Shown here: positions 1 through 64,000 of the stretch, one piece after another
Numbering within the stretch: position 1 is the stretch's first letter
How the letters are laid out: the number at the start of each line of letters is the position of its first letter
Sequence record: PQ850631.1
Source of the DNA: Escherichia phage VerenaGrendelmeier_Bas101
Direction: 5' to 3' (one strand)
Length of the DNA: 64,000 nt
Translations under genes and position numbers: made by a program
Notes under the pieces: generated by a model
Database searches by the model: none
Seen by the model: the letters and a program-made list of their open reading frames with translations, nothing else
Told to the model about the DNA's origin: nothing

Positions 1-1428
1 ATGTACCAGTTGAATCCTGCTTTAAAAGAAGTCTGGAAGACAAAAGCGCGATACAAAGTAATATACGGCGGTCGTGCATCTTCCAAATCGCATGATGCCG
101 CTGGTTTTGCTATTTATTTGGCGGCAAACTTCAAATTAAAATTTCTTTGCGTGCGACAATTCCAGAACAAGATTTCTGAATCTGTATATACTCTATTAAA
201 AGACAAAATAGAGATTTCTGATTTCAAAGATGAGTTCAATTTATTAAAGAACTCTATTGAACATAAAAGAACTAAATCTGAATTTCTATTTTACGGTATC
301 GCACGTAACGTTGATGAAATCAAATCAACGGAAGGTGTTGACGTCCTTTGGTTGGAAGAAGCGCACGCGCTTACTGAAGAACAGTGGGACATTATTGAGC
401 CGACAATCCGTAAAGAAGGGTCCGAAATATGGATCATCTTTAACCCTGATGAAGAGGCTGATTTCGTCTACCAAAACTTTGTTATGCGACCGCCGAAGAA
501 TGCCATTGTTAAAAAGATAAACTGGCAAGACAATCCATTTTTGTCGCAAACAATGCTGGACGTTATTGCAGGCATGTACGAGCGTGACCCGAAAAAGGCA
601 GAGCACGTTTATGGCGGCGTGCCGAAGACTGGCGGCGACAAATCTGTAATCAACCGCGCATTCGTTAAGGCCGCTCTTAATCTCCACAAACACCCTACGC
701 TGGGATGGAGTTTGTCAGGGTCTAACCGTATAGGCTTTGACGTAGCGGACGATGGCGACGACCTTAACGCCACTGCATTCGTCACAGGAAACGTATTGCG
801 CGGCATCAAGACTTGGGAAGGTCTGGAAGATGAATTGTTGAAATCGGCAAGCGGAGTTTGGAAAGATGCGCTTACATTTGGCGCTTCTATAACTTATGAC
901 GCCATCGGTGTCGGCGCTTTTGCTGGTTCAAAATTTGATGAACTAAACGAGTATGCAATACATGAAAATCCATCATTTCCAAGAATCGAATTTAATGCGT
1001 TCAACGCGCAAGGGTCTGTTGATGATCCTGATGACGTTTTTCTTGAGCTACCACACGTTGAAATACTCAATAAAGACCATTTCGCAAACATAAAAGCGCA
1101 AAAGTGGACTGAAATTGCAGAGAGATTCAGAAAGACATACGAATATGCAACTGGGCAAGCCGTATATCCGACTGATGAATTGATTTCAATCGACACCGAT
1201 GGTATACCGGAACTTGGGATTCCAGCTTGGACTACTGAAGAGATTGAGACGTTTCTTTTTGAGATGTCAGCGCCGCGCAAAGATACGTCTGTTCTTGGCA
1301 AGTTCAAAGTTGAATCCAAAAAGGATATGGCAAAGCGTGGAGTCAAATCACCTAACAAAGCGGACGCAGCAATCATGGCATTGATGAAACCAATTGTTGC
1401 AGCATCCGGCTTCTTCTCTAACCTTTAA
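1..1428 (+). CDS. terminase large subunit
   Basis: 475-aa ORF starting at window base 1; N-terminal P-loop-like KVIYGGRASSKSHD; directly upstream of portal-like gene. Confidence 0.7.
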   Translation: MYQLNPALKEVWKTKARYKVIYGGRASSKSHDAAGFAIYLAANFKLKFLCVRQFQNKISESVYTLLKDKIEISDFKDEFNLLKNSIEHKRTKSEFLFYGIARNVDEIKSTEGVDVLWLEEAHALTEEQWDIIEPTIRKEGSEIWIIFNPDEEADFVYQNFVMRPPKNAIVKKINWQDNPFLSQTMLDVIAGMYERDPKKAEHVYGGVPKTGGDKSVINRAFVKAALNLHKHPTLGWSLSGSNRIGFDVADDGDDLNATAFVTGNVLRGIKTWEGLEDELLKSASGVWKDALTFGASITYDAIGVGAFAGSKFDELNEYAIHENPSFPRIEFNAFNAQGSVDDPDDVFLELPHVEILNKDHFANIKAQKWTEIAERFRKTYEYATGQAVYPTDELISIDTDGIPELGIPAWTTEEIETFLFEMSAPRKDTSVLGKFKVESKKDMAKRGVKSPNKADAAIMALMKPIVAASGFFSNL

Positions 1429-1431
1429 CAA

Positions 1432-1671
1432 TCAAAGCATTCCGTGCTGAAGGTCAAGCTTTCTTGCGGCAAACGACCTGGCACGGAATCGCTTACCCGC
1501 TCTCACCGCCTGCCGAATCTTCTTTTGCATACACTTACGGTCAAAATCGTTGCGGTCAACGGCTTCGAGTAAATCCCGACGCAAAGCACCTAGTGTCGCC
1601 TTTTCGGATAATTCCACGCCCAGCGCGGCTGCAACGTCTTTCAAAACATCGAGTTCGGTTAACGTTCTCAT
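1432..1671 (-). CDS. hypothetical small protein with basic C-terminus (second gene of minus-strand cassette)
   Basis: 79-aa ORF; start overlaps stop of upstream minus-strand ORF by 4 bp; C-terminus KKIRQAVRAGKRFRAR is Arg/Lys-rich. Confidence 0.4.
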   Translation of the reverse strand: MRTLTELDVLKDVAAALGVELSEKATLGALRRDLLEAVDRNDFDRKCMQKKIRQAVRAGKRFRARSFAARKLDLQHGML

Positions 1672-2084
1672 TTGATGATCCCCTTGATGTCTGATTCTGC
1701 CATAAAGATTGGAGTGCCGCCGCCGGGAACAATCGAGCGCGTTACTTTGTCGAACATATCGTTCTCTTCAACTTGAATACGATAAAATTTATTTTTGGAT
1801 GAAGATGGGCACAATCCAATAAATTTACCAATGCCGCGAACGCATTCATCTTCAAAGTATACTGTTTCGCCTTGAATGGATTCGATGTTTTCAACCGGAT
1901 ACACCTTGCGACCTAAAAGCCACTCATCCATGGTCGCCTGCAACACGTTTCGCGCATCCAAAATCCAAGGGTCAACTGTGGCACCTTCATATCGCGCAGC
2001 AGTGGCTTTTGCCAGCTCTTCATATTCGCATACGTTTACCACTTCGCCTTGATGAAGGACGACAAATACAATTGTTGTGCTCAT
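1668..2084 (-). CDS. hypothetical protein (first gene of minus-strand cassette)
   Basis: 138-aa ORF; AAAGGAG RBS 7 nt upstream of ATG; transcribed opposite to flanking late genes. Confidence 0.45.
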   Translation of the reverse strand: MSTTIVFVVLHQGEVVNVCEYEELAKATAARYEGATVDPWILDARNVLQATMDEWLLGRKVYPVENIESIQGETVYFEDECVRGIGKFIGLCPSSSKNKFYRIQVEENDMFDKVTRSIVPGGGTPIFMAESDIKGIIK

Positions 2085-2112
2085 TTCAATCTCCTTTCGT
2101 TTGGTTAACTAA

Positions 2113-2140
2113 AATATAACTCAAAATGATACAAAAGCAA
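2113..2140 (-). promoter_or_regulatory. sigma70-like promoter (TTGCTT-16-TATATT) for minus-strand cassette
   Basis: read on minus strand: TTGCTT, 16-bp spacer, TATATT, about 30 nt upstream of the RBS of 1668..2084. Confidence 0.45.
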
Positions 2141-2179
2141 AATATTTTATGAACTATTTATGATTACTATACATATCAT

Positions 2180-2208
2180 TTGCTTACAAACACATGAATA
2201 TTTATAAT
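2180..2208 (+). promoter_or_regulatory. sigma70-like promoter (TTGCTT-17-TATAAT) upstream of portal gene
   Basis: -35 TTGCTT 2180-2185, 17-bp spacer, -10 TATAAT 2203-2208. Confidence 0.5.
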
Positions 2209-2246
2209 ATAGATTGATTCCCTTTCACTGTCAGGTGGCGTTAACA

Positions 2247-4622
2247 ATGAAAATTCTTGGCATAAAACTCTGGGAGAAGACGCAACCAGAAGCCGAACCA
2301 GCGGAGATGCCGCCAGGCGACCCATTGGCACCGTTTGAACGCCTGGAAAGGCGCGGCAGCGGCCAACGCTGGGATAAGACCGAAAGCAACCGCCCGACCT
2401 TTAAAACCGTTGATGACTTTCCTTTATATGAGCCTGATATCAACGGGGACGGTGTTGCAATCATTAAAGGTCGCTCAGTAGATTCAGCAACCGTATCCAA
2501 AAAAGTTATGGATAATGCCTTAAAGAACATAAGTTCAGAAGGGCAGGTGAATCCATACACAGTCCCTATTCAGTTGCAAAACTGGTACTTATCGCAATCA
2601 TTTATCGGATATCAAGCTTGCGCCATCATCGCGCAGCACTGGCTAGTGAACAAGGCTTGTTCCATGGTAGGCCGCGATGCGGTCCGTAAAGGCTGGGAAG
2701 TCAAATCCAGCTCTGAGTCGGAATTGTCAGTACAGGCAAGCGAACGCCTAAAGCAAATTGATAAAGAATTTAATATCAAAGAGCACTTAGTTGAAGCCGA
2801 ACGATTCAAGAATATTTTTGGCATCCGCGTCATCATATTTGATGTGCGCAGTGATGACCCAGAATATTATAGCAAACCTTTTAACATCGATGGCGTGACA
2901 AAGGGGTCTTATAAGGGAATCATTCAGGTTGACCCTTATTGGATGATGCCATTCTTGACATCTGAAAACACTGCAGACCCTGCATCACAGCATTTTTATG
3001 ATCCAGAATATTGGGTGATCAGCGGACAACGTTATCACCGCAGCCACCTCATAATCTTGCGCAACGATGAGCCAGCTGATATTCTCAAGCCGACTTATAT
3101 CTATGGCGGCATTCCTTTGACTCAGCAGATTTATGAACGTATCTATGCCGCTGAACGTACCGCTAACGAAGCTCCATTGCTGGCGATGTCTAAGCGTACA
3201 ACCACGCTGCGGACCGACGTTGACAAGGCGATTGCCAATGAGCGGTCGTTTGCCGAACGTTTGATGATGTGGATTAAGTACCGCGACAACTATGCGGTAA
3301 AAGTACTTGGTCAGAAAGAAGAGATGGACCAGTTTGACATCAACTTGTCAGACTTCGACAGCATCATCATGAACCAGTACCAGCTGGTGGCCGCAATCGC
3401 AAAAGTTCCGTCGACAAAACTGTTAGGGACGTCACCTAAAGGCTTTAACGCCACTGGTGAGTTCGAAATGGTCAGCTATCACGAAGAATTGGAGACTTGT
3501 CAGCAGCACGATTTGACGAAGATTCTTGACCGTCACTACAAAATCCTTTTGAAATCTGAAGGTGTTGAAGTCGACGTTAAAGTGGCATGGGAGCCAGTTG
3601 GTTCACTTACTGCTACTCAACTTGCAGAGATTAACGACAAACGAGCGAATACTGGTAAGACTCTCATTGATGCTGGCGTCATCTCCCCTGATGAAGAGCG
3701 CGACCGCATCAAAGACGACAAAAACAGCGGCTACAACCGTTTGCCAGAAGATACAGCAGAAGAAACCCCAGGGATGTCTCCAGAGAATATGGCATTGCTT
3801 GGCAAGTCCGCTGGTGAAGTTCTGCAAGGTAAGGCCGATATTGAACAGGCTAAGGCTGATGTTGTCAAGATGGGCGGCCAGTTCTATAGCGAGACTGGTA
3901 TCATGCCGGAAGGTGCCGCGCGCGGTGAGTTGGCAGAAAACCCTGACAGGGCACCAGTTGAGATTAACATGGATGATACCGATGACGAATCAAGCCATCA
4001 CGTTGATGTTCTAACGCAACTTAAAGAGGGTCTGGAGGGTATTGCTGACTATTACCTTAAAGAAGGTCAGGACGTGGATTTTGACCCTCAAAAAGATGCA
4101 AGGTCGGTGCAACCGTCTACGCTTCCAAGCGTAAAAGGAAATGTCGTAAACTTGCGACACAATGTAGGGAAGATGGATGCCGCATCGCTGCCTAAGATGA
4201 AGTTGCACGGGATGATTCTTGGTATTGAGAATCCTCGCAACAGCATTCGCAGGGGTAACAGTCTTGATGGTGAATGGGCAGTTAAGATGCCGCACCATTA
4301 CGGATTCATCAAAGGAACCAAGGGTGCTGATGGTGATGAAGTCGACTGCTTTGTTGGACCAAATATGAAGTCGCCTAAAGTATTCATCATTAACCAAAAT
4401 GATAATTATTCTGGCGAATTTGATGAACACAAGTGTATGCTTGGATTCGATTCAGCAGAAGAAGCGAAAGAAGCTTATCAGGCATCATTTGGTAACGGTT
4501 GGAATGGATTCGACTCAATCCACGAATTGGATGTAGACTCATTCAAGGAGTGGTTGAAGGGTGATTGCTCTCAAGCATATGGAGCACTCAATAATCCTAC
4601 TAATTCACCGAAGCAAGGTTGA
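2247..4622 (+). CDS. portal-like protein with C-terminal inorganic-pyrophosphatase-like domain
   Basis: large ORF after terminase; start moved to ATG 2247 behind AGGTGG RBS; C-terminal HHYGFIKGT..DGDEVDCFV and AEEAKEAYQASF resemble family I PPase. Confidence 0.55.
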   Translation: MKILGIKLWEKTQPEAEPAEMPPGDPLAPFERLERRGSGQRWDKTESNRPTFKTVDDFPLYEPDINGDGVAIIKGRSVDSATVSKKVMDNALKNISSEGQVNPYTVPIQLQNWYLSQSFIGYQACAIIAQHWLVNKACSMVGRDAVRKGWEVKSSSESELSVQASERLKQIDKEFNIKEHLVEAERFKNIFGIRVIIFDVRSDDPEYYSKPFNIDGVTKGSYKGIIQVDPYWMMPFLTSENTADPASQHFYDPEYWVISGQRYHRSHLIILRNDEPADILKPTYIYGGIPLTQQIYERIYAAERTANEAPLLAMSKRTTTLRTDVDKAIANERSFAERLMMWIKYRDNYAVKVLGQKEEMDQFDINLSDFDSIIMNQYQLVAAIAKVPSTKLLGTSPKGFNATGEFEMVSYHEELETCQQHDLTKILDRHYKILLKSEGVEVDVKVAWEPVGSLTATQLAEINDKRANTGKTLIDAGVISPDEERDRIKDDKNSGYNRLPEDTAEETPGMSPENMALLGKSAGEVLQGKADIEQAKADVVKMGGQFYSETGIMPEGAARGELAENPDRAPVEINMDDTDDESSHHVDVLTQLKEGLEGIADYYLKEGQDVDFDPQKDARSVQPSTLPSVKGNVVNLRHNVGKMDAASLPKMKLHGMILGIENPRNSIRRGNSLDGEWAVKMPHHYGFIKGTKGADGDEVDCFVGPNMKSPKVFIINQNDNYSGEFDEHKCMLGFDSAEEAKEAYQASFGNGWNGFDSIHELDVDSFKEWLKGDCSQAYGALNNPTNSPKQG

Positions 4623-4623
4623 T

Positions 4624-5475
4624 ATGGCTTTTAAAGCTTCGAAAAAACGTGAACGCCGCTCACCCGATAGAATCGGGCGCGGCAGTCCGATAATCCCATC
4701 CAACGCTATTGCGATGGCCTATCGTCGTGAGATGAAAGGTCTTTGCTATGCGATGATTGACGACTATCAAGCAGGAATTGCTGAGTGGCTTGAAAAGAAG
4801 CAGGTGAAAAAGTTCTTTGCGCAAGACTCTGCTGATTCAACTTTTCAGACCTTGATGAAGCGCCTTCAACTGAAATGGGCAAAAGCATTCGCCCGTGTTG
4901 GGTCAAAGATTGCTGCAGATTTCATCAAGTCAGTTGAAAAGGGTGCGACTTCTGCTACATTCGCAAGTCTTAAATCTGCAGGAATAGAAGCGCCAAAAGC
5001 CACATATAATAAATTCGTTGAGAACACTCTTAAAACAAGCGAGACGTTCAACACGACTCTAGTGACTAAGGTTGGCGAGGATATTCACAACAGGGTGTAC
5101 GAAGCGGTGATGCTTTCGCTGACTTCGCCAGACCCAGCGCAGCAAGGCACATCCGGCATTCAGGCGGCACTAAGGAATGTAAAACAATTCTCTGCAAAAC
5201 GCGTAGACCTTATCGCCAAAGACCAAACGAGCAAACTTTATTGCGTATTAAGTGATGAAAGGATGCGACAGAATGGCGTTGAGGAATTTGAGTGGGCGCA
5301 TTCAGGAGCAGGCAAAGAGCCGCGAATATCACATGAGCACGTCGACGGCATGAGATTCAAGCTTGATGACAAACGCTTATGGGAAGTAGGTGGAGAACTT
5401 AAGTTCAAAAAGGGTGACATCGGTCCTCCTGGATGGGCAATACACTGCAAGTGCAGAAAAATACCAATTATCTGA
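4624..5475 (+). CDS. head morphogenesis protein (MuF / SPP1 gp7-like)
   Basis: follows portal; start taken at ATG 4624 just after portal stop; family assignment from position and C-terminal region, not searched. Confidence 0.5.
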   Translation: MAFKASKKRERRSPDRIGRGSPIIPSNAIAMAYRREMKGLCYAMIDDYQAGIAEWLEKKQVKKFFAQDSADSTFQTLMKRLQLKWAKAFARVGSKIAADFIKSVEKGATSATFASLKSAGIEAPKATYNKFVENTLKTSETFNTTLVTKVGEDIHNRVYEAVMLSLTSPDPAQQGTSGIQAALRNVKQFSAKRVDLIAKDQTSKLYCVLSDERMRQNGVEEFEWAHSGAGKEPRISHEHVDGMRFKLDDKRLWEVGGELKFKKGDIGPPGWAIHCKCRKIPII

Positions 5476-5482
5476 GGTCATT

Positions 5483-6403
5483 ATGACGATACCAATCAAC
5501 ACATTCCCTCTATCTGGACAAACTCCAGTCTTGCCTGCGGTGTATGCTAATGGCTTGGCAATTGTCTCAGAATTCACTTCTGATAAAAACTTGATTGTTC
5601 CACTGAGCCCGCCGCTTGCATCAGGGTATAACTCAGTAGGTCAATTCTTTATGATTGGCAATGATGGCGATTCGACCAGCAAGCCTAACCTGACATTGTC
5701 TGTGCCTAAGATGAACATCACAGACGTTCAAACTGGCTTGACTGCATCAACAATCACCATTGCTTTTGGTGAAGCAGTGATCATAGGTATGGAGTCTGGA
5801 GGGTCGAAAAACGCTGTCGCAGTCAAAGTTGTGAAAACCAGCGGCAACCAATACACGTTACCAGCGGCAACAGCTTCCGTTCTTGGTGGCGTCAAAATAG
5901 GCACCGGAATAAGCGTAGCAGGTGATGGTACAATCAGCGTCACCCAATACTCATTGCCGATTGCCTCAGCATCTACTTTAGGCGGCGTAAAGGTCGGTAC
6001 AACTCTATCAATTGATGGGTCTGGTGTGCTTAATGCAGCAGCAAGTACCGTCCAGAATGCCACTAATAGCGTCAGCAATCCTCCAACAACTTTGGTCAAT
6101 CTGGCAACCTTAAACCTTCCTGCAGGGAAATGGCTTGTAACAGCAAGTCAGTTGACTGTCGCGACAGCAGGCGTTCAAGCGAATACCGGAATTACAGTCA
6201 AATTGTCAACAAGCAATTCAGATATTACGGATGATGCATTTGCCATGTCAGCTGGAATTCGGGCTGCAGGTCGCTTCGGCGGCAACATCCCAACAAAAGT
6301 AATTACTCTTGCCGCGCCTGGTAATGTGTATTTAAACTATCAGTGCACCGACGCGTTGACATCTACCGTTTACGGACAGATCACCGCAATTAAGCTGAAC
6401 TAA
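5483..6403 (+). CDS. structural protein with internal tandem repeats
   Basis: start moved to ATG 5483 behind GAGG; two about 30-aa repeats containing LGGVK(I/V)GT. Confidence 0.45.
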   Translation: MTIPINTFPLSGQTPVLPAVYANGLAIVSEFTSDKNLIVPLSPPLASGYNSVGQFFMIGNDGDSTSKPNLTLSVPKMNITDVQTGLTASTITIAFGEAVIIGMESGGSKNAVAVKVVKTSGNQYTLPAATASVLGGVKIGTGISVAGDGTISVTQYSLPIASASTLGGVKVGTTLSIDGSGVLNAAASTVQNATNSVSNPPTTLVNLATLNLPAGKWLVTASQLTVATAGVQANTGITVKLSTSNSDITDDAFAMSAGIRAAGRFGGNIPTKVITLAAPGNVYLNYQCTDALTSTVYGQITAIKLN

Positions 6404-6413
6404 AGAGGAAGTT

Positions 6414-6551
6414 ATGCAAAAGATTATTCAGTCACGTTATGTTAAAGTGCGAAATATTAATTGCAACTCTTTGCTTTCTTGGAAATGGGCTGTTTATGAC
6501 TCGATGTTGATTGGCGTTTTAGTGGCAGGAGTGCTATTTAATATTCACTGA
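6414..6551 (+). CDS. small putative membrane peptide (45 aa)
   Basis: AGAGGAAG RBS then ATG 6414; hydrophobic stretch MLIGVLVAGVLF; not in ORF track (under 60 aa). Confidence 0.3.
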   Translation: MQKIIQSRYVKVRNINCNSLLSWKWAVYDSMLIGVLVAGVLFNIH

Positions 6552-6584
6552 ATTCATCGGCAAAGGATTGCCGCGAGTTTTATA

Positions 6585-6850
6585 CGTATAATGACGTATC
6601 ATCCGTATCAAGTAAGTTGTTGTTTTCAAAAGAATCTTACGGATGATACGCGTTGCCGCCGTACCATATAGGAATTCAAATAAATTAATTTAAAATTATA
6701 TATCTAATTTAATTTTATTTTTTTATAAACTCTTATATATGAAAAGTATCCGTATCATCCGTATCATCCGTAGCACACCAGTGATAGCGCGACTTATACA
6801 CCGATACGGATAAAAATACGCCTCATTTTATCCGTATCATCCGTATCACA
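6585..6850. repeat. control region A: conserved 14-mer CGTATAATGACGTA, 9-bp ATCCGTATC iterons and AT-rich tract
   Basis: 14-mer at 6585-6598; iterons at 6597-6610, 6637-6666 (inverted), 6748-6773 (three tandem units), 6803-6812, 6828-6848; AT-rich 6670-6745. Confidence 0.6.
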
Positions 6851-6905
6851 CTAATAAAGGCGCGGCTATATCGGTTGTTATACATATTCAAACCATAATT
6901 ATTGT

Positions 6906-6934
6906 TTGCCTAAGTTTTTTTCATTAGATATAAT
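6906..6934 (+). promoter_or_regulatory. sigma70-like promoter (TTGCCT-17-TATAAT) for head/tail operon
   Basis: -35 TTGCCT 6906-6911, -10 TATAAT 6929-6934, 24 nt upstream of the start of 6958..8379. Confidence 0.5.
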
Positions 6935-6957
6935 ACACAATACTTATTTGAGGGTGG

Positions 6958-8379
6958 ATGCGAATGCAAACGGCACGCGAAATTGACAAAAATGGATTCT
7001 TGACGATTATGGGTTGTCCAATTTCGTCATTTGGCATTTTTGATTATTCTGCTGGTCAAGTTGGTCTTGATGGTGATCCGAATCGCATCGTAAAAGTCTA
7101 TCGCCCTGAGTCAGCGGTGAAAGACCCCGAAGCGATAGATTCATTCAAAAATATCCCTTTCATCGACAATCACGAAATGCTTTCTGGATTTGAAGGTGAT
7201 GAGGATAACACGGCACCCGAAGAGTATGGTGTCGATGGCGTTCTAACTGGCAATGTTTATTATGACAAGCCATGGATGCGCGGCGACCTTAAAGTGTTCA
7301 GCCGTCGTCTTAAGAAGGCCATTGATTCTGGAAAGGTTGACTTGTCTTTGGGCTATGACTGTGAATTCATCATACAGTCTGGAGAGTTTGACGGGCAGCC
7401 GTATGAAGTGGTGCAGACAACTCTTCGCGGCAACCACATTGCTCTCGTGGACGTTGGTCGAGTACCAGGTGCACGGGTGCTGGATGGTCGTTGCTTTGAC
7501 CATCTTTGTTTGACGACTGTAACACCATCCAACGAGGATTTAGACATGCCAAAACCGTTAAAAGGTAAAGCGCGTGATAATGCTGTTGAACAGCTGAAAT
7601 CACTGATCCCTGCGCTCGAACAATTTCTGAATGAAGAGAGTGCTGAAGCTGCTCATCAGGACGAAGTTGAAGTGAAAGCAGAAGAGAAGGACTCAACCGA
7701 AAATCGTGAAGAAGTAATGGTTGATCCAGAAGTCAAGGCAGAAGCAGAAGAAACCCCAGAAGGTGAAGAGAAGTTTGAAGTTGAAACTGAATCTCACGCT
7801 GACGGCGAACTTCCGCAATTGATCAGCCAAATCGAAGCACTTATTGCAAAACTGAAAGGTGGCGCGGTAGGTGATGAAGAAGAAGTTGAAGCCGAAGTCA
7901 AAGACGAAGAAGAAGTTGAAGTCAAGGCTGAAGATGTATCACCTTGCGACAAAGCTGAAGATGTGGTTAGCGGCCTGCAAAACAGCAACGTAAAGGGGGC
8001 TTCGGTCGAAAAAGATGACAAACCGACAAAAGCGGCGAAAGCGTCGCCAGGTCCAGCAAAAGGGGAACACTCAATGGCATCTGATTCAGCAGTTGCTGCT
8101 TTCTACGCTGATTCTGCTCGTAAGAATAGCCTCTACCAGCGCCTGTCTAAAGTTGTTGGTGCCTTTGATCATGCAACTATGGACTCCAAGTCCGTAGCGA
8201 AATATGGCGCTAAAAAGTTAGGCTTGAAGTGCGTTGATGGTGCTGAGTTTGACGTGGTGGATAATTATCTGCGCGGCGTTGAGCACGGTCAAAAACAGCG
8301 TGTAGTCGCAAAACAAAAGGCCGCTGCGGATTCTGCAGCAACTGACGAAGCATTTGAAGCTTGGTTGAAAGGGGAATAA
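6958..8379 (+). CDS. putative scaffolding / prohead core protein
   Basis: 473 aa; globular N-terminal half, then highly acidic E/V/K-rich repeats (EEVEAEVKDEEEVEVKAED); lies between head-morphogenesis and capsid genes. Confidence 0.45.
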   Translation: MRMQTAREIDKNGFLTIMGCPISSFGIFDYSAGQVGLDGDPNRIVKVYRPESAVKDPEAIDSFKNIPFIDNHEMLSGFEGDEDNTAPEEYGVDGVLTGNVYYDKPWMRGDLKVFSRRLKKAIDSGKVDLSLGYDCEFIIQSGEFDGQPYEVVQTTLRGNHIALVDVGRVPGARVLDGRCFDHLCLTTVTPSNEDLDMPKPLKGKARDNAVEQLKSLIPALEQFLNEESAEAAHQDEVEVKAEEKDSTENREEVMVDPEVKAEAEETPEGEEKFEVETESHADGELPQLISQIEALIAKLKGGAVGDEEEVEAEVKDEEEVEVKAEDVSPCDKAEDVVSGLQNSNVKGASVEKDDKPTKAAKASPGPAKGEHSMASDSAVAAFYADSARKNSLYQRLSKVVGAFDHATMDSKSVAKYGAKKLGLKCVDGAEFDVVDNYLRGVEHGQKQRVVAKQKAAADSAATDEAFEAWLKGE

Positions 8380-8381
8380 AC

Positions 8382-8999
8382 ATGATTTTCCAAACTAGTG
8401 TAGGCCGTCAATATACAACTGGCTTTCCTGGCGACATCGTTCGCGACGGCCCACAGCGTGGGAAGCCAGGCCGAATCGTTAGCGCCAACGACGGTGCAAA
8501 CGTAAACGCCATCAGCCGTGTGTTTGGTTTTAAGGCTGACGTGTCATTAATGGGTACTGGCCAAACCAAAACCTTGGGCGCGCAGGACTTTGAAGTTGAA
8601 CTGGGCGGCACCAATTACTATGGCATCCTTGGCAACAGCAAGCGTTACGCTCTGTATGGCAACTCTACTGGTCCTTTGGGTGCCAGCATGGTTCTGCCTC
8701 AATATAGCGAAGGCGAGTTCTATGATATGTGCACGGGCCTCGTAGTTGAAGTATTCAACCCAAGCACCAGTCCGCAGACGCTGAACTACGGCGACCTGCT
8801 CGCTTATGTACCTAAAGGCATTTCCAGCGGTAACAACCCGAACAACTTGCCTATCGGTGCAATTATCGCCTATACTGGCTCACTGCCAACTGGCATGGTT
8901 GCCATTCCAGGCGGTATCGTGATTGACCCGACTGCTATTGCCCTTTCCGGCCCAAGCGTCCAGTCTTCCACTTATACCATTGTACAATTGACTCGTTAA
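8382..8999 (+). CDS. hypothetical head-associated protein
   Basis: start moved to ATG 8382 behind AAAGGGGA; Gly/Ser/Thr-rich; between scaffold-like and capsid-like genes. Confidence 0.45.
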   Translation: MIFQTSVGRQYTTGFPGDIVRDGPQRGKPGRIVSANDGANVNAISRVFGFKADVSLMGTGQTKTLGAQDFEVELGGTNYYGILGNSKRYALYGNSTGPLGASMVLPQYSEGEFYDMCTGLVVEVFNPSTSPQTLNYGDLLAYVPKGISSGNNPNNLPIGAIIAYTGSLPTGMVAIPGGIVIDPTAIALSGPSVQSSTYTIVQLTR

Positions 9000-9013
9000 T
9001 AGGCAGGTGAATA

Positions 9014-10153
9014 ATGACTCGCATTAGCCAAACACACTCTCGCCTCCCAGCGAGCAAGGTGCGCCCTTTTGATATGCAATCCGTTACTGACGCGGCTGTT
9101 TCCCAGCTTGCTCGTATCGGTATTGTGTTTGATTCCGCGATTGTGCGTGATCAGATTGAGCACTTAAACCGTGCAGGCGCTTTCCGCGTAGGTGACGCCG
9201 CGTTTACTGCGCCGCAGACTACTCCGTCAATCCCGACCCCGTTGCAATTCCTGCAGCAGTGGCTGCCTGGCTTCGTCAAAATCATGACCGCTGCTCGTAA
9301 AATCGACGAGCTGGTTGGTATTGATACCGTTGGTCAGTGGGAAGATGCAGAAATCGTTCAGGGCATCGTTGAACCAGCTGGCACCGCAGTTGAATATGGT
9401 GATTTCACATCTATTCCTCTGGCAAGCTGGAACGTAAACTTTGAACGTCGTTCTATCGTTCGTGGCGAAATGGGCATGGCAGTTGGTATGCTGGAAGAAG
9501 GCCGCGCATCCGCTATGCGTCTGAACTCCGCAGAAACCAAGCGCCAGCAGGCTGCTGTATCTCTGGAAATCATGCGTAACGCAATCGGCTTCTATGGTTG
9601 GTACAACGGGAACAACCGCACATTCGGCTTCCTGAATGATCCAAACCTGCCAGCAGCGATGACTTCCAACACCACTTCCGGCTGGGCTACTGCGACTTTC
9701 CAACAGGTAACTGCAGACATCCGTTTGATGGTTCGTCAAATTCGTGTGAACTCTCAGGACCAGATTGATCCAGAGAAAGTTGACATGACTCTGGCGCTGC
9801 CGACTAACTCTATCGATTGGCTGTCCAACACCACTGACTTCGGTATTTCTGTACGTGACTGGATCACCCAGACTTATCCGAAGATGAAGATCAAATCTGC
9901 ACCGGAACTCAACGGCGCACTTGGCAGTGACCCGACTTTCTTGAACGTGGCATACCTGTACGCCGATCACATCGATTCCTCAATCGATGGTTCAAGCGAT
10001 GATGGTTCCGTATTCAGTCAGCTGGTTCAAACCAAGTTCATGACTCTGGGCGTTGAAAAGCGTGCTAAGAGCTACGTTGAAGACTACGCAAACGCAACAG
10101 CAGGCGTTCTGCTCAAGCGTCCGTTCGCAGTCGTCCGTATGACTGGTATTTAA
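9014..10153 (+). CDS. putative major capsid protein
   Basis: 379-aa ORF after scaffold-like gene, AGGTG RBS, followed by a strong hairpin; assignment by position and size. Confidence 0.5.
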
Positions 10154-10178
10154 TTGCTGTGATTACACAGTAAAACAC

Positions 10179-10208
10179 ATGGGGCGTGGTCGAAAGGCTT
10201 CGCCCCAT
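10179..10208 (+). terminator. stem-loop after capsid gene (no clear U-tract)
   Basis: ATGGGGCG / CGCCCCAT 8-bp stem with 14-nt loop, 26 nt after the capsid stop. Confidence 0.3.
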
Positions 10209-10268
10209 ATCAATAGACCTCAAGGGCTGTAGGGGCTTATCTGAGGCTTATATAAATAGGACTACAAA

Positions 10269-10733
10269 ATGTCAAAATACATCGTTTCAACTATGTCTAT
10301 GTCAGTTAACTACACTTTCTATACGGAAGTGAAAGAAAACCCGAATGCAAAAGCTGGTTCAGGCGCTCTTCCAAATATTCGCAAACAGATTCTAATCAAG
10401 GGCGGCGCTGGTCTTACTTCAGCAACTTCCGGCTTTGGTGAAATGGCAAAAGGCGCTGACGGTGCACCTTTGTGGACTCCTGAAGGAATCGTCACCGTTG
10501 TAAGCGATGCAGATTTTGAGCATCTGAAAGATCATCACGTGTTTAAGCAGCATCTTGAAAAAGGTTTGGTGAAAGTCGTAAATCACGACATTGTTGGCAA
10601 CCACAAAGCCGTCGCTAAAGAAGTTCGCAGCATGTCAGACGACCCGTTTGCGCCTATGACGCGCGAAACTGCTGACAAGCGCATCAAGGTAAAATTGAGC
10701 GGCGACCAAGAAGATGATTTGTTCCGCGTTTAA
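10269..10733 (+). CDS. hypothetical virion protein
   Basis: 154-aa ORF in late operon. Confidence 0.45.
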   Translation: MSKYIVSTMSMSVNYTFYTEVKENPNAKAGSGALPNIRKQILIKGGAGLTSATSGFGEMAKGADGAPLWTPEGIVTVVSDADFEHLKDHHVFKQHLEKGLVKVVNHDIVGNHKAVAKEVRSMSDDPFAPMTRETADKRIKVKLSGDQEDDLFRV

Positions 10734-10738
10734 ATAAG

Positions 10739-11203
10739 GTGAATGCCATGTCATTAGATTACGAAAAGTTCAGAATTAAATTTCCACAGTTTGCTGATCA
10801 GGTTAAATTCCCTGACACAACACTTCAAGTATTCTATGACATGGCATGTGAATTTATTGAATCACAAGACAGTCCTTGTCGTGTTTTAAATGGCAGTAAA
10901 TTGGAGCTGGCATTGGAATATATGACGGCTCATCTTTTATGCATAGCCGCAGACCAACAAGTGTCTGTGTCTTCTGGTGACGGAGTTGAACAAGGCGGCT
11001 TCGTGACTGGCGCAACAATTGGTGACATCACAGTGAACAAAGTCGCGCCGCCTGCGAGTGATGGCTGGGAATACTGGCTATCAAGCACTCCATATGGCAT
11101 GGCGCTGTGGGCGCTTCTTCAAGCACTGGCCGTTGGCGGCTTGTCATTCGGCGGTCTTCCAGAGCGTGAAGGATTCCGTAAAATTGGTGGGGTATTCTGG
11201 TGA
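10739..11203 (+). CDS. hypothetical head-tail joining region protein
   Basis: 154-aa ORF, tightly packed. Confidence 0.45.
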   Translation: MNAMSLDYEKFRIKFPQFADQVKFPDTTLQVFYDMACEFIESQDSPCRVLNGSKLELALEYMTAHLLCIAADQQVSVSSGDGVEQGGFVTGATIGDITVNKVAPPASDGWEYWLSSTPYGMALWALLQALAVGGLSFGGLPEREGFRKIGGVFW

Positions 11204-11586
11204 GGATTCCTGGCGTAAACTTATATCGAGTTGCGACAAAGGTTATCGGTCGCCAACCGATTCAATATTACATGTACAAGGGGCGCACCCTTGATAAGAT
11301 GCGCAACTATGTCACTACATATGAAGAACCAATCACTTTACTTGCTTCGGTGCAGGCTGTACTTCGAAACCAATACGTTGAGCTTGGATTAGAGCTTCAA
11401 AAGAACTATGTCAAAATCTGGGTGGACAAAGACATTGTTGACCTTGACCGCGACGCTTCCGGCGACTATTTTGTGTTTGGTGGCAAAACGTACAAGATGG
11501 AAGATGAAACGACATGGTTTGACCAAGATGGTTGGACGTCTTGCCTTGCCGTGGAAGTAAAACAAAGCTTTCCAGTGTCTACTTGA
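11200..11586 (+). CDS. hypothetical head-tail joining region protein
   Basis: 128-aa ORF; GTG start overlapping upstream stop. Confidence 0.4.
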   Translation: MRIPGVNLYRVATKVIGRQPIQYYMYKGRTLDKMRNYVTTYEEPITLLASVQAVLRNQYVELGLELQKNYVKIWVDKDIVDLDRDASGDYFVFGGKTYKMEDETTWFDQDGWTSCLAVEVKQSFPVST

Positions 11587-11587
11587 G

Positions 11588-12169
11588 GTGTATATGACAG
11601 ATGTCGACCTGATTGACATGCTGGCAACGCGAATTGAAGAAGGTCTGGCGGCGTATAGTCGTGCAGACCTTTCTGCTGTTCCGGTCCAGAAAAAATACCA
11701 ACCGACTCAACAGGGCATTCCGACTGGTGATCAGATTTGGTTTAACCTTTTATTCTCAGTTCCATTTGGTTGGTCGATGAGAAAGAATGAATTTGTCAAT
11801 GATGAATCTCAATTCGTTAATGGCAAATTTAAAGATATTGAAGATCAGATATACGCAACACGTTTTCAAATTAGCGGTTTATTTCCAGAAGTCCCTGGCG
11901 ATCCAGAAAAGCCTACGGCTAATGACGTTTTGACTTATTTAGCAAGATTCATAACCCACAAGGCTAATTTGAGAGATTGGTTTAAAAAGCATCAAGCTTC
12001 AGTATATAGAGTCGACATGAACAACAATGAAAAGTTCTATGACGACATGTCGCAATTTGAATCGTTTCCTTCTTTTGATTTGGTAATCCTTCACAGAAAC
12101 GCAATTTCAATTGACACGCCTGCTGTTGCAAGAGCTGTTAATAACGATTTAGGCGATATTCCGGTGTGA
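11588..12169 (+). CDS. hypothetical head-tail joining region protein
   Basis: 193-aa ORF. Confidence 0.45.
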   Translation: MYMTDVDLIDMLATRIEEGLAAYSRADLSAVPVQKKYQPTQQGIPTGDQIWFNLLFSVPFGWSMRKNEFVNDESQFVNGKFKDIEDQIYATRFQISGLFPEVPGDPEKPTANDVLTYLARFITHKANLRDWFKKHQASVYRVDMNNNEKFYDDMSQFESFPSFDLVILHRNAISIDTPAVARAVNNDLGDIPV

Positions 12170-12170
12170 T

Positions 12171-12656
12171 ATGACAAAATCAAAAATGATAGAAAAACAG
12201 ATAAAGGCGCTTCAATCGATGAAGGGTCTTACTGTAGAGGCAGGATGGTTTGATTCTACCAGATACCCTTCAGAAACTGGTGGAGAAGGGATGTTGGTGT
12301 CAGAAGTCGCGCGGCTTAATGAATTTGGTCACATAGCCGTTTTGAACTTTGGACAAGGTCCAGTCAGGGTAGAAGTGCCACCCAGACCATTCATGAGATA
12401 TGCCTATGAATTATTCGTTAGTGAGCGCAGTGAAATAGAGAATAAAATTGCTAAAAAGATTTTTTCCGGTAAAATAGACGCTAGACAGGCATTAGGTCAG
12501 ATTGGGCTTGCGATGGAAGCAAAGATTGTCGAATCAATTAAAAACGGACCGTGGCAGCCAAACGCCAGATATACTGTACGTGTGAAGGGATTCGACAAAC
12601 CTTTGATTCACACCAGCCTCATGTGGCAATCTGTCAGCAGCCAAGTCATTAAATAA
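12171..12656 (+). CDS. hypothetical tail completion-like protein
   Basis: 161-aa ORF preceding sheath-like gene. Confidence 0.4.
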   Translation: MTKSKMIEKQIKALQSMKGLTVEAGWFDSTRYPSETGGEGMLVSEVARLNEFGHIAVLNFGQGPVRVEVPPRPFMRYAYELFVSERSEIENKIAKKIFSGKIDARQALGQIGLAMEAKIVESIKNGPWQPNARYTVRVKGFDKPLIHTSLMWQSVSSQVIK

Positions 12657-12668
12657 GAGGACACCGAC

Positions 12669-14207
12669 GTGATCAGTCAATCTCGTTATATTAAAATTGT
12701 ATCAGGGGTCGGAGCAGGCGCGGCTGTTGCAGTTCGCAAACTGTCGCTTCGCATCATGACTTCCAATACAGTCCTGCCGCCGGGCATTGTAGCAGAATTT
12801 TCAACTGCTGATGCCGTTGGATCATATTTCGGTTTTTCTTCCGAAGAATACAAGCGTGCAGCATTGTATTTTGGATTCATCAGCAAGCAAATCAACTCGC
12901 CTGATTCAATCAGCTTTTCTCGCGTTGTATCCACGGCGATTCCTGCAATGGTTATCGGCGATACTGAGCCTAAAACGCTTGCTACTTTTCAGGCATTCAC
13001 TGGCGCTATCTTAAGCATCACTTATGACGGCACAGACTACCTGACTGACGCCATCAACCTTTCAGCGGCAACAAGCCTTGCCAACGTAGCGGAACTTTTG
13101 GAAACGGCAATCAACACCAAGTTTGCAGCCGAAGGTGGCACGTCGGTGCCTGCACTTGCTGATGCAGAAGTGTATTGGAATGCCAACACCCAGCAGTTCA
13201 CTTTGGAAGCCGCTACGTCGACCGCTGGTGCTGGAAACCTTTCGATTAACGTCACAGGTCAACCGACAGACCCATCTCAGGCGCTTGGTTGGACGACTAC
13301 TGGCACCGTTACGGTTGCTGGCCAGGGTGTAGCAAGTCCGGTAGAAGCCATCGCGGCATCTGTGGAGATTTCCAACAACTTTGGCTCATTCCTTTTCGCT
13401 GGAGCAGACCGAACGCTGGAAGAAATCACAGCCGTTGCAGCTTGGACTCACTCGCAGAACAATATGTACATGTATCTGTTCTCGACTGCATTCGCCAACA
13501 TTGGCTCATACTATACCGCACTGAAAGGTTACTCAGGCGTTGGTATGATGATCCGTGCAACCAACCTTGCGAATGATTACATCGACCAGGCACCTGCTGA
13601 AATTCTCGCGGCGACAAACTATAATACTGTAAATGCAACTCAAAACTACATGTACTATCAGTTTGACACGCGAAATGTTACTGTATCGACTGATTCACGC
13701 GCAGATACTGCTGATCAAAACCGTGCAAACTATATCGGCGCTACTCAGCAAGCTGGTCAAACGCTCGCGTTCTTCCAGCGTGGTGTTCTGATGGGCGGGT
13801 CTACCGCAGCAGTTGACATGAACACTTATGCCAACGAGATGTGGCTTAAATCTGCTATTACTTCTCAGCTGTTCAGCATGTTCTTGAATCTTGGTCGCGT
13901 GCCTGCAAACGAAGAAGGCAAAGCGACTGTCCAAGCCATGATTCAAGTTGCTGTTGACAATGCGAAGGTTAACGGCACCATCTCTGTCGGTAAGGCGCTG
14001 ACGGAAATTCAGAAACAGTACATCACGCAAACCTCCGGTGACAACACTGCTTGGCGGCAGGTTGAGACTATCGGTTATTGGTTGACTGTCGATTTTGACA
14101 CTGAAACCACTTCCGATAACCGCACCGAATACTATGCAACATACACGCTAATCTACTCTAAAGATGATGCTGTGCGTCGCGTTGAAGGTCGTGACGTTCT
14201 TATTTAA
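12669..14207 (+). CDS. putative tail sheath protein
   Basis: 512-aa ORF immediately upstream of tube-like gene; assignment by order and size. Confidence 0.45.
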   Translation: MISQSRYIKIVSGVGAGAAVAVRKLSLRIMTSNTVLPPGIVAEFSTADAVGSYFGFSSEEYKRAALYFGFISKQINSPDSISFSRVVSTAIPAMVIGDTEPKTLATFQAFTGAILSITYDGTDYLTDAINLSAATSLANVAELLETAINTKFAAEGGTSVPALADAEVYWNANTQQFTLEAATSTAGAGNLSINVTGQPTDPSQALGWTTTGTVTVAGQGVASPVEAIAASVEISNNFGSFLFAGADRTLEEITAVAAWTHSQNNMYMYLFSTAFANIGSYYTALKGYSGVGMMIRATNLANDYIDQAPAEILAATNYNTVNATQNYMYYQFDTRNVTVSTDSRADTADQNRANYIGATQQAGQTLAFFQRGVLMGGSTAAVDMNTYANEMWLKSAITSQLFSMFLNLGRVPANEEGKATVQAMIQVAVDNAKVNGTISVGKALTEIQKQYITQTSGDNTAWRQVETIGYWLTVDFDTETTSDNRTEYYATYTLIYSKDDAVRRVEGRDVLI

Positions 14208-14254
14208 ATAATTGCCGCCGTAACTGGCGGCCATCTCTCTGAGAGGAATCTGTA

Positions 14255-14722
14255 ATGATTAACGTTTCCGGTTTTGGCGCTTCGATTCGTTTGGTAGCAT
14301 CAAACACTTTCCCTAATGGTGTGACCCTTTCTGATTTTGCAGATGATGCTGATCCGATTGACGCGCCGGACCTGCAAATCTCTGAGGCTGCAATGGGCCT
14401 TAACGGTGACTTAGTAGTGTGGAACCGTGCAAACCCGCTTGAAGTAGGTGTGAACATCATCCCTACTTCTGAAAGTGATGTTAACTTGGACGTTCTTGCA
14501 GCTGCAAACCGCGTAGGCAAGCGCAAGAACTCCGCAAAAGACGTGATCACACTTGTGCTGACTTATCCTTCTGGAATGGTTATCACGCTAAACAAAGGCA
14601 CCTTGACAACTGGTTCAGTAATTCCTGGCATCCAGTCTCAAGGTCGTGTGAAAACACGTCAATATCGCTTCAAGTTTGAGAACGTAGTCAAAACTGGCGT
14701 GAGCAACCAAGAGATTTTATAA
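14255..14722 (+). CDS. putative tail tube protein
   Basis: 155 aa, N-terminus MINVSGFGASIRLVA; homologous to 15673..16170. Confidence 0.45.
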   Translation: MINVSGFGASIRLVASNTFPNGVTLSDFADDADPIDAPDLQISEAAMGLNGDLVVWNRANPLEVGVNIIPTSESDVNLDVLAAANRVGKRKNSAKDVITLVLTYPSGMVITLNKGTLTTGSVIPGIQSQGRVKTRQYRFKFENVVKTGVSNQEIL

Positions 14723-15051
14723 TGTATCAAATACCACTTGACAGCGTACCTAACCAGAATATCAGCTTTAACGTTGACGGTGCATATTGGCAGTTGCACA
14801 TTTTTGCCGCTATCGAGCATATGTGTGCCGACGTATATCGCAATGGTGAACTTTTGATTCAAGGGGTGCGCTGTTTTGGTGGTATCCCAATGGTGCCTTA
14901 TAAGTATCTCATGATTGGGTACGGTAATTTCATTTTCGACAGCGTACCTGATTATGAAAGGTTTAACTCAGGCGGCTGTAATCTATATTACATGTCAGAA
15001 TCTGAGTTGGCTGAATTCCAGGCCACTGCTGAAGCGGAGTTTGCAATTTGA
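14722..15051 (+). CDS. hypothetical tail protein
   Basis: 109-aa ORF, start/stop coupled. Confidence 0.4.
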   Translation: MYQIPLDSVPNQNISFNVDGAYWQLHIFAAIEHMCADVYRNGELLIQGVRCFGGIPMVPYKYLMIGYGNFIFDSVPDYERFNSGGCNLYYMSESELAEFQATAEAEFAI

Positions 15052-15404
15052 CAACTCTAACCATTGAAGTGAACGAAAATAATGACCTTTTTCTACCTGA
15101 TGGAAGAAACTTAAATATTCTTTCAGGAGAAAAAGCGATGGTGCAAGTAATCAAGGCCGCGCATCAGATGCGACTTGGTGAAGACTTGTACGATATAGAA
15201 AACGGGGTCGATTATTTGGGGACCGTTTTCAAGTCGCCCGTTGACGAAGACGGTGCGCGAAAGTCGATTGCAGATGCTATTCTGAAGAAAGCAGACGTTG
15301 CCGGAATCGACTCATTGACTGTCACCATCCAAAACGGTATCCTTGGATTCACTGCAGAAGTGGTGACTATTTATGGCGAACGTATAAAGGTGAGTAATCA
15401 ATAA
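15048..15404 (+). CDS. hypothetical tail protein
   Basis: 118-aa ORF. Confidence 0.4.
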   Translation: MTTLTIEVNENNDLFLPDGRNLNILSGEKAMVQVIKAAHQMRLGEDLYDIENGVDYLGTVFKSPVDEDGARKSIADAILKKADVAGIDSLTVTIQNGILGFTAEVVTIYGERIKVSNQ

Positions 15405-15670
15405 TGGCACAAGTAATTCATTTTGCAAATGGCGTCATGAAATTTGGCGAAAAATTTGAAGACGCATCAGAGCTGTTTAATAAGAAGGTTGAGCCTGTTA
15501 CAGAAATCAAAGAGCAGGTCGAAGAAAAGTCCGTTGAACAAAAACTCGATTTTGATTCCATGAGCGTTTCAGAATTGAAGTCTTATGCCAAAGAAAATGG
15601 CATAGACATCAAGGGTCTTTCTTATAAGGATGAAATTCTTGCTGCAGTTAAATCTGCATCTGCGGAGTAA
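15404..15670 (+). CDS. hypothetical tail protein
   Basis: 88-aa ORF. Confidence 0.4.
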   Translation: MAQVIHFANGVMKFGEKFEDASELFNKKVEPVTEIKEQVEEKSVEQKLDFDSMSVSELKSYAKENGIDIKGLSYKDEILAAVKSASAE

Positions 15671-15672
15671 AC

Positions 15673-16170
15673 ATGGTCAATATTAGTGGATTTGGCACAA
15701 GCATTAGAATTGTCGCTCTTCAATCTTTTCCTGTTGGGCTGAATATCAGTTCTTTGTCTGATGACCAGGATTCGCTAATTATTGAGGAAGTTGAATCAGT
15801 AGGTTATCAACTTACTTACGACGGCGGCATTTGCATATACGACAAAGCCGCCGTCGTTCGCGTATCCATTGCGGTCATTCCAAACACTGAAGATGACATA
15901 AATCTTAAGCTTTTATTATCTGCCCGTAAAGGTGGATTCAAGTGGTTGCCAATTCAGGATGTGACATCAATGCTTATTACATATCCTGACGGTGGAAGGG
16001 TGGCATTCTCTAACGGAACAATAATCAGCGGTCCGCTTGGTGACTCCATAGAGCAATCAGGCCGTCGCAAGACAAACCGATACACATTTGTGTTTGCCAG
16101 CTACGGCGGCGCGCAGAGCACGTCTCAAATTGCCAAGGGCGTGGTGCAGAGCATATTGGGGTCCATTTAA
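15673..16170 (+). CDS. tail tube paralog (possible tube initiator)
   Basis: 165 aa; N-terminus MVNISGFGTSIRIVA and later ITYPDGG align with 14255..14722. Confidence 0.45.
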   Translation: MVNISGFGTSIRIVALQSFPVGLNISSLSDDQDSLIIEEVESVGYQLTYDGGICIYDKAAVVRVSIAVIPNTEDDINLKLLLSARKGGFKWLPIQDVTSMLITYPDGGRVAFSNGTIISGPLGDSIEQSGRRKTNRYTFVFASYGGAQSTSQIAKGVVQSILGSI

Positions 16171-16703
16171 TGGCTATCGATTTACTGTCATATAGTCTAT
16201 CAAACAGAAGCTTCACGATAAAGAGCTTCAACCTTGGAGAAGTATCCACGCTTGGATGGGCCATAGTCAACGTCAAAATAAGACTCCAAGCGAAGATATT
16301 CAAAAACCAAAGGGAAGACGGCAGCTATATTGTCGATGGCAGAGTAAAGATGCCGCGAATACTCACTGTCACCGTGATAGCGCAAACGAAAAGTGCATCA
16401 GATGCAATAGCTAAAATGCTGCAAAACAGGTCGACTATATACACAATTAATTCCCGTGGTCTAATATTCGAACGTATGGTGCTGCAAAATAACAACTTCA
16501 GCCAGGACGCTGACAATATAACGTCTCAGCCCATACAATTGGTCTTCCATGAGATATTAACACAGCAGGATGTGTCTATTCAAACAGCGCAGGCAGGCGA
16601 CTCAACAGTAATAGAGCGCGGCATTGCATACATAAAAGAAACTTCTGCCAGCGTCACTGGCGTCGCTACAAAGGTGATGAATGGTATCAAGGGGATGTTC
16701 TGA
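16170..16703 (+). CDS. hypothetical tail protein
   Basis: 177-aa ORF. Confidence 0.4.
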   Translation: MAIDLLSYSLSNRSFTIKSFNLGEVSTLGWAIVNVKIRLQAKIFKNQREDGSYIVDGRVKMPRILTVTVIAQTKSASDAIAKMLQNRSTIYTINSRGLIFERMVLQNNNFSQDADNITSQPIQLVFHEILTQQDVSIQTAQAGDSTVIERGIAYIKETSASVTGVATKVMNGIKGMF

Positions 16704-17263
16704 TGGACTTCGTTTCGATTCTGCTTTCTGGTCAATCTTTGACCATAACGAATGAGTCAACAGGTCTTCCTGTCTGGACAAGGCTTTCACCTGTTTCTGC
16801 AGAAATAACATCCCCAGCAGAAACAACTCAATTCCCTCTTGCTGGTACAGCCATGCAGGTTGTCGAAGTATCAAGCACGTCATCAGTAAGCAATTTACAG
16901 GCGGCAAAGGTTGTAATGCCAGCCCATATGGCGTTAAACGTAATTTGCAATGACCAGTCTACAATTGAAAATATCATAAATTCATTTGATGATGACGAAG
17001 TCACATTTTCAATAACTTCACGAAGCATCATTGCCAGTAAAATGTCGATGTCCGACGTTGAAATAACCCAGTCAGAAGAAAACTTGAATGGAGTCTCAAT
17101 AGTAATAACCTTCGAGCAAACGTCATTTAGCATTCAAGGAAGCTTCGACCCTAAACAATCTGCAGACGAATCATCAAATGGTGTTGCTATTAAAGAACCA
17201 GTCAGTTTGACTACAACTGTGAGTTCGTTATATAATAAAATAAAATCAACAGTAGGAATATAA
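16703..17263 (+). CDS. hypothetical tail protein
   Basis: 186-aa ORF. Confidence 0.4.
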   Translation: MDFVSILLSGQSLTITNESTGLPVWTRLSPVSAEITSPAETTQFPLAGTAMQVVEVSSTSSVSNLQAAKVVMPAHMALNVICNDQSTIENIINSFDDDEVTFSITSRSIIASKMSMSDVEITQSEENLNGVSIVITFEQTSFSIQGSFDPKQSADESSNGVAIKEPVSLTTTVSSLYNKIKSTVGI

Positions 17264-17264
17264 A

Positions 17265-17681
17265 ATGAAGATCACCAACAAACAAACTGGTCGTACAGTA
17301 GAAATTAAAATCAGCAAAATGACTGCGATGGAAGGCTGGAATATTCAGCGTCGCTTTGTCGAATTTGCAATGTCGAAAGACCCTGCTTTTCGTTCAGAGT
17401 ATACGATGGAAGTGTTGAGCTTCGCAAAAGTCGAGCTTGATGTGGGCCAAGAAATCCCATTAAGTACTGGTGCACTAATTGACAACCATCTTGGTGACTG
17501 GGAAAACCTTAAAGAAGTCTTCGAAGCAGTCCTCATGGAGAACGGTATAAACCCAGATACTCACGCCGAGCGTGAAGGCTACTGGGAACAAGCTGGCGGC
17601 GAAATGGCTGCAGCATTCATCGGCGAATCGATGCGATTAATCGCGCCATTCCTCAGCGGCGAGACTCCAAACAAGGGGTAA
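17265..17681 (+). CDS. putative tail assembly chaperone
   Basis: 138-aa ORF immediately upstream of tape measure gene; by position only. Confidence 0.35.
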   Translation: MKITNKQTGRTVEIKISKMTAMEGWNIQRRFVEFAMSKDPAFRSEYTMEVLSFAKVELDVGQEIPLSTGALIDNHLGDWENLKEVFEAVLMENGINPDTHAEREGYWEQAGGEMAAAFIGESMRLIAPFLSGETPNKG

Positions 17682-17684
17682 ACT

Positions 17685-19865
17685 GTGTCTGACTCATTAG
17701 AAAAATTTGTGCTTCAATATACGGTGGACTTGAAAGAGTCCATCAATCGTCTTGAGCAATTGCAAGATAAGGTTGATCAGACAAACAAAAAGGCGAAATC
17801 CGCTGGCAAAGATTTCTCTGGAGCATTCAAAGATGTTTTTGGCGAGCTAAAGCCGCTTACTGGTGAGCTAGGGTCAATTGACGGAATACTTGCGCGGCTG
17901 ACATATCGTTTTGCCGCGCTCGTTCCTGTTGTCGCAGGATTGGCCGTCGTCGTCAAATCCATCGTTGATGTTCGAAAAGAATACGAAGCGCAAAGAAAGC
18001 TTGGTTTTGAAGCCGGACTCTCTCCAATGGGCGTCGAACAACTACAACGACAGTTGAATGAAAGTTCAGGTGGCATCCTTGGCGCACAGGGGTCGCGCGA
18101 TTTAATCAGCAAAGCTTCTAATCTGGCATTCAATGCATACACCAACCCCGATGTGATGAACAAGGACAACTTGTTGTTGAACAAGATGGGGACAAGTCCT
18201 TTCAACAGTAACGGCGGCATCAAAGACACGAATCAGCTGCTTGATGAAATTGGAACAAAGCTGAGAAGTGTGAATGAGCAAACCGCTCGTGCTATTGGTG
18301 CTCTGGCAGGTTTTACCGCCGATGAAGTCCGCGCCCTTCGCGAGCGCAACCAGTCTGTGAAAGAAAGCACACGCATAAGCGATGAGGAAACGGCAAAGCT
18401 GCAGCGCCAACAAGCTGCTCTTGAGACTATACGAAATAGTATGGGGCAAATTCAAGAAGATTGGCGGCGTATTGAACTGGTTATCGGTGAAAACGTTATG
18501 CCTGCATTCTCGACGCTTGTCAGCAAGACCGCCGATACAGTCGAAGGATTCCAGATGATGTTCCAAAGAATGTCTGACGGATGGAGCGAATTTGTCGACA
18601 ATTTCATCGCTGACTTGAAACACCCGTTTGATAAACAGGCGGCTGTTAACGAGCGTCACGAGCGTGCCGTTGATAGATGGATCACGCAGATGGCCGAAGG
18701 CGATGTGAAACGCCAGAGGAACCAGGAGCAAAACGCTGCTGAACAACGCTCTGCACAGGCTCTTTTTACTCGCGATATCAACCTGTTTTCAAGTGCCGTT
18801 TCAACCTTTGCTGGCGTGATTGATGAGCGTCAAGCTTGGGCGGCATGGGCAGGTGAAATCGGGCGCAGCGCAGGGCAATCCGCGATGCCTGGAACACCAG
18901 CATTGAATACTGGCGCGACCGTAGGGAATAATCTTGGGTCAGGGAATCCGACAGCATATGACTCAATATATGAGGAAGCTTCAAAACGCTATGGCATACC
19001 TGTAGCGATGATGAAGGCTGTAACTGAAGTCGAATCTGGATTCAATCCAAATGCTGTGAGCGGAGCAGGCGCGACTGGTTTGATGCAAATCATGCCTTCT
19101 AACTTCAAGGGTCTTGGAATAACAGATGGTAATGATCCTCGACAAAACATTATGGGCGGCGCTCAACTTTTGAAAGAGTATCTGAACGCCGCCAACGGCG
19201 ATTGGAATCTTGCGCTGACGATGTATCACGGCGGCTACGACCGAAGCGGCTGGGGCAAGAACACACGCGCGTATCCTGGAAAGGTGATGGCCGCTCTCGC
19301 CCGACAATCCAATGGCGAGTATGCCACGACAGCGCCGCAAGGTGCACCAGTTACTCCAGTACTTAGCGGTAGCGGAGCGGAAGCGCCAAAGGGCCGTTAT
19401 GCACCAGTACAAGGTCAATCGCGCCAAACGGTGCAATACAGGCAATTGCAAGAAGCCATTGCAGGATACCTGAACGTACCAGTTGAGCAGTTGATGCAGG
19501 GACAAGTCAACAAAGGTGATATTGACTTTGCTCAAACTTACCTTAAGCTTGGCACGCAAAGGGATTATATTAAAAACATGCAACTGGCTTCAACTCCAGG
19601 TGTAAGACCGAACATTCAAGCCGAAGCTATGAAAAACGCTCGTCTTGCTGCATTCCAACTTGAAGCATTCCAGAAATACGGCGGCGACCTTTCCGCGAAT
19701 AGTCGACCTGGTGGGCGTGATATTACTATGGGTCAGAAAAACGTTGTCATCAACATCAACGGCGCTCAAGACCCACGCAGCACGGCATTCGAAACGAAAC
19801 GAGTGCTTGAACAAGATGATATCAACGACATAAACAACCTTACTGCTACACCTTTGAAGTGGTGA
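17685..19865 (+). CDS. tape measure protein with lytic transglycosylase (SLT-like) domain
   Basis: 726 aa; coiled-coil-like N-terminal half; VESGFNPNAVSGAGATGLMQIMPSNF...GGAQLLKEYL resembles SLT active-site region. Confidence 0.65.
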   Translation: MSDSLEKFVLQYTVDLKESINRLEQLQDKVDQTNKKAKSAGKDFSGAFKDVFGELKPLTGELGSIDGILARLTYRFAALVPVVAGLAVVVKSIVDVRKEYEAQRKLGFEAGLSPMGVEQLQRQLNESSGGILGAQGSRDLISKASNLAFNAYTNPDVMNKDNLLLNKMGTSPFNSNGGIKDTNQLLDEIGTKLRSVNEQTARAIGALAGFTADEVRALRERNQSVKESTRISDEETAKLQRQQAALETIRNSMGQIQEDWRRIELVIGENVMPAFSTLVSKTADTVEGFQMMFQRMSDGWSEFVDNFIADLKHPFDKQAAVNERHERAVDRWITQMAEGDVKRQRNQEQNAAEQRSAQALFTRDINLFSSAVSTFAGVIDERQAWAAWAGEIGRSAGQSAMPGTPALNTGATVGNNLGSGNPTAYDSIYEEASKRYGIPVAMMKAVTEVESGFNPNAVSGAGATGLMQIMPSNFKGLGITDGNDPRQNIMGGAQLLKEYLNAANGDWNLALTMYHGGYDRSGWGKNTRAYPGKVMAALARQSNGEYATTAPQGAPVTPVLSGSGAEAPKGRYAPVQGQSRQTVQYRQLQEAIAGYLNVPVEQLMQGQVNKGDIDFAQTYLKLGTQRDYIKNMQLASTPGVRPNIQAEAMKNARLAAFQLEAFQKYGGDLSANSRPGGRDITMGQKNVVININGAQDPRSTAFETKRVLEQDDINDINNLTATPLKW

Positions 19866-19869
19866 TAAT

Positions 19870-20742
19870 TTGAAAAAGAGAATCCTTAAAGTCACCTTAT
19901 CTATGCCGGATGGCACAAGCCAAGTGCTTGATGAAGGATTGATGCTTAGATGCCGAATCAAAAAGGCAGCACTTTCCGTGCAAAATAAGGCCACAATCGA
20001 AGTCGCAGGATTGACAGGGTACTTAAGAGAGTACCTGCTTTCCAACTTCACCGCATTCAACAAACGTCTGCGTGATCAAGGCCAATTGGCGGCGAATTAT
20101 GTCAACGTAACAATTGAAGCTGGATATAGAGAAGGCAACGTTGTTAGTAGCAACTTAGTCTACAAGGGGCAAGTCACAACGGTCGAGATAACAGCGCCGC
20201 CGCCGAACATCGTCATACGCATCACTTGCTACACCAACCAGATAAACAGGACTAAGTTTATCACTCAAGCTGCACCGTCAAACCCAACATTCAAAGAGTT
20301 TGTGGAGTGGTCGGCAAAGCAAATGGATATTGATACTGTTATATGCGATACTTCGATTAACAATCAGCGCCTTGTTAACCCAGGCCGCACAACATATGTT
20401 GCAGCCGCCTTGTTGCTTGAGATTCAGAACTATCAAAGGAACTCTATTGCGGCATATATCGATGATGATACGCTCATCGTCAAGGATAAAGACAAAATTC
20501 TGAATCCAGAACAGATAACGGTGATTGAGGAATTTGTCGGAATACCGATGTGGAACGAGTGGGGTGCTGACTTCACTTGCATGTATAACGCGGATTTGAA
20601 GCTTGCCCAAGGTGTGAAATTCAAATCAGTCTTAAACCCAAGCTTGAACGACACCACATTTGTCATCATGCAACTTGAATATGATTTAGCAAGTCGTGAT
20701 GATATATTTACGGTGACGGGCGGCGTTGCACCATCGGCCTAA
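19870..20742 (+). CDS. hypothetical baseplate/tail protein
   Basis: 290-aa ORF after tape measure. Confidence 0.4.
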   Translation: MKKRILKVTLSMPDGTSQVLDEGLMLRCRIKKAALSVQNKATIEVAGLTGYLREYLLSNFTAFNKRLRDQGQLAANYVNVTIEAGYREGNVVSSNLVYKGQVTTVEITAPPPNIVIRITCYTNQINRTKFITQAAPSNPTFKEFVEWSAKQMDIDTVICDTSINNQRLVNPGRTTYVAAALLLEIQNYQRNSIAAYIDDDTLIVKDKDKILNPEQITVIEEFVGIPMWNEWGADFTCMYNADLKLAQGVKFKSVLNPSLNDTTFVIMQLEYDLASRDDIFTVTGGVAPSA

Positions 20743-20744
20743 AT

Positions 20745-21266
20745 ATGAGAAAGAATAAAGTAATTGAGCTGTTTGGAGTTACTTATGAAATACATCAATT
20801 CAGCGCAATAGACGCGTTTGAAATGGTTGATGCGATAAGCATATTAACTCCACTTGAATTATTAAGTGAATGTCATGTTATTAAATATGACGGAACTAAA
20901 GTCAGATTAAACTCTGAGAAGGCCATCAGTGAAGAAGTGAAAAGTGTGCCAAATCACTTGCCGCCCAACCTTGTATTGAAAGTTCTAATGGAAGCGGTAA
21001 AGAAGCACAATTTTGGATTCCTCAGTGATTGGAAAGGCACTAAGATTCCAAATAGATTCTTGGCTGACGTCCCGACCGTAGAGCCTAATTATCTTGAGCC
21101 GATGGTTGCAAGCCTAATAAACAATGGTCTTGCTTCGTTAAAAGAATTGGAAGAATATTATTCATTGCGTGATGCATTCGCTATGTTTGATGGACTAATA
21201 GCAAAATCACTTAATGAAGCCTACTCAAACGAAGCTGCCATTAAAGAATCAAAGTCAAATCGCTAA
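20745..21266 (+). CDS. hypothetical baseplate/tail protein
   Basis: 173-aa ORF. Confidence 0.4.
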   Translation: MRKNKVIELFGVTYEIHQFSAIDAFEMVDAISILTPLELLSECHVIKYDGTKVRLNSEKAISEEVKSVPNHLPPNLVLKVLMEAVKKHNFGFLSDWKGTKIPNRFLADVPTVEPNYLEPMVASLINNGLASLKELEEYYSLRDAFAMFDGLIAKSLNEAYSNEAAIKESKSNR

Positions 21267-21270
21267 AATA

Positions 21271-21299
21271 TTGCTTATAGACTCCTTATAGATTATAAT
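21271..21299 (+). promoter_or_regulatory. sigma70-like promoter (TTGCTT-17-TATAAT) inside tail module
   Basis: -35 TTGCTT 21271-21276, -10 TATAAT 21294-21299. Confidence 0.5.
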
Positions 21300-21324
21300 T
21301 TGTTGATCAGATATAAGGAGTCTA
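21278..21324 (+). promoter_or_regulatory. 13-bp perfect inverted repeat spanning promoter -10 and downstream RBS
   Basis: TAGACTCCTTATA 21278-21290 and TATAAGGAGTCTA 21312-21324; right arm contains the AAGGAG RBS of the next gene. Confidence 0.5.
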
Positions 21325-22052
21325 TGATGGCAGAGAAGTTAACTCAACTTACAAGCCCCAACCAAACTGACAAATCAAGTATGTTTGCCGCGCTGCAGGG
21401 AATGCTGGATCGTGGCAAGTATACCACTGACGGCATGATTCCTGCACAAGTAATATCTTATGACCGCAAACAGAATTTAGCAGTCATAAAGCCTGTTATT
21501 CATTTCGTAAGTCTTGATGATAAACCAGTGGAGCGTCAACCTCTGGTGTCAATTCCTGTATTGGCAATCGGCGGCGGCGGCTTTGTAATCAACTTTCCTT
21601 TGAAAGAAGGTGATTTGGGCTGGATATTCGCTGGCGACCGCGAGTTGTCGACATTCCTTGAAGAATTGAAGCCGACCGCGCCTACCAATGGTCGCGTGAA
21701 AACTTTCGCTGATGGACTGTTCATACCGGATGTATTCCGAAAATACACCATAAGCGGAGAGGATGCAGGCTCAATGGTAATTCAGTCACTCAGCGGCGCT
21801 GTACGAATTGCATTAAGTGATGACTCGATAAACATAACCGCATCAGCTGGGGTAAACGTGAAAACACCAATCACCACTATCGACCAACAACTGATAGTGA
21901 ATGGAAAGGCAACATTCAATGGTGGTATAGAAGGGAAAGAAGGAACGACGGCAACGCTTCCGACTGGCACCACAATCGGCGGCACAAATGTATCCACTCA
22001 CGGGCACATAGGTAACGGACCTGGAAACAGAACTGGGGACATGATAGAATGA
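21324..22052 (+). CDS. putative baseplate spike/hub protein (gpV-like)
   Basis: start moved to ATG 21324 behind AAGGAG; Gly-rich C-terminal region; by position. Confidence 0.4.
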   Translation: MMAEKLTQLTSPNQTDKSSMFAALQGMLDRGKYTTDGMIPAQVISYDRKQNLAVIKPVIHFVSLDDKPVERQPLVSIPVLAIGGGGFVINFPLKEGDLGWIFAGDRELSTFLEELKPTAPTNGRVKTFADGLFIPDVFRKYTISGEDAGSMVIQSLSGAVRIALSDDSINITASAGVNVKTPITTIDQQLIVNGKATFNGGIEGKEGTTATLPTGTTIGGTNVSTHGHIGNGPGNRTGDMIE

Positions 22053-23320
22053 GTGCACAATATTCTTACATAGTAAGCACTGGTGTAATAACCATCGACA
22101 CAGCCGATTTGCTGGCTGACGTTCAGAATGAATGGATTGAGTCATTAGGGGTCGGGCTTGACGTTGATGCATCGACACCGCAAGGCACCCTAATCGCGAC
22201 AGAGACTTTGGCAAGAACTTCAGTCATGAAGAACAACGCCGAGCTGGGAAGTCTCATCAACCCTAATTATTCATATGGCGTATACCTTGATGCCATCGCG
22301 GCACTGCTTGGTATTGAGCGAACGAAAAACATCAGCACGATGTTGAAAGGAATTACCGCAGAAGGAACGCCGCTGTTGGAAATTCCTGCTGGAAGTTTGC
22401 TGACGGATTCAAACGGCACATACTGGTATGTTCTTGAAGACGTTCAAATCACTTCGACTGGCAAGACAAGCAACATGACTCTTGCATCAAAAGATTATGG
22501 CTCATTTACGGTTGCCCCTGATGAAGAGTTTACAGTGGTGCAAGGTTATGACGTCATCGGATGGTCAAGAACGTATTCAACATCAGCAACGACGACTGTG
22601 CCAGGAACGCAATACATGGGCGACGGAGCGTTAAAGGCCGCTCGCGTTAAGCGTCTTTACCAGCAGGGCATTGCATCGCTTGGTGCCATTCGCGCTCGCG
22701 CCATGTCGGTCGACGGCGTGGAATCTGTGATGGTCGTGGAGAACGACACGGGATTGCCTGGAACGGTACGCGGCATCACCTTTTCAACGCCTAACGGTGT
22801 TTGGGTGTGCGCAAGCGGAACTTTCGATAAGCAAGTTTTTGCTGAGACTATTTTCAAAGCGAAAATGGGCGGCCAGCCGTGGGACTTTGGTGCTGCCAAC
22901 CAGGGCAATCCAGTCAACTCTCCTGATGGAATAGAAGTTGTCGACGAAGAATCACAACTGTCTTATTTCGTGAAGTTCAACACTGCAGTAATATATGACT
23001 TGTATGTCGATATTACTGTTTCAAGAGGCACCGCAACCGCCGATGCGGAATCTATTATTGCCGCTGTGTTGAATTACGGCAATGGCAATTTTAACGGTGA
23101 GCAAGGGTATACAGTAGGTCAATCTCAATCTTCTTTTGAAATTGCTTCAGCAGTGTCTTGCGAGTATCCAGGCTTGTATATTAAAGATTGCAAAATTGCA
23201 GCAGTTAAAAGCGGACAGGCAGCGCCAAATTATCCATCCGATTACGGCAGCGAGTGGATTGCCAATCCTTGGGATAAGGCGAATACTATGCGCGGCTTCA
23301 TCAACGTTAAATTTGTGTGA
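22049..23320 (+). CDS. putative baseplate protein (J-like)
   Basis: 423-aa ORF coupled to upstream gene; by position. Confidence 0.4.
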   Translation: MSAQYSYIVSTGVITIDTADLLADVQNEWIESLGVGLDVDASTPQGTLIATETLARTSVMKNNAELGSLINPNYSYGVYLDAIAALLGIERTKNISTMLKGITAEGTPLLEIPAGSLLTDSNGTYWYVLEDVQITSTGKTSNMTLASKDYGSFTVAPDEEFTVVQGYDVIGWSRTYSTSATTTVPGTQYMGDGALKAARVKRLYQQGIASLGAIRARAMSVDGVESVMVVENDTGLPGTVRGITFSTPNGVWVCASGTFDKQVFAETIFKAKMGGQPWDFGAANQGNPVNSPDGIEVVDEESQLSYFVKFNTAVIYDLYVDITVSRGTATADAESIIAAVLNYGNGNFNGEQGYTVGQSQSSFEIASAVSCEYPGLYIKDCKIAAVKSGQAAPNYPSDYGSEWIANPWDKANTMRGFINVKFV

Positions 23321-23326
23321 GGAACT

Positions 23327-26065
23327 ATGCAAAAGTTTGACACAAACCTGTTGCAAAACCTTAAGTGGATGCAGAACAATGCACCAAACATTACATCTTT
23401 GGTGCAAAAGAAAAGTGACTGGTATGAAAGATACCAAGATCAGTTTTGGACTGACTGGTACAATAACATTTTTAACATTGACACTTGTGATGCAATGGGC
23501 ATTTATATTTGGTGCGACATTCTTTGCATACCAAGAGACTTTGTGGACTTAAGCAATTATGAGCACAACTGGGCGTTTGGACCGACGCGCGACAACTTTG
23601 AAGGTGCGGACAACATCGGCGGCAACTTCTTTGGTGCTGGCGGGAAGGTTGTAAAGAATATCGAAGAAGCGCGCATACTTCTTAAGCTTCGTTATCTGAC
23701 GCTTACAAGTGATGGCCGCATCGAAAGTATCAACCGCATGCTTAAGTGGATTTTTAACCGTGGAGAGGCTTGGGATTACTCTTCATCACGCTACGCATAT
23801 GTGACCGACAATACTCAAGGTGCGGTGTCTTCATCTGAATCAACAAATGGCTCATTCCTTCTGTACGACTGGCAAGGGTCAACTGAGATTCAGCATGATT
23901 ATAAGCAGATACTTTTAAGCCATGGCAACAACGCCGGGCTGACCATCAGCGGAGTGTCAGGCGCCGTGTCACGGATGGCGCACCCAGATTGGTACTCATG
24001 GGGGAATGGCTCCGGCACAGGTCTTGTCGGCGGCGACACCAGACAGTATGGCGGCCCTGATTACTATGGACAGTTGTGTGGTGATTACCCAGGCGAGGCC
24101 ATAGAGAATTTTGCCAACGCAGTAAGGGTAGTCAAGACTGCTTCAAGCGGTGAGCCTGTGTATTCTTTGGCAAATAATCCAAGCGCCCAATCCATTGCGC
24201 TTCCTTCGCAGGCTGGCGTTAACGTTTGTTATAGCTTCTACATAAAGGTGCTTTCTGAAAATGTCGCTTCTGTTTCGGTTACAGAGAATAGTGATGCATC
24301 GAGTAATGGAAAGCTGTTTGACCCCGTCACTGGCCAGTTCAACTTGGACCCGTCATTGAGCTATTTCATCAAAGGCAAATTCGATGGAGTAAGAAGGGAA
24401 TCAAACCGTGGTGGCATAAAAGCAATTGGCGGCGATTGGTATCGAATCTGGATTGTAGAGCAGACGGCAACCGCTGCTTCTGGAGTAAGTACCAGCTTTT
24501 CAATAGAGTTGAAGGCGACTGCCGCTGGATCAACTCAAACTCGTGAATTGCCTGAAGGGTCTGATGCTCTTTTGTTTGGATACTCGATTTGCGTCTGCGA
24601 CCCTGTTCAGAATCCAAATGGACCTGAGCCTTATTTTTATGGAACGCAAAACCCTCCTTCTGACGGAACAGCAATCCTGTCTGTAACGGCGGGAACACTC
24701 AATAACATCTCCTGTGCAAACGGACCGCTGACGACAAGAAACGGTGTAGTTGGCGAGTCATTCATGCAACCTGGCTCATCACTTGCATACTCTGGCTCAA
24801 TCGGCGGCTACCCGTACCCAGGGAACGCCACGCTGATTGCAGAGACTGATGGAATCAGACGCTCATGGAACGTTAGCAGGCTGGATGGAGTACCGCCGCC
24901 GCCGACCGCCGACTATTACATGGAATACGTCATCGGACCTTATTTCGCCAACAACCTGTCTGACAACTTTAAGACGCTAGTTGGTGACAGGAATGAAGGA
25001 TTCTTGCCAGCAAATGCCGGAATACGCTGGCAGCTTTACCAAGAAGTCGCAGACTTATCTGATATTGATTTGACTGTCAGCGACATAACAGACACGCGCG
25101 TAGGATTTGAAACGGAAGGTGTTGCGTGGATTAACACTGACGGTATCATCAGAGTTGGCGGCATCAACGAGTGGCCGCTGAACAACTTCAACGGTGTGAT
25201 ACGCCAGCTTGAATCTTTGAAAGGTGTAAACCAGGTCGTCGACGGCGCGCTTGTCAACGACTATTCAATCTCAAAAGCATCAAGAGATGACTTTGGTCGT
25301 GAAATACCACGCGCGGCAATCACTAACTATTGGCGCTACACACAGCCAAATGACGGTACATCTTTTGGCAATATCATTGAGGATGGCGCAAACACTGTCA
25401 CAGCGATGCCAATCAGCGGTGTGCCCAACCAGTTCCCATCATTCAAGCTTTCCGCTACAATAGGGACTGTGCCAACGTCCGGTTATGCACGCGCTGTACT
25501 TGCTACTAAATACACTGGCACCCTGACTGGCCCTTTGTCATTTATCGCAATAGTCAAAAACAACACGGTTAACGGTCAAAAACTTTTTGTAACTGTACCG
25601 GATGGGATGGGCGGCTATATCCCTAAATTCTACAACATAGGCGCAGGTGATTTGCAACGTATCGAAATTGACCTTGCCGCTGAGATTGTTGAAGGCGCTA
25701 CCTGGGATGGATCAACAGGCGGCATCAGCATCGGTTTGATATCAGGGAAAGACTTGCCGACCGAAGTTGGTACTACTCTTGAACTTGATATTTTAAGCTT
25801 GATGCTTGTGTCTGGTAGTACGATGAATGCGCTTGCAATTTCAACAAGCGAAGATTTCGCAAAGAAAACTGCGACTTCTATATACATCAAAAACCCAGGA
25901 TCACTTGCCACTGGAGTTCAATTGATTGCTTCTAATGGTGATGTTGTAGCAACAGTAAACTTTCCGAGAAGTGCTGCTGGTGGTTATGTTTCAAGCATGA
26001 ACATAACTGACTTAACTGGTGATTGGGCATCGACCCTTTTATCAAAAATTAAATACATCGTGTAG
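23327..26065 (+). CDS. large tail fibre / baseplate wedge protein
   Basis: 912-aa ORF rich in Gly/Ser/Thr/Asn. Confidence 0.45.
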   Translation: MQKFDTNLLQNLKWMQNNAPNITSLVQKKSDWYERYQDQFWTDWYNNIFNIDTCDAMGIYIWCDILCIPRDFVDLSNYEHNWAFGPTRDNFEGADNIGGNFFGAGGKVVKNIEEARILLKLRYLTLTSDGRIESINRMLKWIFNRGEAWDYSSSRYAYVTDNTQGAVSSSESTNGSFLLYDWQGSTEIQHDYKQILLSHGNNAGLTISGVSGAVSRMAHPDWYSWGNGSGTGLVGGDTRQYGGPDYYGQLCGDYPGEAIENFANAVRVVKTASSGEPVYSLANNPSAQSIALPSQAGVNVCYSFYIKVLSENVASVSVTENSDASSNGKLFDPVTGQFNLDPSLSYFIKGKFDGVRRESNRGGIKAIGGDWYRIWIVEQTATAASGVSTSFSIELKATAAGSTQTRELPEGSDALLFGYSICVCDPVQNPNGPEPYFYGTQNPPSDGTAILSVTAGTLNNISCANGPLTTRNGVVGESFMQPGSSLAYSGSIGGYPYPGNATLIAETDGIRRSWNVSRLDGVPPPPTADYYMEYVIGPYFANNLSDNFKTLVGDRNEGFLPANAGIRWQLYQEVADLSDIDLTVSDITDTRVGFETEGVAWINTDGIIRVGGINEWPLNNFNGVIRQLESLKGVNQVVDGALVNDYSISKASRDDFGREIPRAAITNYWRYTQPNDGTSFGNIIEDGANTVTAMPISGVPNQFPSFKLSATIGTVPTSGYARAVLATKYTGTLTGPLSFIAIVKNNTVNGQKLFVTVPDGMGGYIPKFYNIGAGDLQRIEIDLAAEIVEGATWDGSTGGISIGLISGKDLPTEVGTTLELDILSLMLVSGSTMNALAISTSEDFAKKTATSIYIKNPGSLATGVQLIASNGDVVATVNFPRSAAGGYVSSMNITDLTGDWASTLLSKIKYIV

Positions 26066-26075
26066 AGGAACGGCA

Positions 26076-27863
26076 ATGCCAACACTTATTAACAGACCTT
26101 TCGCGCAAAGCGGTGATGTATCCGTGGTGCCGGATGCAAGTCCAAGCGGTTATGTGAACTTCCAGCGCGGCTACACCCCTGACTATGCACTTGCGCTGGA
26201 AGCCGGAAACGTAGCCGCGAAAGCAGTTGAACGTGAGTCGATGAACTGGTTGCTGAATCTGATCACCGACAACCTTATGTTCATACAGGACCACGGCGCT
26301 CAACAGTATTTCTCGTCTGACTTGAAGCCAGATGGATACCCGAAAAATGCCATCGTTGTCAGCAACTCTGGCACCCCTTCAGCGCCTGAATGGCGCATTT
26401 TCCAGAGTGTGGTAGACGGCAACACCAGCGCAGTCCCAGCTAACGGCGAAACGGAATCTTGGCAGGAATTGACGCTGCCTAGCGAAGCGAGAAAATATAT
26501 TCCTATGCCTGCTGGCGGCGATGCGCAAAACCCGTATTTTGTTCGCGGACTGATTTCAAACTTTGTGGACTTTGATAATATCACGACTTCCACAACTATT
26601 GTCATTCAATCTGATGCCGTTGCCGCTCTCTGCTCTAACATCCCGAATGCGGTTGGTGCGACGAAGGTTGCAGGACGTCTCCAGGTTTGCGCTTGGCAGG
26701 TTGATGCGCAGACTTTCGCCCTGCAACAATACACGTCAATGAACGGATATGTTTTCACCCGCTCTTATACGTCTGGTGCTTGGAGTGCTTGGATTCAAAA
26801 TGCAACTGTTCAAGACGTGCAAATCGGCACGCCGAATCTTGCATCAGGTAAAGGCGCACAAGATATAATCCTTACCGTTCCGGCAGGTTATGCATGGCCG
26901 CCGTCAGCAGGTAGTCGCCTGACAATTGTCAATGATGTAACGACTACCGGACCTGTTACCGTGACCATTGGTGCAAACAAGGTTGCCGTCCTTGGATTCG
27001 ACGGCGGCGAGTTGCCAGCAGGGTCCATCGTCGGTCTGCTGCCTTTCACCATTATTTATGACGGAACAGTCTGGCGTCTTCTTCAAGCATTCGGCGCGGC
27101 GCAAATCGGTGTTGATGCTAGTGAGCCGCAACAGTTTGTGACAAAGCGTCAACTCGATGATTTGGCTTCTAAGTTGATCACTATGGGTGATGTATTCGAA
27201 GTCGGTGAGACTCGATTCTTGACTAATGGCACCAACCCAAACACCAAGCTTGGCGCTTATGGACAGGTGTGGACCAGATTGCCTGATAACATGGTCATCA
27301 GAACATCCGGCACGGCACGAAACGGTCTTGCCACTGGCGGCGCGGACTCCGTCACCCTTACCGCCGCCATGCTTCCTCTGCACAATCACAGCGTGAACAT
27401 TACTACGCGACAAAGCGGTCCATGGTCAAATACCACTGGAGATGCGGGCAACCATAACCACACAGGCGATACCAGTCAAAACGGTGCTCACGTGCACGGA
27501 ATGGATTCGGCAGGCAACCACCACCATGACAGTAGCTGGGGTGAGGCGAATACGAATGATGCGCGGTATGGCGTGTATGACAATACGCACAACAACTTCG
27601 GCAGTCGAAAGGGCGGCGACTGGGATAACTACAAATACAACACCTCGACTAACGGCAACCACGTCCACAATATCCAATCTTCTGGGTCACACACCCATGG
27701 GTTGAATATAAATTACGCTGGCAATCACAGCCATAGCTATACCCTTCCCGCTCACACTCACGATGTGGTCGGTAACACTGGCAACGCAGGGCAGTCTGTT
27801 CCAACGGCTGTCTCAACCCTGCCGCGATATGTCGTCTTGAACGGCTGGTACAGAAGCGCATAA
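26076..27863 (+). CDS. tail fibre protein with His-rich C-terminal region
   Basis: start moved to ATG 26076 behind GAGGA; C-terminal HNHS..NHNHTGD..HVHG..NHHHD..HVHN..HTHG..NHSHS..HTHD. Confidence 0.5.
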   Translation: MPTLINRPFAQSGDVSVVPDASPSGYVNFQRGYTPDYALALEAGNVAAKAVERESMNWLLNLITDNLMFIQDHGAQQYFSSDLKPDGYPKNAIVVSNSGTPSAPEWRIFQSVVDGNTSAVPANGETESWQELTLPSEARKYIPMPAGGDAQNPYFVRGLISNFVDFDNITTSTTIVIQSDAVAALCSNIPNAVGATKVAGRLQVCAWQVDAQTFALQQYTSMNGYVFTRSYTSGAWSAWIQNATVQDVQIGTPNLASGKGAQDIILTVPAGYAWPPSAGSRLTIVNDVTTTGPVTVTIGANKVAVLGFDGGELPAGSIVGLLPFTIIYDGTVWRLLQAFGAAQIGVDASEPQQFVTKRQLDDLASKLITMGDVFEVGETRFLTNGTNPNTKLGAYGQVWTRLPDNMVIRTSGTARNGLATGGADSVTLTAAMLPLHNHSVNITTRQSGPWSNTTGDAGNHNHTGDTSQNGAHVHGMDSAGNHHHDSSWGEANTNDARYGVYDNTHNNFGSRKGGDWDNYKYNTSTNGNHVHNIQSSGSHTHGLNINYAGNHSHSYTLPAHTHDVVGNTGNAGQSVPTAVSTLPRYVVLNGWYRSA

Positions 27864-27871
27864 GGTGATTT

Positions 27872-28516
27872 ATGATTAATGCAAACGTGATATCTAAAGG
27901 GACCGGATGCAGCATGGATGTCGCAGAGAAATGGGTGGACCCTTTCAAGCAGGCTTGTGAGCACTACGGAATCAAAAGCAAGAACGCCATCGCGGCGTTG
28001 CTTGCAAACGTAGGAGTGGAAACAGGCAGTCTGAAGACATTTGTGGAAAACTTGAATTATTCCGCTCAAGGTCTTGCTAATACATGGCCTAGCCGTTACA
28101 GCGCCAGCGGTCGTTTCGGCGGTGCACCCAACTCCTTGGCATTGTCGATTGCCCGTAAACCAATGGAAATCGCCAATAATACATATGCAAACCGCATGGG
28201 CAACGGTTCGGTAGCATCGGGAGACGGTTGGAAGTACCGTGGCCGTGGTGCCATTCAGCTGACTGGAAAGGATAACTATGCAGATTATTCAAAGCAATCA
28301 GGCTATGACGCATTGAACAATCCTGATATTCTGACTGAACCAAAATACATCGCTGACAGCGCGGCATGGTTCTTTAAGAATAGCGGCTGTATTCCTCTTG
28401 CCGATGCGGGTGCATTTGATTCGACTGTTAAGCGGATTAACGGGGCCGCGCCGAATACGGCTAACCATGGGGATTTGCGACGGAAGCGTTACAAGGATGC
28501 ACTAGCAGTTATGTAA
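27872..28516 (+). CDS. endolysin (GH19 / predicted-chitinase-like)
   Basis: 214 aa; AIAALLANVGVETGSLKTFVENLNYS and GAIQLTGKDNY motifs typical of this lysin family; last gene of late operon. Confidence 0.6.
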   Translation: MINANVISKGTGCSMDVAEKWVDPFKQACEHYGIKSKNAIAALLANVGVETGSLKTFVENLNYSAQGLANTWPSRYSASGRFGGAPNSLALSIARKPMEIANNTYANRMGNGSVASGDGWKYRGRGAIQLTGKDNYADYSKQSGYDALNNPDILTEPKYIADSAAWFFKNSGCIPLADAGAFDSTVKRINGAAPNTANHGDLRRKRYKDALAVM

Positions 28517-28548
28517 GAAAAAGGCCCATATGGGCCTTTGTTTATTTT
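28512..28548. terminator. bidirectional rho-independent terminator
   Basis: AGGCCCA / TGGGCCT stem 28522-28537 flanked by an A-run upstream and T-run downstream; between convergent endolysin and minus-strand genes. Confidence 0.65.
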
Positions 28549-28772
28549 ACGGCTTCAACCTGGACGGGCGGCGCGGAGCTTGTATCAATGTCTGGCAAGT
28601 CGAAGTAATACCCCGCCATGCCAATCACGCCAACAATCGCGGCCCGTGCCACCTTGTTGCTAATTGACTCCCCAATAAGCTTTACCAACAGGGACAAGAT
28701 TTGAGACGTCAAAGCCTTTTTCAGCCTTTTGTTTTCTTCCAAATCTTTCTGCATAACTACCACCCATGTCAA
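28542..28772 (-). CDS. small single-pass membrane protein (holin-like candidate)
   Basis: 76 aa, one hydrophobic helix AAIVGVIGMAGYYF; start overlaps upstream gene stop. Confidence 0.4.
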   Translation of the reverse strand: MTWVVVMQKDLEENKRLKKALTSQILSLLVKLIGESISNKVARAAIVGVIGMAGYYFDLPDIDTSSAPPVQVEAVK

Positions 28773-29311
28773 CGCACATCCTGTGTCTTAACATTACCTG
28801 AAGCATCTCTTAAGGGCAGTGGATAGTAGGCCATTTGGTAGTCTGATACGCCTTCAACATGATAAAACACGATTACGTCTTTGCTGTTGATGAGCATGTT
28901 AACGACATCTGATTTATCTTCTGGAGTAAGTATGAGTGCGCCGCCTGTCCTGCTGTCTACTGCAACAGGGTATGTCTTGTCGACAAGGCCGCTGTCCAAT
29001 GTATTATACCTGACAACGATTTCAGGGGCATCAACTTTTGCAATTGACATTCCGAACACAAACGACACGACTTGGCGACCGCGATCATTCATTACGCACA
29101 TCTTTTCCTTGTCAAACCTTTCCTTTATCACATCGTATTTGTTCCAGCAAAATTCGAACGATTGGCCGTTGTTAAAATATCGAGTTAATACTTTTGCATT
29201 GCTGTTTGGCGGCGTAAACATACTTTCAGCCGCAGCACTTTTGGTGAAGAACAAAACTGTCAGCATAGCCATGATGATGATCAAAACAATCTTTAAATTT
29301 TTTGATTTCAT
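28769..29311 (-). CDS. secreted or membrane-anchored protein
   Basis: 180 aa; N-terminal signal-like KIVLIIIMAMLTVLFFTKSAAAES; AAGGTG RBS. Confidence 0.45.
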   Translation of the reverse strand: MKSKNLKIVLIIIMAMLTVLFFTKSAAAESMFTPPNSNAKVLTRYFNNGQSFEFCWNKYDVIKERFDKEKMCVMNDRGRQVVSFVFGMSIAKVDAPEIVVRYNTLDSGLVDKTYPVAVDSRTGGALILTPEDKSDVVNMLINSKDVIVFYHVEGVSDYQMAYYPLPLRDASGNVKTQDVR

Positions 29312-29342
29312 TATAATTCACCTTTTGATTACGAATATTAAT

Positions 29343-29370
29343 AGTATAGGCCGAAGGTTTTGAAAGTAAA
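29343..29370 (-). promoter_or_regulatory. sigma70-like promoter (TTTACT-16-TATACT) for 28769..29311 cassette
   Basis: minus-strand reading: TTTACT (plus 29365-29370), 16-bp spacer, TATACT (plus 29343-29348). Confidence 0.45.
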
Positions 29371-29382
29371 TAAGGCGAAAGG

Positions 29383-29413
29383 TAAATAAAAGAAAAGCCG
29401 GAGATTTCCGGCT
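29383..29413 (-). terminator. rho-independent terminator downstream of ligase operon
   Basis: AGCCGGA / TCCGGCT stem with 4-nt loop; U-run on minus strand. Confidence 0.55.
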
Positions 29414-29487
29414 TTATGTATACACTGCAGATTTAATTCTATAAAACGGCGCGATAGATTATCCGCACCAATTATTTATCCAGTGTC

Positions 29488-30465
29488 TTAAAAATACTCC
29501 ATATCGGTAATATCACGGAAGCATTTATACAAAGCAGAGCGCGGCACATCGACAATGCCAAAGTTAAAGAATTTATATGTAAGATACTTGTTGCGATAAT
29601 TCTCGCGATTCTCCCAAAGCATTTTTCTCTCTGCCATAGGCATTGAACCAGCGGAGACGCGGAAAGGAATCATTTCGCCTTTCTCATCAACATATTTTGG
29701 ATTGACGACTACGAATGAGCCAAGGTATCCTTTTGCGACTAATCCTTCAGCCTCTTTTGAACGCTTAGTGCGACCCAACTCATCAATGAATGCTTCGTTG
29801 TTGTTCTCCATCATCTCAACGAAGTCTATGATCAGTCCTTCTTCATCGGTCCACGGCTTGTCCTTCCACACATCACGTGACTTTGGCGTCGCGCGGCCAT
29901 GCTTGTATTTACCCGTCCAAGACTTGCCATACAAGCCTTCATAGCCAAGCTGGTCTGCTTCGATTTGCATTGCCGCGTACTGCTCCATATTTTCGATGTT
30001 GCGATATTCGAGAGCGCGAAGGAATGGGCGTCGACCATGGTTGATGAGGTGCTGATTGACTTCAGCAACTCTAGCGCGATAGTTTGCATAACGCTTTTCA
30101 AAAGGCAAATCAGGGTCGCTGAAATCATCAAACACCCACCATGTAAAGTTAGTGATTGCATCAGTATTCATGCATGCAGTATAGGCCTGTTGCATGACGT
30201 TCTTATCATTTGGATTGCCGTCGATTAGCTCTCCATCAAGTCCGTGAATTAATTCACCCAAGAAGAGGAACTCTTTTTTGATTTGAATGTTTCGCAGTGC
30301 CATGCCGGACGTGCCCATTGGCAAGTTGTCATACGCCATTGCGCGTATGCCATCGACCTTGAATGACAATCCGCAAGGCAGCGGCACGTCTTCGCCGCGC
30401 TCGATTATTTGCTTACGCTGGCAACCCTTCATTGGTTTTAATGCTTTGATTTCTCCTGCCATCAC
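29488..30465 (-). CDS. ATP-dependent DNA ligase
   Basis: 325 aa; nucleotidyltransferase motif I KVDGIRA. Confidence 0.65.
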   Translation of the reverse strand: MMAGEIKALKPMKGCQRKQIIERGEDVPLPCGLSFKVDGIRAMAYDNLPMGTSGMALRNIQIKKEFLFLGELIHGLDGELIDGNPNDKNVMQQAYTACMNTDAITNFTWWVFDDFSDPDLPFEKRYANYRARVAEVNQHLINHGRRPFLRALEYRNIENMEQYAAMQIEADQLGYEGLYGKSWTGKYKHGRATPKSRDVWKDKPWTDEEGLIIDFVEMMENNNEAFIDELGRTKRSKEAEGLVAKGYLGSFVVVNPKYVDEKGEMIPFRVSAGSMPMAERKMLWENRENYRNKYLTYKFFNFGIVDVPRSALYKCFRDITDMEYF

Positions 30466-31055
30466 TCAAACTCCTTATTCATCACTTGTTCCAGCGCATA
30501 GGCGTAAGCCTGATCAGTCGATTTGATGAATGTGCCGTTGTACATGACACCTTTTCGGTCTTTAATGTCTTCGTAGGCCGCTTGCGCACAGTCGGATAAG
30601 CGAAGGCCATAATCATGAGCTACGCCGGAAAGGTAATCGGATGCGGCCATGATGGTCACGTCAATATCCATGGTCTGATTCTTAGCGATTGCATCACCAA
30701 GTCGTCCAAGGGTCTTTGCCAGGCGAAGGATAAATGAATGAGGGTGAGCACCTTTATCAGCGCAACCGCCGCCATTAATGTTTTCGATTTCAGTACCGTT
30801 TTGCGCTGCCAGGATGGTCAACACAACAAGGCAATCGCCGATGTCGTCCTTAATTGCTGCCTGCAAGTCACAGATGGCTTGCTCTGTATATCCAATTTCA
30901 GGGTCGAAGAACACAAGGTCATGGAGTTGATCAACGTGGTCGGTTAACTCCCCGAACTCGCTGATAAGCTTCGGGTATTGGTCCTTAAGGTCGCAACCTT
31001 GGATGATGTTACGGTCAGAAGCCCACTGGCGAATGTTTGCATAAATCTGTTTCAT
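30462..31055 (-). CDS. MazG-like nucleoside triphosphate pyrophosphohydrolase
   Basis: 197 aa; ISEFGELTDHV and DDIGDCLVVLTILA resemble MazG-type motifs. Confidence 0.45.
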   Translation of the reverse strand: MKQIYANIRQWASDRNIIQGCDLKDQYPKLISEFGELTDHVDQLHDLVFFDPEIGYTEQAICDLQAAIKDDIGDCLVVLTILAAQNGTEIENINGGGCADKGAHPHSFILRLAKTLGRLGDAIAKNQTMDIDVTIMAASDYLSGVAHDYGLRLSDCAQAAYEDIKDRKGVMYNGTFIKSTDQAYAYALEQVMNKEFE

Positions 31056-31570
31056 TTATTTTCCTTTGATGCATTGAATTGATCGATTTTTATTTTAGCC
31101 TGATTATAAGTATCAATCAAGCTATTAACTTTCTCTTTTAATCGATTTGTTTCTGCGGCGAACTGAACAAGAAAACTGACATCTTCTTCTGATAGTCCAC
31201 AGTTTCCTTCTGGGATAGAGAGGCGTCCAGTGGTCGCAGAGTCGGGCATACTCCTGAGTAACTCACGGGAGCAGCTGAGTTGCGCGCGCAACTTGATATT
31301 CCCAGACTTGTAACGAGCAATAGTGTCATCAGCAACCAGTTGCGCTTCCTGGCGACCCTTCTCATATGCCGATGCCGATTCAACCTGTAAAGATGCAATT
31401 TGCTCTTCGAGTGCATTTATCTTGTCCTTACGCTCATTAAGCGATGTCAGATATTGATTATCCTTGACCAGTGATGCGTTGGTTTGCTGCAGGTCTTCAA
31501 CGTATGATCCAGCGGCAAACGCGCCAACAAGGGCCAGAATCTTCAGGAGCGGTACAATTCTTTCTATCAT
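31052..31570 (-). CDS. i-spanin (Rz-like)
   Basis: 172 aa; N-terminal TM helix IVPLLKILALVGAFAAGSYV then long coiled-coil-like region; contains embedded +1-frame lipoprotein ORF. Confidence 0.45.
   Translation of the reverse strand: MIERIVPLLKILALVGAFAAGSYVEDLQQTNASLVKDNQYLTSLNERKDKINALEEQIASLQVESASAYEKGRQEAQLVADDTIARYKSGNIKLRAQLSCSRELLRSMPDSATTGRLSIPEGNCGLSEEDVSFLVQFAAETNRLKEKVNSLIDTYNQAKIKIDQFNASKENK
31138..31365 (-). CDS. o-spanin (Rz1-like), embedded in i-spanin gene
   Basis: alternative-frame ORF with lipoprotein signal and lipobox LLMTLLLVTSLGISSC, then short Pro-containing mature part; start codon uncertain. Confidence 0.35.
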   Translation of the reverse strand: MRRVARKRNWLLMTLLLVTSLGISSCARNSAAPVSYSGVCPTLRPLDASLSQKETVDYQKKMSVFLFSSPQKQID

Positions 31571-31627
31571 GATGCACCAGATAAATAAAAGGCCGCCAAT
31601 CGGCAGCCTTGTTGATTTGATTGTCGA

Positions 31628-32488
31628 TTAAAACTCTTCTGCGTCGGTCGGAGTTTCATTGACAGGACCAGCGGCACCGCTTGCTTCTTCCTGCTTGCTG
31701 CGGTCAATGTTAACGTTGCCGCCAACTACGTCATTGTGGAATGCCTTGGCGACTTCGTACAGACCTTTATCCTGCACCAGACCTTCCAGCTCAAACTTAA
31801 GAACTGACCAGGTGTTGCCGTCTTTGGACTGAGATGCAGTGCCCATGCGAACAATGTTCATAAAGGTCGGCGGCGTTTTCAGACCCTGCGGAGTCTGAAC
31901 TTTCTTCTGCTGCAGAGCGGTCATCAGCATGCGAGACGGCTTGATCATGGAAGAAGTCAGAGACAGCATTGCGCTACCAAATTCACCAGTTTCTTCGTTC
32001 AACAGAATTACGAAGTGGTTGCGTGTATCTGCGTAGTAAGGCGATTTCTTCTCGTGCACCTTGCCGTTTTCGTCCGGCACGAATACCTTACCGTTGATCT
32101 CAACAGCGCGGCCTGCCGCGACTTCTGCATCAACGTGCTCTTTGGTGAATTCACCTTTAAAGCCTTTATCATCGGACTCGCGACCGCCCCAAAGGATGAA
32201 GGTGCGTTTGAATGCGCAAGGGATGATCTGCACGCCTTTCTTGCCGTCATACAACTCACCAGTAACGGTGTTGTAAAGCATGCCAGCTTTTGCGCCAGGA
32301 ACGTGTTTTGGATCATCTTCGTCGACCATAGGAGACATCTTCTGCAGTACGACGATAAAAGGAATGGCATACGCATCGGCATCGGCACCTTCAAAACCAG
32401 CGCCAAAATCGGTCATGTCGACAAAATCAGCCATAGCGGACATCTGGGTGTTTTTCACTGCAACTTCGGTGGTTTCTTTCTTAGACAT
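31628..32488 (-). CDS. putative ssDNA-binding protein
   Basis: 286 aa; acidic C-terminal tail ending ...TDAEEF (SSB-like hallmark); in replication module. Confidence 0.35.
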   Translation of the reverse strand: MSKKETTEVAVKNTQMSAMADFVDMTDFGAGFEGADADAYAIPFIVVLQKMSPMVDEDDPKHVPGAKAGMLYNTVTGELYDGKKGVQIIPCAFKRTFILWGGRESDDKGFKGEFTKEHVDAEVAAGRAVEINGKVFVPDENGKVHEKKSPYYADTRNHFVILLNEETGEFGSAMLSLTSSMIKPSRMLMTALQQKKVQTPQGLKTPPTFMNIVRMGTASQSKDGNTWSVLKFELEGLVQDKGLYEVAKAFHNDVVGGNVNIDRSKQEEASGAAGPVNETPTDAEEF

Positions 32489-32547
32489 TTGATATTTTCC
32501 TATAGTATCAAGTTTCGTGGCAACCTGATTTCAAGATAAAGGTTAAA

Positions 32548-33105
32548 TTACTTTTTGCTTTTAGGCAAGGTTATTTTAGCTTCTTTGTATTCAAAAACGC
32601 TAATATCTTCACTAACTGGATTGCCCGCTTCCAGCTGTTCTTTTACAAACGACTTCAGTGTAGCAGAATGAACGCCTTGTTTCAACGTGGCTTCAACACC
32701 ATCTTCACGCAGTGCGGCAACAATCTCTTGCGCCTGTTCGATTTCTTCGCGACCGAACTCAGCCGTGACGCTGGACTTGATCAAGCCGCCGTAACCGTTG
32801 TTGACAAGCCAATCGAAAACTTTTAATTCGTTTTCTTTCTTGATTGAAGCATTCACCTTGGACTCGACTTTGATTTTGGTCTTGTCCTCAAGCTTGATTT
32901 CAGACACACCAAGCTCATCCATTACGCCAGGAAGCAGAACAGTTTTGATTTCACTGATGCGCTGCTTTTGCATATCAGCTTCATCTTCAAGCTCTGTCAA
33001 AGCTTCTTGGCGTTCTGCCAGTTCAGATACTAAGCGCGCAAGGCGCTCTTGAATGCTCTCAGGAGCGACCTGCGGCAAATCATCTTCCCAATTAATATTG
33101 CTCAT
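32548..33105 (-). CDS. hypothetical acidic protein
   Basis: 185-aa ORF in replication module. Confidence 0.45.
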   Translation of the reverse strand: MSNINWEDDLPQVAPESIQERLARLVSELAERQEALTELEDEADMQKQRISEIKTVLLPGVMDELGVSEIKLEDKTKIKVESKVNASIKKENELKVFDWLVNNGYGGLIKSSVTAEFGREEIEQAQEIVAALREDGVEATLKQGVHSATLKSFVKEQLEAGNPVSEDISVFEYKEAKITLPKSKK

Positions 33106-33365
33106 ATTTTACCTTCTTGCATTAGCCCTTCAACACGGGTCATTTGATAACGTTCAGGTTTCCAAGCCGCCAAAGCCTTCTCAGCGCCTTTTAAGGTTTT
33201 ATATGCCTTGATGCCAGGCATAATAACGGTATTCACCCCAGCACCGTTGCCATAATCAAACTCTTTAACAACGCGGAACATTCCGTCAATTTCTTTGACC
33301 AAAAGACGTTTGAAAGCGATTGCGCCAGTAGCTTCATTTTTGTAACGTTCAAGGATGCGTACCAT
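33102..33365 (-). CDS. hypothetical protein
   Basis: 87-aa ORF coupled to downstream gene. Confidence 0.4.
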   Translation of the reverse strand: MVRILERYKNEATGAIAFKRLLVKEIDGMFRVVKEFDYGNGAGVNTVIMPGIKAYKTLKGAEKALAAWKPERYQMTRVEGLMQEGKI

Positions 33366-33441
33366 TTTGTATTCCTCTGTTTCGTTTCTATGAATTAATT
33401 ATGACTCATCTTCCGTGACAAGTCAAATTATTTTTTTGATA

Positions 33442-34965
33442 TTAATTCATCTTTTTGCCGTCGAGGATGTGATCAGCAAGCATAGACTTCATACTTAGTG
33501 ATCGCTGAATTTCTTCGTCGATGGTATCAACACCAATAAAATCAACATACAACACGCTTGATTTGGTGCCGATGCGGTGATTTCGGTCTTCGGATTGCTT
33601 GCGCAGCTCGTTGTCATAGTTGCAAGAATAATAGATTGCCAAGTCGGCAGCGGTAAGCGTGATTCCGATGCCTGCCGCTGCAGCGTGGCAAACCAACACC
33701 TGTGTTCCACCATTCGCGACTGTGTTCTTCTGGAAGTCATCAATTAAGAACTCGCGCTGCTCTTTGGACGTTTCACCGTTGTATACACCAGTGACCACGC
33801 CTTCAGACCCAAGCCAGTCCTTAATCTGGTTCATCTCTTCCTTAAAGATGGCCCAAACGATGAATTTGCGCTCTGGGTCGTCTTCCAGCACCCCTTCCAC
33901 ATAGTCCTTAAAGGCCGTGAATCGTGGGTTGTCTTCCATGTAGACCATCTCATCATACACCTTAACAAAGCCTGATGTCACCTGCTTCATCTTAGTGCGA
34001 GATGCGATCATCTCAAACTTAACGTTTTCTTCTTCGCCTTTGTACTCCATCAGATAGTTGTACTCATTCTTGAGTTCATCGTATACATCGCGCTGCTTAG
34101 GAGACAACTCGAAGTCGATAAACTTGTACACCTTCTCTGGAAGGTCCGGCAAGTATTCCGCTTTTGTCGCACGGAAATAGTGCGGCTCCATCAGCCGGAT
34201 AAGCTTGTCAAGGTTTTTATACATCGGTCGGCCAAACTGGTCTTTGCGCGGCACTTGCGGAATGCCATAACCGTTGCCGCCGATTTTCTTGAGAATGGCC
34301 TGCATCTCTGGGTCGTGCGCTTCAAGCAGCACTGTGAATTCAGAGTTGAATGCACGGAACGATTTGGTGCCGAGCAAGCCAGCTTCAAGGAAGTGATACT
34401 GCATGTAAATATCAGCAGGCGAGCGCGGCAGCGGCGTGCCGGAAAGTATGCGACGGGCCTTTGCCAGCCGTCCCAATTCTACAACCTTGATGGAGCGTTT
34501 GGCTGTGTTATTTTTGATACGCGTCGATTCGTCAATGATCATCAAACAGCGGTACTTCTTCAGGACAGACTCGATGTGTTGATAACCGACTGGTGTGTTG
34601 ACAGTATCGATGTTGAATGAGAAGATGCGCGCAGGCACTTCACCTTCAGGATAGTGATCAGCAAACATCTTCTCCCAAATGGCTTTACCCTTTTTAGTTT
34701 TCATCTTGTCATTTCCGCGCCAGTAATGACCAATCCATTTAATGGAAAGGTGTTCTGGTGCTTCACGACGAATCCAGTTCGAGTGGACACCGTTAGGAGC
34801 GATGACAACCATGGCATCAAATGCGCCAGCGGCGAAGTGTTTTTCAAACTCTGCCAAAGCAGTCCAGGTTTTACCAAGACCCTGTTCCATAAAATAAGCA
34901 AAGTATTTTCTGCGGCCTGCTTTATCAAGCGCCAATAATTGGTGGCGCATCCCTTGTGTTTTCAT
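33442..34965 (-). CDS. SNF2-family helicase
   Basis: 507 aa; Walker A-like GLGKT, DExx-type IIDESTRIKN and SGTPL motifs. Confidence 0.7.
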   Translation of the reverse strand: MKTQGMRHQLLALDKAGRRKYFAYFMEQGLGKTWTALAEFEKHFAAGAFDAMVVIAPNGVHSNWIRREAPEHLSIKWIGHYWRGNDKMKTKKGKAIWEKMFADHYPEGEVPARIFSFNIDTVNTPVGYQHIESVLKKYRCLMIIDESTRIKNNTAKRSIKVVELGRLAKARRILSGTPLPRSPADIYMQYHFLEAGLLGTKSFRAFNSEFTVLLEAHDPEMQAILKKIGGNGYGIPQVPRKDQFGRPMYKNLDKLIRLMEPHYFRATKAEYLPDLPEKVYKFIDFELSPKQRDVYDELKNEYNYLMEYKGEEENVKFEMIASRTKMKQVTSGFVKVYDEMVYMEDNPRFTAFKDYVEGVLEDDPERKFIVWAIFKEEMNQIKDWLGSEGVVTGVYNGETSKEQREFLIDDFQKNTVANGGTQVLVCHAAAAGIGITLTAADLAIYYSCNYDNELRKQSEDRNHRIGTKSSVLYVDFIGVDTIDEEIQRSLSMKSMLADHILDGKKMN

Positions 34966-35384
34966 GACAATTCCTCTAAATACTTGATGATGTGATGAAT
35001 AGTTCCCTTCACGATTATCTCACGTTGAACGTCTGCAATATTATAACGCTTTAATTCAATAGAAGGGTGGACTAAATAAAACATCTTCTCAGAATCAACC
35101 TTAAGCAGAACAAATGATGGGTATTTCCAATCATTCCACGAAGAAAGAAAGCTGCATTGGCCTTTCTCAAATGCATTTCTGAAAGGTGCAGTGGTGGCCC
35201 TTGCAGGCCACGATTCAAAGAACTTCATTTCAAGCCAAAAGCCGCGCCCTTTCCGGTTTGTGCCGATTACGTCCGGCACGCCATCACCAGTCATCGACTC
35301 GATTCTTTGAAGCTTCAATACCGATTCTGAATGCTTCTTCAAAGGCACGAATATGTATTTCTGCTCACGGTTATTTGTTGCCAT
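34962..35384 (-). CDS. VRR-NUC-like nuclease
   Basis: 140 aa; GVPDVIG...GFWLEMKF matches a PD-(D/E)xK pattern. Confidence 0.55.
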   Translation of the reverse strand: MATNNREQKYIFVPLKKHSESVLKLQRIESMTGDGVPDVIGTNRKGRGFWLEMKFFESWPARATTAPFRNAFEKGQCSFLSSWNDWKYPSFVLLKVDSEKMFYLVHPSIELKRYNIADVQREIIVKGTIHHIIKYLEELS

Positions 35385-38268
35385 CTGGATACACCTGTTT
35401 GATCACATCAACGATGAACATGTCAATGCCTTCAAGCTTACGACCTTTCATCAGGAAGAATGCGCCGTTCCCGACGTTTTCAGCAATGTACTTCCCGTAC
35501 TTCTGGAACTTCTCTGGACGAATCCTGAAGCGCATTGGCGAGTCGGTCGAGTCGTCTTTGCACATAAGGTCGATGAACTGAGTCTCAAGCTTGTTCCCGT
35601 ACTGGTCAAACTCTGCGTAGCGGCCATCAGCTTGAAGACCCTTTTTAAGCTTTCCGTGCTTTGTATAAATGCCGCGCTCAAGACGTTTACGGATGCGTGT
35701 TGCTTCGTTCTCGTCTGCAAGCACTTTCTTTGTCAACTTGCCGATTACTATTGCGCGCTCGTCATCACCGACTTCCTTCATCTGGCGTATTGAAGCACCG
35801 GAAGTAACGCCAATCAGATAGGGGTCATTATACGCCCAGCCGAACTTGGTGTGCATCTCTGTAAGGTCGCCGTATTTAACTTCAGCATTGGCCAATGCAC
35901 CCTTTTGCTTTTGCGTTAAGGTTCCGGCTTCACGTGCTTCGATATACTTCATCGCCTTCACCATTCCGTACCCTTTCGCGTTCATGATGCCGCCGATTAG
36001 CTTTCCGTTCGCGATGGTCCAGTTCATCGAAGAGTGATCAGGGTCGATTGGAACGTAATCCACGCCTTCCTTCGCAAGTTCACGTAATATCGCAATCGTC
36101 TGGTCTTCGTCCTTAGCAGCGCGTAAGCAGGCAGCGGCAAATTCCAACGGGTAGTGTCGCTTAAGCCACAAGGTCCAGTAGGTCACGACCGCGTATGACA
36201 CGGAGTGTGACTTGTTAAAGCCCCATGACCCGAACGTAGCCATCGCTTGCCAAAGCTTTCTTGCATCCGCTTCCGGTACGCCGTTATTGATTGCGCCTGC
36301 AACAAAGTCCTCGCCAAGCTTGTTAAAGTATTCTTCACCCTTACGGCCTGACATCGCCTTACGTACAGCGGACGTTTTCGCCCAGTCAAATGAACCAATC
36401 TCTTTAACAACGGCCATGATTTGCTCTTGGTAAAGAAACACGCCGTAAGTCTCTTTTAAGTATGGCTCAAGCTGCGGCACGTCGTATTCAATCGGCGCAC
36501 GCCCTGCCGCGCGTTCAATGTATTTCTGGGCCATACCGGATGACAACGGGCCAGGTCGACCCAAAGCTGTCAGGTTGTCGATTTTGTTAAAGTTATCGAC
36601 GTGAACAAAGTTTGTTACTGAACGTACAGCATCACCTTCAAACTGGAAGATGCCTGACATCTTGTTTTCGTTAAGAATGTCAAGGACGCTTTGATCATCA
36701 AGCTTGATTCCGTAGAGCGTTTCAGCATCAATAACGCCTGTATCAGAAATAATGCCGAGAGTACGAAGGCCCAACGCATCAAGCTTCAAAAGGTTAAGGT
36801 ATTCGCTGTCAGGCTTATCGATTTGCGCAATCCCTTCTGCAGTTACAGTACAGTAATCAGAGATTGGGTCATTACACACAATGATTCCCGCTGCGTGAAC
36901 ACCTGTGTGAGACGGGTGAATCTCAAGGTCACCCATGCAACGCGCGGCGTCAGGATATTTCGCCACGAACTCTTGACCCGTGGTCGTTGTTGCAAAGGTA
37001 TCCTCCAGGCCGTGACCATAACGGGCGTCACCGGATGAGTATTCAAGCAGTGCGTTTTTAATGTTGGCCGTTTCGTGGTATCCAATGTTGAACTTCTTAC
37101 CAACCTGCGCCATTACTGAGTTGGCCTTAAGCGTGTTGATGTTGCCAAGCTTTGCAACGTTCATTTCGCCGTATTTCTCTTTAAGATAATCAAACACCAT
37201 ATAGCGTTTGGTATCTTCAAAGTCGATGTCGATGTCAGGAAGGTCGGCGCGGCTTACGTCGATGAATCGGGCAAACAGTAGCTTATACGGGATTGGGTCC
37301 ACTTCCGTGATGCCGAGGCAATAGCAAACAAGTGAACCAGCCGATGAGCCGCGCGCAGGACCGACGAGCATTTTTGTTTTTGCGAATCGCACAAGGTCCG
37401 CTACCACCAGAAAGTATGAGTCGAAATCTTTCAGCTGAATCTGGTGAATCTCTTCGTTGAAGCGGTCCTCATATTCCTGAGTCCATTCTTTGATGTGACC
37501 TGCTTTTAGACGGTACTCCATCCCCTCACGAGCAAGCTTTACCATGTCACCAGCAAGGTGAATAATCGGTGCCTTACGCAATTTCAAGTCAAGTCCGACT
37601 ATGCCGTTTGCTATGTCAACAGCATTGGCCGTTGCCTGATCAAGTTCATCTTCAGTCAAGATGCCTTTAAGCTGTTTGCGCAAGTCTTCCGCGTCAACGA
37701 TGCAATGCGGCTTGACCGTGTCGCGCACTTCCCAAGCATAAGCAAAGTCAACGTGCTCAGGTGAAGGCATGTGGTTGTATCCGGTTAAAACCAGCGGCCT
37801 TCCACCGCTACGATGAGCCAATGCCTGGCGCTTTGCCAAAAGGAACGATGATGGGTTGACGTCTATATAGTCGTAGTCCTCTGGCCGCAGCAACTCCACG
37901 GCACCGCCACAGAATTTAACGACGCCATCGAGCGCACCGAACTCTGCACGGGTAAGCCCACCGCGCTGCGTTGAAAGTGTTGTAGCATTGTAAAAAGATT
38001 TTAAGTCAAGGGCCAATATCCAAGCCTTCGGTTTGAATCCCTTTTTAGGGTCCGCATCAGGGTCGATGATTGGAATCTCCATCCCAAACATAGGCTTAAT
38101 ATCATTTTTCTGGCATTCCTTTTCCCAGCGAACGTGACCCCATGTGTTGTTATCAACTAATGCCGCGACTTCGCAGCCCAACTCTTTGAGCCGTGCTATA
38201 ATTTCAGGATGCCGTCCATAAACTTCTTTGAACGTGTAACCGCTGCGAACTCTCAATTGTGGAAACAT
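35371..38268 (-). CDS. DNA polymerase III alpha-like replicative polymerase
   Basis: 965 aa; N-terminal PHP-like region, overall DnaE-like. Confidence 0.7.
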   Translation of the reverse strand: MFPQLRVRSGYTFKEVYGRHPEIIARLKELGCEVAALVDNNTWGHVRWEKECQKNDIKPMFGMEIPIIDPDADPKKGFKPKAWILALDLKSFYNATTLSTQRGGLTRAEFGALDGVVKFCGGAVELLRPEDYDYIDVNPSSFLLAKRQALAHRSGGRPLVLTGYNHMPSPEHVDFAYAWEVRDTVKPHCIVDAEDLRKQLKGILTEDELDQATANAVDIANGIVGLDLKLRKAPIIHLAGDMVKLAREGMEYRLKAGHIKEWTQEYEDRFNEEIHQIQLKDFDSYFLVVADLVRFAKTKMLVGPARGSSAGSLVCYCLGITEVDPIPYKLLFARFIDVSRADLPDIDIDFEDTKRYMVFDYLKEKYGEMNVAKLGNINTLKANSVMAQVGKKFNIGYHETANIKNALLEYSSGDARYGHGLEDTFATTTTGQEFVAKYPDAARCMGDLEIHPSHTGVHAAGIIVCNDPISDYCTVTAEGIAQIDKPDSEYLNLLKLDALGLRTLGIISDTGVIDAETLYGIKLDDQSVLDILNENKMSGIFQFEGDAVRSVTNFVHVDNFNKIDNLTALGRPGPLSSGMAQKYIERAAGRAPIEYDVPQLEPYLKETYGVFLYQEQIMAVVKEIGSFDWAKTSAVRKAMSGRKGEEYFNKLGEDFVAGAINNGVPEADARKLWQAMATFGSWGFNKSHSVSYAVVTYWTLWLKRHYPLEFAAACLRAAKDEDQTIAILRELAKEGVDYVPIDPDHSSMNWTIANGKLIGGIMNAKGYGMVKAMKYIEAREAGTLTQKQKGALANAEVKYGDLTEMHTKFGWAYNDPYLIGVTSGASIRQMKEVGDDERAIVIGKLTKKVLADENEATRIRKRLERGIYTKHGKLKKGLQADGRYAEFDQYGNKLETQFIDLMCKDDSTDSPMRFRIRPEKFQKYGKYIAENVGNGAFFLMKGRKLEGIDMFIVDVIKQVYPDGNK

Positions 38269-38810
38269 TATTTACTCCAGATGTCATATACGCCAATTTG
38301 TTGGCAGACTTTGTGCAGTAATATTACGTCGTCTAATGCACGGTGTTTCTGTTCATATTTTCCGAAATATAATTCATACAGCTCTTGAAGCTTAACTCTT
38401 CGGCCAAAAATAGGCAAGGTTTGCTCAACTGTACAAATGTTTATTTCTGGAAAATTAACATCATCAAGCGTAAGTCCTTCGCGCTGTAGTGCATAATCAA
38501 GAATGTTTTTATCGAACGCATGGTTGTGCGCGATAGTGGCATCCGTCTTCTTGAAGATTTCTTTTAGCTGCGGGACAAAATTGATGAATGGTGGATTGCA
38601 CTCAAGGTCTTCATTTGTTAATCCGGTAATCTTTGTGATAATTTCTTCAATCACGATTTCAGGATTAATTATGAATTCAAACGTTTCAAGAATCTCTTTG
38701 CCGTCTGTCAACAGACCTGCAAATTCAATAGGGCGCGGCTGCATCCCAAGCGGCGCTTTCGGGTGCACGGTCAATCCGGTTGTTTCGAAGTCATAAGGGA
38801 GAAATAACAC
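38268..38810 (-). CDS. DnaQ-like 3'-5' exonuclease
   Basis: 180 aa; FDFETTG, HNHAFD and HRALDD motifs of DEDDh exonucleases; coupled to polymerase gene. Confidence 0.7.
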   Translation of the reverse strand: MLFLPYDFETTGLTVHPKAPLGMQPRPIEFAGLLTDGKEILETFEFIINPEIVIEEIITKITGLTNEDLECNPPFINFVPQLKEIFKKTDATIAHNHAFDKNILDYALQREGLTLDDVNFPEINICTVEQTLPIFGRRVKLQELYELYFGKYEQKHRALDDVILLHKVCQQIGVYDIWSK

Positions 38811-38864
38811 ATTAGCCTCCTACAAAAAGGCCGCCCATTAGGACGGCCACATATTCACGATTTG

Positions 38865-39416
38865 TTATACAGTGTACGGAGTACCGTCTTGATTCAACCG
38901 CACGATGAACTTAAGGTCAACACCAATGATTTCACGCGTATCAAAGATCACATAGTTGTAACGACGCTGACCAGCAATGTTTGGGTTGGTGTGAGAGTCG
39001 GTCACAACTTCCTGTGCAACCTGAATGCCTTCTTCGCTAAAGAACTTACGCCATTCAGCAAGTTCAGCGGCAGTCACGTGCATGCCAAGGTGGCTGACCT
39101 GATTGTCATGCGCATCGATATATTCGATGTTTTCGTTAATCCAGTTGCAGCCCATTGTGTAGTCAAGGATTTCAAGCTCAAGAGGCTTACCAGCGCCGCC
39201 ATCAGTACCGTTGCCAGCCTGATAGTTGAAGCGCAAGTCAGCTTCATTGGTACAATCGTCGCGACGACCTTTAAAGTCATCAGCTTCAAATACGCGACCA
39301 GTAGCAACAACATGATCATGGAACCATTCTGTCAGGCCGATTTTAGCCAAGAAATCCTGTGCGCGCTGAGCATCTGGAATTGACAGGGCGATTTGTTCAA
39401 TTTTAAAATGTGGCAT
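38865..39416 (-). CDS. VOC/glyoxalase-like fold protein
   Basis: 183 aa; N-terminal FKIEQIALSIPDAQRAQDFLAKIGL pattern and HLGMHV. Confidence 0.35.
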   Translation of the reverse strand: MPHFKIEQIALSIPDAQRAQDFLAKIGLTEWFHDHVVATGRVFEADDFKGRRDDCTNEADLRFNYQAGNGTDGGAGKPLELEILDYTMGCNWINENIEYIDAHDNQVSHLGMHVTAAELAEWRKFFSEEGIQVAQEVVTDSHTNPNIAGQRRYNYVIFDTREIIGVDLKFIVRLNQDGTPYTV

Positions 39417-39512
39417 TTTGTTTCCTTAATTAAATATTATTGATTAATTACTGTGTTGTCTTCGTCCTGTTTCTTTTCAGGAGCGGGTGTGACAACTTCA
39501 AATGTTCGTGAT

Positions 39513-40196
39513 TTATTTACCGAATGGAATATCAGTACCAGACATAAAGCGCCATGCGCCCGTAATTAAGATATGGCGAATGAAGTCAGCAATTACTTGC
39601 GGCTCAGTCTCCAATCCGTTCATCAATGCCTTTTTCTGGTATTCAGCAGCATACTCAGGAGTCCAGCCGCGAGTCGCGCAAACAGCATCTTCAATCTGTT
39701 TGGACATGCCAGTACCACGTAGCTTGTTAGGACTAATAGAAAATACCGTGATCCCGTATTTAGGCGTAAGCTCGTGAGCCATCTGCTTGCTAATCATAAG
39801 CGCAGCGGCCTTGGAAGCATTATAACACAAGCTGGACGTCATAGGAATATGCGCAGCGTTGGAAACGATATTGATCACAAAACCTTTGTTGTCGATAAGA
39901 CTTTTCAGCGCGGCTTGAGTCGTGTTGACGAAAGAGAAGGCGTTGGTGTGCATAACGCGATTGAACTCTTCGTAGTTAACATCTTCAAACCAGTTGTTGG
40001 AGTTGACGCCAGCACAGTTGATCAAGCCTTCTACATCATATGGGCTTAAAATTTCTTTCATCTGTTTCGCGTCGCGGACGTCATATCCGTATGCTGAATC
40101 GATTCCAAGCACGTTATGACCGTAAGCGCCAAGGGTGTCAAAAATAGATTTACCAAGACCGGAATTGGAACCTGTTACAACAATTACTTTTTTCAT
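39513..40196 (-). CDS. short-chain dehydrogenase/reductase (SDR)
   Basis: 227 aa; Rossmann VIVVTGSNSGLGKS and catalytic YNASKAA. Confidence 0.7.
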   Translation of the reverse strand: MKKVIVVTGSNSGLGKSIFDTLGAYGHNVLGIDSAYGYDVRDAKQMKEILSPYDVEGLINCAGVNSNNWFEDVNYEEFNRVMHTNAFSFVNTTQAALKSLIDNKGFVINIVSNAAHIPMTSSLCYNASKAAALMISKQMAHELTPKYGITVFSISPNKLRGTGMSKQIEDAVCATRGWTPEYAAEYQKKALMNGLETEPQVIADFIRHILITGAWRFMSGTDIPFGK

Positions 40197-40261
40197 TTAT
40201 TTATCCTTTTTGGACTTCATTTCGATGAGATAAATATAACTCATCGAAACGCACAAGTAAA

Positions 40262-41134
40262 CTATTTATTGAAATTAATATTGTGGGTGTTGACGAGACG
40301 TTCACACATGGCGCTGTAAACACCATCATCGTGTATAGAGTCTTCGTGCTTCAGGCCGCTGATTGCAAAGCGTGTAAGCTTGACAATCTTAAGCTCGAAC
40401 AGATGCCACATGTGGTAGTCTTCCGGCGTTTTCAACGTTACGCCATTAGGGAAAAGCACCTGCATAACCTGGCCTACCATCACAGCGTTATCGCCATAGA
40501 CAGCGTTACGCTCACGGAAAGTCGCGGCCATCGCATCAAGAATATCGGCGGCGGTTGCCGGAGATTGTTTGATTTCCACTGCTTTAGTCTCTTCTTGCCC
40601 CGTTGCGCTTGGATCAACTGCTAATCGTTGCACTACTTCACCTGCCTTGCAAAGATTAAATGTAAAAGCGATTTTATTTTGAGCAACGGAATTATAATCC
40701 ATAGCTTCTTTACGCATCGCCGCGAGTACGTCTTGTCTGTCGTCAAACACATTAATGATTCGATAATCGCCGTGACGCAATGCGTAATATAGCCATTCAG
40801 ACTTCATAATAGTTGATGGACGTTTGTCGCCATAGTCTCTCATCTTGATTGTAAATTCATCAAAAGGGAAAACATTGTCCAGACGTTCAAAAGTCACTTG
40901 TCTGTATTTTTCTGGCCTTGCAGTCCAATATTCAACCGCCTCACCGCGAAGAGATGCCGACTCTACTGCTGATGCAATGTGAGGATAGAACTGATCATAA
41001 CCAATACCGCTGTAATAATCATCATAGTCTGACAACGGACCTGCCACCTTGATGCGGTCTAAGCGCCAACGGTCATCAAACAGCGTTCCGTCAAGGTCGA
41101 ATACGTTTAAAATTTCGCTGTTTTTAATGCTCAT
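40262..41134 (-). CDS. HAD-like phosphatase with C-terminal extension
   Basis: 290 aa; N-terminal motif FDLDGTLFDD and later VFDDRQD. Confidence 0.4.
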   Translation of the reverse strand: MSIKNSEILNVFDLDGTLFDDRWRLDRIKVAGPLSDYDDYYSGIGYDQFYPHIASAVESASLRGEAVEYWTARPEKYRQVTFERLDNVFPFDEFTIKMRDYGDKRPSTIMKSEWLYYALRHGDYRIINVFDDRQDVLAAMRKEAMDYNSVAQNKIAFTFNLCKAGEVVQRLAVDPSATGQEETKAVEIKQSPATAADILDAMAATFRERNAVYGDNAVMVGQVMQVLFPNGVTLKTPEDYHMWHLFELKIVKLTRFAISGLKHEDSIHDDGVYSAMCERLVNTHNINFNK

Positions 41135-41934
41135 CCTTTTGATACTCCATCTTTAGCAACTGGATTGTTGGTGATTGGCATCGCACTCCAAAACTGGATG
41201 CGTAACTCTTCTTGCTGTGCCGTGGTATCCATCCAATCACGATACCAAGGGCAATGGGCTTTGCCATGACGAGGAAACGCGCATTTACCCATACCGATGC
41301 ATTGCGGCTGTAATAATGGATTTGCCCACGGGTGCACCTTGAGGACTTCCGCAACCATTGCTCGGAATACTTCTTGATACTCGCCTTGTGTGCGCGTGCA
41401 CAAGCGGTTGGAAGCCATCTGTTGCAGCGTTCGCAAGTTGAACTTTGCCATGATATGCGTTTGCATATTAGAAGGCAACACGGCACGTGCATCTTGAATC
41501 TCTGCGCCAGCCGCGCGAAGCTCTTGATACAAAGCATCGATAGTCGCCATCGCATCATCCCACTTCTCTGCCAGTTCAGCGGCCTTCTCGTCATGACGAG
41601 TCCATCCCTTTGGATCATCCTCTGGGTAAGTAAACTTAGCAGGGCGAATCGCATCAAATGCAGACGACTCCTGAGCGCGGCTGGTGCGTTCTTGATATGC
41701 GCCTGTGCGTGTGCGCACCATCTGATGGGTCATATTCTTTGATACATCAGTGATGTCAAAGATATAGTCCACAAAGTCAAAAGGCGACTTGATTGTATCA
41801 AGCATGTAGCGCCAGTGCTCTTGCTTCTCTGATTCTGTCATCTCAGAGACTGGCTTACCAGTCATGCGCGTGTTCTTTGTTTCCAGCAAAAGGTCAAGTG
41901 CATCTTGGGTGTATCGAATTAATTCAACTTTCAT
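41131..41934 (-). CDS. ThyX-like flavin-dependent thymidylate synthase homolog (divergent)
   Basis: 267 aa; SKNMTHQMVRTRTGAYQERTSR aligns with the ThyX RHR...S signature region but has RTR in place of RHR. Confidence 0.5.
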   Translation of the reverse strand: MKVELIRYTQDALDLLLETKNTRMTGKPVSEMTESEKQEHWRYMLDTIKSPFDFVDYIFDITDVSKNMTHQMVRTRTGAYQERTSRAQESSAFDAIRPAKFTYPEDDPKGWTRHDEKAAELAEKWDDAMATIDALYQELRAAGAEIQDARAVLPSNMQTHIMAKFNLRTLQQMASNRLCTRTQGEYQEVFRAMVAEVLKVHPWANPLLQPQCIGMGKCAFPRHGKAHCPWYRDWMDTTAQQEELRIQFWSAMPITNNPVAKDGVSKG

Positions 41935-41947
41935 TTTAATTATCCTA

Positions 41948-42394
41948 TTAACGGTAATTCACTAGTTGCTGATCACCAGAGAAGGTGCAATGATAAACGA
42001 ATTGTGCGTTATAAAGCAACTGAAAACTTTTCTTTGGTTCATTATTAGAACTCATTGATGTAAAGATTTCTGCACCAGAACGGTTTTCACCAATCAGGTT
42101 AATAAAGCCGCCAGTTGAACGAGGCTGAACGAAAGTGAAACGCTGCATCCACGGAGTCCGGTTGGCACCTTTTCCGGTGAATCCCTGAATCTGAATATTC
42201 AGACCTTCTTGCTCGTTCACACCGATGTAAGTGGTAATTGTTGCGCCAGTCGTCGCTGCGGTCTTGCCGTCCATCGCTTCGCAATCGTAAACAGCGATTG
42301 AATCGGAAGTACGGACAGCGGCTTCAGTCGCTTCCATATACATGGTTCCGAGAATAGCAGTCGCGGCAAGCGCGATTCCAGTGATGCGTTTCAT
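41948..42394 (-). CDS. secreted protein
   Basis: 148 aa; signal-peptide-like N-terminus MKRITGIALAATAILG; AGAGGA RBS; own promoter. Confidence 0.45.
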   Translation of the reverse strand: MKRITGIALAATAILGTMYMEATEAAVRTSDSIAVYDCEAMDGKTAATTGATITTYIGVNEQEGLNIQIQGFTGKGANRTPWMQRFTFVQPRSTGGFINLIGENRSGAEIFTSMSSNNEPKKSFQLLYNAQFVYHCTFSGDQQLVNYR

Positions 42395-42414
42395 TTTCGT
42401 TTCCTCTATGAGTT

Positions 42415-42458
42415 CTGCTTCAATGATTAAAGTATACGCCCATTGAAGCAGAAAGCAA
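42415..42458 (-). promoter_or_regulatory. promoter (TTGCTT-16-TATACT) with flanking 11-bp inverted repeat (operator-like)
   Basis: minus-strand -35 at plus 42453-42458, -10 at plus 42431-42436; arms CTGCTTCAATG 42415-42425 and CATTGAAGCAG 42441-42451 bracket the -10. Confidence 0.5.
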
Positions 42459-42459
42459 A

Positions 42460-43455
42460 TTATTTATTAGCAATATAAGCAAATTTTTGATAGTTATTTG
42501 CTTTGATGAGTTTTTCAACTTCAGCAAGGTCATGAGCGACGTCATCAAGCAAAATGTTTCGCCAAGTAGCGAATCGACCGACACTGAATACGTTCAAATC
42601 CATAGTCAACTGGAGCAGTAAGGCGTGGCGCAAGTCTTTCGGAATGTCGACAATTTTGCCATACTTCTGGTCAACCTTTTCAACTTCTTCCAAAGAGATG
42701 TCATTCCATGAAAGACCAAAAGCGGTAAGAACTTCATCCACTTCTGCACGCAGCTTCATGTCGCGATAACGTGTAATGCCGCCAGCGGCTTCAACTGCTG
42801 CCGCGCTGACGCTTACCAATGGAATTGTTTCAATGATCAGCGTGTCACCAGTGATTGATGCGCGGTAAGTCCTTACAGAATAGTCAGGGAAGTAAATTGT
42901 TTGATACAACTCACACTTGCGCTTAATCTTAAAACGATAAACGCGAATATTTGCCTTATCAAACGAGAAGTCGAGCTTTTGATCAATACCAGCAAGCTTC
43001 ATCATGACTGGCAGCGGCGATGTGTTGATGATTGGCGTCTCGCTATAGCCGCAAAGCGTGTCGACCGGAGTATTAAAGAATATACGGTCACCCAGTTTAT
43101 CGACAAGTTGATCATAAAAGTCATCCGGCGCTATGTAGCGCGTAGCAGTTTGAAGCTTCATGATTGAGCGGCTGCCAAACTGGTTGGTGACTTTCATAGA
43201 GTACATATTGGCAAGGTTGATTGGGCAATGGTCGTGATAGTAGTTACCGCGAAAATACACGGCCTTGTCAACTGTCACTGCCTTAAAAGGGATTCCGGTA
43301 ATACGGCTTACTTCTTCGCCGCGAAAGCGTAGCAGCGCCTTGTGCTGTGGCGCTCGCTCCCCTGCTTCGTACACAATAGAGTTCGGGAAGTGACACGCGG
43401 TAATAAGTCCTGCCAAACCGCCGCCGATAATCATTACAGGTTGTTTCATGTTCAT
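42460..43455 (-). CDS. FAD-dependent oxidoreductase
   Basis: 331 aa; N-terminal dinucleotide-binding VMIIGGGLAGL. Confidence 0.55.
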   Translation of the reverse strand: MNMKQPVMIIGGGLAGLITACHFPNSIVYEAGERAPQHKALLRFRGEEVSRITGIPFKAVTVDKAVYFRGNYYHDHCPINLANMYSMKVTNQFGSRSIMKLQTATRYIAPDDFYDQLVDKLGDRIFFNTPVDTLCGYSETPIINTSPLPVMMKLAGIDQKLDFSFDKANIRVYRFKIKRKCELYQTIYFPDYSVRTYRASITGDTLIIETIPLVSVSAAAVEAAGGITRYRDMKLRAEVDEVLTAFGLSWNDISLEEVEKVDQKYGKIVDIPKDLRHALLLQLTMDLNVFSVGRFATWRNILLDDVAHDLAEVEKLIKANNYQKFAYIANK

Positions 43456-43479
43456 TTGTCCTTTGTGGGTGATATGAGA

Positions 43480-43508
43480 AGTATAATAGCTAAATTATTT
43501 TACAGCAA
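43480..43508 (-). promoter_or_regulatory. sigma70-like promoter (TTGCTG-17-TATACT) for FAD oxidoreductase operon
   Basis: minus-strand -35 at plus 43503-43508, -10 at plus 43480-43485; AAAGGA RBS downstream. Confidence 0.45.
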
Positions 43509-43534
43509 CAAGTCATTTCTATTTAGTACAGACG

Positions 43535-43562
43535 AAAAAAAGACCCACAACAAGTGTGGGTC
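43535..43562 (-). terminator. rho-independent terminator after Lys/Ala/Glu-rich protein gene
   Basis: GACCCACA / TGTGGGTC 8-bp stem, 5-nt loop, then 7-nt U-run on minus strand. Confidence 0.6.
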
Positions 43563-43590
43563 AATTACCGCTATATAACCGTCCTACAGG

Positions 43591-44430
43591 TTATTCCGCT
43601 TGATCACCGTCTTCAGCATCGTCGTTGGATTCAACATCGACAAACTCGATGTGGCCCATCTCTTCCAGCTTGCTCAGGTAGGAGCGAACGGAAGCGCCAA
43701 ACAGTTGATCTTTAACTTTCTCGCCCAGCTCATCGATAGACTGTGCCACGCCAACTTCGCCTTCTTTGATCGCAGCCAGAACGCGTCCACGGGTGGAATG
43801 CTCTTGCGGCTGGCTCAGGCCATTACCAGTGTAGATGAAGTGAGTAGCTTTTGCACGACGCTGACCGTTTGCCTTTTTAGCAGCCTTACGTTCTGCGATG
43901 GCTTTGCGACGTTCTTCAGCTTCTTTCTTACGCTGTTCTTTCTGCTGTTCTGCAGCTTCTTTCGCCGCAATCTTAGCAGCTTCACGCTCTGCCTTGCGTT
44001 TCGCTTTAGCTTCTTCTTTGGCCTTCTCTTTTTCGGCCTTCGCTGCAGCACGGGCTTGATCACGCTCTGCTTTCTTAGCAGCAGCTTGTTCAGCTTTCAG
44101 GCGCTTGGCTTCTTCTTTAGCCTTTGCCTTTTCGATTTCTTTCGCTGCTTTAGCGGCTTCACGCTCTGCTTTCTTAGCAGCGGCCTTTTCTGCACGCTCT
44201 TTAGCTTTCTTGGCTGCTTCTTCAGCACGCTTCTGAGCCTTCTCATCAGCAGCCTGCTTGCGTTTCAGCGCAGCTTCTTCACGCTTGGCTTGTTTTTCCT
44301 GCTCACGCTTCTGGCGTTTTTCTTCGGCTTCTTTCTTTTTAGCCAGGCGTTTTTCTTCAGCCACGCGACGACGTTCTGCTGCAGCTGCTTGTTTTTCTTC
44401 TTTAGATAATACTTTGATTGCTTCGGCCAT
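43591..44430 (-). CDS. Lys/Ala/Glu-rich low-complexity protein with globular C-terminal domain
   Basis: about 200 aa of KAEE/AKKA-type charged repeats, then non-repetitive acidic C-terminus; ATG 44430 behind AAGGA. Confidence 0.5.
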   Translation of the reverse strand: MAEAIKVLSKEEKQAAAAERRRVAEEKRLAKKKEAEEKRQKREQEKQAKREEAALKRKQAADEKAQKRAEEAAKKAKERAEKAAAKKAEREAAKAAKEIEKAKAKEEAKRLKAEQAAAKKAERDQARAAAKAEKEKAKEEAKAKRKAEREAAKIAAKEAAEQQKEQRKKEAEERRKAIAERKAAKKANGQRRAKATHFIYTGNGLSQPQEHSTRGRVLAAIKEGEVGVAQSIDELGEKVKDQLFGASVRSYLSKLEEMGHIEFVDVESNDDAEDGDQAE

Positions 44431-44589
44431 GTTCACAGTCCTTAAATAAATTAGTTTATTTTATATTCCCCGTTTGGGATAACTTAATTATGCCTTCAGT
44501 CGCCGCCAGTAGCAACTAAAAACTATGGCGGCGATGCCACTTTAATTAAACTGATTTTCAGTTTTATTTTTCGTAAATTTACGTCAACA

Positions 44590-45774
44590 TTAACGCGCTT
44601 TCAAATCACGGTACACGGTCAGATTCTTCTTAGCACGGGTGATTGCGGTGTACATCATCTTGGAGTACGGAACGCCGCGCAAGATTTCTTCCAGCACGCA
44701 CACATTATCCCACTCGCTGCCTTGCGATTTGTGCACCGTGATGACATAGCCATAGTCCATCCCGCCAACAGCGCGTTGCGCTTCTTTGCGCACTTCCTGA
44801 TCAGTAGAGAAGGAAAGAGGATTAATCTTAACCTTTATATCTTTACCATCAGTCAATGAACGCAAGTTGACATACATTATTTCATTCGACTCATCTTCAT
44901 CCCTTTCAAAGTCCGGCACTGGCTCATAGCCAATAACAATCCCTTGCTCGCCATTACAGAATCCTGGCCCGTGTTGGTTGAAGGTGCAAATAACCTTCTC
45001 GCCGATTCCTGGCATTGGTGTTATACGTCCGCTCACTTGCCGTAATAATGAATTCCATTTATCTTTGGTGCTATTATAGGAGCAAATAATTTGATCATCT
45101 TCGCCCATGAATTTCTTCAATGCAGTAACGCGCGGCGATTCTGCCAATACTTTGACGTCATCGTATTCACGCGGAGGAAGGCGGTTGCCTTGGCGAACGA
45201 AGAAGGAAGCACGGATGATGTTGGACTCTTTCCCTTGCCGCATGATTTCTGTTAACAGTACGTCAACGGCTTCTTCGGTAAAGTAGGCGGCGGCTTTTAC
45301 CGGAGGGACTTGTCCAATGTCGCCTAATGCCAGCACAGGGATGCGGTGATCAAGAAGGCGCTCTGTGTCCCACTCGCCAACCATTGAAGCTTCATCAAGG
45401 ACTACAAGATGCGGCTTTTCGTCCAGCTTTGACTTTCTCGAGAATATTGGCTCATTGTCGTCATTTACGCCGCGCACGTTATAGATGAACTGGTGAAGGG
45501 TCTTAGCGCCACGACAACCTTTTTGCTTTAATCTGCTTGCAGCCTTTCCGGTCGGCGCAATATAGATAGCGCCGTACTCACCGACACAACGGCGCACAAT
45601 CTCGCGAGCAATAGAGGTTTTACCAGTCCCTGCATAGCCAGCGATGAAAAACACGCGCTTCGTCGTTTTACCGTCTTGCAATCGCTTGTACCATGCAACG
45701 GCCTTTTCGATGGCGTCAATTTGTTGCGCGTTAAACTGAATCACTGGCTCATCATTAAATTCTGGAATGTTCAT
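44590..45774 (-). CDS. Dda/RecD-like SF1 DNA helicase
   Basis: 394 aa; Walker A GYAGTGKTS; C-terminal YTAITRAKKNLTV. Confidence 0.65.
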   Translation of the reverse strand: MNIPEFNDEPVIQFNAQQIDAIEKAVAWYKRLQDGKTTKRVFFIAGYAGTGKTSIAREIVRRCVGEYGAIYIAPTGKAASRLKQKGCRGAKTLHQFIYNVRGVNDDNEPIFSRKSKLDEKPHLVVLDEASMVGEWDTERLLDHRIPVLALGDIGQVPPVKAAAYFTEEAVDVLLTEIMRQGKESNIIRASFFVRQGNRLPPREYDDVKVLAESPRVTALKKFMGEDDQIICSYNSTKDKWNSLLRQVSGRITPMPGIGEKVICTFNQHGPGFCNGEQGIVIGYEPVPDFERDEDESNEIMYVNLRSLTDGKDIKVKINPLSFSTDQEVRKEAQRAVGGMDYGYVITVHKSQGSEWDNVCVLEEILRGVPYSKMMYTAITRAKKNLTVYRDLKAR

Positions 45775-46100
45775 TATAACTCCACTACGCTGTCAAGGTC
45801 CAGATATACTGGAATAAAATGGCAATCTTCTTTTCGTTCAAACATCTCACCATCAACATGGCTGAAGAAAACAGTTGTATTTGGTATCTTCCATCCTTTC
45901 TCGTCGCGCACTAAGTACGCCATGGATTCAACAGGGATGTGCAGCGATACCGGATTTGCGGCAAAAATAAATTTGATTCTGTCTGGTTGACCCAGGAATC
46001 GCATGATTGTTAGGCTTGAATTCAATCTTGTATTAAGGAAGGACTCAACGATTCCGACGTGTGTTGCACGTTCGCGTTGCTTCGTCTCTTTTTCGTTCAT
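45774..46100 (-). CDS. hypothetical protein
   Basis: 108-aa ORF coupled to helicase gene. Confidence 0.4.
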   Translation of the reverse strand: MNEKETKQRERATHVGIVESFLNTRLNSSLTIMRFLGQPDRIKFIFAANPVSLHIPVESMAYLVRDEKGWKIPNTTVFFSHVDGEMFERKEDCHFIPVYLDLDSVVEL

Positions 46101-46203
46101 TTCAGGCGACCTTTGTTAGTGCGGAAATATTTTCTGATAGTATAATTGCAGATATAGTATAAAGCAAAGTAAATCGAAATTGTGAACTAAATGGTAAATA
46201 TTG

Positions 46204-46231
46204 TTGACTTTGTATCACTCAATATTATACT
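46204..46231 (+). promoter_or_regulatory. sigma70-like promoter (TTGACT-16-TATACT) for plus-strand early operon
   Basis: -35 TTGACT 46204-46209, -10 TATACT 46226-46231, in divergent intergenic region. Confidence 0.5.
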
Positions 46232-46260
46232 GCAGGTATTGATCACCGAAGGAAAGAAAG

Positions 46261-47343
46261 ATGGCTAGTTTAAGAGAAGAAGCAAAAATAATTGAAGAGT
46301 TTTTAACAGAACTCCAAAGAGGCATCCCAGAAGATGAGCGCGTCATGACGGTGTTTGCTCCTGAAGCAACGGTACAGACCGACGAGCGCGGCAAGAAGAT
46401 CAACAGCAGCTTCTGGCCTAAGCCTTGGAAGTTGGGCAAGCCGCTCATGCAGCACCAAAACGGCTATGCTTGCATCAGTTCAATGCGTAAGTCTCCCAAC
46501 CCAAAGACGGGTGAGATGCGATACTGGCGTACAGAGTCGGCCTTTGGTCACGGCATGGCGATGATGGTCGACGACATCGGTCACGGTAAAGGGTCCAAAG
46601 GCGATTTAGATTTGGAGTTCTTTTTCGAGCGACTGAAGCCGACTGTCATAGTCGAGACGTCACCGAACAACCACCAGCTTTGGTACTTCTTTAAAGAACC
46701 GATTGACCATCTTATTCAGTTCAAAGCATTTCTTGGGTCTTTCGTTAACATGGTACTCAAGAAGGGCGGCGACAACACGATTAAAGACGTAACGCGCGTT
46801 GGCCGTGTTCCTGGGTGCATCAACAACAAGCGTGTGACTCACGACGGCCCCTATAAATATGTCGATGAGAACGGCGACCCGTTCCGCTGCCGACTTGTCC
46901 ATGCAGACTACTCCTTGCGCTACACCATCGAAGACATCTGTCAGGCATTCGGCTTTCACGTCGTTATGCCGCAAAAGCGTGAGATTCAAATTGACGTAGA
47001 TGAATACAAGTACGATGCTGTTTGGTATAAAATAGCCCAGCAGATTCTAGCGCGCAACAAGATGGGTGAAGGGTCTGATGGCGACGTCATCGAGAATATG
47101 TCAGGCAAGTGCCGCATAATCTGCCCTTGGGGTGAAGAACACACCAACGGCGACCCGTATGGCGCTTACTTTCGCGGCCCTATCCCTGGTGCAGAACATG
47201 AGTTTGTGTTCGGTTGCGCCCACGACTGTCACCGGAAAGGGGAAGGCAAGAAAGGTTGGACTGCTTTTGTTGAAGCAATCGTCATGCCTTATATTGAGAA
47301 TCAACTTGACATGATAAATCGTCGTGCAGGTGGCATAAAATAG
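46261..47343 (+). CDS. putative primase (primase-polymerase / RepB'-like) with C-terminal Cys/His cluster
   Basis: 360 aa; MMVDDIGHG, SPNNHQLWYF and RVPGCINNK motifs; C-terminal CRIICPWGEEH...CAHDCH. Confidence 0.4.
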   Translation: MASLREEAKIIEEFLTELQRGIPEDERVMTVFAPEATVQTDERGKKINSSFWPKPWKLGKPLMQHQNGYACISSMRKSPNPKTGEMRYWRTESAFGHGMAMMVDDIGHGKGSKGDLDLEFFFERLKPTVIVETSPNNHQLWYFFKEPIDHLIQFKAFLGSFVNMVLKKGGDNTIKDVTRVGRVPGCINNKRVTHDGPYKYVDENGDPFRCRLVHADYSLRYTIEDICQAFGFHVVMPQKREIQIDVDEYKYDAVWYKIAQQILARNKMGEGSDGDVIENMSGKCRIICPWGEEHTNGDPYGAYFRGPIPGAEHEFVFGCAHDCHRKGEGKKGWTAFVEAIVMPYIENQLDMINRRAGGIK

Positions 47344-47344
47344 T

Positions 47345-47372
47345 TTGCTTTTATTTTCATAGCAACTATAAT
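47345..47372 (+). promoter_or_regulatory. sigma70-like promoter (TTGCTT-16-TATAAT)
   Basis: -35 47345-47350, -10 47367-47372. Confidence 0.45.
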
Positions 47373-47401
47373 CATTTTATGAACTGAAGCAGAGGTGATT
47401 C

Positions 47402-47548
47402 ATGCAAAGCGAAGAATTGAACATCGAGGTTGAATGTCTGTTAAAGTCGTTAGAACCTAAACCAGCAGAGCTTCCGACCCTTCAAGGAGTCACGGCTCAC
47501 CATCAAGCGGCTGCGGCCAAACACTACTCTGAATTTGTTAAGGAATAA
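47402..47548 (+). CDS. small hypothetical protein (48 aa)
   Basis: AGAGGTG RBS then ATG 47402; not in ORF track. Confidence 0.3.
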   Translation: MQSEELNIEVECLLKSLEPKPAELPTLQGVTAHHQAAAAKHYSEFVKE

Positions 47549-47550
47549 AA

Positions 47551-47841
47551 ATGAACGAACCAAAAATGATGACCGTTGAAGAAGCACAAAAGCTTCGTGT
47601 TGAAAACGAGCTTAAGCTTGTCAACCAGATTCTCCCCTTGTTTGCAGGCTACGCAGTGGAGGAAGTTGTTGGTGCAATCCTTAACGTATCAACGCATGTC
47701 GCTATGAATCTTCAGGCCGAACGATTCAATACGCTGCTGACTATTAAAAACCTTACGGTCAGTGCAACGTTCACCGTTGAGCCAGTCAATTTTGACGAAG
47801 CTTCAGCCGCAATTCAACAGCAAAGAGATCAAGAGGTGTAG
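47551..47841 (+). CDS. hypothetical early protein
   Basis: 96-aa ORF. Confidence 0.4.
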   Translation: MNEPKMMTVEEAQKLRVENELKLVNQILPLFAGYAVEEVVGAILNVSTHVAMNLQAERFNTLLTIKNLTVSATFTVEPVNFDEASAAIQQQRDQEV

Positions 47842-47842
47842 C

Positions 47843-48106
47843 ATGGGTGCTTTCCGTAATGAGTTCACCTGGAACGTTACCAGCAATCTCTCGACTTGTC
47901 CTAACTGTGCAAGCGATGTTATCAAGGTGCGGCAGCATCGCAACGCGGAGGAAGGTGCCTGGGAGGATGGCGACCTTGTAGAATGCCAGTGCTGCTCTCA
48001 TGAAGGTGTTGTGGAGCTTTACGCTGGCGAAGGTTGCCCACCAGCAGAACGCACAGCACGCGTTGAATGGGATGCAACAGACTCCATTGGTGATCCTCAA
48101 CAGTAA
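47843..48106 (+). CDS. zinc-ribbon-like small protein
   Basis: start at ATG 47843 behind AGAGGTG; CPNC...CQCCSH cysteine pairs. Confidence 0.4.
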   Translation: MGAFRNEFTWNVTSNLSTCPNCASDVIKVRQHRNAEEGAWEDGDLVECQCCSHEGVVELYAGEGCPPAERTARVEWDATDSIGDPQQ

Positions 48107-48124
48107 ATTTAGGTATAGATACTT

Positions 48125-48229
48125 ATGAAAGCCGTAAAGAAATACACATTAATCATTTCCCTTGTTATCATCCTGGGGCTATTATATGTATTGGATATGG
48201 CATATTATTTGGCAGGGGTGAGTAAATGA
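48125..48229 (+). CDS. small hydrophobic peptide (34 aa)
   Basis: single TM-like helix LIISLVIILGLLYVL; stop overlaps next start (ATGA). Confidence 0.3.
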   Translation: MKAVKKYTLIISLVIILGLLYVLDMAYYLAGVSK

Positions 48230-48516
48230 ATATTGTAATTCTTTATGGTGAAAATATCAGCGATGACGACATCGAAGTTGCCGTTGATGTTTACGGTATC
48301 GATGAGGTGAAACGTGTTGAAGAAATTAGTGGCGCAAATCTCAATGAGATTGTCAAAGAAGCTGGTTGCCCTTCGGAAGAGATTCTGGTGGTTACTAACG
48401 ATGACCTGTCTTCTATGGATCATTTGCGCCGCATCTTCACCGATTGCCAATACCTTCATGCTGTTCAATCAGTAAACAAATTGAGAAAGGCATACGCCAA
48501 CCAATTTCCTTGCTGA
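48226..48516 (+). CDS. hypothetical early protein
   Basis: 96-aa ORF. Confidence 0.4.
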   Translation: MNIVILYGENISDDDIEVAVDVYGIDEVKRVEEISGANLNEIVKEAGCPSEEILVVTNDDLSSMDHLRRIFTDCQYLHAVQSVNKLRKAYANQFPC

Positions 48517-48565
48517 TAGTTCACCAGTTATATTGCTTTAAATTGAGTTTTACTATATTAATATA

Positions 48566-48592
48566 CAACGCCAGATTTCTGGCGTTTATTTA
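48566..48592 (+). terminator. rho-independent terminator-like hairpin
   Basis: CGCCAGA / TCTGGCG stem followed by TTTATTT. Confidence 0.4.
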
Positions 48593-48652
48593 CCGCACCC
48601 TGAAAGGATATATCCATGCAACAATATAACAAAGCCGTATCAGGAGGATTAA

Positions 48653-50323
48653 ATGTCAATTAATAATGACAATCTTCCAGAGGATACAGGTGATGAATTT
48701 GGTGCAATCTTTGACGAAATTCAAGATGCAGGCGTTTCGGAAGAAATGCAGGCAGCAGAGCAGCAAGGCACCAGAGCTAAAATCAGCCTTCAACACAAAG
48801 CCGTTGAAAAAGATTCAGAGCGCATGGAGTGTTACGGTGAAGAAGACTTGGTTGAAAGAGCACGCTTGCTCGCCTCACTTCAGGTAATCAAGTTCCCTCA
48901 CTACAAGCCGACCAAAGATGACTTCGTTCTACAGGCAGACCGGACGAGTGACATGAACCGCTATGCGGTGTTCGACGCGTTGTTTGATAAGGGAAGTGGC
49001 ATTGTTCCATTCCCTCACAAAGATACTTTTCGTGGGCGCTTAGTCGACCATCGCGGCGAAACATTCACTGACCGTACCTTGGAAGTCACAGAGATAGTTG
49101 CCGCTGTCGACGCAGCAGGGCTGTCTAACCCAAACTCACGTCAGGTTGCTCAATCCTATAAGGAATGGGCCATGCGTTATCAGCGCGACGACCTGATGGA
49201 CTTCTTCTACAAGAAGCTGCCTGAATGGGACGGTACTGCGCGCATCGAGAAATACCTTATCGAGCTATTCCGACCGTTCGATACAGAGTTAAACCGACAA
49301 ATCGGTGTGTATTTTTGGCTATCGCTCTACAACCGCCTGACCAACCCTGGCTGTCAAGCGCCAATCTCCATCGCGCTCATCGGCGGCCAGAACGCAGGGA
49401 AGAGTTATTTTAGCAAGCTGCTTTGCGAAGCTATTATGAACGACCGCCACGCAACACCGATTCCGTTGAACTTAGCCGCGCAAAACTTCAACCCGTTCTT
49501 GCGAGCTATTACGGGTCGCTCGATTATCGCGAACGTCGGCGAGATGACAGGCTTTAAAAAGGCCGACATCGAAAACATGAAAGCATTCCTGACTAAGACG
49601 GAAGATGACCTGGACTTCAAATTTGAAGATACGCAGGTTAAACCACGCCAGTGGATTGCTATCATGGACGGCAACGAATACGCAGGCATGCAGCGTGATG
49701 ACACGGGCAACCGTCGTGTGTATCCTATCTTTGTTGGCCAACTCGCCGACAAGGACGGGCAACCGAACTGGTCGAAAGATTTCCAAGCTGACCTTTCCAC
49801 TTTGAAAGAAGACGTTTGGCAGCTTATGGCTGAGTGCGCTGCGTGGATGGAGAAGCACGGCGAAGCAGGCTATAACGCGTTTGTTGGTGAAACATCTCGC
49901 ATGCTTACTGAGTTCAGTAAAAACGAGATGGAACGCGCTCGCGGCGTTATCCGTGATGAGATGGTTGACAACGACCTTGTTGAAGTCGTCATCACCGCGC
50001 CTTATGATCGACATCACAGCGGACGCTGGCACATCACCAGTGGTGCTATTGCTATGGGATTCAGAGCGAAGTGCGGCAAGTCGCCTTTCTCTCGTACCCT
50101 TGCGCCGCACATGTCGAAGCTTGGTTTTGAGCCTGCAACCTATCGCAACCAGCGCGGTTACTTTACGCCGCTGATTAAGAATGAAGCAGGGGAATACATT
50201 TCTGATTTGATGACCATCTTAGCGTATCTTATCCGCGATGAGTCTGACCCTGAAGATATTGAATTCTTGAAGAAGGTTATCGAGCGTAAACGTTCTTTGG
50301 GAAGAGATAAGGATGAATTCTGA
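48653..50323 (+). CDS. primase-associated P-loop ATPase/helicase (VirE / D5-like)
   Basis: 556 aa; Walker A IGGQNAGKSY; overall resemblance to phage/plasmid primase C-terminal ATPase. Confidence 0.5.
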   Translation: MSINNDNLPEDTGDEFGAIFDEIQDAGVSEEMQAAEQQGTRAKISLQHKAVEKDSERMECYGEEDLVERARLLASLQVIKFPHYKPTKDDFVLQADRTSDMNRYAVFDALFDKGSGIVPFPHKDTFRGRLVDHRGETFTDRTLEVTEIVAAVDAAGLSNPNSRQVAQSYKEWAMRYQRDDLMDFFYKKLPEWDGTARIEKYLIELFRPFDTELNRQIGVYFWLSLYNRLTNPGCQAPISIALIGGQNAGKSYFSKLLCEAIMNDRHATPIPLNLAAQNFNPFLRAITGRSIIANVGEMTGFKKADIENMKAFLTKTEDDLDFKFEDTQVKPRQWIAIMDGNEYAGMQRDDTGNRRVYPIFVGQLADKDGQPNWSKDFQADLSTLKEDVWQLMAECAAWMEKHGEAGYNAFVGETSRMLTEFSKNEMERARGVIRDEMVDNDLVEVVITAPYDRHHSGRWHITSGAIAMGFRAKCGKSPFSRTLAPHMSKLGFEPATYRNQRGYFTPLIKNEAGEYISDLMTILAYLIRDESDPEDIEFLKKVIERKRSLGRDKDEF

Positions 50324-50970
50324 TGAATAAAGCAATCAACATCGCTAAATTCTTTCAACATCTTGGTGAACTGAACAAAGAAAGTGACGTTCACGGCGAA
50401 GAAATGAACCGGATGATCTCAACCGTGTTGCGTGGCTTTGGTTATGATAAGGACTCAATCACTTGCAAGCGTACAAAGCTTGTTGATGAGTCTTATCTTT
50501 ACTACGTAGAGTTGCGCATCGGGAAAGATGTGATGATCATTGACCCTAAACTGGAAGGGGCGCACTGTTTTGGCGCTCACCCTCGTGCGAGTGAATTCAA
50601 GGGTCGCGGTCGCAACCGAATCCAGAAGCTTGATGACGCAGGTGACTTGAACATTGCCATGTTCCTTAAAGAGTTCCTTGCGCTACCGAAGGTTGCATCA
50701 TCCACTGGTCGTGATGACCCTTGCAAGATTGGATTCCGAACTAAAGATTTGCGCAATGCGCTACGCAAGAAGGGATTTGTGCCTTCTTATGACAACGTCG
50801 CCGCGCTGATGGCTTCAATGGAGGAAGCTGAAGCGATGGACAAGGTGCGCGGCTATTTCCTGAATACAGGCTTCACCATGTATGAATGGCACACGAAGGG
50901 ATTGACTGTCGCCGACTTCATCTATTCATTAGAGCAGAAGTATGTACGCAATATGCAGGCCACAGGATAA
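50323..50970 (+). CDS. hypothetical early protein
   Basis: 215-aa ORF coupled to upstream gene. Confidence 0.45.
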   Translation: MNKAINIAKFFQHLGELNKESDVHGEEMNRMISTVLRGFGYDKDSITCKRTKLVDESYLYYVELRIGKDVMIIDPKLEGAHCFGAHPRASEFKGRGRNRIQKLDDAGDLNIAMFLKEFLALPKVASSTGRDDPCKIGFRTKDLRNALRKKGFVPSYDNVAALMASMEEAEAMDKVRGYFLNTGFTMYEWHTKGLTVADFIYSLEQKYVRNMQATG

Positions 50971-51009
50971 TTATCATCAAAATATTTGCTTTTCTGACGA
51001 GGTGATATT

Positions 51010-51234
51010 ATGATTAATTTAGACAGGATTGAGTTAGCACTTAGTACCTTAATCAAATATTACCAGTTTGCTTTTAAGGCTAGTTTGTTCGGCTTGTTCA
51101 ATCCTCATCAAGCAGCAAAGGCGCGAAGCAATGCTAACCGCCTGCGCTGTACTGGTATAGTTATCCACGACCGGATATTGACAGAGGGTAGATTCAGCCA
51201 TGAATACACAAGGGAGAATAACAAAGCAACGTAG
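51010..51234 (+). CDS. hypothetical small protein
   Basis: 74-aa ORF behind GAGGTGA RBS. Confidence 0.3.
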   Translation: MINLDRIELALSTLIKYYQFAFKASLFGLFNPHQAAKARSNANRLRCTGIVIHDRILTEGRFSHEYTRENNKAT

Positions 51235-51409
51235 GGCTTTACAAGTCCTCATCCACTACCTGTCACGCCTTTATCCAACGGCGCACGAGCAGAATCCATC
51301 AACGGGTCACCTGTTTAAGCGCCGTAACCTTTCGTTGAAAACATTCGCTTTAATCCAATACGACCGCTACCTGGACGGGCGCTACTGCGGCCCGAAGGAT
51401 TCTCTATGA
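51200..51409 (+). CDS. hypothetical small protein
   Basis: 69-aa ORF; overlaps neighbours; uncertain. Confidence 0.25.
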   Translation: MNTQGRITKQRRALQVLIHYLSRLYPTAHEQNPSTGHLFKRRNLSLKTFALIQYDRYLDGRYCGPKDSL

Positions 51410-51684
51410 TTACTACATACAAAGTATTCTTTGTCAAGTGCACATCATCTATTGATGACCAATTTACTGCTGACAAGAATTATCCCGTGATTTCTGAGTC
51501 AAGGCTAGATATAATCTTGAATGATCATGAGATCTATGAGCCGATGCCAGCGACTGCGTTTGATGTTATCGGTCACGTTCGGATTAAGACGAATGTTGAG
51601 ACGATGCATGACCCGTTGTTCAAGAAGCAAATCAAGAATGCTATGCAAGACTTTTGCGCGGCTATGTTTAAATATTATAAGTGA
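51406..51684 (+). CDS. hypothetical small protein
   Basis: 92-aa ORF. Confidence 0.35.
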   Translation: MITTYKVFFVKCTSSIDDQFTADKNYPVISESRLDIILNDHEIYEPMPATAFDVIGHVRIKTNVETMHDPLFKKQIKNAMQDFCAAMFKYYK

Positions 51685-51691
51685 GTTGAAG

Positions 51692-51913
51692 ATGAGCAAG
51701 AAAACCCTTAAGGCTGGCGACCGTATCCGTTGGGTATCAGGACAACATGTGCGAGCAGGAACCATCCTTGAGCTGGATGAATACCTTACCGATTCTCGCG
51801 GTCGCAATCATTACCGTGTAAGAATCGATACAGTAAAAGAAGATGACAAATCAATGGTTGGTGAAGTGGTCATCGTTACTCCACGTCAAATTAAGGCGGC
51901 TTGTGAAGCATGA
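51692..51913 (+). CDS. hypothetical small protein
   Basis: start moved to ATG 51692; 73 aa. Confidence 0.35.
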   Translation: MSKKTLKAGDRIRWVSGQHVRAGTILELDEYLTDSRGRNHYRVRIDTVKEDDKSMVGEVVIVTPRQIKAACEA

Positions 51914-52064
51914 ATAAATATCAATTTAGCGATAATAAAATCAGTAAGGCAGATGCAATCAAGCAGCTTCGCCGCGTACTTGAAGCCAGCGGACATACGA
52001 AAGAGCGTGCACGCGTCCTGGCCAAAGAGCATTATAAACGTTTTGTGTCACAAATCAGAGGTTA
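51909..52064 (+). CDS. hypothetical small protein (51 aa)
   Basis: ATGA start/stop overlap with upstream gene; not in ORF track. Confidence 0.3.
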
Positions 52065-52067
52065 ATT

Positions 52068-52559
52068 ATGATCATTCATCGCCCTTTAATGTTAAACAAA
52101 GAAGAGTGTGAAGAAATTTTACACGCATTGAGACGTGCAGAGGCAGATGTCAACATTCGTGTAAAGGTAAGAAACTTTATCATGAATGAGTTTAAAGGTT
52201 ATGATGTTGACTATGCCATCGATAAATTACTGAATCGAAACGTCAAGGGTGCAACAAGACCTATTCACCATCAATCACGTTGCGTAAGAGTTCCTATTAA
52301 AACTTATGTTGATAAAAAGCCGCGCCTTAAGCCAATTGACATATTTGACATAAAGAACGGCTACTCAATCATAAGCAAGGACGCGGAAGAGGGTGCAATT
52401 CCTGTCAATGGCCGAGTGATTCACGTGTCGCACGATGCTGATCAGACTTTAATTCAATGGGTAAGGTTTGATAACACTGGCGGCGGCAAATATCGCTACT
52501 ATGGCGACGAGCGATTCACCACTAAATTCTATAAGGTACTCGACCATGGCTCATGTTAA
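52068..52559 (+). CDS. hypothetical early protein
   Basis: 163-aa ORF. Confidence 0.45.
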   Translation: MIIHRPLMLNKEECEEILHALRRAEADVNIRVKVRNFIMNEFKGYDVDYAIDKLLNRNVKGATRPIHHQSRCVRVPIKTYVDKKPRLKPIDIFDIKNGYSIISKDAEEGAIPVNGRVIHVSHDADQTLIQWVRFDNTGGGKYRYYGDERFTTKFYKVLDHGSC

Positions 52560-52893
52560 AGACGAAGTGCTGTTTGGCGCAGAGATTAAGAAACGTGTCA
52601 GAGAAATGGCAGGAGAAGAAAGAATGAAGTCGCTGCGAAAAGGTTTTGATCACATCAATGGCGTATCCGGCACGAAGGAGATGGGCGTGTTGGTAAAAGA
52701 CATTCGCATTGGCGATGTCATGGTCATCGACCGACAAGCGCGCGTCGTTATCCAGGTACAGCCGAACGATGATGAAGGTTGTGTCCTATTGAAGCTGAAG
52801 AAGCTTTCATCCAGCCCAGCGAAAGCCGTCATCAAGAAGGTATGGCCCGAAGGATTACGCAAACTCATTCGTCGACCCGTGGAGAATGTTTAA
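52546..52893 (+). CDS. hypothetical small protein
   Basis: start moved to ATG 52546. Confidence 0.35.
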   Translation: MAHVKDEVLFGAEIKKRVREMAGEERMKSLRKGFDHINGVSGTKEMGVLVKDIRIGDVMVIDRQARVVIQVQPNDDEGCVLLKLKKLSSSPAKAVIKKVWPEGLRKLIRRPVENV

Positions 52894-53129
52894 TGGAAGA
52901 TTATATCAACGCTATGTATATGGCATTCTATGTCGTGCAACTTCCCAATGGCGCGGTATTTTATGGCGAGTATACCTTTGACGTTCAATATGACGTTTCA
53001 GAGCGTACAGTGTTAACAAGGGAGTTGATTGCGGACCTTAAGGACGACATCAAACGCGTCGCGCGGCAGCAGTTCAATTTGGATGACACAGTCATCGTTC
53101 GAATTACCGGAATAACAGAGGTGCAGTGA
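52893..53129 (+). CDS. hypothetical small protein
   Basis: start moved to ATG 52893. Confidence 0.35.
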   Translation: MEDYINAMYMAFYVVQLPNGAVFYGEYTFDVQYDVSERTVLTRELIADLKDDIKRVARQQFNLDDTVIVRITGITEVQ

Positions 53130-53458
53130 TGACCCGTGATCAGATACTCGCCGCGCATGAGCGTGGACTGATAAAGGAAGTGTGGAAGAAGGCCAATGCA
53201 TTTGCTGATTCTTATTACTTCTTAAAGAAGTGCATAAAAGAAAATGCAAGAATGGGCAACACAGTATTGACTTTCAATCTTCTGTCTTATGGCGAAAGGC
53301 TTAATGCAATATATGCTTGTAGACTAGCCAGCATGAAGTTTGATAGAGGAAATGACGGAGAGTTGACCATCTATCGATTCTCTCACCGGACGGGTGATAC
53401 AAAGATAACAAGGACACGTGAACAGATAGAGATTGACCTACTCCACTATGTAAAATGA
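53126..53458 (+). CDS. hypothetical early protein
   Basis: 110-aa ORF, followed by terminator. Confidence 0.45.
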   Translation: MMTRDQILAAHERGLIKEVWKKANAFADSYYFLKKCIKENARMGNTVLTFNLLSYGERLNAIYACRLASMKFDRGNDGELTIYRFSHRTGDTKITRTREQIEIDLLHYVK

Positions 53459-53463
53459 ATATC

Positions 53464-53511
53464 AAAAAGGTGAGCTAAATGCTTGCCTTTTCTTTTATCA
53501 ATACCTATACT
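53464..53511 (+). terminator. terminator-promoter cassette, copy 1
   Basis: GGTGAGC / GCTTGCC stem with G-U wobbles 53469-53487, U-run; descending arm supplies TTGCCT -35 (53483-53488), 17-bp spacer, TATACT 53506-53511. Confidence 0.55.
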
Positions 53512-53543
53512 CTTTTCATCAAGACGAACAATTGAGGTGAATT

Positions 53544-53861
53544 ATGATTTACTTAGGAATGGACCAGGAACAAAACGAGTTGCTAGGAAGCGTGTTAAAC
53601 GTAGACTTGAACACAGCTGTACACATCAAGCCTTGGCCAGAGGACCACGGCGACGTAGTTGTACCCGTTGCGCCTTGGACGCGTTACGTGGCCATTGACA
53701 ATGACGGCCTCGTACATTGTTATTCAGAAAAGCCGACTTACTTCGAAAAGTATCACCAATGGCTGATGACTGGATGGGCAAAGGTGCGCTGTTGCGGCGA
53801 AGTCAGTCTGGAAGGCTGGAGCTTCGAGGCTAGTGAATCGTGTGTCGAGGTGAAATTATGA
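53544..53861 (+). CDS. hypothetical early protein
   Basis: 105-aa ORF; shares A.D..G....EKP....QWL motif with 57338..57829. Confidence 0.45.
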   Translation: MIYLGMDQEQNELLGSVLNVDLNTAVHIKPWPEDHGDVVVPVAPWTRYVAIDNDGLVHCYSEKPTYFEKYHQWLMTGWAKVRCCGEVSLEGWSFEASESCVEVKL

Positions 53862-54076
53862 ATGCCGCGCTGGGTAAGTTGTCGTTCAATAAGCGTAACG
53901 AATTGCGCATGGTGTCGCGCTTTCAACAAACGCATTTATCACTAATCAAGATTGCAAACAAGGCCTACTCTCTAAATTGTCCTGAAGAAGAATGGAAAGA
54001 ATTGAATGAGCGTCATAAACAATTACAAAAGGCTGCATTTAAGCTGCAGCAATATGCTATGGAGTATGCAAAATGA
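53858..54076 (+). CDS. hypothetical small protein
   Basis: start moved to ATG 53858. Confidence 0.35.
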   Translation: MNAALGKLSFNKRNELRMVSRFQQTHLSLIKIANKAYSLNCPEEEWKELNERHKQLQKAAFKLQQYAMEYAK

Positions 54077-54456
54077 GAATGAAGCGTTGCCCTTACTGCC
54101 ACGATGTGATGCATCTTCCACACGAAGAGTTTGTGCAGCACATGACTAACTGTGATAAGAATCCTAAGAGCGAAAGCCAACTTGAAGAAAGAATGTTCTT
54201 GGTGTCATTCAAAGCTTCTGCTTATGAAGTGCAACGTTCTTACGGCGCACCAAGTACGATTTACTGTCCAACAACGTTGAGAAGCGACATCGACTCAATT
54301 CAGCTTTCGACTTGGATTAACGTTAAGGAAGGAGTCACGCCTCACTTTATTGCGCGCATTCAATCTCAGATTCTACAAATCAAGCGCGAATACAACCGTG
54401 ACATCACTGAAGTGAAGGTGTTGTCTATCACGCCGATGAATAAGGAGATGCCGTGA
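54073..54456 (+). CDS. zinc-finger-like early protein
   Basis: 127 aa; N-terminal CPYCHDVMHLPHEEFVQHMTNC. Confidence 0.4.
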   Translation: MRMKRCPYCHDVMHLPHEEFVQHMTNCDKNPKSESQLEERMFLVSFKASAYEVQRSYGAPSTIYCPTTLRSDIDSIQLSTWINVKEGVTPHFIARIQSQILQIKREYNRDITEVKVLSITPMNKEMP

Positions 54457-54713
54457 ACAAGGGTCCGATGACGAAGTTGGCCGTTGCCGCGCGGAAGCTT
54501 CGACAAGCCGTTAATGGGTCGCGGCCCGTGGCATTAACACTCGACGACGCAAAGGCACTGGTAGAGCTACTCGACGAGCACAACCGACGCAAGAATCTGG
54601 AGAACACATTACGCTGGCGCGTTACTCCGAAAGGGCGGGAGAGTGAAAAGAAAGCTTACTTGCGACGCAAACTAAGGTCAGTCGGCCTCCACGAAGAAGC
54701 AAAGAATATTTAA
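54453..54713 (+). CDS. hypothetical small protein
   Basis: 86-aa ORF, followed by terminator. Confidence 0.4.
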   Translation: MNKGPMTKLAVAARKLRQAVNGSRPVALTLDDAKALVELLDEHNRRKNLENTLRWRVTPKGRESEKKAYLRRKLRSVGLHEEAKNI

Positions 54714-54716
54714 TTC

Positions 54717-54763
54717 AAAAAGGTGAGCTATATGCTTGCCTTTTTATTTGACTGTATTATACT
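54717..54763 (+). terminator. terminator-promoter cassette, copy 2
   Basis: near-identical to copy 1: stem 54722-54740, U-run, TTGCCT 54736-54741, 16-bp spacer, TATACT 54758-54763. Confidence 0.55.
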
Positions 54764-54791
54764 TAGTTCATCAAGCAAAGGAGATTTGATT

Positions 54792-55043
54792 ATGCGTATC
54801 AAACCAGCAACCCATCGAGTCCAAGACCTAAGTGGCTTTCTTGAGAAGCAAATTAACATTAATGAATTGAAAGGTGATATTTCAGCGTATTTTTCAATTA
54901 AGCAGATGCAGTTGGATGCGCAAGAAGATGGTGATATGGAAATGGCTGCTGCATTTGGATCAAGTATGAGACAGATTCGTGAGAAGTATGACGAAAGAGT
55001 TTGGAAAAAAGAGATTGGATTGATTCAAGCAAAGGAGAAATGA
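54792..55043 (+). CDS. hypothetical small protein
   Basis: start moved to ATG 54792 behind AAGGAG, downstream of the terminator-promoter element. Confidence 0.4.
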   Translation: MRIKPATHRVQDLSGFLEKQININELKGDISAYFSIKQMQLDAQEDGDMEMAAAFGSSMRQIREKYDERVWKKEIGLIQAKEK

Positions 55044-55045
55044 TT

Positions 55046-55351
55046 ATGAGTTACGACGAAAGGTTTGGCAGAAGCGTATTGTTTCATGATGCTGTTTGGA
55101 TGGACAGCCAAGATGTTGTCTGCGTAGCGTTGAATGAATCTTATAACGGTGTGCTCAAGCCGTTCAAAATCGGTGAGACATACGAGCTGTTTCACGGATG
55201 GTTGACGCGTCGCAACAACCTTCCTGATATGGAAGTCTGGTGGATAGAATACAAGGGTCAGGCTCATCGGTGCAAGGTTGTAGAGATGCACGGCGTCAAA
55301 TACTATCAATCGATTATCAGCGGCTTTGTTTTTAAAGAGGGTGAGATATGA
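55046..55351 (+). CDS. hypothetical small protein
   Basis: start moved to ATG 55046. Confidence 0.4.
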   Translation: MSYDERFGRSVLFHDAVWMDSQDVVCVALNESYNGVLKPFKIGETYELFHGWLTRRNNLPDMEVWWIEYKGQAHRCKVVEMHGVKYYQSIISGFVFKEGEI

Positions 55352-55653
55352 GCACCGAAGCGATGAAGAGCAAGTTGTTGAAGGTGATGCAGGCCGCTGT
55401 CGAGTGCGGCGCTATTCAGGATTTCAAAGAGACGCAAGAAGGCGGTGAGCCAGTATTCTTCTTCAAGAACAAGAAAGGTGCGGCGGCTGCGGTGATGCTC
55501 TTGAAGAACAGCGACACGACCTTTATCCTTTGCGCAGGCGGTTATGACCTTGTTGCCGATGACTCTTACATCACCTGCGCGACGGGTATTAATCCTATGT
55601 TAACGTTCGAGCGTCGCGGTATTCGTGTTGCGACATTTGGAGGCTGTTTATGA
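55348..55653 (+). CDS. hypothetical early protein
   Basis: 101 aa; N-terminus resembles that of 56163..56672. Confidence 0.4.
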   Translation: MSTEAMKSKLLKVMQAAVECGAIQDFKETQEGGEPVFFFKNKKGAAAAVMLLKNSDTTFILCAGGYDLVADDSYITCATGINPMLTFERRGIRVATFGGCL

Positions 55654-55946
55654 AACTAAGTTTAGCACAAGTCCAAACATTATACCGTATGGAAGACGGG
55701 ACGCGATATATGTTGCGTGGCGATTGCAAGAAGGCTCATGAGAAGCGCCCATCGCTGTTTCATGACGTCAATGCACCATCAATCCCTGTCTTGTTTCGCC
55801 TTGGGCTTGTTGATTGGGCGGTTCAAGGAGAAAAAGACCCAAGGCTATATTCATTTGTGGTGATGACAAAGAAGGGTCGCGAGGCATTACAAGGAATTAA
55901 AGAGAATATGAGAAGAGGAAAATACTATTATGACATCCAACCTTAA
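55650..55946 (+). CDS. hypothetical early protein
   Basis: 98-aa ORF. Confidence 0.4.
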   Translation: MKLSLAQVQTLYRMEDGTRYMLRGDCKKAHEKRPSLFHDVNAPSIPVLFRLGLVDWAVQGEKDPRLYSFVVMTKKGREALQGIKENMRRGKYYYDIQP

Positions 55947-56166
55947 AGCCCGTTTATTATTCATCAAGCCGCATGTGCCGTATAAGATTAGTAAGCGCAC
56001 CTGGCTTAACATTTACAACCGCAGCGGCAACCGTTGTTTGTACAAGGCAAAGCGGCGCAAGAAGGTATATTTAAAGGCTGTGATGTCGCAACCCGTTGAT
56101 GCATTCAACATCGGCGAAAATGAATTGTCAATCGGCTATCAAATTGAACTAGGAGTAAAGAAATGA
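55930..56166 (+). CDS. hypothetical small basic protein
   Basis: 78-aa ORF. Confidence 0.35.
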   Translation: MTSNLKARLLFIKPHVPYKISKRTWLNIYNRSGNRCLYKAKRRKKVYLKAVMSQPVDAFNIGENELSIGYQIELGVKK

Positions 56167-56672
56167 AAATCGAACAACTCGAAGCAGTATTGGCAATGGC
56201 TGTTAAAGCAGGCGCAATCAAAAGCTGGCATCGCGAGAAGTCGGATGATGGCGCGCATTTTTGTCGCAACTTCTATATCGTCGGCAACCTTAACGACCAC
56301 TACACCATCGAGTGGTATATTAACATGATGACGCTTAAGTCGCGCACCATGGAGCTTTGGTTTGATGACGTTTGCCTTTCTCATAGCCACCCGTGCTACG
56401 ACGTTGCGCTTGGATTCTTTTACAAAAGCAACCAACCAATCGCCCACATCGGTGAGAAGCATGAGCATTTGAAGGATAAGCAAAAGACTGCTGACGGCTG
56501 GATTGATTGGGACGGCAGCGACTCGAATCCAGTACCAGGTAAGAAAGTTATGTATAAGCTTCGAGACGGTTATGAATCAAGAAGGCCTGTACTTTCGGAT
56601 AGTATGACATGGGAAATTGTCGGTAGACCTTTTGGCGACGACATCATCGCTTATCGCGTCGTGGAGGAATAA
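56163..56672 (+). CDS. early protein with shared C-terminal NPVPG...DIIAYRVV domain
   Basis: 169 aa; C-terminal 60 aa paralogous to C-terminus of 57826..58245. Confidence 0.45.
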   Translation: MKIEQLEAVLAMAVKAGAIKSWHREKSDDGAHFCRNFYIVGNLNDHYTIEWYINMMTLKSRTMELWFDDVCLSHSHPCYDVALGFFYKSNQPIAHIGEKHEHLKDKQKTADGWIDWDGSDSNPVPGKKVMYKLRDGYESRRPVLSDSMTWEIVGRPFGDDIIAYRVVEE

Positions 56673-57013
56673 TGGAAGAGCAAGAAGGACGTGAGCTAAC
56701 GTTCGACGAGCAGATGCAAGAGCTTCAGCGCACATCGCCGCTGCGCGGTAAGGTTGTTGACATCGAGGCGAGCAAGTCCAATCTCACTCAGTGGCGGCTC
56801 AAGTGCACCAGCACAAGCAAAGAACTGTCGAGCTTCAAAGTCGGTCAGACCTATTTGCTTTATGAGGCAAAAGGACTTATTATTGATGGAAGGCAAATTG
56901 TCTTCACGGTAGTCAGCGGAATGCGTTGGTTCGTGAAGCGTGATGTCGAGGGCCGTGACATGTTTGTCGCAGGCTTTCCAGAAACAAGATTCCAATTGGA
57001 GAAGGTTAAATGA
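56672..57013 (+). CDS. hypothetical early protein
   Basis: 113-aa ORF. Confidence 0.4.
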   Translation: MEEQEGRELTFDEQMQELQRTSPLRGKVVDIEASKSNLTQWRLKCTSTSKELSSFKVGQTYLLYEAKGLIIDGRQIVFTVVSGMRWFVKRDVEGRDMFVAGFPETRFQLEKVK

Positions 57014-57345
57014 AATTGAAATGGTACGTGGACCCTGAGCCGACAGGCTCATACAGGTCATTCCAACGTCGCGGCTGGCCGATTTGTTACAGCGGTAATC
57101 CCGATAAAGAAGACTGCGAGATGCTCGCCGCGATAGTAAGTCTTAATCATGACGGCTATGAAGGCCACTACGCGAGAGCAACCAACCTTCGGCTCAAGGT
57201 GCGCATCCATTTCAAGGTCGCAGGCGAGGACCGCACAGGACTCTCCAAGGAAGAGTTCAGCAGCATTGCCGAAGCAAAGGCATGGCTCAAGGCATTCTAT
57301 AAGAACAACCTAAATTTTATCCAACTAAGGACGCATCATGACTAA
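57010..57345 (+). CDS. hypothetical early protein
   Basis: 111-aa ORF. Confidence 0.4.
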   Translation: MKLKWYVDPEPTGSYRSFQRRGWPICYSGNPDKEDCEMLAAIVSLNHDGYEGHYARATNLRLKVRIHFKVAGEDRTGLSKEEFSSIAEAKAWLKAFYKNNLNFIQLRTHHD

Positions 57346-57829
57346 CAAAACGCAACGCATCAATTTTGAAGGTAAAGAATACGAAATAGACGCTCGTGCA
57401 AGATTCGTCGCGCGTGACTCTAACGGAACCATCTGGGCGTACGAGGAAAAACCTGTATGGGAAGAGCGGCGCGGCCAGTGGTTGTATGAAACATGCGGTT
57501 CAGTTTGGTGCGAGCGCATCGACCAAGTGAAGACGTTTGAAAAGAACAGGCCATCATCACGTGATTCATTGAAGGAAGTCGAATCAATCAAAATCAAAGA
57601 CCCAGCGCCGTCGACCGATAAACAATACGCAGTCGGGCAACGTGACATCGAGCAACTCGACGAGGGCGGCTATTATACGCGCCACATCCATGCCATGACT
57701 CAAGAAGGACTTTACAGCAAGTCGGACATCGCCGCTGAACTGGCCCATCGTGACTTACAAATCGACCTTCTCAAGATAGAAGTGCAGAACTTACGAAACA
57801 CCCTGTTAAATACTTGGAGCTTAAAATGA
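57338..57829 (+). CDS. hypothetical early protein
   Basis: 163-aa ORF; N-terminal motif shared with 53544..53861. Confidence 0.4.
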   Translation: MTNKTQRINFEGKEYEIDARARFVARDSNGTIWAYEEKPVWEERRGQWLYETCGSVWCERIDQVKTFEKNRPSSRDSLKEVESIKIKDPAPSTDKQYAVGQRDIEQLDEGGYYTRHIHAMTQEGLYSKSDIAAELAHRDLQIDLLKIEVQNLRNTLLNTWSLK

Positions 57830-58245
57830 TACAGCGTTACGATGTTGATTATTGCACGCAGCACGCTTGCACTTGTGAAGTTGTAAAGGATGATGAAGGC
57901 GGCTATGTTGAATATGAGGACTATGAATCACTACTCAAGCTTAATGAGTCGCTAACAAAAGAGATTGAGCAATACCGCGAGCGCATCAAAGTCGCTGAAG
58001 ATATTATCAAGCTTTTTAGCGAGGCTGTTGAGAAATACAAGGAGCGCAACGTACCGATTAAGGAGGAAGCGTGGACCGTGTGGCGTGGTGGCGATAATCC
58101 GGTGCCTGGTGAGATTGTTGAATACAAGCTGCGCAATGGAGGTGATAAAGTTCTGTCGAGACTTTCTGATCATCTTCACTGGGGTCATATAGGCGCGTTA
58201 AAGGGCAGCGACATCATTGCTTATCGGGTCGTTAAGGAGGGGTGA
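57826..58245 (+). CDS. early protein with shared C-terminal NPVPG...DIIAYRVV domain
   Basis: start at ATG 57826 overlapping upstream stop; CxxC-like N-terminus CTQHACTC. Confidence 0.45.
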   Translation: MIQRYDVDYCTQHACTCEVVKDDEGGYVEYEDYESLLKLNESLTKEIEQYRERIKVAEDIIKLFSEAVEKYKERNVPIKEEAWTVWRGGDNPVPGEIVEYKLRNGGDKVLSRLSDHLHWGHIGALKGSDIIAYRVVKEG

Positions 58246-58694
58246 TGGGCAAACGGCTTATCGCCGCTGGTTGGGCCATACCGAAGTGGGGCCATCGTGC
58301 GCATTACTTTGACGAAGGAGAAGGGCAAAGCCTTTGTGGTCGCGCAACATATTTCGGTGATGAGCGCGTCAGCGGCGATTATATCGATTCGCTTTTAGGT
58401 AAAGGTGATTGCAAGAAGTGCCAAAATATATTAAGAGATATTCTTACGCAAAAAGGATTGCTTGAGCTTGATGAATCGGAAGAAGTAATTGATCTTAAGC
58501 TGGAAGCCAATCACCTTATTAATATGTTCAAGAATTATTACTTAACTAATATGCGCTCAAAGATGCGTAAGGAAGTAATAGAAGAGGTACTCACTTACAA
58601 TCCTTTAAGGATGAATAAAACTAAATTGAAGAAGTTTAATATAATGATAAGGAAGGAATTTAAAAGGCTTGGAGTGAAGAATTTTATATTTTAA
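58242..58694 (+). CDS. hypothetical early protein with Cys cluster
   Basis: 150 aa; CGRATYFGD...CKKCQ; last gene before terminator. Confidence 0.4.
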   Translation: MMGKRLIAAGWAIPKWGHRAHYFDEGEGQSLCGRATYFGDERVSGDYIDSLLGKGDCKKCQNILRDILTQKGLLELDESEEVIDLKLEANHLINMFKNYYLTNMRSKMRKEVIEEVLTYNPLRMNKTKLKKFNIMIRKEFKRLGVKNFIF

Positions 58695-58710
58695 TAGTGA
58701 TTAATGTTAA

Positions 58711-58736
58711 GAGGGCCGATTGGCCCTTTTTGTTTG
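58711..58736 (+). terminator. rho-independent terminator ending early operon
   Basis: GGGCC / GGCCC stem, 4-nt loop, then 9-nt T-run. Confidence 0.65.
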
Positions 58737-58744
58737 CCTGTGGT

Positions 58745-58980
58745 ATGTGAGGATTTATTATCGGATAAAGCGATTGATTTGTGCAAATCTATTAGAGGGT
58801 CATGGGTAGTGAGGATTGTGACGTGAATTTTGTGTCTTGAATATGTGTGCGAATCTGGAAGATTATTGTACTGTGGTGCTGTGGGATTGTAGAGGGAATC
58901 ACTAGGAATTGGAGCGTGTACCGTGGTGTGTGGTCCTGTAGGCTGCGCCGTCTATGGGATTGTCGCTTGAAATTAAAAAG
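58745..58980. repeat. G+T-rich non-coding stretch with GGATTGT repeats
   Basis: plus strand has very few C; GAGGATTGTG at about 58811, GGGATTGTAG at about 58883, GGGATTGTCG at about 58966, plus degenerate copies. Confidence 0.5.
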
Positions 58981-59021
58981 GAGATATAGTTAGCTGGCTA
59001 ACCTTACGCATAGAATTTAAG

Positions 59022-59310
59022 CGTATAATGACGTAAGATTTGGACCTATCCGTAGTTCACTCCACACACTTCTATGGTGCGCCGCGACTGGGTTCAGTGG
59101 TACATCTTACGGATGATACGGATGATACGCGTCGCCGCTATACTTTATACAACTTTGAAAAAAACAATTAACTCCATTTTGAATTAATTTAAATTAATTT
59201 TTTTCTACATCCTCATACTTATACTAAACTTATATTTATACGTATTATCCGTAAGATATAAGTAAAAACAAAGACTTGCGGCAATACGGATGATACGTCA
59301 CGATACGCTT
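59022..59310. repeat. control region B: same 14-mer CGTATAATGACGTA, iterons and AT-rich tract as region A
   Basis: 14-mer 59022-59035; CTTACGGATGATACGGATGATACGCGTCGCCGCTA 59107-59140 matches 6637-6666; iteron copies at 59046-59055, 59243-59257, 59282-59307; AT-rich 59145-59240. Confidence 0.6.
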
Positions 59311-59472
59311 CAACCAGCCAGCAGCGGCTAAGTCATTGATTTGCATAACAAGCGACGAAAGGGATGGATTTCTTTTATACGTATCAAACAGTACACCACG
59401 CACCACGGTCCGTTATCCATCCAGCACTATGATTTGTGTACGTTTATAGCCATAATGAACATCAATCTGCAC

Positions 59473-59501
59473 TTGAATATAATGTCCATCCATTGTATAA
59501 T
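59473..59501 (+). promoter_or_regulatory. sigma70-like promoter (TTGAAT-17-TATAAT)
   Basis: -35 59473-59478, -10 59496-59501 with TG immediately upstream. Confidence 0.4.
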
Positions 59502-59521
59502 TCACACTATTAATTTGCACT

Positions 59522-60010
59522 ATGGGATTTTGCACTATGAGTCAAGATTATGTAGCGATGCCTGAAGACTTTGAAGACCCGCGATTCGCAGAGCACAATC
59601 AGGCTTTATTCGATGAGTTCATTGACCTTGTTATTCAGGGCCATGACATGCGCGCAGCTTTTGCACTAGTATTTGGAATGGAAGTTGCAACGGATAACTA
59701 CACTGGCCAGCGAATCCTTTGCACGCAACGCAATCCATACTACAAGATGCGCTTCAAAAAGCGTATGGAAGAGATGCCACTCAAGGATTTGTGGAGCGTA
59801 AAAGGTGCAATTCACAATTTGGTCAAGCTTGTGCGTGATCCAGAAGTCGCGGCGTCAGCCAAGCTTAATGCTATTCGTGAACTGAATATCATCTATGGCA
59901 TCACGATGATTGATGAAAACGGCAATAGTAAAATGGGCCGTTCTATGGACGATTTCTACAAGGATTTTGGAGAGGCGGCCAAAGAAGGCGAGCAATTCTC
60001 CCGCCACTAG
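59522..60010 (+). CDS. hypothetical protein
   Basis: 162-aa ORF; start region overlaps two TTTGCACTAT copies; start codon uncertain (59522 or 59537). Confidence 0.4.
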   Translation: MGFCTMSQDYVAMPEDFEDPRFAEHNQALFDEFIDLVIQGHDMRAAFALVFGMEVATDNYTGQRILCTQRNPYYKMRFKKRMEEMPLKDLWSVKGAIHNLVKLVRDPEVAASAKLNAIRELNIIYGITMIDENGNSKMGRSMDDFYKDFGEAAKEGEQFSRH

Positions 60011-60029
60011 CCAATTTGCACTATAAAAC

Positions 60030-60063
60030 GGCCCTAGAACACATTGTCTCCACTTCTAGGGCC
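60030..60063 (+). terminator. hairpin after 59522..60010 (weak U-tract)
   Basis: GGCCCTAGAA / TTCTAGGGCC 10-bp stem with 14-nt loop. Confidence 0.35.
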
Positions 60064-60124
60064 ATCGGTAATACGACGGGGAAGGTTGCAACCGTAAACG
60101 CGTTAGAAAGTGTATTATTATAAG

Positions 60125-60388
60125 TCATCTTTTAGTCACCTTACGTAACAATTTACGACCTTCAACCGTCCAATCGAACGACTCCACCAGCAGATTCGCA
60201 CTATAACCTAAGATGATGCGCCCTTTCTCGTTATCGACCCGCCAACAAGTCTCGAATAGCATTCGATTTGCACTATTAACTATCGCCGCAACGCGCGTTG
60301 GGTAAACGCAATTTGCACTATGGTCGTAAAGGGATAAGGTGCGACCACTTCCGATGGACAATGTAGCGATGAGAATAAGCGTATTCAT
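60125..60388 (-). CDS. hypothetical small protein
   Basis: 87-aa ORF; three in-frame TTTGCACTAT copies translate as SAN tripeptides; weak support. Confidence 0.3.
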   Translation of the reverse strand: MNTLILIATLSIGSGRTLSLYDHSANCVYPTRVAAIVNSANRMLFETCWRVDNEKGRIILGYSANLLVESFDWTVEGRKLLRKVTKR

Positions 60389-60438
60389 AAGCCACCAATT
60401 TGCACTATGAAAAGCGACCCCGAAGGGCCGCCATTCGA

Positions 60439-61065
60439 TTAGATAATCTGGAATGTGTAGGACTTGTTGCCGAACTCAAAGTTCAAGCGTCCAGCTTCTT
60501 TAAGCTTCATGCGGAAGCGAATGTGCTTACTATCCGGTAAGCCCAGCGCGGCGAACGCCACGCGGACCGATTTGAACTCGCCTACACCCTCGACCATAAC
60601 GCCGTTACGCGTGAGACGCTTTTGCGCCACTTCCTTGTTATCCCAACTTTTTGCAATACCTTCGCTATTCGAACGGCGATGGGAAGGAGTTCCATTTTGC
60701 ACTACGCAATTTGCACTATCGTTTAGGCCGCTTTTAACGAAGGCTTCATACTCTTCGTCGGTCATCGCGTCGAGTTCTTCCTGGGTCGGCTCGGCCTTTT
60801 TAACGACCGCACGCGCCTTATGCGTTTTTACATCGCTGGACACTTCCTCGCGCGGCTTCGCGTCGGGAATGGGCGATTCGTTGGACGGCTCATCGAGCGC
60901 GTTTAAGGACTCGATTAACGCGATTACGCGAGTCTCGGCGGTACGGCGGTCCGCAAATTTCTTAATCGGCTTCGAACCGGAATTTGCATTATAAAATGCA
61001 ACGAGGTCGGCGGTCTTAGTTGCGATAACGTCGCCGCTAGTCGAGAAACGATTTAAGCTAACCAT
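60439..61065 (-). CDS. hypothetical protein
   Basis: 208 aa; conserved initiation region ATAGGAGTTCATT-ATG. Confidence 0.45.
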   Translation of the reverse strand: MVSLNRFSTSGDVIATKTADLVAFYNANSGSKPIKKFADRRTAETRVIALIESLNALDEPSNESPIPDAKPREEVSSDVKTHKARAVVKKAEPTQEELDAMTDEEYEAFVKSGLNDSANCVVQNGTPSHRRSNSEGIAKSWDNKEVAQKRLTRNGVMVEGVGEFKSVRVAFAALGLPDSKHIRFRMKLKEAGRLNFEFGNKSYTFQII

Positions 61066-61145
61066 AATGAACTCCTATTTGTTAGGGCGCTAGGCGCGAA
61101 AGAATTTTATTAAAGCGCCGCGCGCGACGCTCTAAAAATCCTCTC

Positions 61146-61460
61146 TTACTCTTCGTCGTCTTCGATTAATTCGAGGGCGAAGGCGTAAGCTTTGCTATCG
61201 TAATTAACTAAAACGGCGAGTTCGAACTCGTTAATAAACGCCGTTTTACCGCATAAATTTAATTCCGCATCGACTTCGAAGAATCCGTTTTCGTCGCGCT
61301 CTAAGCGAGAAGCAGCGAGTTGCTCGATTACCGTCGCGTCGTTAATTTCTTCGCCTAAGCGAACGCCGGAGAATTTCGCGAGAATTTCGCCGTAAGTAAG
61401 CGTAACGCCCTGGACTTCGGCGGTTGCGTTTTCGAGGGTAAAGCGGGTAACGATAGCCAT
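61146..61460 (-). CDS. small acidic protein
   Basis: 104 aa ending LIEDDEE; conserved initiation region CTAGGAGTTTATT-ATG. Confidence 0.45.
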   Translation of the reverse strand: MAIVTRFTLENATAEVQGVTLTYGEILAKFSGVRLGEEINDATVIEQLAASRLERDENGFFEVDAELNLCGKTAFINEFELAVLVNYDSKAYAFALELIEDDEE

Positions 61461-61600
61461 AATAAACTCCTAGTTGGGAGAGGCGTTAACGACCTATTCG
61501 TTAACTCATCCCGTCCCGATATGAGTACATTATAATATAGTGTAGAAAAAAGTAAAGCACTTTTTCGATAAAAATGCGATAAATTATTTTATCTTTTTTC

Positions 61601-61628
61601 TTTACTTCTTCGTACACTCGCGTATACT
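61601..61628 (+). promoter_or_regulatory. sigma70-like promoter (TTTACT-16-TATACT)
   Basis: within direct repeat CTTTACTTCTTCGTACACT also found at 62003. Confidence 0.45.
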
Positions 61629-61684
61629 TGTTTATATCGAGACGGGCGATGGCCCTTCCTTCTACTAGCATCGGGAGTTTTATT

Positions 61685-61987
61685 ATGACCACTTTAATCT
61701 CTTCTATCCTTACTTACGACGAAGACCGTTTAACCGTTCGCTCTCTTATCGCCGCCGTTAACGCGGAACTAGAATCCACCATTATTAAGGTCCGCGCGGT
61801 CGCTTTCGTCGGCCTTTCCTTCGACGATATTAAGTACGCCGAACGTAGCGCCATCCGCTTCGCGAAGACCGACGACGAAGCCGTTACCCTTATCGAGACG
61901 GTTACGCCGCGCGGCGAAGCGTTAATTATCGTCGAGTATATCGACGTAGAAGGCGATAAGGCTTATAAATATTTTATTGCAGAATAA
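61685..61987 (+). CDS. small acidic protein
   Basis: start at ATG 61685 behind GGGAGTTTTATT; 100 aa. Confidence 0.45.
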   Translation: MTTLISSILTYDEDRLTVRSLIAAVNAELESTIIKVRAVAFVGLSFDDIKYAERSAIRFAKTDDEAVTLIETVTPRGEALIIVEYIDVEGDKAYKYFIAE

Positions 61988-61998
61988 CGAAAAAGTGC

Positions 61999-62027
61999 TT
62001 TACTTCTTCGTACACTAAGACTATAAT
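61999..62027 (+). promoter_or_regulatory. sigma70-like promoter (TTTACT-17-TATAAT)
   Basis: -35 61999-62004, -10 62022-62027; paralogous to promoter at 61601. Confidence 0.5.
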
Positions 62028-62094
62028 GTTTTATATCGAGAGGGGATGAGGTAGCGAATAGGTCGCTACCCGCCCGACCAACTAGGAGATTATT

Positions 62095-62385
62095 ATGATT
62101 ACTTTAGCCGCTATCCGTTCCGCTCGCGTCGAGACTTCCGAAAACTCTAACGTATTTGGCGAAACCTTAGAGAGCGTTTATCTCTCTAACGTAGACGCAA
62201 CTATCGAACCTATTTATGAGCCGATCAACTTCCTCGACCTTTACAAGTATCGCGACGAGGACATCGTATCATCCCGCGTAACGATTAACGGCTTCGTCTA
62301 TACGATTACCGAAATCGGCGGCGAATATCTCGCTGTACCGCAACTCGGCGGCGAAGTAACTTATTTTAAAATTGTCTCCTTATAA
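62095..62385 (+). CDS. small acidic protein
   Basis: 96 aa; conserved initiation region CTAGGAGATTATT-ATG; 5' UTR hairpin GGTAGCG / CGCTACC 62050-62070. Confidence 0.45.
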   Translation: MITLAAIRSARVETSENSNVFGETLESVYLSNVDATIEPIYEPINFLDLYKYRDEDIVSSRVTINGFVYTITEIGGEYLAVPQLGGEVTYFKIVSL

Positions 62386-62404
62386 TATCCTTCCGTTACT
62401 AATA

Positions 62405-62430
62405 GGCCGCGCTTAGTCGCGGCTTTTCTT
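62405..62430 (+). terminator. rho-independent terminator
   Basis: GCCGCG / CGCGGC stem, 6-nt loop, then TTTTCTT. Confidence 0.55.
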
Positions 62431-62549
62431 CGTCCCTATCTCGATGCGCTTCTCCGCGAAAACTCCTTTATCCTTCCCTTCGTCGTCGCATAATCTTCGT
62501 CGAGATGCGCCTTAGTTCGCATAACAGGTATTACGTTAAATGGAGAACA

Positions 62550-63012
62550 TCGCGTAAGTCCTTGTTTTATATAGACACCTATATCGGACCGTTAGGGCGG
62601 GTCGCGTAAGTCGTTGTTTTATAAAGGCGCAAAACTTTCCCTTCGTTCCGAACTAAAACGAGGAATATGCCGACCCTTCGCCCGAAAATAGTACGCATGC
62701 GAAATCACATGCATCTCGAATAATCCCCACCGATATTATCCTACACGCAATCATTCGCTTTCGAATCATTATGCTTCATATTATTATGCGTCGAATCATT
62801 CGCTTTCGAATTGTAACGCTGGAAACTGTAACGGCGATTGATTATTGCGTTCGTGTGGTTTTTAGGGCATGGGTCTTTTGGTGCGTTTTGGTGCTTGATG
62901 GAATTTGCGGTACACTAATCAAAATACGACACATTTGGTCCACTAACTTTTCAAAGAAAAAGTCCTAGACAGTACCGTACTATTTTGTACCCACAGGAAT
63001 TTGCAGTACACT
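62550..63012. repeat. non-coding region with three families of direct repeats
   Basis: TCGCGTAAGTCnTTGTTTTATA at 62550 and 62602; AATCATTCGCTTTCGAAT at 62749 and 62794; GGAATTTGCrGTACACT at 62900 and 62996. Confidence 0.55.
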
Positions 63013-63082
63013 CCTGCGCGGCAGGCAAAATAAAGGGCCGCCCTAAGCGACCCACGATTCATGGTTAAATCAGCAACACCCA

Positions 63083-63463
63083 CTATTCACTCTTATGGGC
63101 ATCACCAAATCCATCAGCAATCTGGCTGATCAACGACTCAATGGACACAGTTTTACCAATTGATCGAGCGGTTATGGCGAGCATATTATCAATCAAACCA
63201 CGATTGGCTTCACATGTTCCAGGCTTTAATTCATCTTTAGGACCACCAAAAAGCTGGTCGCGCAGACTTTCAAGAGAACGCTCAATATTTTCCAACTTCT
63301 CTTCTAAATCGGATTGGCGACGTAAAACCCACGTCAAGTCACGGTTGCCAACTTCCAATCCATCAGAATAGCAAGGTGGAGCGTCAATTTTGATGCTGGA
63401 ACCAAAAGCAGTGCCGCTGCCTTTAGTATAAGTATGGCTCATAGAATCATTTTTATTTGACAT
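63083..63463 (-). CDS. hypothetical protein with coiled-coil-like segment
   Basis: start moved to internal ATG (plus 63461-63463) behind AAGG. Confidence 0.35.
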   Translation of the reverse strand: MSNKNDSMSHTYTKGSGTAFGSSIKIDAPPCYSDGLEVGNRDLTWVLRRQSDLEEKLENIERSLESLRDQLFGGPKDELKPGTCEANRGLIDNMLAITARSIGKTVSIESLISQIADGFGDAHKSE

Positions 63464-63525
63464 ATCATTACCTTTAATATTTGGGTGATTAACAATAACT
63501 ATAATAAAGCCGCATAGCGCGGCAT

Positions 63526-63786
63526 TCAAATCGATTTATTAATTGTGACGATTGGATTCATCAATCGATACCAATTGCGCAGGGTCGCCGGATACCGTTG
63601 AGCCGATGATACCCATCTGAGAGAAAATTCTGAATAAACTTCTTTCCAGTACTTGCGCGCAGCTTTCTGGGCTTGCCCTTTGCGCTTATAACTTTTGCCT
63701 TGAAAGATGAAGCGGTCTTTTGGAGCGTAATACTCCACCACACCTTCCAGCCATTGTAAGAATGCTACTGATTCATTTTGATTCAT
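63526..63786 (-). CDS. hypothetical small basic protein
   Basis: 86-aa ORF; GAGG RBS. Confidence 0.4.
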   Translation of the reverse strand: MNQNESVAFLQWLEGVVEYYAPKDRFIFQGKSYKRKGQAQKAARKYWKEVYSEFSLRWVSSAQRYPATLRNWYRLMNPIVTINKSI

Positions 63787-63793
63787 GTTAACC

Positions 63794-64000
63794 TCAATAT
63801 TTTAATAAGAAAGCACCCAACCAACTTTCCTCGACCTCGCGGCCAGTAGCCACACGGTCGGTCTTGGCTATGGGTCTGGATTCGCCGCAGGGCAACCCGT
63901 CCTGTAGATGTGTACTATTGCCAATTCTCACCATGACCTTTCCATCAGGGTCGATATAAGCGCGACAACCCATGATTTCGAGTCGTTGTAGACACTGGCG
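63794..64000 (-). CDS. hypothetical protein, 5' end beyond window
   Basis: open minus-strand frame running off the window end; stop at plus 63794-63796, coupled to downstream gene. Confidence 0.3.
   Translation of the reverse strand, partial: RQCLQRLEIMGCRAYIDPDGKVMVRIGNSTHLQDGLPCGESRPIAKTDRVATGREVEESWLGAFLLKY

Follow-up and report, generated by a model that had tools for sequence, protein, structure and literature searches.

Two minus-strand genes between terL and portal of a Wifcevirus phage: a possible remnant of an ancestral leftward operon of PB1-like phages

Between the large terminase gene (terL) and the portal gene of Escherichia phage VerenaGrendelmeier_Bas101 lie two small genes on the opposite strand, here called A and B. 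The window analyzed, to which all coordinates refer unless noted, is a stretch of 64,000 nucleotides from record PQ850631.1. We read the pair, with no more than middling confidence, as a vertically inherited remnant of an ancestral leftward early, host-interaction operon, its products being soluble, non-virion proteins for which a regulatory or host-directed role is likeliest; it is less likely that either is packaged, acts in a membrane or is a toxin. The genes themselves have been seen before, since the annotation of every Wifcevirus genome already lists them as hypothetical. New here are the link of A to ORF16 of Pbunavirus (phrog_5124), a series of relatives among which the operon is reduced, and a conserved divergent promoter region.

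The first 5 kb of the window match 28 Escherichia and Shigella Wifcevirus myoviruses at 91–98% identity, the closest being HansTraber_Bas100 (97.7%), and this sequence comparison assigns the window to Wifcevirus, E. coli myoviruses related to PB1. Phages of this genus are virulent, have genomes of ~68 kb and are distant kin of the Pseudomonas Pbunavirus (PB1-like) phages; they are reported to be fairly restriction-resistant in K-12 (PMC11990801). A phage of the genus has been described as strictly virulent, with replication within minutes (PMC7048862). Of the two flanking genes, terL (1..1428, plus strand; Terminase_3, Pfam E = 3e–37) is convergent with B, the two stop codons being 3 nt apart in Wifcevirus, while portal (2247..4622, plus strand; Phage_portal_3, Pfam E = 4e–88, with a fused C-terminal InPase domain, E = 3e–46) is divergent from A. 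A mechanical list of open reading frames had started portal at a TTG at 2214; that start is probably unused, because every annotated relative starts portal at the ATG at 2247. For terL and portal, dN/dS was 0.014–0.016 among seven Wifcevirus genomes that differ at ~20–25% of synonymous sites.

An initial annotation, made from the sequence alone, had described minus-strand genes for 138- and 79-aa proteins in this interval, and its coordinates for them proved exact. Gene A (1668..2084, minus strand) opens the leftward unit and encodes an acidic (pI 4.7), soluble protein of 138 aa. Gene B (1432..1671, minus strand) encodes a basic protein of 79 aa (pI 10.3), and the Arg/Lys-rich tail that had been ascribed to it is indeed there: residues 41–79 include 12 Lys or Arg and have a pI of 11.6. 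The stop codon of A and the start codon of B overlap as ATGA (1668..1671, minus strand), an arrangement kept in 7 of the 7 Wifcevirus genomes compared that suggests translational coupling. Among the same seven genomes, variable sites at first, second and third codon positions number 6, 2 and 44 in A (dN/dS 0.074), and 4, 1 and 23 in B (dN/dS 0.061). This third-position bias and the low dN/dS values indicate that both are real protein-coding genes under purifying selection. A has a GC content of 44.6% and B one of 51.7%, the window as a whole having 46.1%.

The initial annotation had also taken terL and portal to be neighbors as a rule. For this group that assumption fails, as an opposite-strand block of 2 to >15 genes splits the two in Pbunavirus, Myosmarvirus, Kylevirus, Wifcevirus and four metagenomic lineages. 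The block holds >15 genes in the Pbunavirus phages LMA2 and 14-1 and seven in Myosmarvirus WR01; only in Bcepfunavirus Maja do terL and portal share a strand, and there two small genes intervene. terL is thus isolated in the PB1-like group, having opposite-strand genes on either flank. Within Wifcevirus the content of the block does not vary: A and B were found at the same position in all 28 records, at 94–100% amino-acid identity. Outside it, the same slot and strand in Kyle (a Pantoea phage, Kylevirus) and in the metagenomic lineages L003, L010, L011 and L012 contain a longer operon, in the order A, a lipoprotein serine protease (Trypsin_2) of 180–200 aa, B, one to three small ORFs, and a DUF2786/DUF7168 protein (phrog_421), the end of which overlaps the terL stop by 4–12 nt. 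In Kyle, L003, L011 and L012, A and B are separated by the full protease gene; L010 retains a 45-aa remnant of it, in which the signal peptide runs directly into the C-terminal end. None of the extra genes of the long operon (protease, ~100-aa and ~170-aa ORFs, DUF2786) was found when a complete Wifcevirus genome was searched by tblastn. Because the relatives hold the longer operon and its extra genes are absent from Wifcevirus, the comparison indicates that the Wifcevirus pair is a reduced version, and that the adjacency of A and B is derived. We also considered Kyle gp022 as a small terminase co-oriented with terL; it lies inside the region that has the conserved promoter, leader and terminator on the opposite strand, resembles no known protein by eye, and was rejected.

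Descent of the unit can be followed furthest through A. An alignment of A proteins matched LMA2 ORF16 in hhalign with a probability of 97.6% (E = 3.2e–12, 116 columns). Three divergent A-family proteins matched phrog_5124 weakly (hmmscan E = 2–4e–4), a family that LMA2 ORF16 itself matches at E = 1e–88. ORF16 of LMA2, which is gp17 in 14-1 (PP141_gp17), heads the set of genes transcribed divergently from portal. Profile and synteny together point to A as a remote homologue of Pbunavirus ORF16 (phrog_5124), and to its vertical inheritance across the PB1-like group. Homologues of B were found only in the same slot of the Kyle-like and metagenomic lineages (Kyle, L003, L010, L011 and L012). No B homologue was found in Pbunavirus or Myosmarvirus and no A homologue in Myosmarvirus, absences that we count against the remnant reading. 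The Pbunavirus block between terL and portal is regarded in the Pseudomonas literature as an early genome region (PMC8085984, PMC10914365). Among the proteins that it encodes in 14-1 are gp11 (YIP), which binds YfiN, and gp12, which binds the alpha subunit of RNA polymerase (PMC8085984, PMC10914365).

The initial annotation had proposed that the pair is accessory cargo in a moron-like slot, namely toxin-antitoxin, superinfection-exclusion or anti-defence genes, and these possibilities, even when taken jointly, appear unlikely to us. The likeness to a moron stands in part, in that the unit lies on the opposite strand with its own predicted promoter and a strong ribosome-binding site, and in that related phages keep variable or host-interaction genes in this slot, with content that differs between genera. 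Furthermore, A and B are small acidic and basic proteins paired by overlapping genes, both are ORFans, and the restriction resistance of Wifcevirus in K-12 (PMC11990801) means that an anti-defence gene must exist somewhere in the genome. What does not fit is that B is followed by no terminator, that GC content is ordinary, that all 28 genomes carry the pair at such high identity, and that A shares ancestry with the gene opening the Pbunavirus block and is vertically inherited across the group. The toxin-antitoxin version is further weakened because the protease gene (four lineages) or its 45-aa remnant (a fifth) separates A from B in relatives, so that the pair is not obligate; nor did either protein match anything in PADLOC, or in Pfam above curated cut-offs. 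Membrane-type exclusion is unlikely because no transmembrane segment or signal peptide is predicted in A or B; an anti-defence activity is conceivable. More generally, neither addiction nor prophage-type exclusion should be of much benefit to a strictly virulent phage that replicates within minutes (PMC7048862). The cassette is bordered on each side by a copy of an 8-nt direct repeat (TTAACAAT), which was considered as an insertion scar; the repeat is specific to Wifcevirus and not present in relatives, differs among members of the genus, and is most simply put down to chance.

Transcription of the remnant operon would depend on a promoter that we call P_A (2113..2140, minus strand), composed of a –35 hexamer TTGCTT (2140–2135), a 16-nt spacer and a –10 hexamer TATATT (2118–2113). 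It is followed by a Shine-Dalgarno sequence, AAAGGAG (2091..2097, minus strand), 6 nt 5′ of the A start codon (ATG, 2084–2082), and a ribosome-binding site is annotated at the equivalent place in Mansfield. The initial annotation had named both elements, and they are present exactly as it described them. In a generic scan, promoter-like sites were no commoner than in shuffled sequence, and P_A was missed because just 8 of its 12 hexamer positions agree with the sigma-70 consensus; support for P_A must come from comparison with relatives. There, the pair of hexamers, their spacing and their distance to the A start are constant in seven lineages whose A proteins are 26–56% identical, and the variants in other lineages (TTGACT, TATAAT and TATAGT) are nearer the consensus. 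The Pbunavirus counterpart reads TTTACG-17-TAGACT, and is followed by the common leader CAACCAATGGAG. P_A is thus predicted to be a sigma-70-type promoter conserved across genera.

P_A belongs to an AT-rich divergent control region of 162 bp (2085..2246; 26.5% GC) that fills the whole interval between the A and portal start codons. Only 2 of its 162 sites are variable among the seven Wifcevirus genomes, as against ~30% of third-codon positions in the flanking genes, and in the alignment of seven lineages it retains conserved blocks across genera. On the plus strand it contains a putative portal promoter, TTGCTT-17-TATAAT (2180..2208), the –10 block of which is conserved in all lineages aligned; in LMA2 and 14-1, sigma-70 promoters are annotated at the equivalent place. 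The motif type recurs within the window in gene gaps at 6906, 21271 and 47345. The TTGCYT-17-TATAAT sites at 6906 and 21271 precede structural operons, and since sigma-70-like sites occur there too, the type of P_A gives no indication of timing. Between the two –35 hexamers lies a conserved element, ATACATATC (2169..2177, plus strand; GATATGTAT on the minus strand), which is identical in five of the seven lineages and altered at 2–4 positions in Kyle and L012, and which may be an operator or UP-like element. As a recurring operator the element was rejected, because it occurs only once in the 64-kb window and a similar sequence, ATACATAT, 5′ of the 6906 promoter, lies at a different distance.

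At the other end of the unit, no terminator-like site was found between B and terL on either strand, folding energies of the 3′ regions of B and terL were no better than those of shuffled sequence, and searches of positions 1–3000 for terminators, RNA structures and Rfam families found none. On the cassette strand, an intrinsic terminator is first met just past the terL start, outside the window (~68,351–68,377 in Bas100), and recurs in 7 of 7 lineages with differing stem sequences and the pairing kept. With no terminator after B and the first one in this position, P_A transcripts probably run antisense across terL. The terminator also sits downstream of a promoter-like site of the next gene, and for that reason may serve that gene rather than read-through from P_A. 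If the read-through occurs, the cassette might work mainly at the RNA level, with P_A RNA antisense to terL and terL RNA antisense to A and B timing or limiting terminase, and with the proteins secondary. The tight 3′ junction (stops 3 nt apart in Wifcevirus, 4–12 nt of overlap in relatives), the retained terminator structure past terL, and the lack of any plus-strand terminator found between terL and portal would all suit such an arrangement. We nevertheless find it improbable as the main explanation: strong purifying selection on A and B shows the proteins to be important in their own right, a terminator annotated in LMA2 between terL and the block means that read-through is not universal, and the unexceptional 3′ folding energies lend it nothing. 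An RNA-level mechanism could still operate alongside the remnant reading, with which it is compatible.

As had first been noted, neither protein belongs to a recognized family. In searches with single sequences and with alignments, Pfam gave no match above each family's curated cut-off, PADLOC gave none, and PDB sequences gave none at E < 0.1. PHROGs yielded no functionally annotated family, the only link being the weak one to phrog_5124. An indexed search returned nine clusters for A and four for B; an exhaustive HMMER search with the A profile over 1.84 billion representatives returned five matches, one of which, a repeat protein, was judged spurious. The AF2 model of A (pLDDT 57) has an N-terminal beta-beta-alpha-beta unit (pLDDT 76–81) followed by a beta-rich C-terminal part, and this C-terminal half may be a small SH3-like beta-barrel of the Tudor, CarD-TRCF-RID or KOW type. 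The model of B (pLDDT 85) has helices at residues 6–17 and 27–78, forming an acidic N-terminal helix-loop and a long helix that is Arg/Lys-rich in its C-terminal half and hydrophobic at 10 of 15 a/d heptad positions; no fold match was found for it. For the N-terminus of B we rejected a HeH/Rho_N/SAP motif, a by-eye likeness for which Pfam gave nothing at E ≤ 10 and hhalign against an approximate E. coli Rho N-terminus gave a probability of 0.2%.

Virion mass spectrometry is available for two phages of the group. A (vBEco4M7_35) and B (vBEco4M7_34) do not appear among the 33 proteins listed for vB_Eco4M-7, nor do their counterparts PI34_gp33 and PI34_gp32, whose tags we assigned from gene order by counting back from the 88.6-kDa portal PI34_gp34, among the 28 listed for ECML-117 (PMC7048862). 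For small proteins such as these, being missing from mass spectrometry is weak evidence; the same work did detect a 7.8-kDa protein encoded just upstream of terL (PMC7048862).

A role in packaging or head assembly has to be weighed at this point, in which B or A would be a hidden small terminase, a subunit that recognizes DNA, or a chaperone for assembly. Small terminases and chaperones are absent from virions, which would be consistent with the mass spectrometry. The genes lie between terL and portal in every relative, with A conserved alongside those two as far as Pbunavirus, and a small terminase is neither annotated in Wifcevirus nor, for Pbunavirus, was one found in a literature search. 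The predicted long helix of the basic protein B, with its hydrophobic a/d positions, could oligomerize. We regard this role as quite unlikely all the same, given that A and B are on the strand opposite terL and portal, that neither Pfam nor PHROGs gave a small-terminase family match and the B model matched no fold, and that no B was detected in Pbunavirus or Myosmarvirus, whose terL nevertheless has 63–66% identity to that of the window. A is moreover predicted to be mostly beta-strand, which is unexpected for a small terminase. Finally, the Pbunavirus counterpart of the block is considered early, and host-targeting proteins are among its products (PMC8085984). The initial annotation would have given up its cargo proposal had both genes been found at this position in all relatives with a known morphogenetic role; the position is indeed shared by all relatives, but no such role is known.

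We therefore return to the remnant of a leftward host-interaction operon, for which the following course of events can be proposed. Host sigma-70 RNA polymerase would start at P_A, at a predicted start of ~2106, and would transcribe A and then B; B would probably be translated by coupling at the ATGA overlap; and the transcript would probably continue past B, antisense across terL, to the terminator beyond the terL start. A could be an acidic two-domain adaptor whose putative C-terminal barrel binds a protein or nucleic-acid partner, and B a small helical nucleic-acid binder acting through its strongly basic C-terminal helix. Both would act in intracellular regulation or host takeover, for example on the transcription machinery or on the A/portal control region. 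A and B may be expressed early, from the predicted P_A. Position on the minus strand does not in itself imply early expression, because a tail fibre and a virion protein are among the products of minus-strand genes beyond terL.

In a more specific form of this proposal, which we think very improbable, A is a Tudor/SH3-like factor that attaches to host RNA polymerase or to the divergent control region and, together with B (in the Wifcevirus/Kylevirus branch) and antisense read-through of terL, sets a switch between leftward and rightward (structural) transcription. A is kept beside the portal promoter in every lineage where it was found (Pbunavirus, Kylevirus, Wifcevirus and the four metagenomic lineages). 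Such a switch, if real, would add a new kind of module for timing transcription, in a phage group much used for therapy and noted for very fast replication.

For the PB1-like myoviruses as a whole, these results recast the genome interval: terL is set off from the head operon, and what lies between the two is better seen as an old, shrinking operon than as a recently filled cargo slot. The link between A and ORF16 defines a small core ORFan family, present in the therapy-used Pbunavirus and the reportedly fast-replicating Wifcevirus beside a nearly invariant divergent promoter region. Its two-gene minimal version occurs in engineerable E. coli phages (BASEL phages Bas98–101 and the synthetic vB_Eco4M-7), which makes these convenient for studying the function of the family. 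Should the function of A and B turn out to be routine, the result is better annotation only.

Among known systems, type II toxin-antitoxin pairs resemble A and B in consisting of two small overlapping genes with acidic and basic products and their own promoter, but A and B lack a toxin or antitoxin domain, are not adjacent in relatives, and are carried by a strictly virulent phage. The morons of lambdoid phages share with the cassette the plan of an independently promoted opposite-strand unit beside late genes; unlike them, it lacks a terminator, unusual composition and presence variation, and it descends vertically across genera. Closer comparisons come from within the PB1-like group. The long operon of Kylevirus and the metagenomic lineages has clear orthologues of A (26–56% identity) and B (27–67%), the same promoter region and the same convergent junction with terL; in Wifcevirus the protease, the ~100-aa and ~170-aa ORFs and DUF2786 are gone, leaving A and B adjacent and overlapping. 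Pbunavirus ORF16 is only 27% identical to A, lacks a segment matching A residues 48–57, and belongs to a family (phrog_5124) whose match to A-family proteins (the hmmscan E-values given above) is too weak for automatic PHROG placement, yet it has nearly the same length (133 vs. 138 aa), the same position and orientation, and a similar leader (CAACCAATGGAG) and promoter layout. The Pbunavirus early region as a whole differs in having >15 genes where Wifcevirus has two, in encoding gp11 and gp12, of which Wifcevirus has no homologues, in the lack of a detected B, and, in LMA2, in the terminator annotated beside terL, where Wifcevirus has none. It nonetheless presents an opposite-strand block of small ORFans in the same slot as in Wifcevirus, with a common first gene (A/ORF16), and has the DUF2786 protein (phrog_421) in common with the Kylevirus-like relatives.

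The 76-aa protein encoded just upstream of terL, outside the window, on the minus strand (34106-34336 in L006, which gives the same region as the record of HansTraber_Bas100, the closest Wifcevirus relative) is Bas100_0111, or vBEco4M7_32 in phage vB_Eco4M-7. Mass spectrometry found this protein in both purified Wifcevirus phages, vB_Eco4M-7 (at 55% coverage) and ECML-117 (PMC7048862), where the counterpart is probably PI34_gp30, judging from gene order and its 7.7-kDa mass. Some of the minus-strand genes near terL thus code for parts of the virion.

Expression of this leftward unit looks like a case of attenuation or antitermination control, to judge from the sequence ahead of the 76-aa gene. 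On the minus strand, opposite to terL and a short way upstream of it (L006 ~34351-34445, Bas100 68351-68445), a promoter-like TTGCTT-17-TAAAAT is followed by a leader of ~40 nt and a canonical intrinsic terminator (GGCCAGA-TTCTT-TCTGGCC-ATTTTTTT), directly after which come the RBS and start codon for the virion protein. The arrangement is kept in seven lineages (L006, L003, L004, L010, L011, L012 and L002), among which the stem sequences of the terminator differ while pairing is retained.

On the plus strand, terL itself appears to have its own promoter, the sigma-70-like TTGATA-18-TATAAT (Bas100 ~68430-68460, seen in L006), ~35 nt upstream of the terL ATG and overlapping that of the divergently oriented 76-aa gene. 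Because no plus-strand terminator was found between terL and portal, transcription of terL may continue into the portal operon. Sites similar to the portal promoter (2180-2208), of the form TTGCYT-17-TATAAT, occur on the plus strand in intergenic gaps upstream of the head-protease gene (6906-6934), the baseplate-spike gene (21271-21299) and a small plus-strand gene (47345-47372). Two further promoter-like sites, on opposite strands (61529-61556, minus; 61999-62027, plus), are almost the same in sequence, with a match that extends upstream (gaaaaagtgcTTTACTT...TATAAT), and possibly belong to a promoter class of their own.

The two borders of the cassette of genes A and B that separates terL from portal coincide exactly with the copies of a direct repeat, TTAACAAT(C/G)AAA (1425-1436 and 2241-2252). 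We judge it a chance match, since the Kyle-like relatives lack it and it is variable within Wifcevirus. The A homologue of the metagenomic Wifcevirus contig L004 (6001-6471; 156 aa) has a frameshifted C-terminus, which means that the gene is a pseudogene or that the assembly is wrong at this point.

In relatives, the gene between A and B codes for a trypsin-like serine protease whose signal peptide is of the lipoprotein type (LAGC lipobox), and it overlaps both neighbours (L003 6411-7019, L011 6414-7013, L012 6426-6998, L002 8414-8959); a 45-aa remnant is left in L010 (3250-3387), and in Wifcevirus the protease is gone. A lipoprotein protease is an unusual thing for a phage to encode. The portal protein (gene at 2247-4622, plus strand) has a C-terminal InPase domain (PF18823, residues 649-771, E 3e-46), a fusion also seen in the Kyle-like relatives. 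Other phages have this domain in large proteins that are associated with the virion or ejected from it, and the PHROG matches include one annotated as DarB-like antirestriction.

Follow-up and report, generated by a model that had tools for sequence, protein, structure and literature searches.

A coliphage portal protein with a divergent pyrophosphatase-fold domain at its C-terminus

The portal protein of Escherichia phage VerenaGrendelmeier_Bas101, a Wifcevirus (PB1-like) coliphage, ends in an InPase domain of about 125 residues, a trimmed and divergent version of the family I pyrophosphatase fold that belongs to a distinct clade and is no ordinary Ppa. The gene lies in the stretch of 64,000 nucleotides from record PQ850631.1 that was analysed here as a whole (the window), and its features are collected in Table 1. 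The fusion of a portal with this domain is already known: it was described computationally in 2017 and is widespread in related phages. On balance, we read the domain as one of the effectors known from "polyvalent proteins": held inside the capsid on a flexible tether, it would probably be active in hydrolysing phosphoanhydrides.

Table 1. Features of the portal–InPase gene and its downstream neighbour (residues in 802-aa numbering unless stated)
Feature	Position (nt)	Strand	Residues	Remarks
Portal–InPase fusion gene	2247..4622	+		stop TGA 4620-4622
N-terminal extension	2247..2564	+	12-117	predicted disordered, poorly conserved
Portal core	2565..3779	+	118-522	PF06381 and solved-portal matches
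Long C-terminal helix, counterpart of the portal barrel	3780..3896	+	523-561	helix 512-550 in the 791-aa model
Acidic flexible linker	3897..4190	+	562-659
Conserved amphipathic helix in the linker	3987..4055	+	592-614	model helix 581-603 (791 numbering), pLDDT 72-88
InPase domain	4191..4559	+	660-782	pyrophosphatase-fold OB domain
IENPRNSIR	4224..4250	+	E672, R679	E672 in IE-x-P, like Ppa IEIP with E20; both residues 100% in 163 domains
Asp triad, DGDEVDC	4329..4349	+	D706/D708/D711	counterparts of E. coli Ppa D65/D67/D70 (hhalign)
FDEHK	4419..4433	+	D737, E738, K740	D737 near-invariant, E738 and K740 invariant; 99-100% conserved
MuF-like head morphogenesis gene	4624..5475	+		PF04233, 32.4 bits (cutoff 29.6); directly downstream

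The portal gene and its product

The mechanically called open reading frame (2214-4622, plus strand) runs from a TTG at 2214 and encodes 802 residues, but the true start is more probably the ATG at 2247, giving a product of 791 residues. This ATG is preferred because an AGGTGG Shine-Dalgarno sequence lies 8 nt upstream of it and none is found at the TTG; the same ATG is the annotated start of relatives in GenBank, and the 11 extra N-terminal residues of the TTG form are gapped in 89% of homologues. Over its full length the product matches PHROG 4660 (1265 bits), and a 99% identical homologue (P0168) carries PF06381 together with PF18823. Internal starts that would yield a free InPase domain (Met 651, 660 or 667) were considered and rejected: the Shine-Dalgarno sequences in front of them are of low strength or unsuitable spacing, and these methionines are not conserved among homologues. 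Scans of the window for tRNAs and Rfam families gave no matches.

That the N-terminal part of this 802-aa frame is a portal, as the earlier note had proposed, is borne out by a match to PF06381 (Phage_portal_3; E 4.6e-88, aa 133-479, nt 2610-3650) and by matches to the solved portals of Pseudomonas phages Pa193 (gp19, 9b41_L, E 1.6e-250) and E217 (gp19, 8fvh_O, E 3.7e-189). Both are orthologues that share the barrel-bearing portal fold, the Pa193 match extending through the InPase domain; they differ in the sequence and length of the linker, and the structures do not resolve the last ~237 residues of the chain. The portal core has an identity of 0.65 across 120 homologues, and from its ~65% identity to portals seen as dodecamers we infer that the protein forms a dodecamer at the unique capsid vertex. 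In front of the core, the N-terminal extension has pLDDT values below 50 (residues 1-106 of the 791-aa model) and an identity to homologues of 0.23, and the corresponding region is not modelled in the E217 and Pa193 structures.

Behind the barrel helix, the chain has a net charge of -11 (aa 550-659), and pLDDT values of the linker fall below 50 at 551-579 and 621-633 (791 numbering). Among homologues, linker identity is 0.19 and its length 68-151 aa; within the genus, strong purifying selection acts on the linker. The helix that it contains has type-conserved hydrophobic positions at L600, L603, L607, I610 and Y614.

Fold and active-site residues of the InPase domain

The Pfam family PF18823 (InPase) matches at aa 660-782, which cover positions 12-135 of the 135 in the model, with an E of 3.4e-46 and 156.9 bits (160.3 for the C-terminus on its own; cutoff 26.8); at the level of sequence, the resemblance to this pyrophosphatase-like family is far beyond chance. 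The AF2 model of the domain (pLDDT 87.3) has the OB fold of type I PPases: the top 50 Foldseek matches of the model are all PPases, and a profile search of the PDB returned PPases only, apart from the Pa193 portal. These searches, together with the conservation described below, agree with the earlier suggestion of a pyrophosphatase-like C-terminal domain with an Asp triad. A match to the Pfam family RRM_Thc1 (E 0.03-0.13) fell under the cutoff and was put down to chance.

When all six frames of the window were scanned with D-[SGDN]-D-[PE]-[LIVMF]-D-[LIVMGAC], which we take to be the PROSITE signature pattern of PPases, the sole match was DGDEVDC (aa 706-712). The domain has a complete acidic set (E672, D706, D708, D711, D737 and E738), each member of which is 96-100% conserved in 163 diverse InPase domains (D706 98.8%, D708 96.3%, D711 100%). 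Among 121 portal fusions, active-site-type residues are conserved at 100% except for D708, where seven of nine substitutions are Glu. W688, Q728 and H739 are also invariant and have no recognised counterpart in Ppa. Within Wifcevirus dN/dS is 0.02-0.04, indicating purifying selection, and across genera the identity of the domain is 0.60 compared with 0.19 for the linker.

Classical family I PPases such as E. coli Ppa (PDB 1i40, 4xel) are longer (175 aa against ~125 aa) and ~15-21% identical to the domain, which differs from them further in being embedded in a virion protein. The distance from the IE-x-P glutamate to the YG motif is 24 aa in this domain and 35 in E. coli Ppa, about 10 fewer; according to Iyer et al. 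2017 (PMC5512222), the InPase clade lacks the beta-hairpin insert by which core strands one and two are separated in solved PPases, and our model still has a short hairpin between the IE-x-P glutamate and the YG motif. The classical Pfam family PF00719, against which the earlier note had proposed to align the domain, scores 18.2 bits, or 20.6 with the domain taken alone, under its threshold of 23.5, over 25-26 residues (model positions 32-57). In hhalign, the Asp triad aligns with that of Ppa.

The three strings singled out in the earlier note occur in the protein as quoted: HHYGFIKGTKGADGDEVDCFVG at aa 694-715 (nt 4293-4358), NDNYSGEFDEHK at aa 729-740 (nt 4398-4433) and AEEAKEAYQASF at aa 748-759 (nt 4455-4490). 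Of its three alignments to Ppa, only the first is borne out: hhalign and HMMER pair MPHHYGFIKGTKGADGDEVDCFVG with residues 52-75 of E. coli Ppa at a probability of 86-91%. Profile-profile alignment to E. coli Ppa has 24 confident columns. The second alignment paired FDEHK with EDAK, in agreement with the strand order of the model; by that order, D737, E738 and K740 are likely the counterparts of Ppa D97, D102 and K104, a pairing that no profile method confirms. The competing pairing of FDEHK with Ppa YDHIK 117-121, given by low-confidence extended and global hhalign alignments, contradicts the strand order and was rejected. The third is probably one helix off: in the model AEEAKEAYQASF forms, at low confidence, the helix that directly follows the DEHK strand, where Ppa has its helix A (with Y141 at the end), and the E. 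coli string with which it had been paired is, at equally low confidence, the last helix.

We take the active site of Ppa to comprise about 14 residues (E20, K29, E31, R43, Y51, Y55, D65, D67, D70, D97, D102, K104, Y141 and K142; numbering checked against PDB mutant entries). Confident equivalents from hhalign are limited to Y55, D65, D67 and D70; by order along the sequence, it is plausible that counterparts of E20, one of K29/R43, D97/D102, K104 and Y141 are also present, and E31, Y51, K142 and the other of K29/R43 have no clear counterpart. For E20, the pairing of IENP with IEIP is seen only in a low-confidence extended hhalign alignment. R679 and K740 are the only invariant basic residues of the domain, whereas classical PPases use about four basic residues for PPi.

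Virion position, relatives and gene context

In the published virion mass spectrometry of vB_Eco4M-7, which has 97.4% nucleotide identity to the phage of the window, 559 PSMs were assigned to the portal–InPase protein. Of these, 439 map to aa 660-802 (InPase domain and C-terminal tail), among them the Asp-triad peptide GADGDEVDcFVGPNMK and the extreme C-terminus. Others come from the linker, fully tryptic and covering much of it, and peptides 23-43 and 56-64 of the N-terminal extension are nevertheless present as well. The case for virion association is strong but falls short of proof, since a few non-structural proteins also occur in the sample. The vB_Eco4M-7 peptide data, examined for signs of proteolytic release, list only fully tryptic peptides, and a Pfam scan of the chain (E <= 10) gave no processing peptidase of the MPTase type or other peptidase domain, leaving a minimal two-domain form.

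In cryo-EM, the portal of Pa193 was modelled to residue 528 of 765, residues 529-765 being without density; in E217, the C-terminal portal barrel points into the head and is folded only when the capsid is filled with DNA. Given this orientation of the E217 barrel, the InPase domain very likely lies in the capsid lumen. Neither the E217 nor the Pa193 structural paper mentions a pyrophosphatase-like domain.

All 120 of the best portal homologues carry the InPase domain. The earlier note knew of no described portal–pyrophosphatase fusion; the clade has, however, its own Pfam family (PF18823) and was defined by Iyer et al. 2017 (PMC5512222, J Bacteriol 199:e00245-17), who state that versions of it are fused to portals and cite BcepF1.124. 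This protein, gp124 of Burkholderia phage BcepF1 (YP_001039808.1; P0197), likewise combines PF06381 with PF18823, is 53% identical over 97% and belongs to the same PB1-like supergroup, differing in host and genus, in its 862 aa and in a longer linker; Iyer et al. read it as a virion-packaged effector. At least one further homologue (P0226) is named "inorganic pyrophosphatase" in GenBank. The literature on PF18823 and on portals combined with inorganic pyrophosphatase yielded no experimental test or assay of any InPase domain.

The family reaches far beyond these portals and numbers over 9,000 sequence clusters (11,282 clusters at 50% identity); a first homology search with the InPase domain alone returned 20 short proteins, and the distribution given here comes from exhaustive representative and full-length searches. 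Among 167 sampled InPase proteins, 162 lack this portal type. Some relatives extend the architecture to portal–InPase–ADP-ribosyltransferase or portal–InPase–TopoIB; PHROG and Pfam architectures place InPase within DarB-like and other giant phage proteins and also alongside RadC, including mid-chain positions in proteins of 2000-6000 aa, and in one giant relative (P0036) a GGDEF cyclase stands directly N-terminal to it.

Elsewhere the domain is a gene of its own: in a P1-like contig, it adjoins the portal gene in the hdf-darA operon (capsid-internal antirestriction), and in three lineages (L003, L004/L005, L006/L007) portal, InPase and MuF follow one another in that order as separate genes. 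The head module of the window consists of TerL (1-1428), the portal and MuF genes and then protease/scaffold, cement and major head genes. The portal–InPase protein combines an effector with a packaging anchor, which is the composition of a polyvalent protein (two or more domains). Head-carried enzymatic domains tied to portal or MuF genes are also known from T4 (the ADP-ribosyltransferase Alt), from P1 (Dar/Hdf) and from MuF-fused toxins and polyvalent proteins; cargo of these kinds is free or proteolytically released, whereas InPase is here a covalent part of the portal ring.

Possible functions of the InPase domain

In the mechanism that we favour, the polypeptide runs past the barrel helix through an acidic, largely disordered linker of ~100 residues into the InPase domain, and, since the barrel projects into the head, twelve copies would lie inside the capsid, flexibly tethered and hidden from symmetrised cryo-EM. 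Because the acidic cluster and R679, Y696, K740 and Y755 are kept, the domain most likely hydrolyses P-O-P bonds with the help of divalent metal ions, and we consider catalytic activity, as judged from these residues, probable; the small number of invariant basic residues, the Ppa active-site residues with no clear counterpart and the sub-threshold PF00719 score count against this view. InPase would thus be an enzymatic cargo, loaded into the head as part of the portal and made available on DNA exit and barrel unfolding. Action in a newly infected cell would require its cleavage from the portal, because the latter remains in the capsid and the linker is too short for the tail, the ~100 residues reaching at most ~350 Å when extended and ~500 Å with the barrel unfolded, compared with tails of 1300-1500 Å in relatives. 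Release of the domain and its injection into the host are doubtful; the fully tryptic linker peptides in virions and the negative scan for a processing peptidase also weigh against them. In the cell, it might hydrolyse pyrophosphate locally or, more likely, a low-abundance pyrophosphate-containing nucleotide, the latter being favoured because a virion holds only 12 copies; twelve enzyme copies cannot shift bulk PPi where host Ppa is abundant. It is somewhat unlikely that PPi is the true substrate. The full sequence of events, in which the domain is clipped off, for instance by the head protease or on barrel unfolding, is injected before the DNA or along with it and acts against defence by hydrolysing a pyrophosphate-containing host signal or alarmone, is unlikely as a whole.

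An anti-defence nucleotide hydrolase that, after release, destroys a pyrophosphate-bearing signal or alarmone nucleotide induced by infection, instead of PPi, is the least unlikely of the alternatives, if still rather unlikely; it departs from the preferred explanation only in specifying substrate and purpose. Iyer et al. 2017 note that related InPase domains are linked to genes for NUDIX, GNAT and TmrB, and they suggest that the substrate resembles a nucleotide. The company that InPase keeps with antirestriction and effector domains (DarB-like proteins, the hdf-darA operon, ADP-ribosyltransferase, RadC) points the same way, as do the 12 copies per virion, which suggest a low-abundance target, the smaller number of invariant basic residues than in Ppa and the invariance of W688, Q728 and H739. 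Wifcevirus could moreover be isolated only on K-12 without resident defences, so defence pressure is real. Cyclic oligonucleotide signals, however, have no P-O-P bonds, and the PPase signature is otherwise canonical.

The complete signature and Asp triad would suit a true pyrophosphatase that acts as a local PPi sink and pulls adjacent nucleotidyl transfer forward, whether in early transcription or replication of the incoming genome or by a neighbouring NTase-type domain. This option was put forward by Iyer et al. 2017 and gains from P0036, where the cyclase next to InPase produces PPi; by Pfam, however, the portal fusion studied here has no NTase partner domain, host Ppa is abundant and the tethered domain remains in the capsid, and we hold this reading to be unlikely. 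A further reading has the enzyme work late, in the producing cell, within portals that are unassembled or being assembled, where it might for example clear PPi around factories of replication or packaging; that it also occurs in the virion would then be incidental: the portal is made late, when DNA synthesis frees much PPi, and the fusion ensures co-expression. Against this stand a portal copy number that is low relative to host Ppa, the fact that packaging yields Pi and not PPi (general knowledge), and a steady association with packaged proteins (MuF, Dar, ADP-ribosyltransferase) that indicates the virion as destination. We regard this late role as very improbable, slightly more so than a non-catalytic one, itself improbable, in which a pseudoenzyme serves as an oligomerising or scaffolding module inside the head, for portal nucleation, procapsid incorporation or organisation of the DNA spool. 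The twelve tethered copies above the portal, the conserved amphipathic helix of a linker that is under strong purifying selection within the genus and the fact that bacterial family I PPases are homo-oligomers (hexamers) speak for such a structural role; against it, catalytic-type residues are 96-100% conserved across thousands of portal-less contexts, several phages whose head modules are otherwise alike have InPase as a gene of its own, and it also occurs mid-chain in the very long proteins described above.

The earlier note had envisaged PPi hydrolysis at the packaging vertex. Coupling of this kind to the DNA-packaging motor has only the physical fusion to the portal in its favour and is the least probable reading by far: the C-terminus and barrel point into the head, placing InPase on the lumen side, and split-gene and non-portal contexts dominate the family. 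Terminase docks on the outer side of the portal, opposite the lumen, and terminases hydrolyse ATP to ADP and Pi without releasing PPi.

In summary, InPase is a very common domain that is borne on the portals of the whole PB1-like group, including Pbunavirus, which is used in therapy. The source phage belongs to Wifcevirus, and since the BASEL collection now makes this genus available on derivatives of E. coli K-12, the polyvalent protein hypothesis of 2017, according to which capsid-borne enzymes act on entry, becomes directly testable; this is a useful experimental opening and no discovery. Should a cleaved and injected anti-defence InPase prove true, delivery of an enzymatic cargo by a portal protein would be demonstrated for the first time, and the InPase family would gain its first assigned biochemical function.

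Gene model, domain identity and prior annotation

The ORF at 2214-4622 (+ strand; TTG start, 802 aa) is confirmed to be present in this Wifcevirus, a PB1-like E. coli myovirus, and is 97.4% identical to its counterpart in phage vB_Eco4M-7 and 96.8% identical to that of BASEL phage Bas100, where it occupies the same coordinates. Translation more likely begins at ATG 2247, yielding 791 aa, because this codon is preceded by an AGGTGG Shine-Dalgarno sequence that TTG 2214 lacks, the GenBank annotation of relatives begins at the equivalent ATG, and the 11 extra N-terminal residues align with gaps in 89% of homologues. Residue numbers refer to the 802-aa version used in an earlier note on this DNA, to which the full-length model was also converted.

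Portal identity is settled by matches to two portals solved by cryo-EM in Pseudomonas phages, those of Pa193 (9b41, E 1.6e-250, with the C-terminal domain included in the alignment) and of E217 (8fvh, E 3.7e-189), and PHROG 4660 spans the protein end to end. The pyrophosphatase-like C-terminal domain recognized by the earlier note, which matches Pfam family InPase (see table), is correctly assigned at the level of fold and superfamily: AlphaFold2 models the last 163 aa confidently (pLDDT 87.3, pTM 0.80) with a pyrophosphatase fold, the top 50 Foldseek hits of this model are all pyrophosphatases, and a profile of the domain retrieves from PDB sequences only pyrophosphatases besides the Pa193 portal. 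The match to classical family I (PF00719) covers just 25 residues and is sub-threshold (18.2 versus 23.5 bits). The segment DGDEVDC conforms to the PPase signature and is the sole match to that pattern within the window.

Features of the portal-InPase protein, of neighbouring sequence and of split modules in other phage contigs
Feature	Residues	Nucleotides	Description
Two small ORFs (79 and 138 aa)		1432-2084 (-)	between large terminase and portal genes
N-terminal extension	12-117		disordered (full-length model)
Portal core	119-501		folded (full-length model)
Phage_portal_3 (PF06381)	133-479		Pfam, E 4.6e-88
Barrel helix	523-561		long helix (full-length model)
Linker, first part	562-590		disordered (full-length model)
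Linker helix	592-614	3987-4055	pLDDT 72-88; conserved hydrophobic positions
Linker, second part	632-644		disordered (full-length model)
InPase (PF18823)	660-782		Pfam, E 3.4e-46; 156.9 bits, cutoff 26.8
InPase domain	661-782		pLDDT 85-96 (full-length model)
MuF-like gene		4624-5475	directly after portal-InPase gene
Gene after MuF		5483-6403	Pfam match to head-fibre family
ATCCGTATC cluster		6552-6957	intergenic, upstream of protease/scaffold gene
Hairpin		6558-6573	terminator-like
Promoter		6906-6934	sigma70-like
Split module, contig L003		6367-9316	portal / separate InPase gene / MuF
Split module, contig L004		3575-6527	portal / separate InPase gene / MuF
Split module, contig L006		3355-6473	portal / separate InPase gene / MuF

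Conservation across 120 homologues parallels the predicted folded and disordered layout, identity being 0.65 in the core, 0.60 in the InPase domain and just 0.19 in the linker, whose length ranges from 68 to 151 aa. Within the genus, all parts are under strong purifying selection (dN/dS against three more diverged Wifcevirus relatives, 0.02-0.04 for InPase and 0.01-0.03 for the linker). The modelled linker helix, with its conserved hydrophobic spacing (L600, L603, L607, I610, Y614), may serve in docking or oligomerisation.

The belief that this fusion was undescribed is refuted by Iyer, Burroughs, Anand, de Souza and Aravind 2017 (PMC5512222), who defined the InPase clade among 'polyvalent proteins', drew attention to its four acidic residues, placed it mainly in (pro)phage proteins that are likely virion-packaged, and proposed that it acts on a nucleotide-like substrate or clears PPi. 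All of the best 120 of 3,134 matches (E <= 1e-10) carry both PF06381 and PF18823. Among their sources are Pbunavirus, Serratia, Burkholderia, Xanthomonas and Luteibacter phages, and one of the proteins already bears the name 'inorganic pyrophosphatase'. The portal fusion that Iyer et al. cite, gp124 of Burkholderia phage BcepF1 (P0197), is 53% identical to the protein encoded here. The domain itself recurs in 11,282 cluster representatives (E <= 1e-3), in proteins of up to 6,421 aa, and several viral UniProt entries are named 'Inorganic pyrophosphatase domain-containing protein'. The feature is thus real and already known as a computational annotation; a literature search found no paper reporting an experimental test of InPase.

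Two reverse-strand ORFs lie between the large terminase and portal genes, which are otherwise co-oriented; they are kept in Bas100 and vB_Eco4M-7 as hypothetical proteins, and a Pfam scan of the 138-aa product gave zero matches. Bas100 labels the gene downstream of MuF 'tail fiber', but its Pfam match is to a head-fibre family; its product, which carries the internal repeat YTLPAATASVLGGVKIG / YSLPIASASTLGGVKVG, is abundant in virion mass spectrometry (MS) of vB_Eco4M-7 (gp38). Further downstream, copies of the 9-nt unit ATCCGTATC, most of them arranged in tandem pairs CGTATCATCCGTATCA (6595, 6635(-), 6751, 6760, 6833), form a cluster flanked by the tabulated hairpin and promoter. Three further copies lie at 59105-59297(-), and the 8 matches in the window (0.03 expected) may represent a regulator-binding box.

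Active-site residues

The three peptide strings quoted in the earlier note are all present (aa 694-715, 729-740 and 748-759), and the first of its alignments to E. coli pyrophosphatase Ppa holds: by hhalign and HMMER, MPHHYGFIKGTKGADGDEVDCFVG aligns with Ppa residues 52-75 (probability 86-91%), equating Y696, D706, D708 and D711 with Y55, D65, D67 and D70. PDB entries, among them those of the D42N, D65N and D97N mutants, agree with the Ppa sequence and numbering used. The third alignment is probably out of register: in the model, AEEAKEAYQASF forms the helix that comes next after the FDEHK hairpin, where Ppa has helix A (which ends at Y141), and the E. coli segment with which it had been paired is the final helix of Ppa.

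Among 163 diverse InPase domains, E672, R679, W688, Y696, G697, D711, Q728, E738, K740 and Y755 are invariant, and conservation of D706, D708 and D737 is 96-99%. Of all these positions, D708 alone varies in 121 portal fusions (Glu in 7, Asn in 1, His in 1). Strand order in the model suggests that the counterpart of IENP is Ppa IEIP (E20) and that of the hairpin KVFIINQN-DNYSGE-FDEHKCML is the segment bearing D97, D102 and K104; profile methods confirm neither equivalence. Unlike Ppa, the domain has no evident counterpart of the PPi-binding residues E31, Y51, K142 and one of K29/R43. InPase is a distinct, trimmed clade that, judging from its conserved residues, is probably still catalytic.

Probable location in the virion

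In the E217 portal the C-terminal barrel points into the head, is folded only in the presence of DNA and becomes unstructured once DNA is ejected; its model covers just residues 97-528 of 765, and residues 529-765 of the Pa193 portal 'had no discernable density'. Neither structural paper mentions a pyrophosphatase. By analogy with these portals, the InPase domain very probably hangs from a flexible tether inside the capsid lumen.

Its presence in phage particle preparations is established by shotgun MS of vB_Eco4M-7 particles (Necel et al. 2020, PMC7048862; Table 1, Supplementary Table S2), although the fully tryptic peptides cannot tell portal-attached from free domain. Of 20 peptides and 559 PSMs for the portal-InPase protein (gp36), mapped here onto the ORF, 439 PSMs fall at aa 660-802 (InPase and C-terminal tail), mostly from two peptides, and include GADGDEVDcFVGPNMK, with the Asp triad, and the peptide at the very C-terminus; the linker accounts for 41, the N-terminal extension for 40 and aa 118-549 (core and barrel) for 39. 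This very uneven distribution, heavy at 4191-4619 and light at 2565-3860, could mean that the portal ring resists trypsin and its termini are accessible, or that stoichiometry is unequal.

Fused and split forms, and possible function

Extended homologues, about 50% identical to the portal described here, carry a further effector domain after InPase, either an ADP-ribosyltransferase (ADPrib_exo_Tox; proteins P0023, P0181, P0188, P0237, P0267) or a topoisomerase IB (P0027); portals of this group act as carriers of variable C-terminal enzymes. In three other phage lineages (contigs L003, L004/L005 and L006/L007), InPase is a gene of its own (148-149 aa), located exactly between a shorter Phage_portal_3 portal (474-549 aa) and MuF, and the stop and start codons of adjoining genes overlap or abut. 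The domain is hence an autonomous module that need not be covalently linked to the portal, and fused and split forms of one head module coexist in nature. In the P1-like contig L002 (4549-10589), Hdf-like and DarA-like genes, an unknown 283-aa gene and a 241-aa InPase gene precede the portal, which places InPase in an operon that in P1 (hdf-darA) encodes capsid-internal antirestriction proteins. In the 3902-aa protein P0036, a GGDEF diguanylate-cyclase domain immediately precedes InPase, and RadC and ADP-ribosyltransferase domains come after it, a layout hinting at coupling of a PPi-releasing enzyme to InPase. Protein P0021 (1116 aa) has two InPase domains in tandem.

We propose that InPase is a capsid-internal enzymatic cargo, twelve copies of which would be tethered to the portal barrel, each probably active as a metal-dependent phosphoanhydride hydrolase; judging from the context of the family, it may act on genome delivery or soon afterwards. 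The terminase docks on the side of the portal opposite to the capsid lumen. This topology, together with terminase chemistry, disfavours packaging-coupled PPi hydrolysis at the portal vertex, a speculation of the earlier note that found no support. That the catalytic residues are conserved outside portals as well speaks against a non-catalytic role in assembly, and the consistent association of the domain with virion-cargo companions against a late intracellular one.

Host Ppa is abundant, and twelve molecules could not shift bulk PPi, which favours a local role of the cargo or a rarer pyrophosphate-containing substrate. Against delivery into the host, the portal stays in the capsid and the tether would reach at most ~350 Å (~500 Å with the barrel unfolded), too short to cross the tails of relatives (1,300-1,500 Å); action in the host cell would thus require cleavage, and a Pfam scan found no peptidase domain in the protein. 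The main value of the finding is that a portal-InPase is carried by a tractable E. coli phage.

Follow-up and report, generated by a model that had tools for sequence, protein, structure and literature searches.

The closest described systems to the protein analysed here are two solved head fibres, gp8.5 of Bacillus phage phi29 and gp21 of crAss001. The gene for gp8.5 also lies within a head gene block, adjoining the scaffold and capsid genes; the protein itself is dispensable and is thought to aid attachment to the host wall (PMC7602432). For the crAss001 protein, whose trimeric fibre sits on a capsid with T=9 geometry, binding to surface molecules of the host or the gut has been proposed, and the two fibres have already been linked by Bayfield 2023 (PMC10172136). 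T4 Hoc, T5 pb10 and SPP1 gp12 are dispensable proteins of the capsid surface, thought to bind surface carbohydrates and to raise the local phage concentration (PMC7602432). In E217, a relative of the phage considered here, the capsid has T=9 geometry and bears protruding trimers of cement protein (PMC10329688).

The DNA analysed here (hereafter, the window) comprises 64,000 nucleotides of Escherichia phage VerenaGrendelmeier_Bas101 (PQ850631.1), a Wifcevirus and thus a PB1-like E. coli myovirus. The gene under study encodes a protein of 306 amino acids and lies within the portal/Mu-F/scaffold/capsid block, apart from the baseplate and fibre genes. It is preceded by a Mu-F-like head-morphogenesis gene that ends at 5475 (PF04233, phrog_324) and followed by a DUF2213/Pa193_gp24 protease-scaffold gene at 6958..8379, in agreement with the first-pass annotation, which had placed it between head-morphogenesis and scaffold genes. 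The tail module begins some 6 kb 3' of the gene, which is outside the tail/baseplate module, and the window also encodes a cement-protein homologue at 8379..8996 and the capsid protein at 9014..10150. The start at ATG 5483 is shared with the GenBank records of Bas99 and vB_Eco4M-7, and the protein is 95.8–100% identical across 28 Wifcevirus records. The features of the locus, in window coordinates, are as follows.

5474..5477, + strand: Shine-Dalgarno-like GAGG, 5 nt upstream of the ATG at 5483 and overlapping the stop codon of the Mu-F-like gene, as read from the sequence
5483..6403, + strand: coding sequence of the fibre protein, 306 aa, ATG start at 5483, stop codon included
5483..5836, + strand: N-terminal beta-sandwich domain, aa 1–118, putative virion anchor (pLDDT about 93; profile and synteny)
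5849..5944, + strand: repeat unit 1, aa 123–154, QYTLPAATASVLGGVKIGTGISVAGDGTISVT (independent profile and self-alignment)
5945..6043, + strand: repeat unit 2, aa 155–187, QYSLPIASASTLGGVKVGTTLSIDGSGVLNAAA (independent profile)
6047..6400, + strand: C-terminal beta-sandwich domain, aa 189–306, putative TNF/C1q-like distal knob (nine strands in the AlphaFold model; fold matches)
6414..6551, + strand: small hydrophobic ORF, 45 aa, directly after the fibre gene, as in relatives
6558..6573, + strand: terminator-like hairpin and T-run, from a consensus scan only

The counterpart of the 45 amino acid ORF, vB_Eco4M-7_39, is annotated with a transmembrane domain, and small ORFs occupy the equivalent position in PB1 and in the contigs L002, L014 and L015. 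The hairpin that follows would be a candidate for the end of a transcription unit comprising the portal, Mu-F, fibre and small-ORF genes.

The protein contains a genuine internal tandem repeat. Its top self-alignment pairs aa 120–149 with aa 152–181 at a BLOSUM62 score of 93, versus 42.5 ± 6.3 (maximum 63) for 100 shuffles of the same protein, i.e. z = 8, so that the self-alignment check proposed with the first-pass annotation came out significant. A profile of 322 distinct units from 116 other proteins, from which the window protein and its orthologues were excluded, finds exactly two matches in it, at aa 123–154 (57.7 bits, i-E 1.1e-16) and aa 155–187 (53.1 bits, i-E 2.9e-15), and none in any other window ORF of at least 40 aa. 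The Pfam family PF11133 matches aa 108–147, overlapping the first unit. Two consecutive units of about 30 residues had been proposed at 5850–6010, and the strings quoted for them are present in the translation of 5483..6403 (aa 129–159, nt 5867–5959, and aa 160–188, nt 5960–6046). The repeat is real and rightly placed, but its exact period is 32 residues, its register begins six residues earlier (at Q-Y-T/S-L-P) and its true extent, nt 5849–6043, runs about 30 nt beyond 6010.

The two units share 18 of 32 residues. At the DNA level they are 55% identical (53/96) and use the same codon at 5 of the 18 conserved residues, which points to an old duplication kept at the protein level and not to recent slippage. 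Among orthologues the N- and C-terminal domains are retained and the repeat units number 2, 2, 3 or 4; units across orthologues are positional orthologues, not recent copies.

The repeats are of a fibre type, as had been surmised from their appearance. The unit, YxLPxAT..LGGVKxG...DGTISV, is present once in each of the two solved head fibres, gp8.5 of phi29 and gp21 of crAss001, and hundreds of phage fibre proteins have it two to seven times in tandem. At least 867 of 8,000 candidates scored contain the LGGVK unit; the 120 best matches carry two to seven copies each, with a modal spacing of 33 aa, and the two adjacent units of the window protein, with their period of 32, fall within this 32–33-residue tandem family. 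The repeat is found at least as commonly in proteins with tail-fibre domains, where it co-occurs with the T4 gp9/10 N-terminal domain, the tail-collar fibre N-terminus, the Peptidase_S74 chaperone and a phage tail tip domain, and two sampled proteins consisting of repeats only are encoded at tail-fibre-like gene positions. Since many carriers have tail-fibre domains, the repeat is a mark of a fibre and not of a head, and it does not by itself place a protein on the head. A text search of the literature for the motif (LGGVK etc.) turned up no relevant paper.

The N-terminal domain belongs to a family that was defined in this analysis and is not curated. It spans about 120 residues with the pattern LPxxYxN...GF...N.GD...KP.LT...GE, to which the window protein conforms. 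Searched against 1.84 billion representatives, its profile returned 29 matches at E<=1e-3 (35–197 bits), and about a dozen remote homologues have it as their N-terminal domain, with distal parts that are unrelated. There is one copy per genome, with no further match of the profile in the rest of the window, tail-fibre genes included. Among the distinct PB1-like contigs or phage groups, eight have readable context, and in seven of these the gene directly follows Mu-F (the Wifcevirus records, L002/L003, L004, L011/L012, L014/L015, L021 and L022); the exception is L006, in which the homologue P0103 lies upstream of terL. Four remote homologues (P0122, P0124, P0127 and P0130), two of them in the post-Mu-F slot, start with signal-peptide-like or lipoprotein-like leaders, which is odd for a virion anchor and was unexpected.

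Outside this family the slot is filled differently. In PB1, Serratia WR01 and Xanthomonas XcP1, which have the same head module, it holds tiny ORFs or nothing, with no fibre gene, and in one metagenomic relative a YadA-head adhesin-like gene has been added. A tblastn search of 50,697 phage records with the remote homologues P0135 and P0103 gave no match, so that isolated phages other than Wifcevirus seem to be without the N-domain family.

Searches of aa 1–107 against Pfam, PHROGs and NCBIfam returned no match (matches begin at aa 107–112), and no known tail, baseplate, neck or collar attachment domain was found in the N-domain with these libraries; NCBIfam holds no model for the fibre protein or its relatives. 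Sequence searches of the PDB with the N-domain and C-domain profiles returned only chance-level matches (UvrB, SUMO E1, PrgB), and neither these nor an hhalign comparison with the gp8.5 base revealed a known capsid-binding domain resembling the N-domain in sequence. An internal duplication relating the N-domain to the C-domain was considered and rejected (hhalign probability 0.5%).

The final AlphaFold2 model was calculated from an alignment of 18 sequences enriched in N-domain homologues; it replaced a first run with five orthologues alone, which was unusable (mean pLDDT 53.7). The mean pLDDT is 78.9, with values of about 93 for the N-domain and ten-residue block means of about 61–93 in the C-domain. 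The predicted fold is all-beta, save for short helical turns at the N-terminus and a single turn seen in the first model. In the monomer model the repeats are weakly predicted (pLDDT 54–66), with both units showing the same set of five short beta strands at an exact 32-residue period, and the structure-prediction check thus upholds the earlier suggestion of beta-type repeats with strictly periodic strands at low pLDDT.

Fold searches with the model match TNF/C1q-like knobs, and a jelly-roll similarity to solved ten-stranded TNF/C1q domains was found, although the output does not assign the match to one or other of the two beta-sandwich domains. The matches in BFVD are to C1q-domain and collagen-like fibre proteins, in colinear alignment, and tail fibres of cyanophages and of a Klebsiella phage rank among the top fold matches. 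By sequence the C-domain was found only in four orthologue clusters (local BLAST of 120 retrieved proteins); broader searches, with the single sequence or a four-sequence alignment, missed even an orthologue of 97% identity, which reflects a word-index limit and not absence.

The first-pass description of the product as a structural protein is corroborated by published mass spectrometry of its orthologue. The protein vB_Eco4M-7_38 (30.9 kDa) was found in CsCl-purified phage, where 8 peptides covered 72.9% of its sequence and its score ranked third among 33 proteins (PMC7048862). It is 95.8% identical to the window protein, and ECML-117 gp36 was likewise detected. The vB_Eco4M-7 sample also held a non-structural helicase (5.5% coverage) and a glyoxalase (PMC7048862), so that presence in it is strong, not absolute, evidence of incorporation. 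The scores were not accepted as a guide to copy number, since they do not track stoichiometry: the portal, with 12 copies, outscores the major capsid protein, with 535 in E217.

Taken with the three-part architecture of N-domain, repeats and C-terminal sandwich, these data make it very probable that the gene product is a virion fibre with an anchor, a repeat shaft and a knob. The N-terminal sandwich of about 120 residues would attach the fibre to the particle, the two 32-residue beta repeats would form a short shaft, the fold of which we infer, and the TNF/C1q-like jelly roll of about 120 residues at the C-terminus would be a putative knob, with a surface glycan as its most likely ligand. Analogy with all solved relatives of its parts suggests that the fibre would assemble as a homotrimer. 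Its most likely site would be the capsid surface, as for phi29 gp8.5 and crAss001 gp21, where the cement-protein trimers of the T=9 capsid could act as threefold docking sites. Such a head fibre might provide weak multivalent adhesion and so gather phage on cells prior to engagement of the tail fibres. A seat on the head is an evenly balanced call in its own right, and as a whole we lean slightly towards a modular, non-essential accessory fibre, probably capsid-borne, with a glycan-binding knob.

The strongest alternative is that the fibre is associated with the tail, as a third baseplate set or as a neck or collar whisker, with its position in the head block being a historical accident of accessory-gene insertion. 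Several observations point this way: in other proteins the LGGVK repeat is joined to true tail-fibre anchors and tips; the two sampled repeat-only proteins are encoded at tail-fibre-like positions; the PHROG matches include tail and tail-fibre families; the Pharokka-style annotation in Bas98–100 reads 'tail fiber protein'; the cyanophage and Klebsiella tail fibres are among the best fold matches; and the L006 homologue lies outside the Mu-F slot. However, searches of Pfam, PHROGs and NCBIfam show no match of the N-domain to a known domain for baseplate or neck attachment; the N-domain is missing from the window's own tail-fibre genes, and its family sits between the Mu-F and scaffold genes in 7/8 of the PB1-like contigs or groups with readable context. 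PB1-like phages without the fibre gene have complete, solved tails, and the BASEL authors, who explain host recognition in Wifcevirus by two other fibres, count only those two proteins as tail fibres (PMC11990801). We regard a tail location as possible but doubtful.

It is improbable that the product is instead an exported or cell-associated accessory protein (a moron, e.g. adhesin-like or an exclusion factor) that co-purifies with the phage. The Sec- or lipoprotein-type leaders on four remote homologues, two in the same slot, the small membrane ORF 3' of the gene, the YadA-like gene in the slot of one relative and the clearly non-structural proteins in the mass spectrometry sample would all fit such a protein, but the window protein and its orthologues lack a hydrophobic leader, the signal of vB_Eco4M-7_38 is among the strongest in the sample as against the sparse coverage of the contaminating helicase, and an anchor, repeat shaft and knob are the architecture of virion fibres. 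That the likeness of the two units arose by chance in a compositionally biased, Gly/Ser/Thr/Val-rich protein, for which BLAST without composition correction yields many spurious extensions, is refuted by the 8 SD excess over composition-preserving shuffles, by the independent profile (E about 1e-16 and 1e-15, with nothing else in the window) and by the gain or loss of whole units among orthologues.

An N-domain that is conserved, distal parts that vary and a slot that stays fixed within the PB1-like head module make this a case of modular exchange outside the tail. We tentatively suggest, with rather less than even confidence, that the head module of PB1-like myoviruses includes, between the Mu-F and scaffold genes, a swappable 'head-fibre cassette', in which the N-domain would dock on the T=9 capsid (e.g. 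at cement trimers or threefold hexons) and shafts and knobs would be exchangeable, the leader-bearing relatives being exported derivatives. The N-domain would then be a new capsid-docking module, and phages of the type used in therapy (Wifcevirus, not Pbunavirus) would possess a second, capsid-borne adhesion system. A fibre on the capsid would also offer an easy site for the display of foreign binding domains.

The annotations across the 28 near-identical Wifcevirus genomes disagree, calling the protein tail fiber, head fiber, tail connector, tail protein or hypothetical. The "head fiber" label gives no location, because its source is a motif of 25–40 residues that is a general fibre-shaft unit. 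For the engineering of host range in Wifcevirus and PB1-like phages, the protein adds a third, highly conserved fibre-like virion protein to the two tail fibres already recognised. As a phage adhesion or decoration fibre it is of an ordinary kind, and it leaves the general understanding of phage fibres unchanged.

In comparison to the known systems, T4 Hoc, T5 pb10 and SPP1 gp12 have unrelated folds (Ig-like, collagen-like) and capsid sites, and the analogy with the window protein is in putative function only. The knob was compared with PRD1 P5, BclA/ExsFA, C1q, the BC2L-C lectin and the cyanophage A-1(L) and A4 tail-fibre tips, all TNF/C1q-like; at sequence identities of 5–17% common descent is not established. 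In crAss001 gp21 (PDB code: 7QOF) the LGGVK motif is located in the distal C-terminal domain (E 0.042). This protein of 97 aa has one motif copy and no jelly-roll knob, and its N-terminal 38 residues, which plug a hexon pocket, are unrelated to the window N-domain.

The likeness to phi29 gp8.5 (PF11133; PDB codes: 3QC7, 6QVK/6QYD) is limited to about 25–40 residues. It consists of the shared motif YSLPAATxxTLGGVKxG, situated in the distal part of the phi29 fibre (residues 230–256) and present in two copies in the window protein; the second unit aligns with gp8.5 residues 230–252 by hhalign (E 1.5e-5) and 230–256 by hmmsearch against the PDB. The whole protein scores 28.2 bits against PF11133 (Phage_head_fibr; gathering cut-off 24.6), covering profile positions 213–252 of 277 only. 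The capsid-binding base of gp8.5 (residues 1–110; two small beta-barrels or beta-tulip) has no similarity to the N-domain (hhalign probability 0.09), and its helix-turn-helix supercoil stem has no counterpart by sequence in the window protein, as the latter is predicted to be all-beta. Whereas gp8.5 has one motif copy and no TNF-like knob, the window protein has two copies and a putative knob. Its repeats have the same period and tandem arrangement as an unnamed 32–33 aa LGGVK tandem fibre repeat (consensus PYTLPTATASTLGGVKIGSGLTIDGDGTISVAA), which phrog_9625/10588 and the C-terminal end of PF11133 capture in part. Compared to this family, the window protein has two units versus three to seven in most carriers, and where many other carriers join the repeat to tail-fibre anchors or tips, here it is joined to an N-domain specific to the PB1 lineage.

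The 306-aa protein encoded at 5483..6403 contains two tandem units of 32 residues, which together make up a repeat region at nt 5849–6043. The first-pass annotation had described two units of about 30 aa; both of its quoted strings are present in the translation (aa 129–159 and 160–188), although their register and end were slightly off. The best internal alignment scores 93, versus 42.5 ± 6.3 (maximum 63; z = 8) for 100 shuffles. A repeat profile built from 322 distinct 33-residue units of 116 other proteins, with the window protein and its orthologues excluded, matches the protein exactly twice, at aa 123–154 (57.7 bits, E 1.1e-16) and aa 155–187 (53.1 bits, E 2.9e-15), and no other ORF of the 64-kb window. 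The units have 18 of 32 residues in common, but their nucleotides are only 55% identical, and of the 18 conserved residues just 5 are encoded by the same codon in both units; the duplication is an old one, preserved at the protein level. A 123-aa antisense open frame (5728–6099, minus strand) crosses the repeat region; it has annotation support in none of the related records and most likely arises from the codon composition of the repeats.

Four orthologue clusters (P0001 at 97% identity, P0004 at 57%, P0002 and P0003 at about 50%) align over their full length apart from the repeat region, where orthologues of 306, 311, 340 and 367 aa carry 2, 2, 3 and 4 units, respectively. The repeat profile confirms three units in contig L004 and four in contig L002. 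The units are positional orthologues: unit 1 of the window protein shares 72–78% identity with the second unit of the longer proteins, and its unit 2 is nearest to their last unit. The conserved flanks, comprising the N-terminal and C-terminal 118 residues, have no match in Pfam, PHROG or NCBIfam and show no similarity to each other. Searching the protein collection with the C-domain, alone or as an alignment, returned no match and missed even the 97%-identical protein found with the full-length query; negatives of this search for short, compositionally biased queries do not signify absence.

AlphaFold2 modelling gave a pLDDT of 53.7 with five sequences and a mean of 78.9 with an alignment of 18 sequences in which N-domain homologues were enriched (N-domain about 93; C-domain about 61–93 as means of ten-residue blocks; repeats 54–66). 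Low confidence is expected for repeats when an oligomeric fibre is modelled as one chain. Both flanks are modelled as nine-strand beta sandwiches, and each repeat with the same five short strands at an exact 32-residue offset. Among predicted viral structures the top non-self matches, aligned over the whole length, come from C1q-domain and collagen-like fibre proteins; two tail-fibre domains also match by fold (20–22% identity, 2.2–2.8 Å rmsd), the search output being silent on which domain matched. From the colinear fold matches we infer that the C-terminal domain is a TNF/C1q-like knob.

The Pfam family PF11133 (Phage_head_fibr) scores the protein at 28.2 bits, just over its cut-off of 24.6, and the match is limited to profile positions 213–252 of 277. 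An orthologue profile run over all PDB sequences picked up three entries, for residues 230–256 of the phi29 head fibre gp8.5 (6QVK, 3QC7) and for the trimeric crAss001 head fibre gp21 (7QOF), each via the motif [P/Q]Y[ST]LPxAT..[ST][LI]GGVKxG, present once in either protein. The authors of the crAss001 structure describe the gp21 distal domain as resembling gp8.5 residues 226–280 (PMC10172136). At least 867 members of the large protein collection match (8,000 candidates scored), and outside the four orthologue clusters the common part is the repeat region only. The best 120 of these have 2–7 GG[VI][KR] motifs per protein, spaced most commonly by 33 residues (132 cases), then 32 (39) and 34 (34). 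Partner domains include the T4 gp9/10 N-terminal domain, the tail-collar fibre N-terminus, the phage tail tip, the Peptidase_S74 chaperone, a ConA-like lectin domain and a glycine-rich domain; two repeat proteins that were looked up both lie in tail-fibre-like gene positions. The earlier description of the repeats as fibre-type is thus borne out, the unit being found in phage fibre proteins that include carriers of tail-fibre domains. Joined to so many of these, the repeat is a general fibre-shaft module, marking a fibre and not a head. PF11133 captures it only through the single copy at the end of gp8.5. Since the repeat denotes a fibre without indicating its location, annotations of identical genes differ, with the names tail fiber, head fiber, tail connector, tail protein and hypothetical all in use.

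A translated region of Escherichia virus TH32 matches the window protein at 100% identity, and its counterparts are 95.8–98.7% identical in 27 other E. coli/Shigella Wifcevirus records (WFC, WFH, ECML-117, FEC19, vB_Eco4M-7, Bas98-100 and others). Wifcevirus phages are myoviruses of about 68 kb and remote relatives of the PB1-like Pbunavirus group of Pseudomonas phages (PMC11990801). From the terminase gene onward Bas99 is colinear with the window, where the terminase gene is followed by:

2247..4622, plus strand: portal with C-terminal InPase domain (PF06381; PF18823, E 3e-46)
ends at 5475: Mu-F-like head-morphogenesis protein, upstream of the fibre gene
5483..6403, plus strand: fibre gene (306 aa)
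6414..6551, plus strand: 45-aa hydrophobic ORF, directly 3' of the fibre gene
6552–6957 (400 nt): non-coding stretch between the 45-aa ORF and the protease-scaffold gene
6958..8379: DUF2213/Pa193_gp24 protease-scaffold
after the protease-scaffold gene: cement protein (PF22758)
after the cement protein gene: major capsid protein

The InPase domain of the portal (PF18823), which also appears among the polyvalent, DarB-like and virion protein families of PHROG, is kept in every PB1-like contig seen. The counterpart of the 45-aa ORF, vB_Eco4M-7_39, has an annotated transmembrane domain, and small ORFs of 45–81 aa are present at the corresponding position in relatives, PB1 included (PB1 gp21, 46 aa). 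The non-coding stretch holds a terminator-like hairpin (6558–6573), a 13-nt motif CGTATCATCCGTA (core ATCCGTATC) iterated at 6595, 6638 (reverse), 6751, 6760, 6803 (reverse), 6824 and 6833, AT-rich palindromes (6666–6726) and a promoter-like TTGCCT-17-TATAAT (6906–6934). These features suggest a regulatory region carrying several copies of a putative protein-binding site, and a gap of comparable size is present in PB1, Serratia phage WR01 and contigs L004 and L014.

A profile of the N-domain returned 29 matches at E<=1e-3 from 1.84 billion representative proteins, about a dozen with the domain at the N-terminus (alignment A3). The remainders of these homologues, from 143 to 746 aa, are very unlike each other: a variant GGV repeat is present in some and repeats characteristic of other fibre proteins in others, and the distal part has no Pfam match in any. 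On contigs of sufficient length, the gene lies directly after Mu-F and before the scaffold in a PB1-like head module (orthologues on L002/L003 and L004, P0132 on L011/L012, P0135 on L014/L015, P0130 on L021 and P0122 on L022). The one exception, P0103 (L006 8285–8833; 182 aa), comprises the N-domain and two repeats without the C-terminal knob and is encoded immediately before the terminase gene on a different PB1-like contig. Each genome has a single copy of the domain, which was not found in the tail-fibre genes of the window or in PB1. Elsewhere this slot contains two tiny ORFs (PB1), one (WR01) or none (Xanthomonas phage XcP1), and in one metagenomic PB1-like relative three large genes. Among the latter, a YadA-head-repeat protein (L011 3716–6937, 1073 aa; L012 28–1950, 640 aa; PF05658 E 2e-15) adjoins P0132 and another protein of 402 aa without matches. 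This variation, together with the differing remainders of the homologues, identifies the slot as a variable accessory locus, whose hallmark protein pairs a conserved N-terminus with distal parts that can be exchanged, the pattern expected for a virion-attached binding protein.

Virion proteomics, suggested as a check in the first-pass annotation, is already published and detected the orthologue (PMC7048862). In the LC-MS/MS data of Necel et al. for vB_Eco4M-7 and ECML-117, both purified on CsCl, vB_Eco4M-7_38 ("unknown protein", 30.9 kDa) gave 8 peptides, 72.88% coverage and a score of 3353.7, the third-highest of 33 proteins, and ECML-117 PI34_gp36 (30.8 kDa) was likewise detected (PMC7048862). 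Position and identity (95.8%) make vB_Eco4M-7_38 the orthologue of the fibre gene. A few non-structural proteins were present in the sample as well, with scores far lower (PMC7048862), so incorporation into the virion is very likely, short of formal proof. The portal outscores the capsid protein in these data (PMC7048862), so scores are not convertible to copy numbers.

The protein most probably forms an accessory fibre, presumably a homotrimer, in which the N-domain would serve as anchor on the particle and the two beta repeats as a short shaft, whose length is tuned in relatives by unit number; the TNF/C1q-like knob would bind a surface ligand, probably a carbohydrate. Many knobs of the TNF/C1q-like type act as lectins. 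Across Wifcevirus isolates the protein hardly varies, whereas the receptor-binding domains of their T-shaped tail fibre vary widely (PMC11990801), which would make a common surface feature more likely as ligand than a strain-specific O-antigen.

The capsid is the favoured location of the fibre, at about even odds. Arguments for it are the constant place of the gene within the head module, the lack of a tail-attachment signature in the protein, the completeness of solved PB1-like tails without it, the protruding cement trimers of the relatives' T=9 capsid, which offer threefold docking sites (PMC10329688), and the fact that both solved motif carriers of known position, gp8.5 and gp21, are head fibres. 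Against it stand tail-type fibre features: the repeat is common in tail fibres, and the best fold matches include tail-fibre tips. Comparison with gp8.5 and the PDB sequence search gave no link of the N-domain to a known capsid binder. Also counted against the capsid are signal-peptide-like or lipoprotein-like leaders in four remote N-domain homologues, Sec-type in P0122, P0124 and P0127 and lipoprotein-type in P0130 (MRKTILLLGLLALTGC). Exported proteins are not expected as virion parts, yet P0130 (L021 1142–1573) and P0122 (L022 7948–9840) still occupy the post-Mu-F slot of PB1-like contigs.

A head-fibre label in some GenBank records and the presence of an "unknown protein" in the virion were already known. 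New, at a descriptive level, are the three-part architecture with its variation in repeat number, the recognition of the Pfam label as motif-driven, and a PB1-lineage N-domain family with a conserved slot. The protein is a clear member of the unnamed group of fibres with LGGVK repeats, and its model points to a TNF/C1q-like fold. Membership of the gp8.5 family is narrow, with only the distal motif in common; the capsid-binding base and helical stem of gp8.5 were looked for and not found. In working mode the protein may be likened to phi29 gp8.5 and crAss001 gp21, and any resemblance to Hoc-type adhesive decorations would be in function only.
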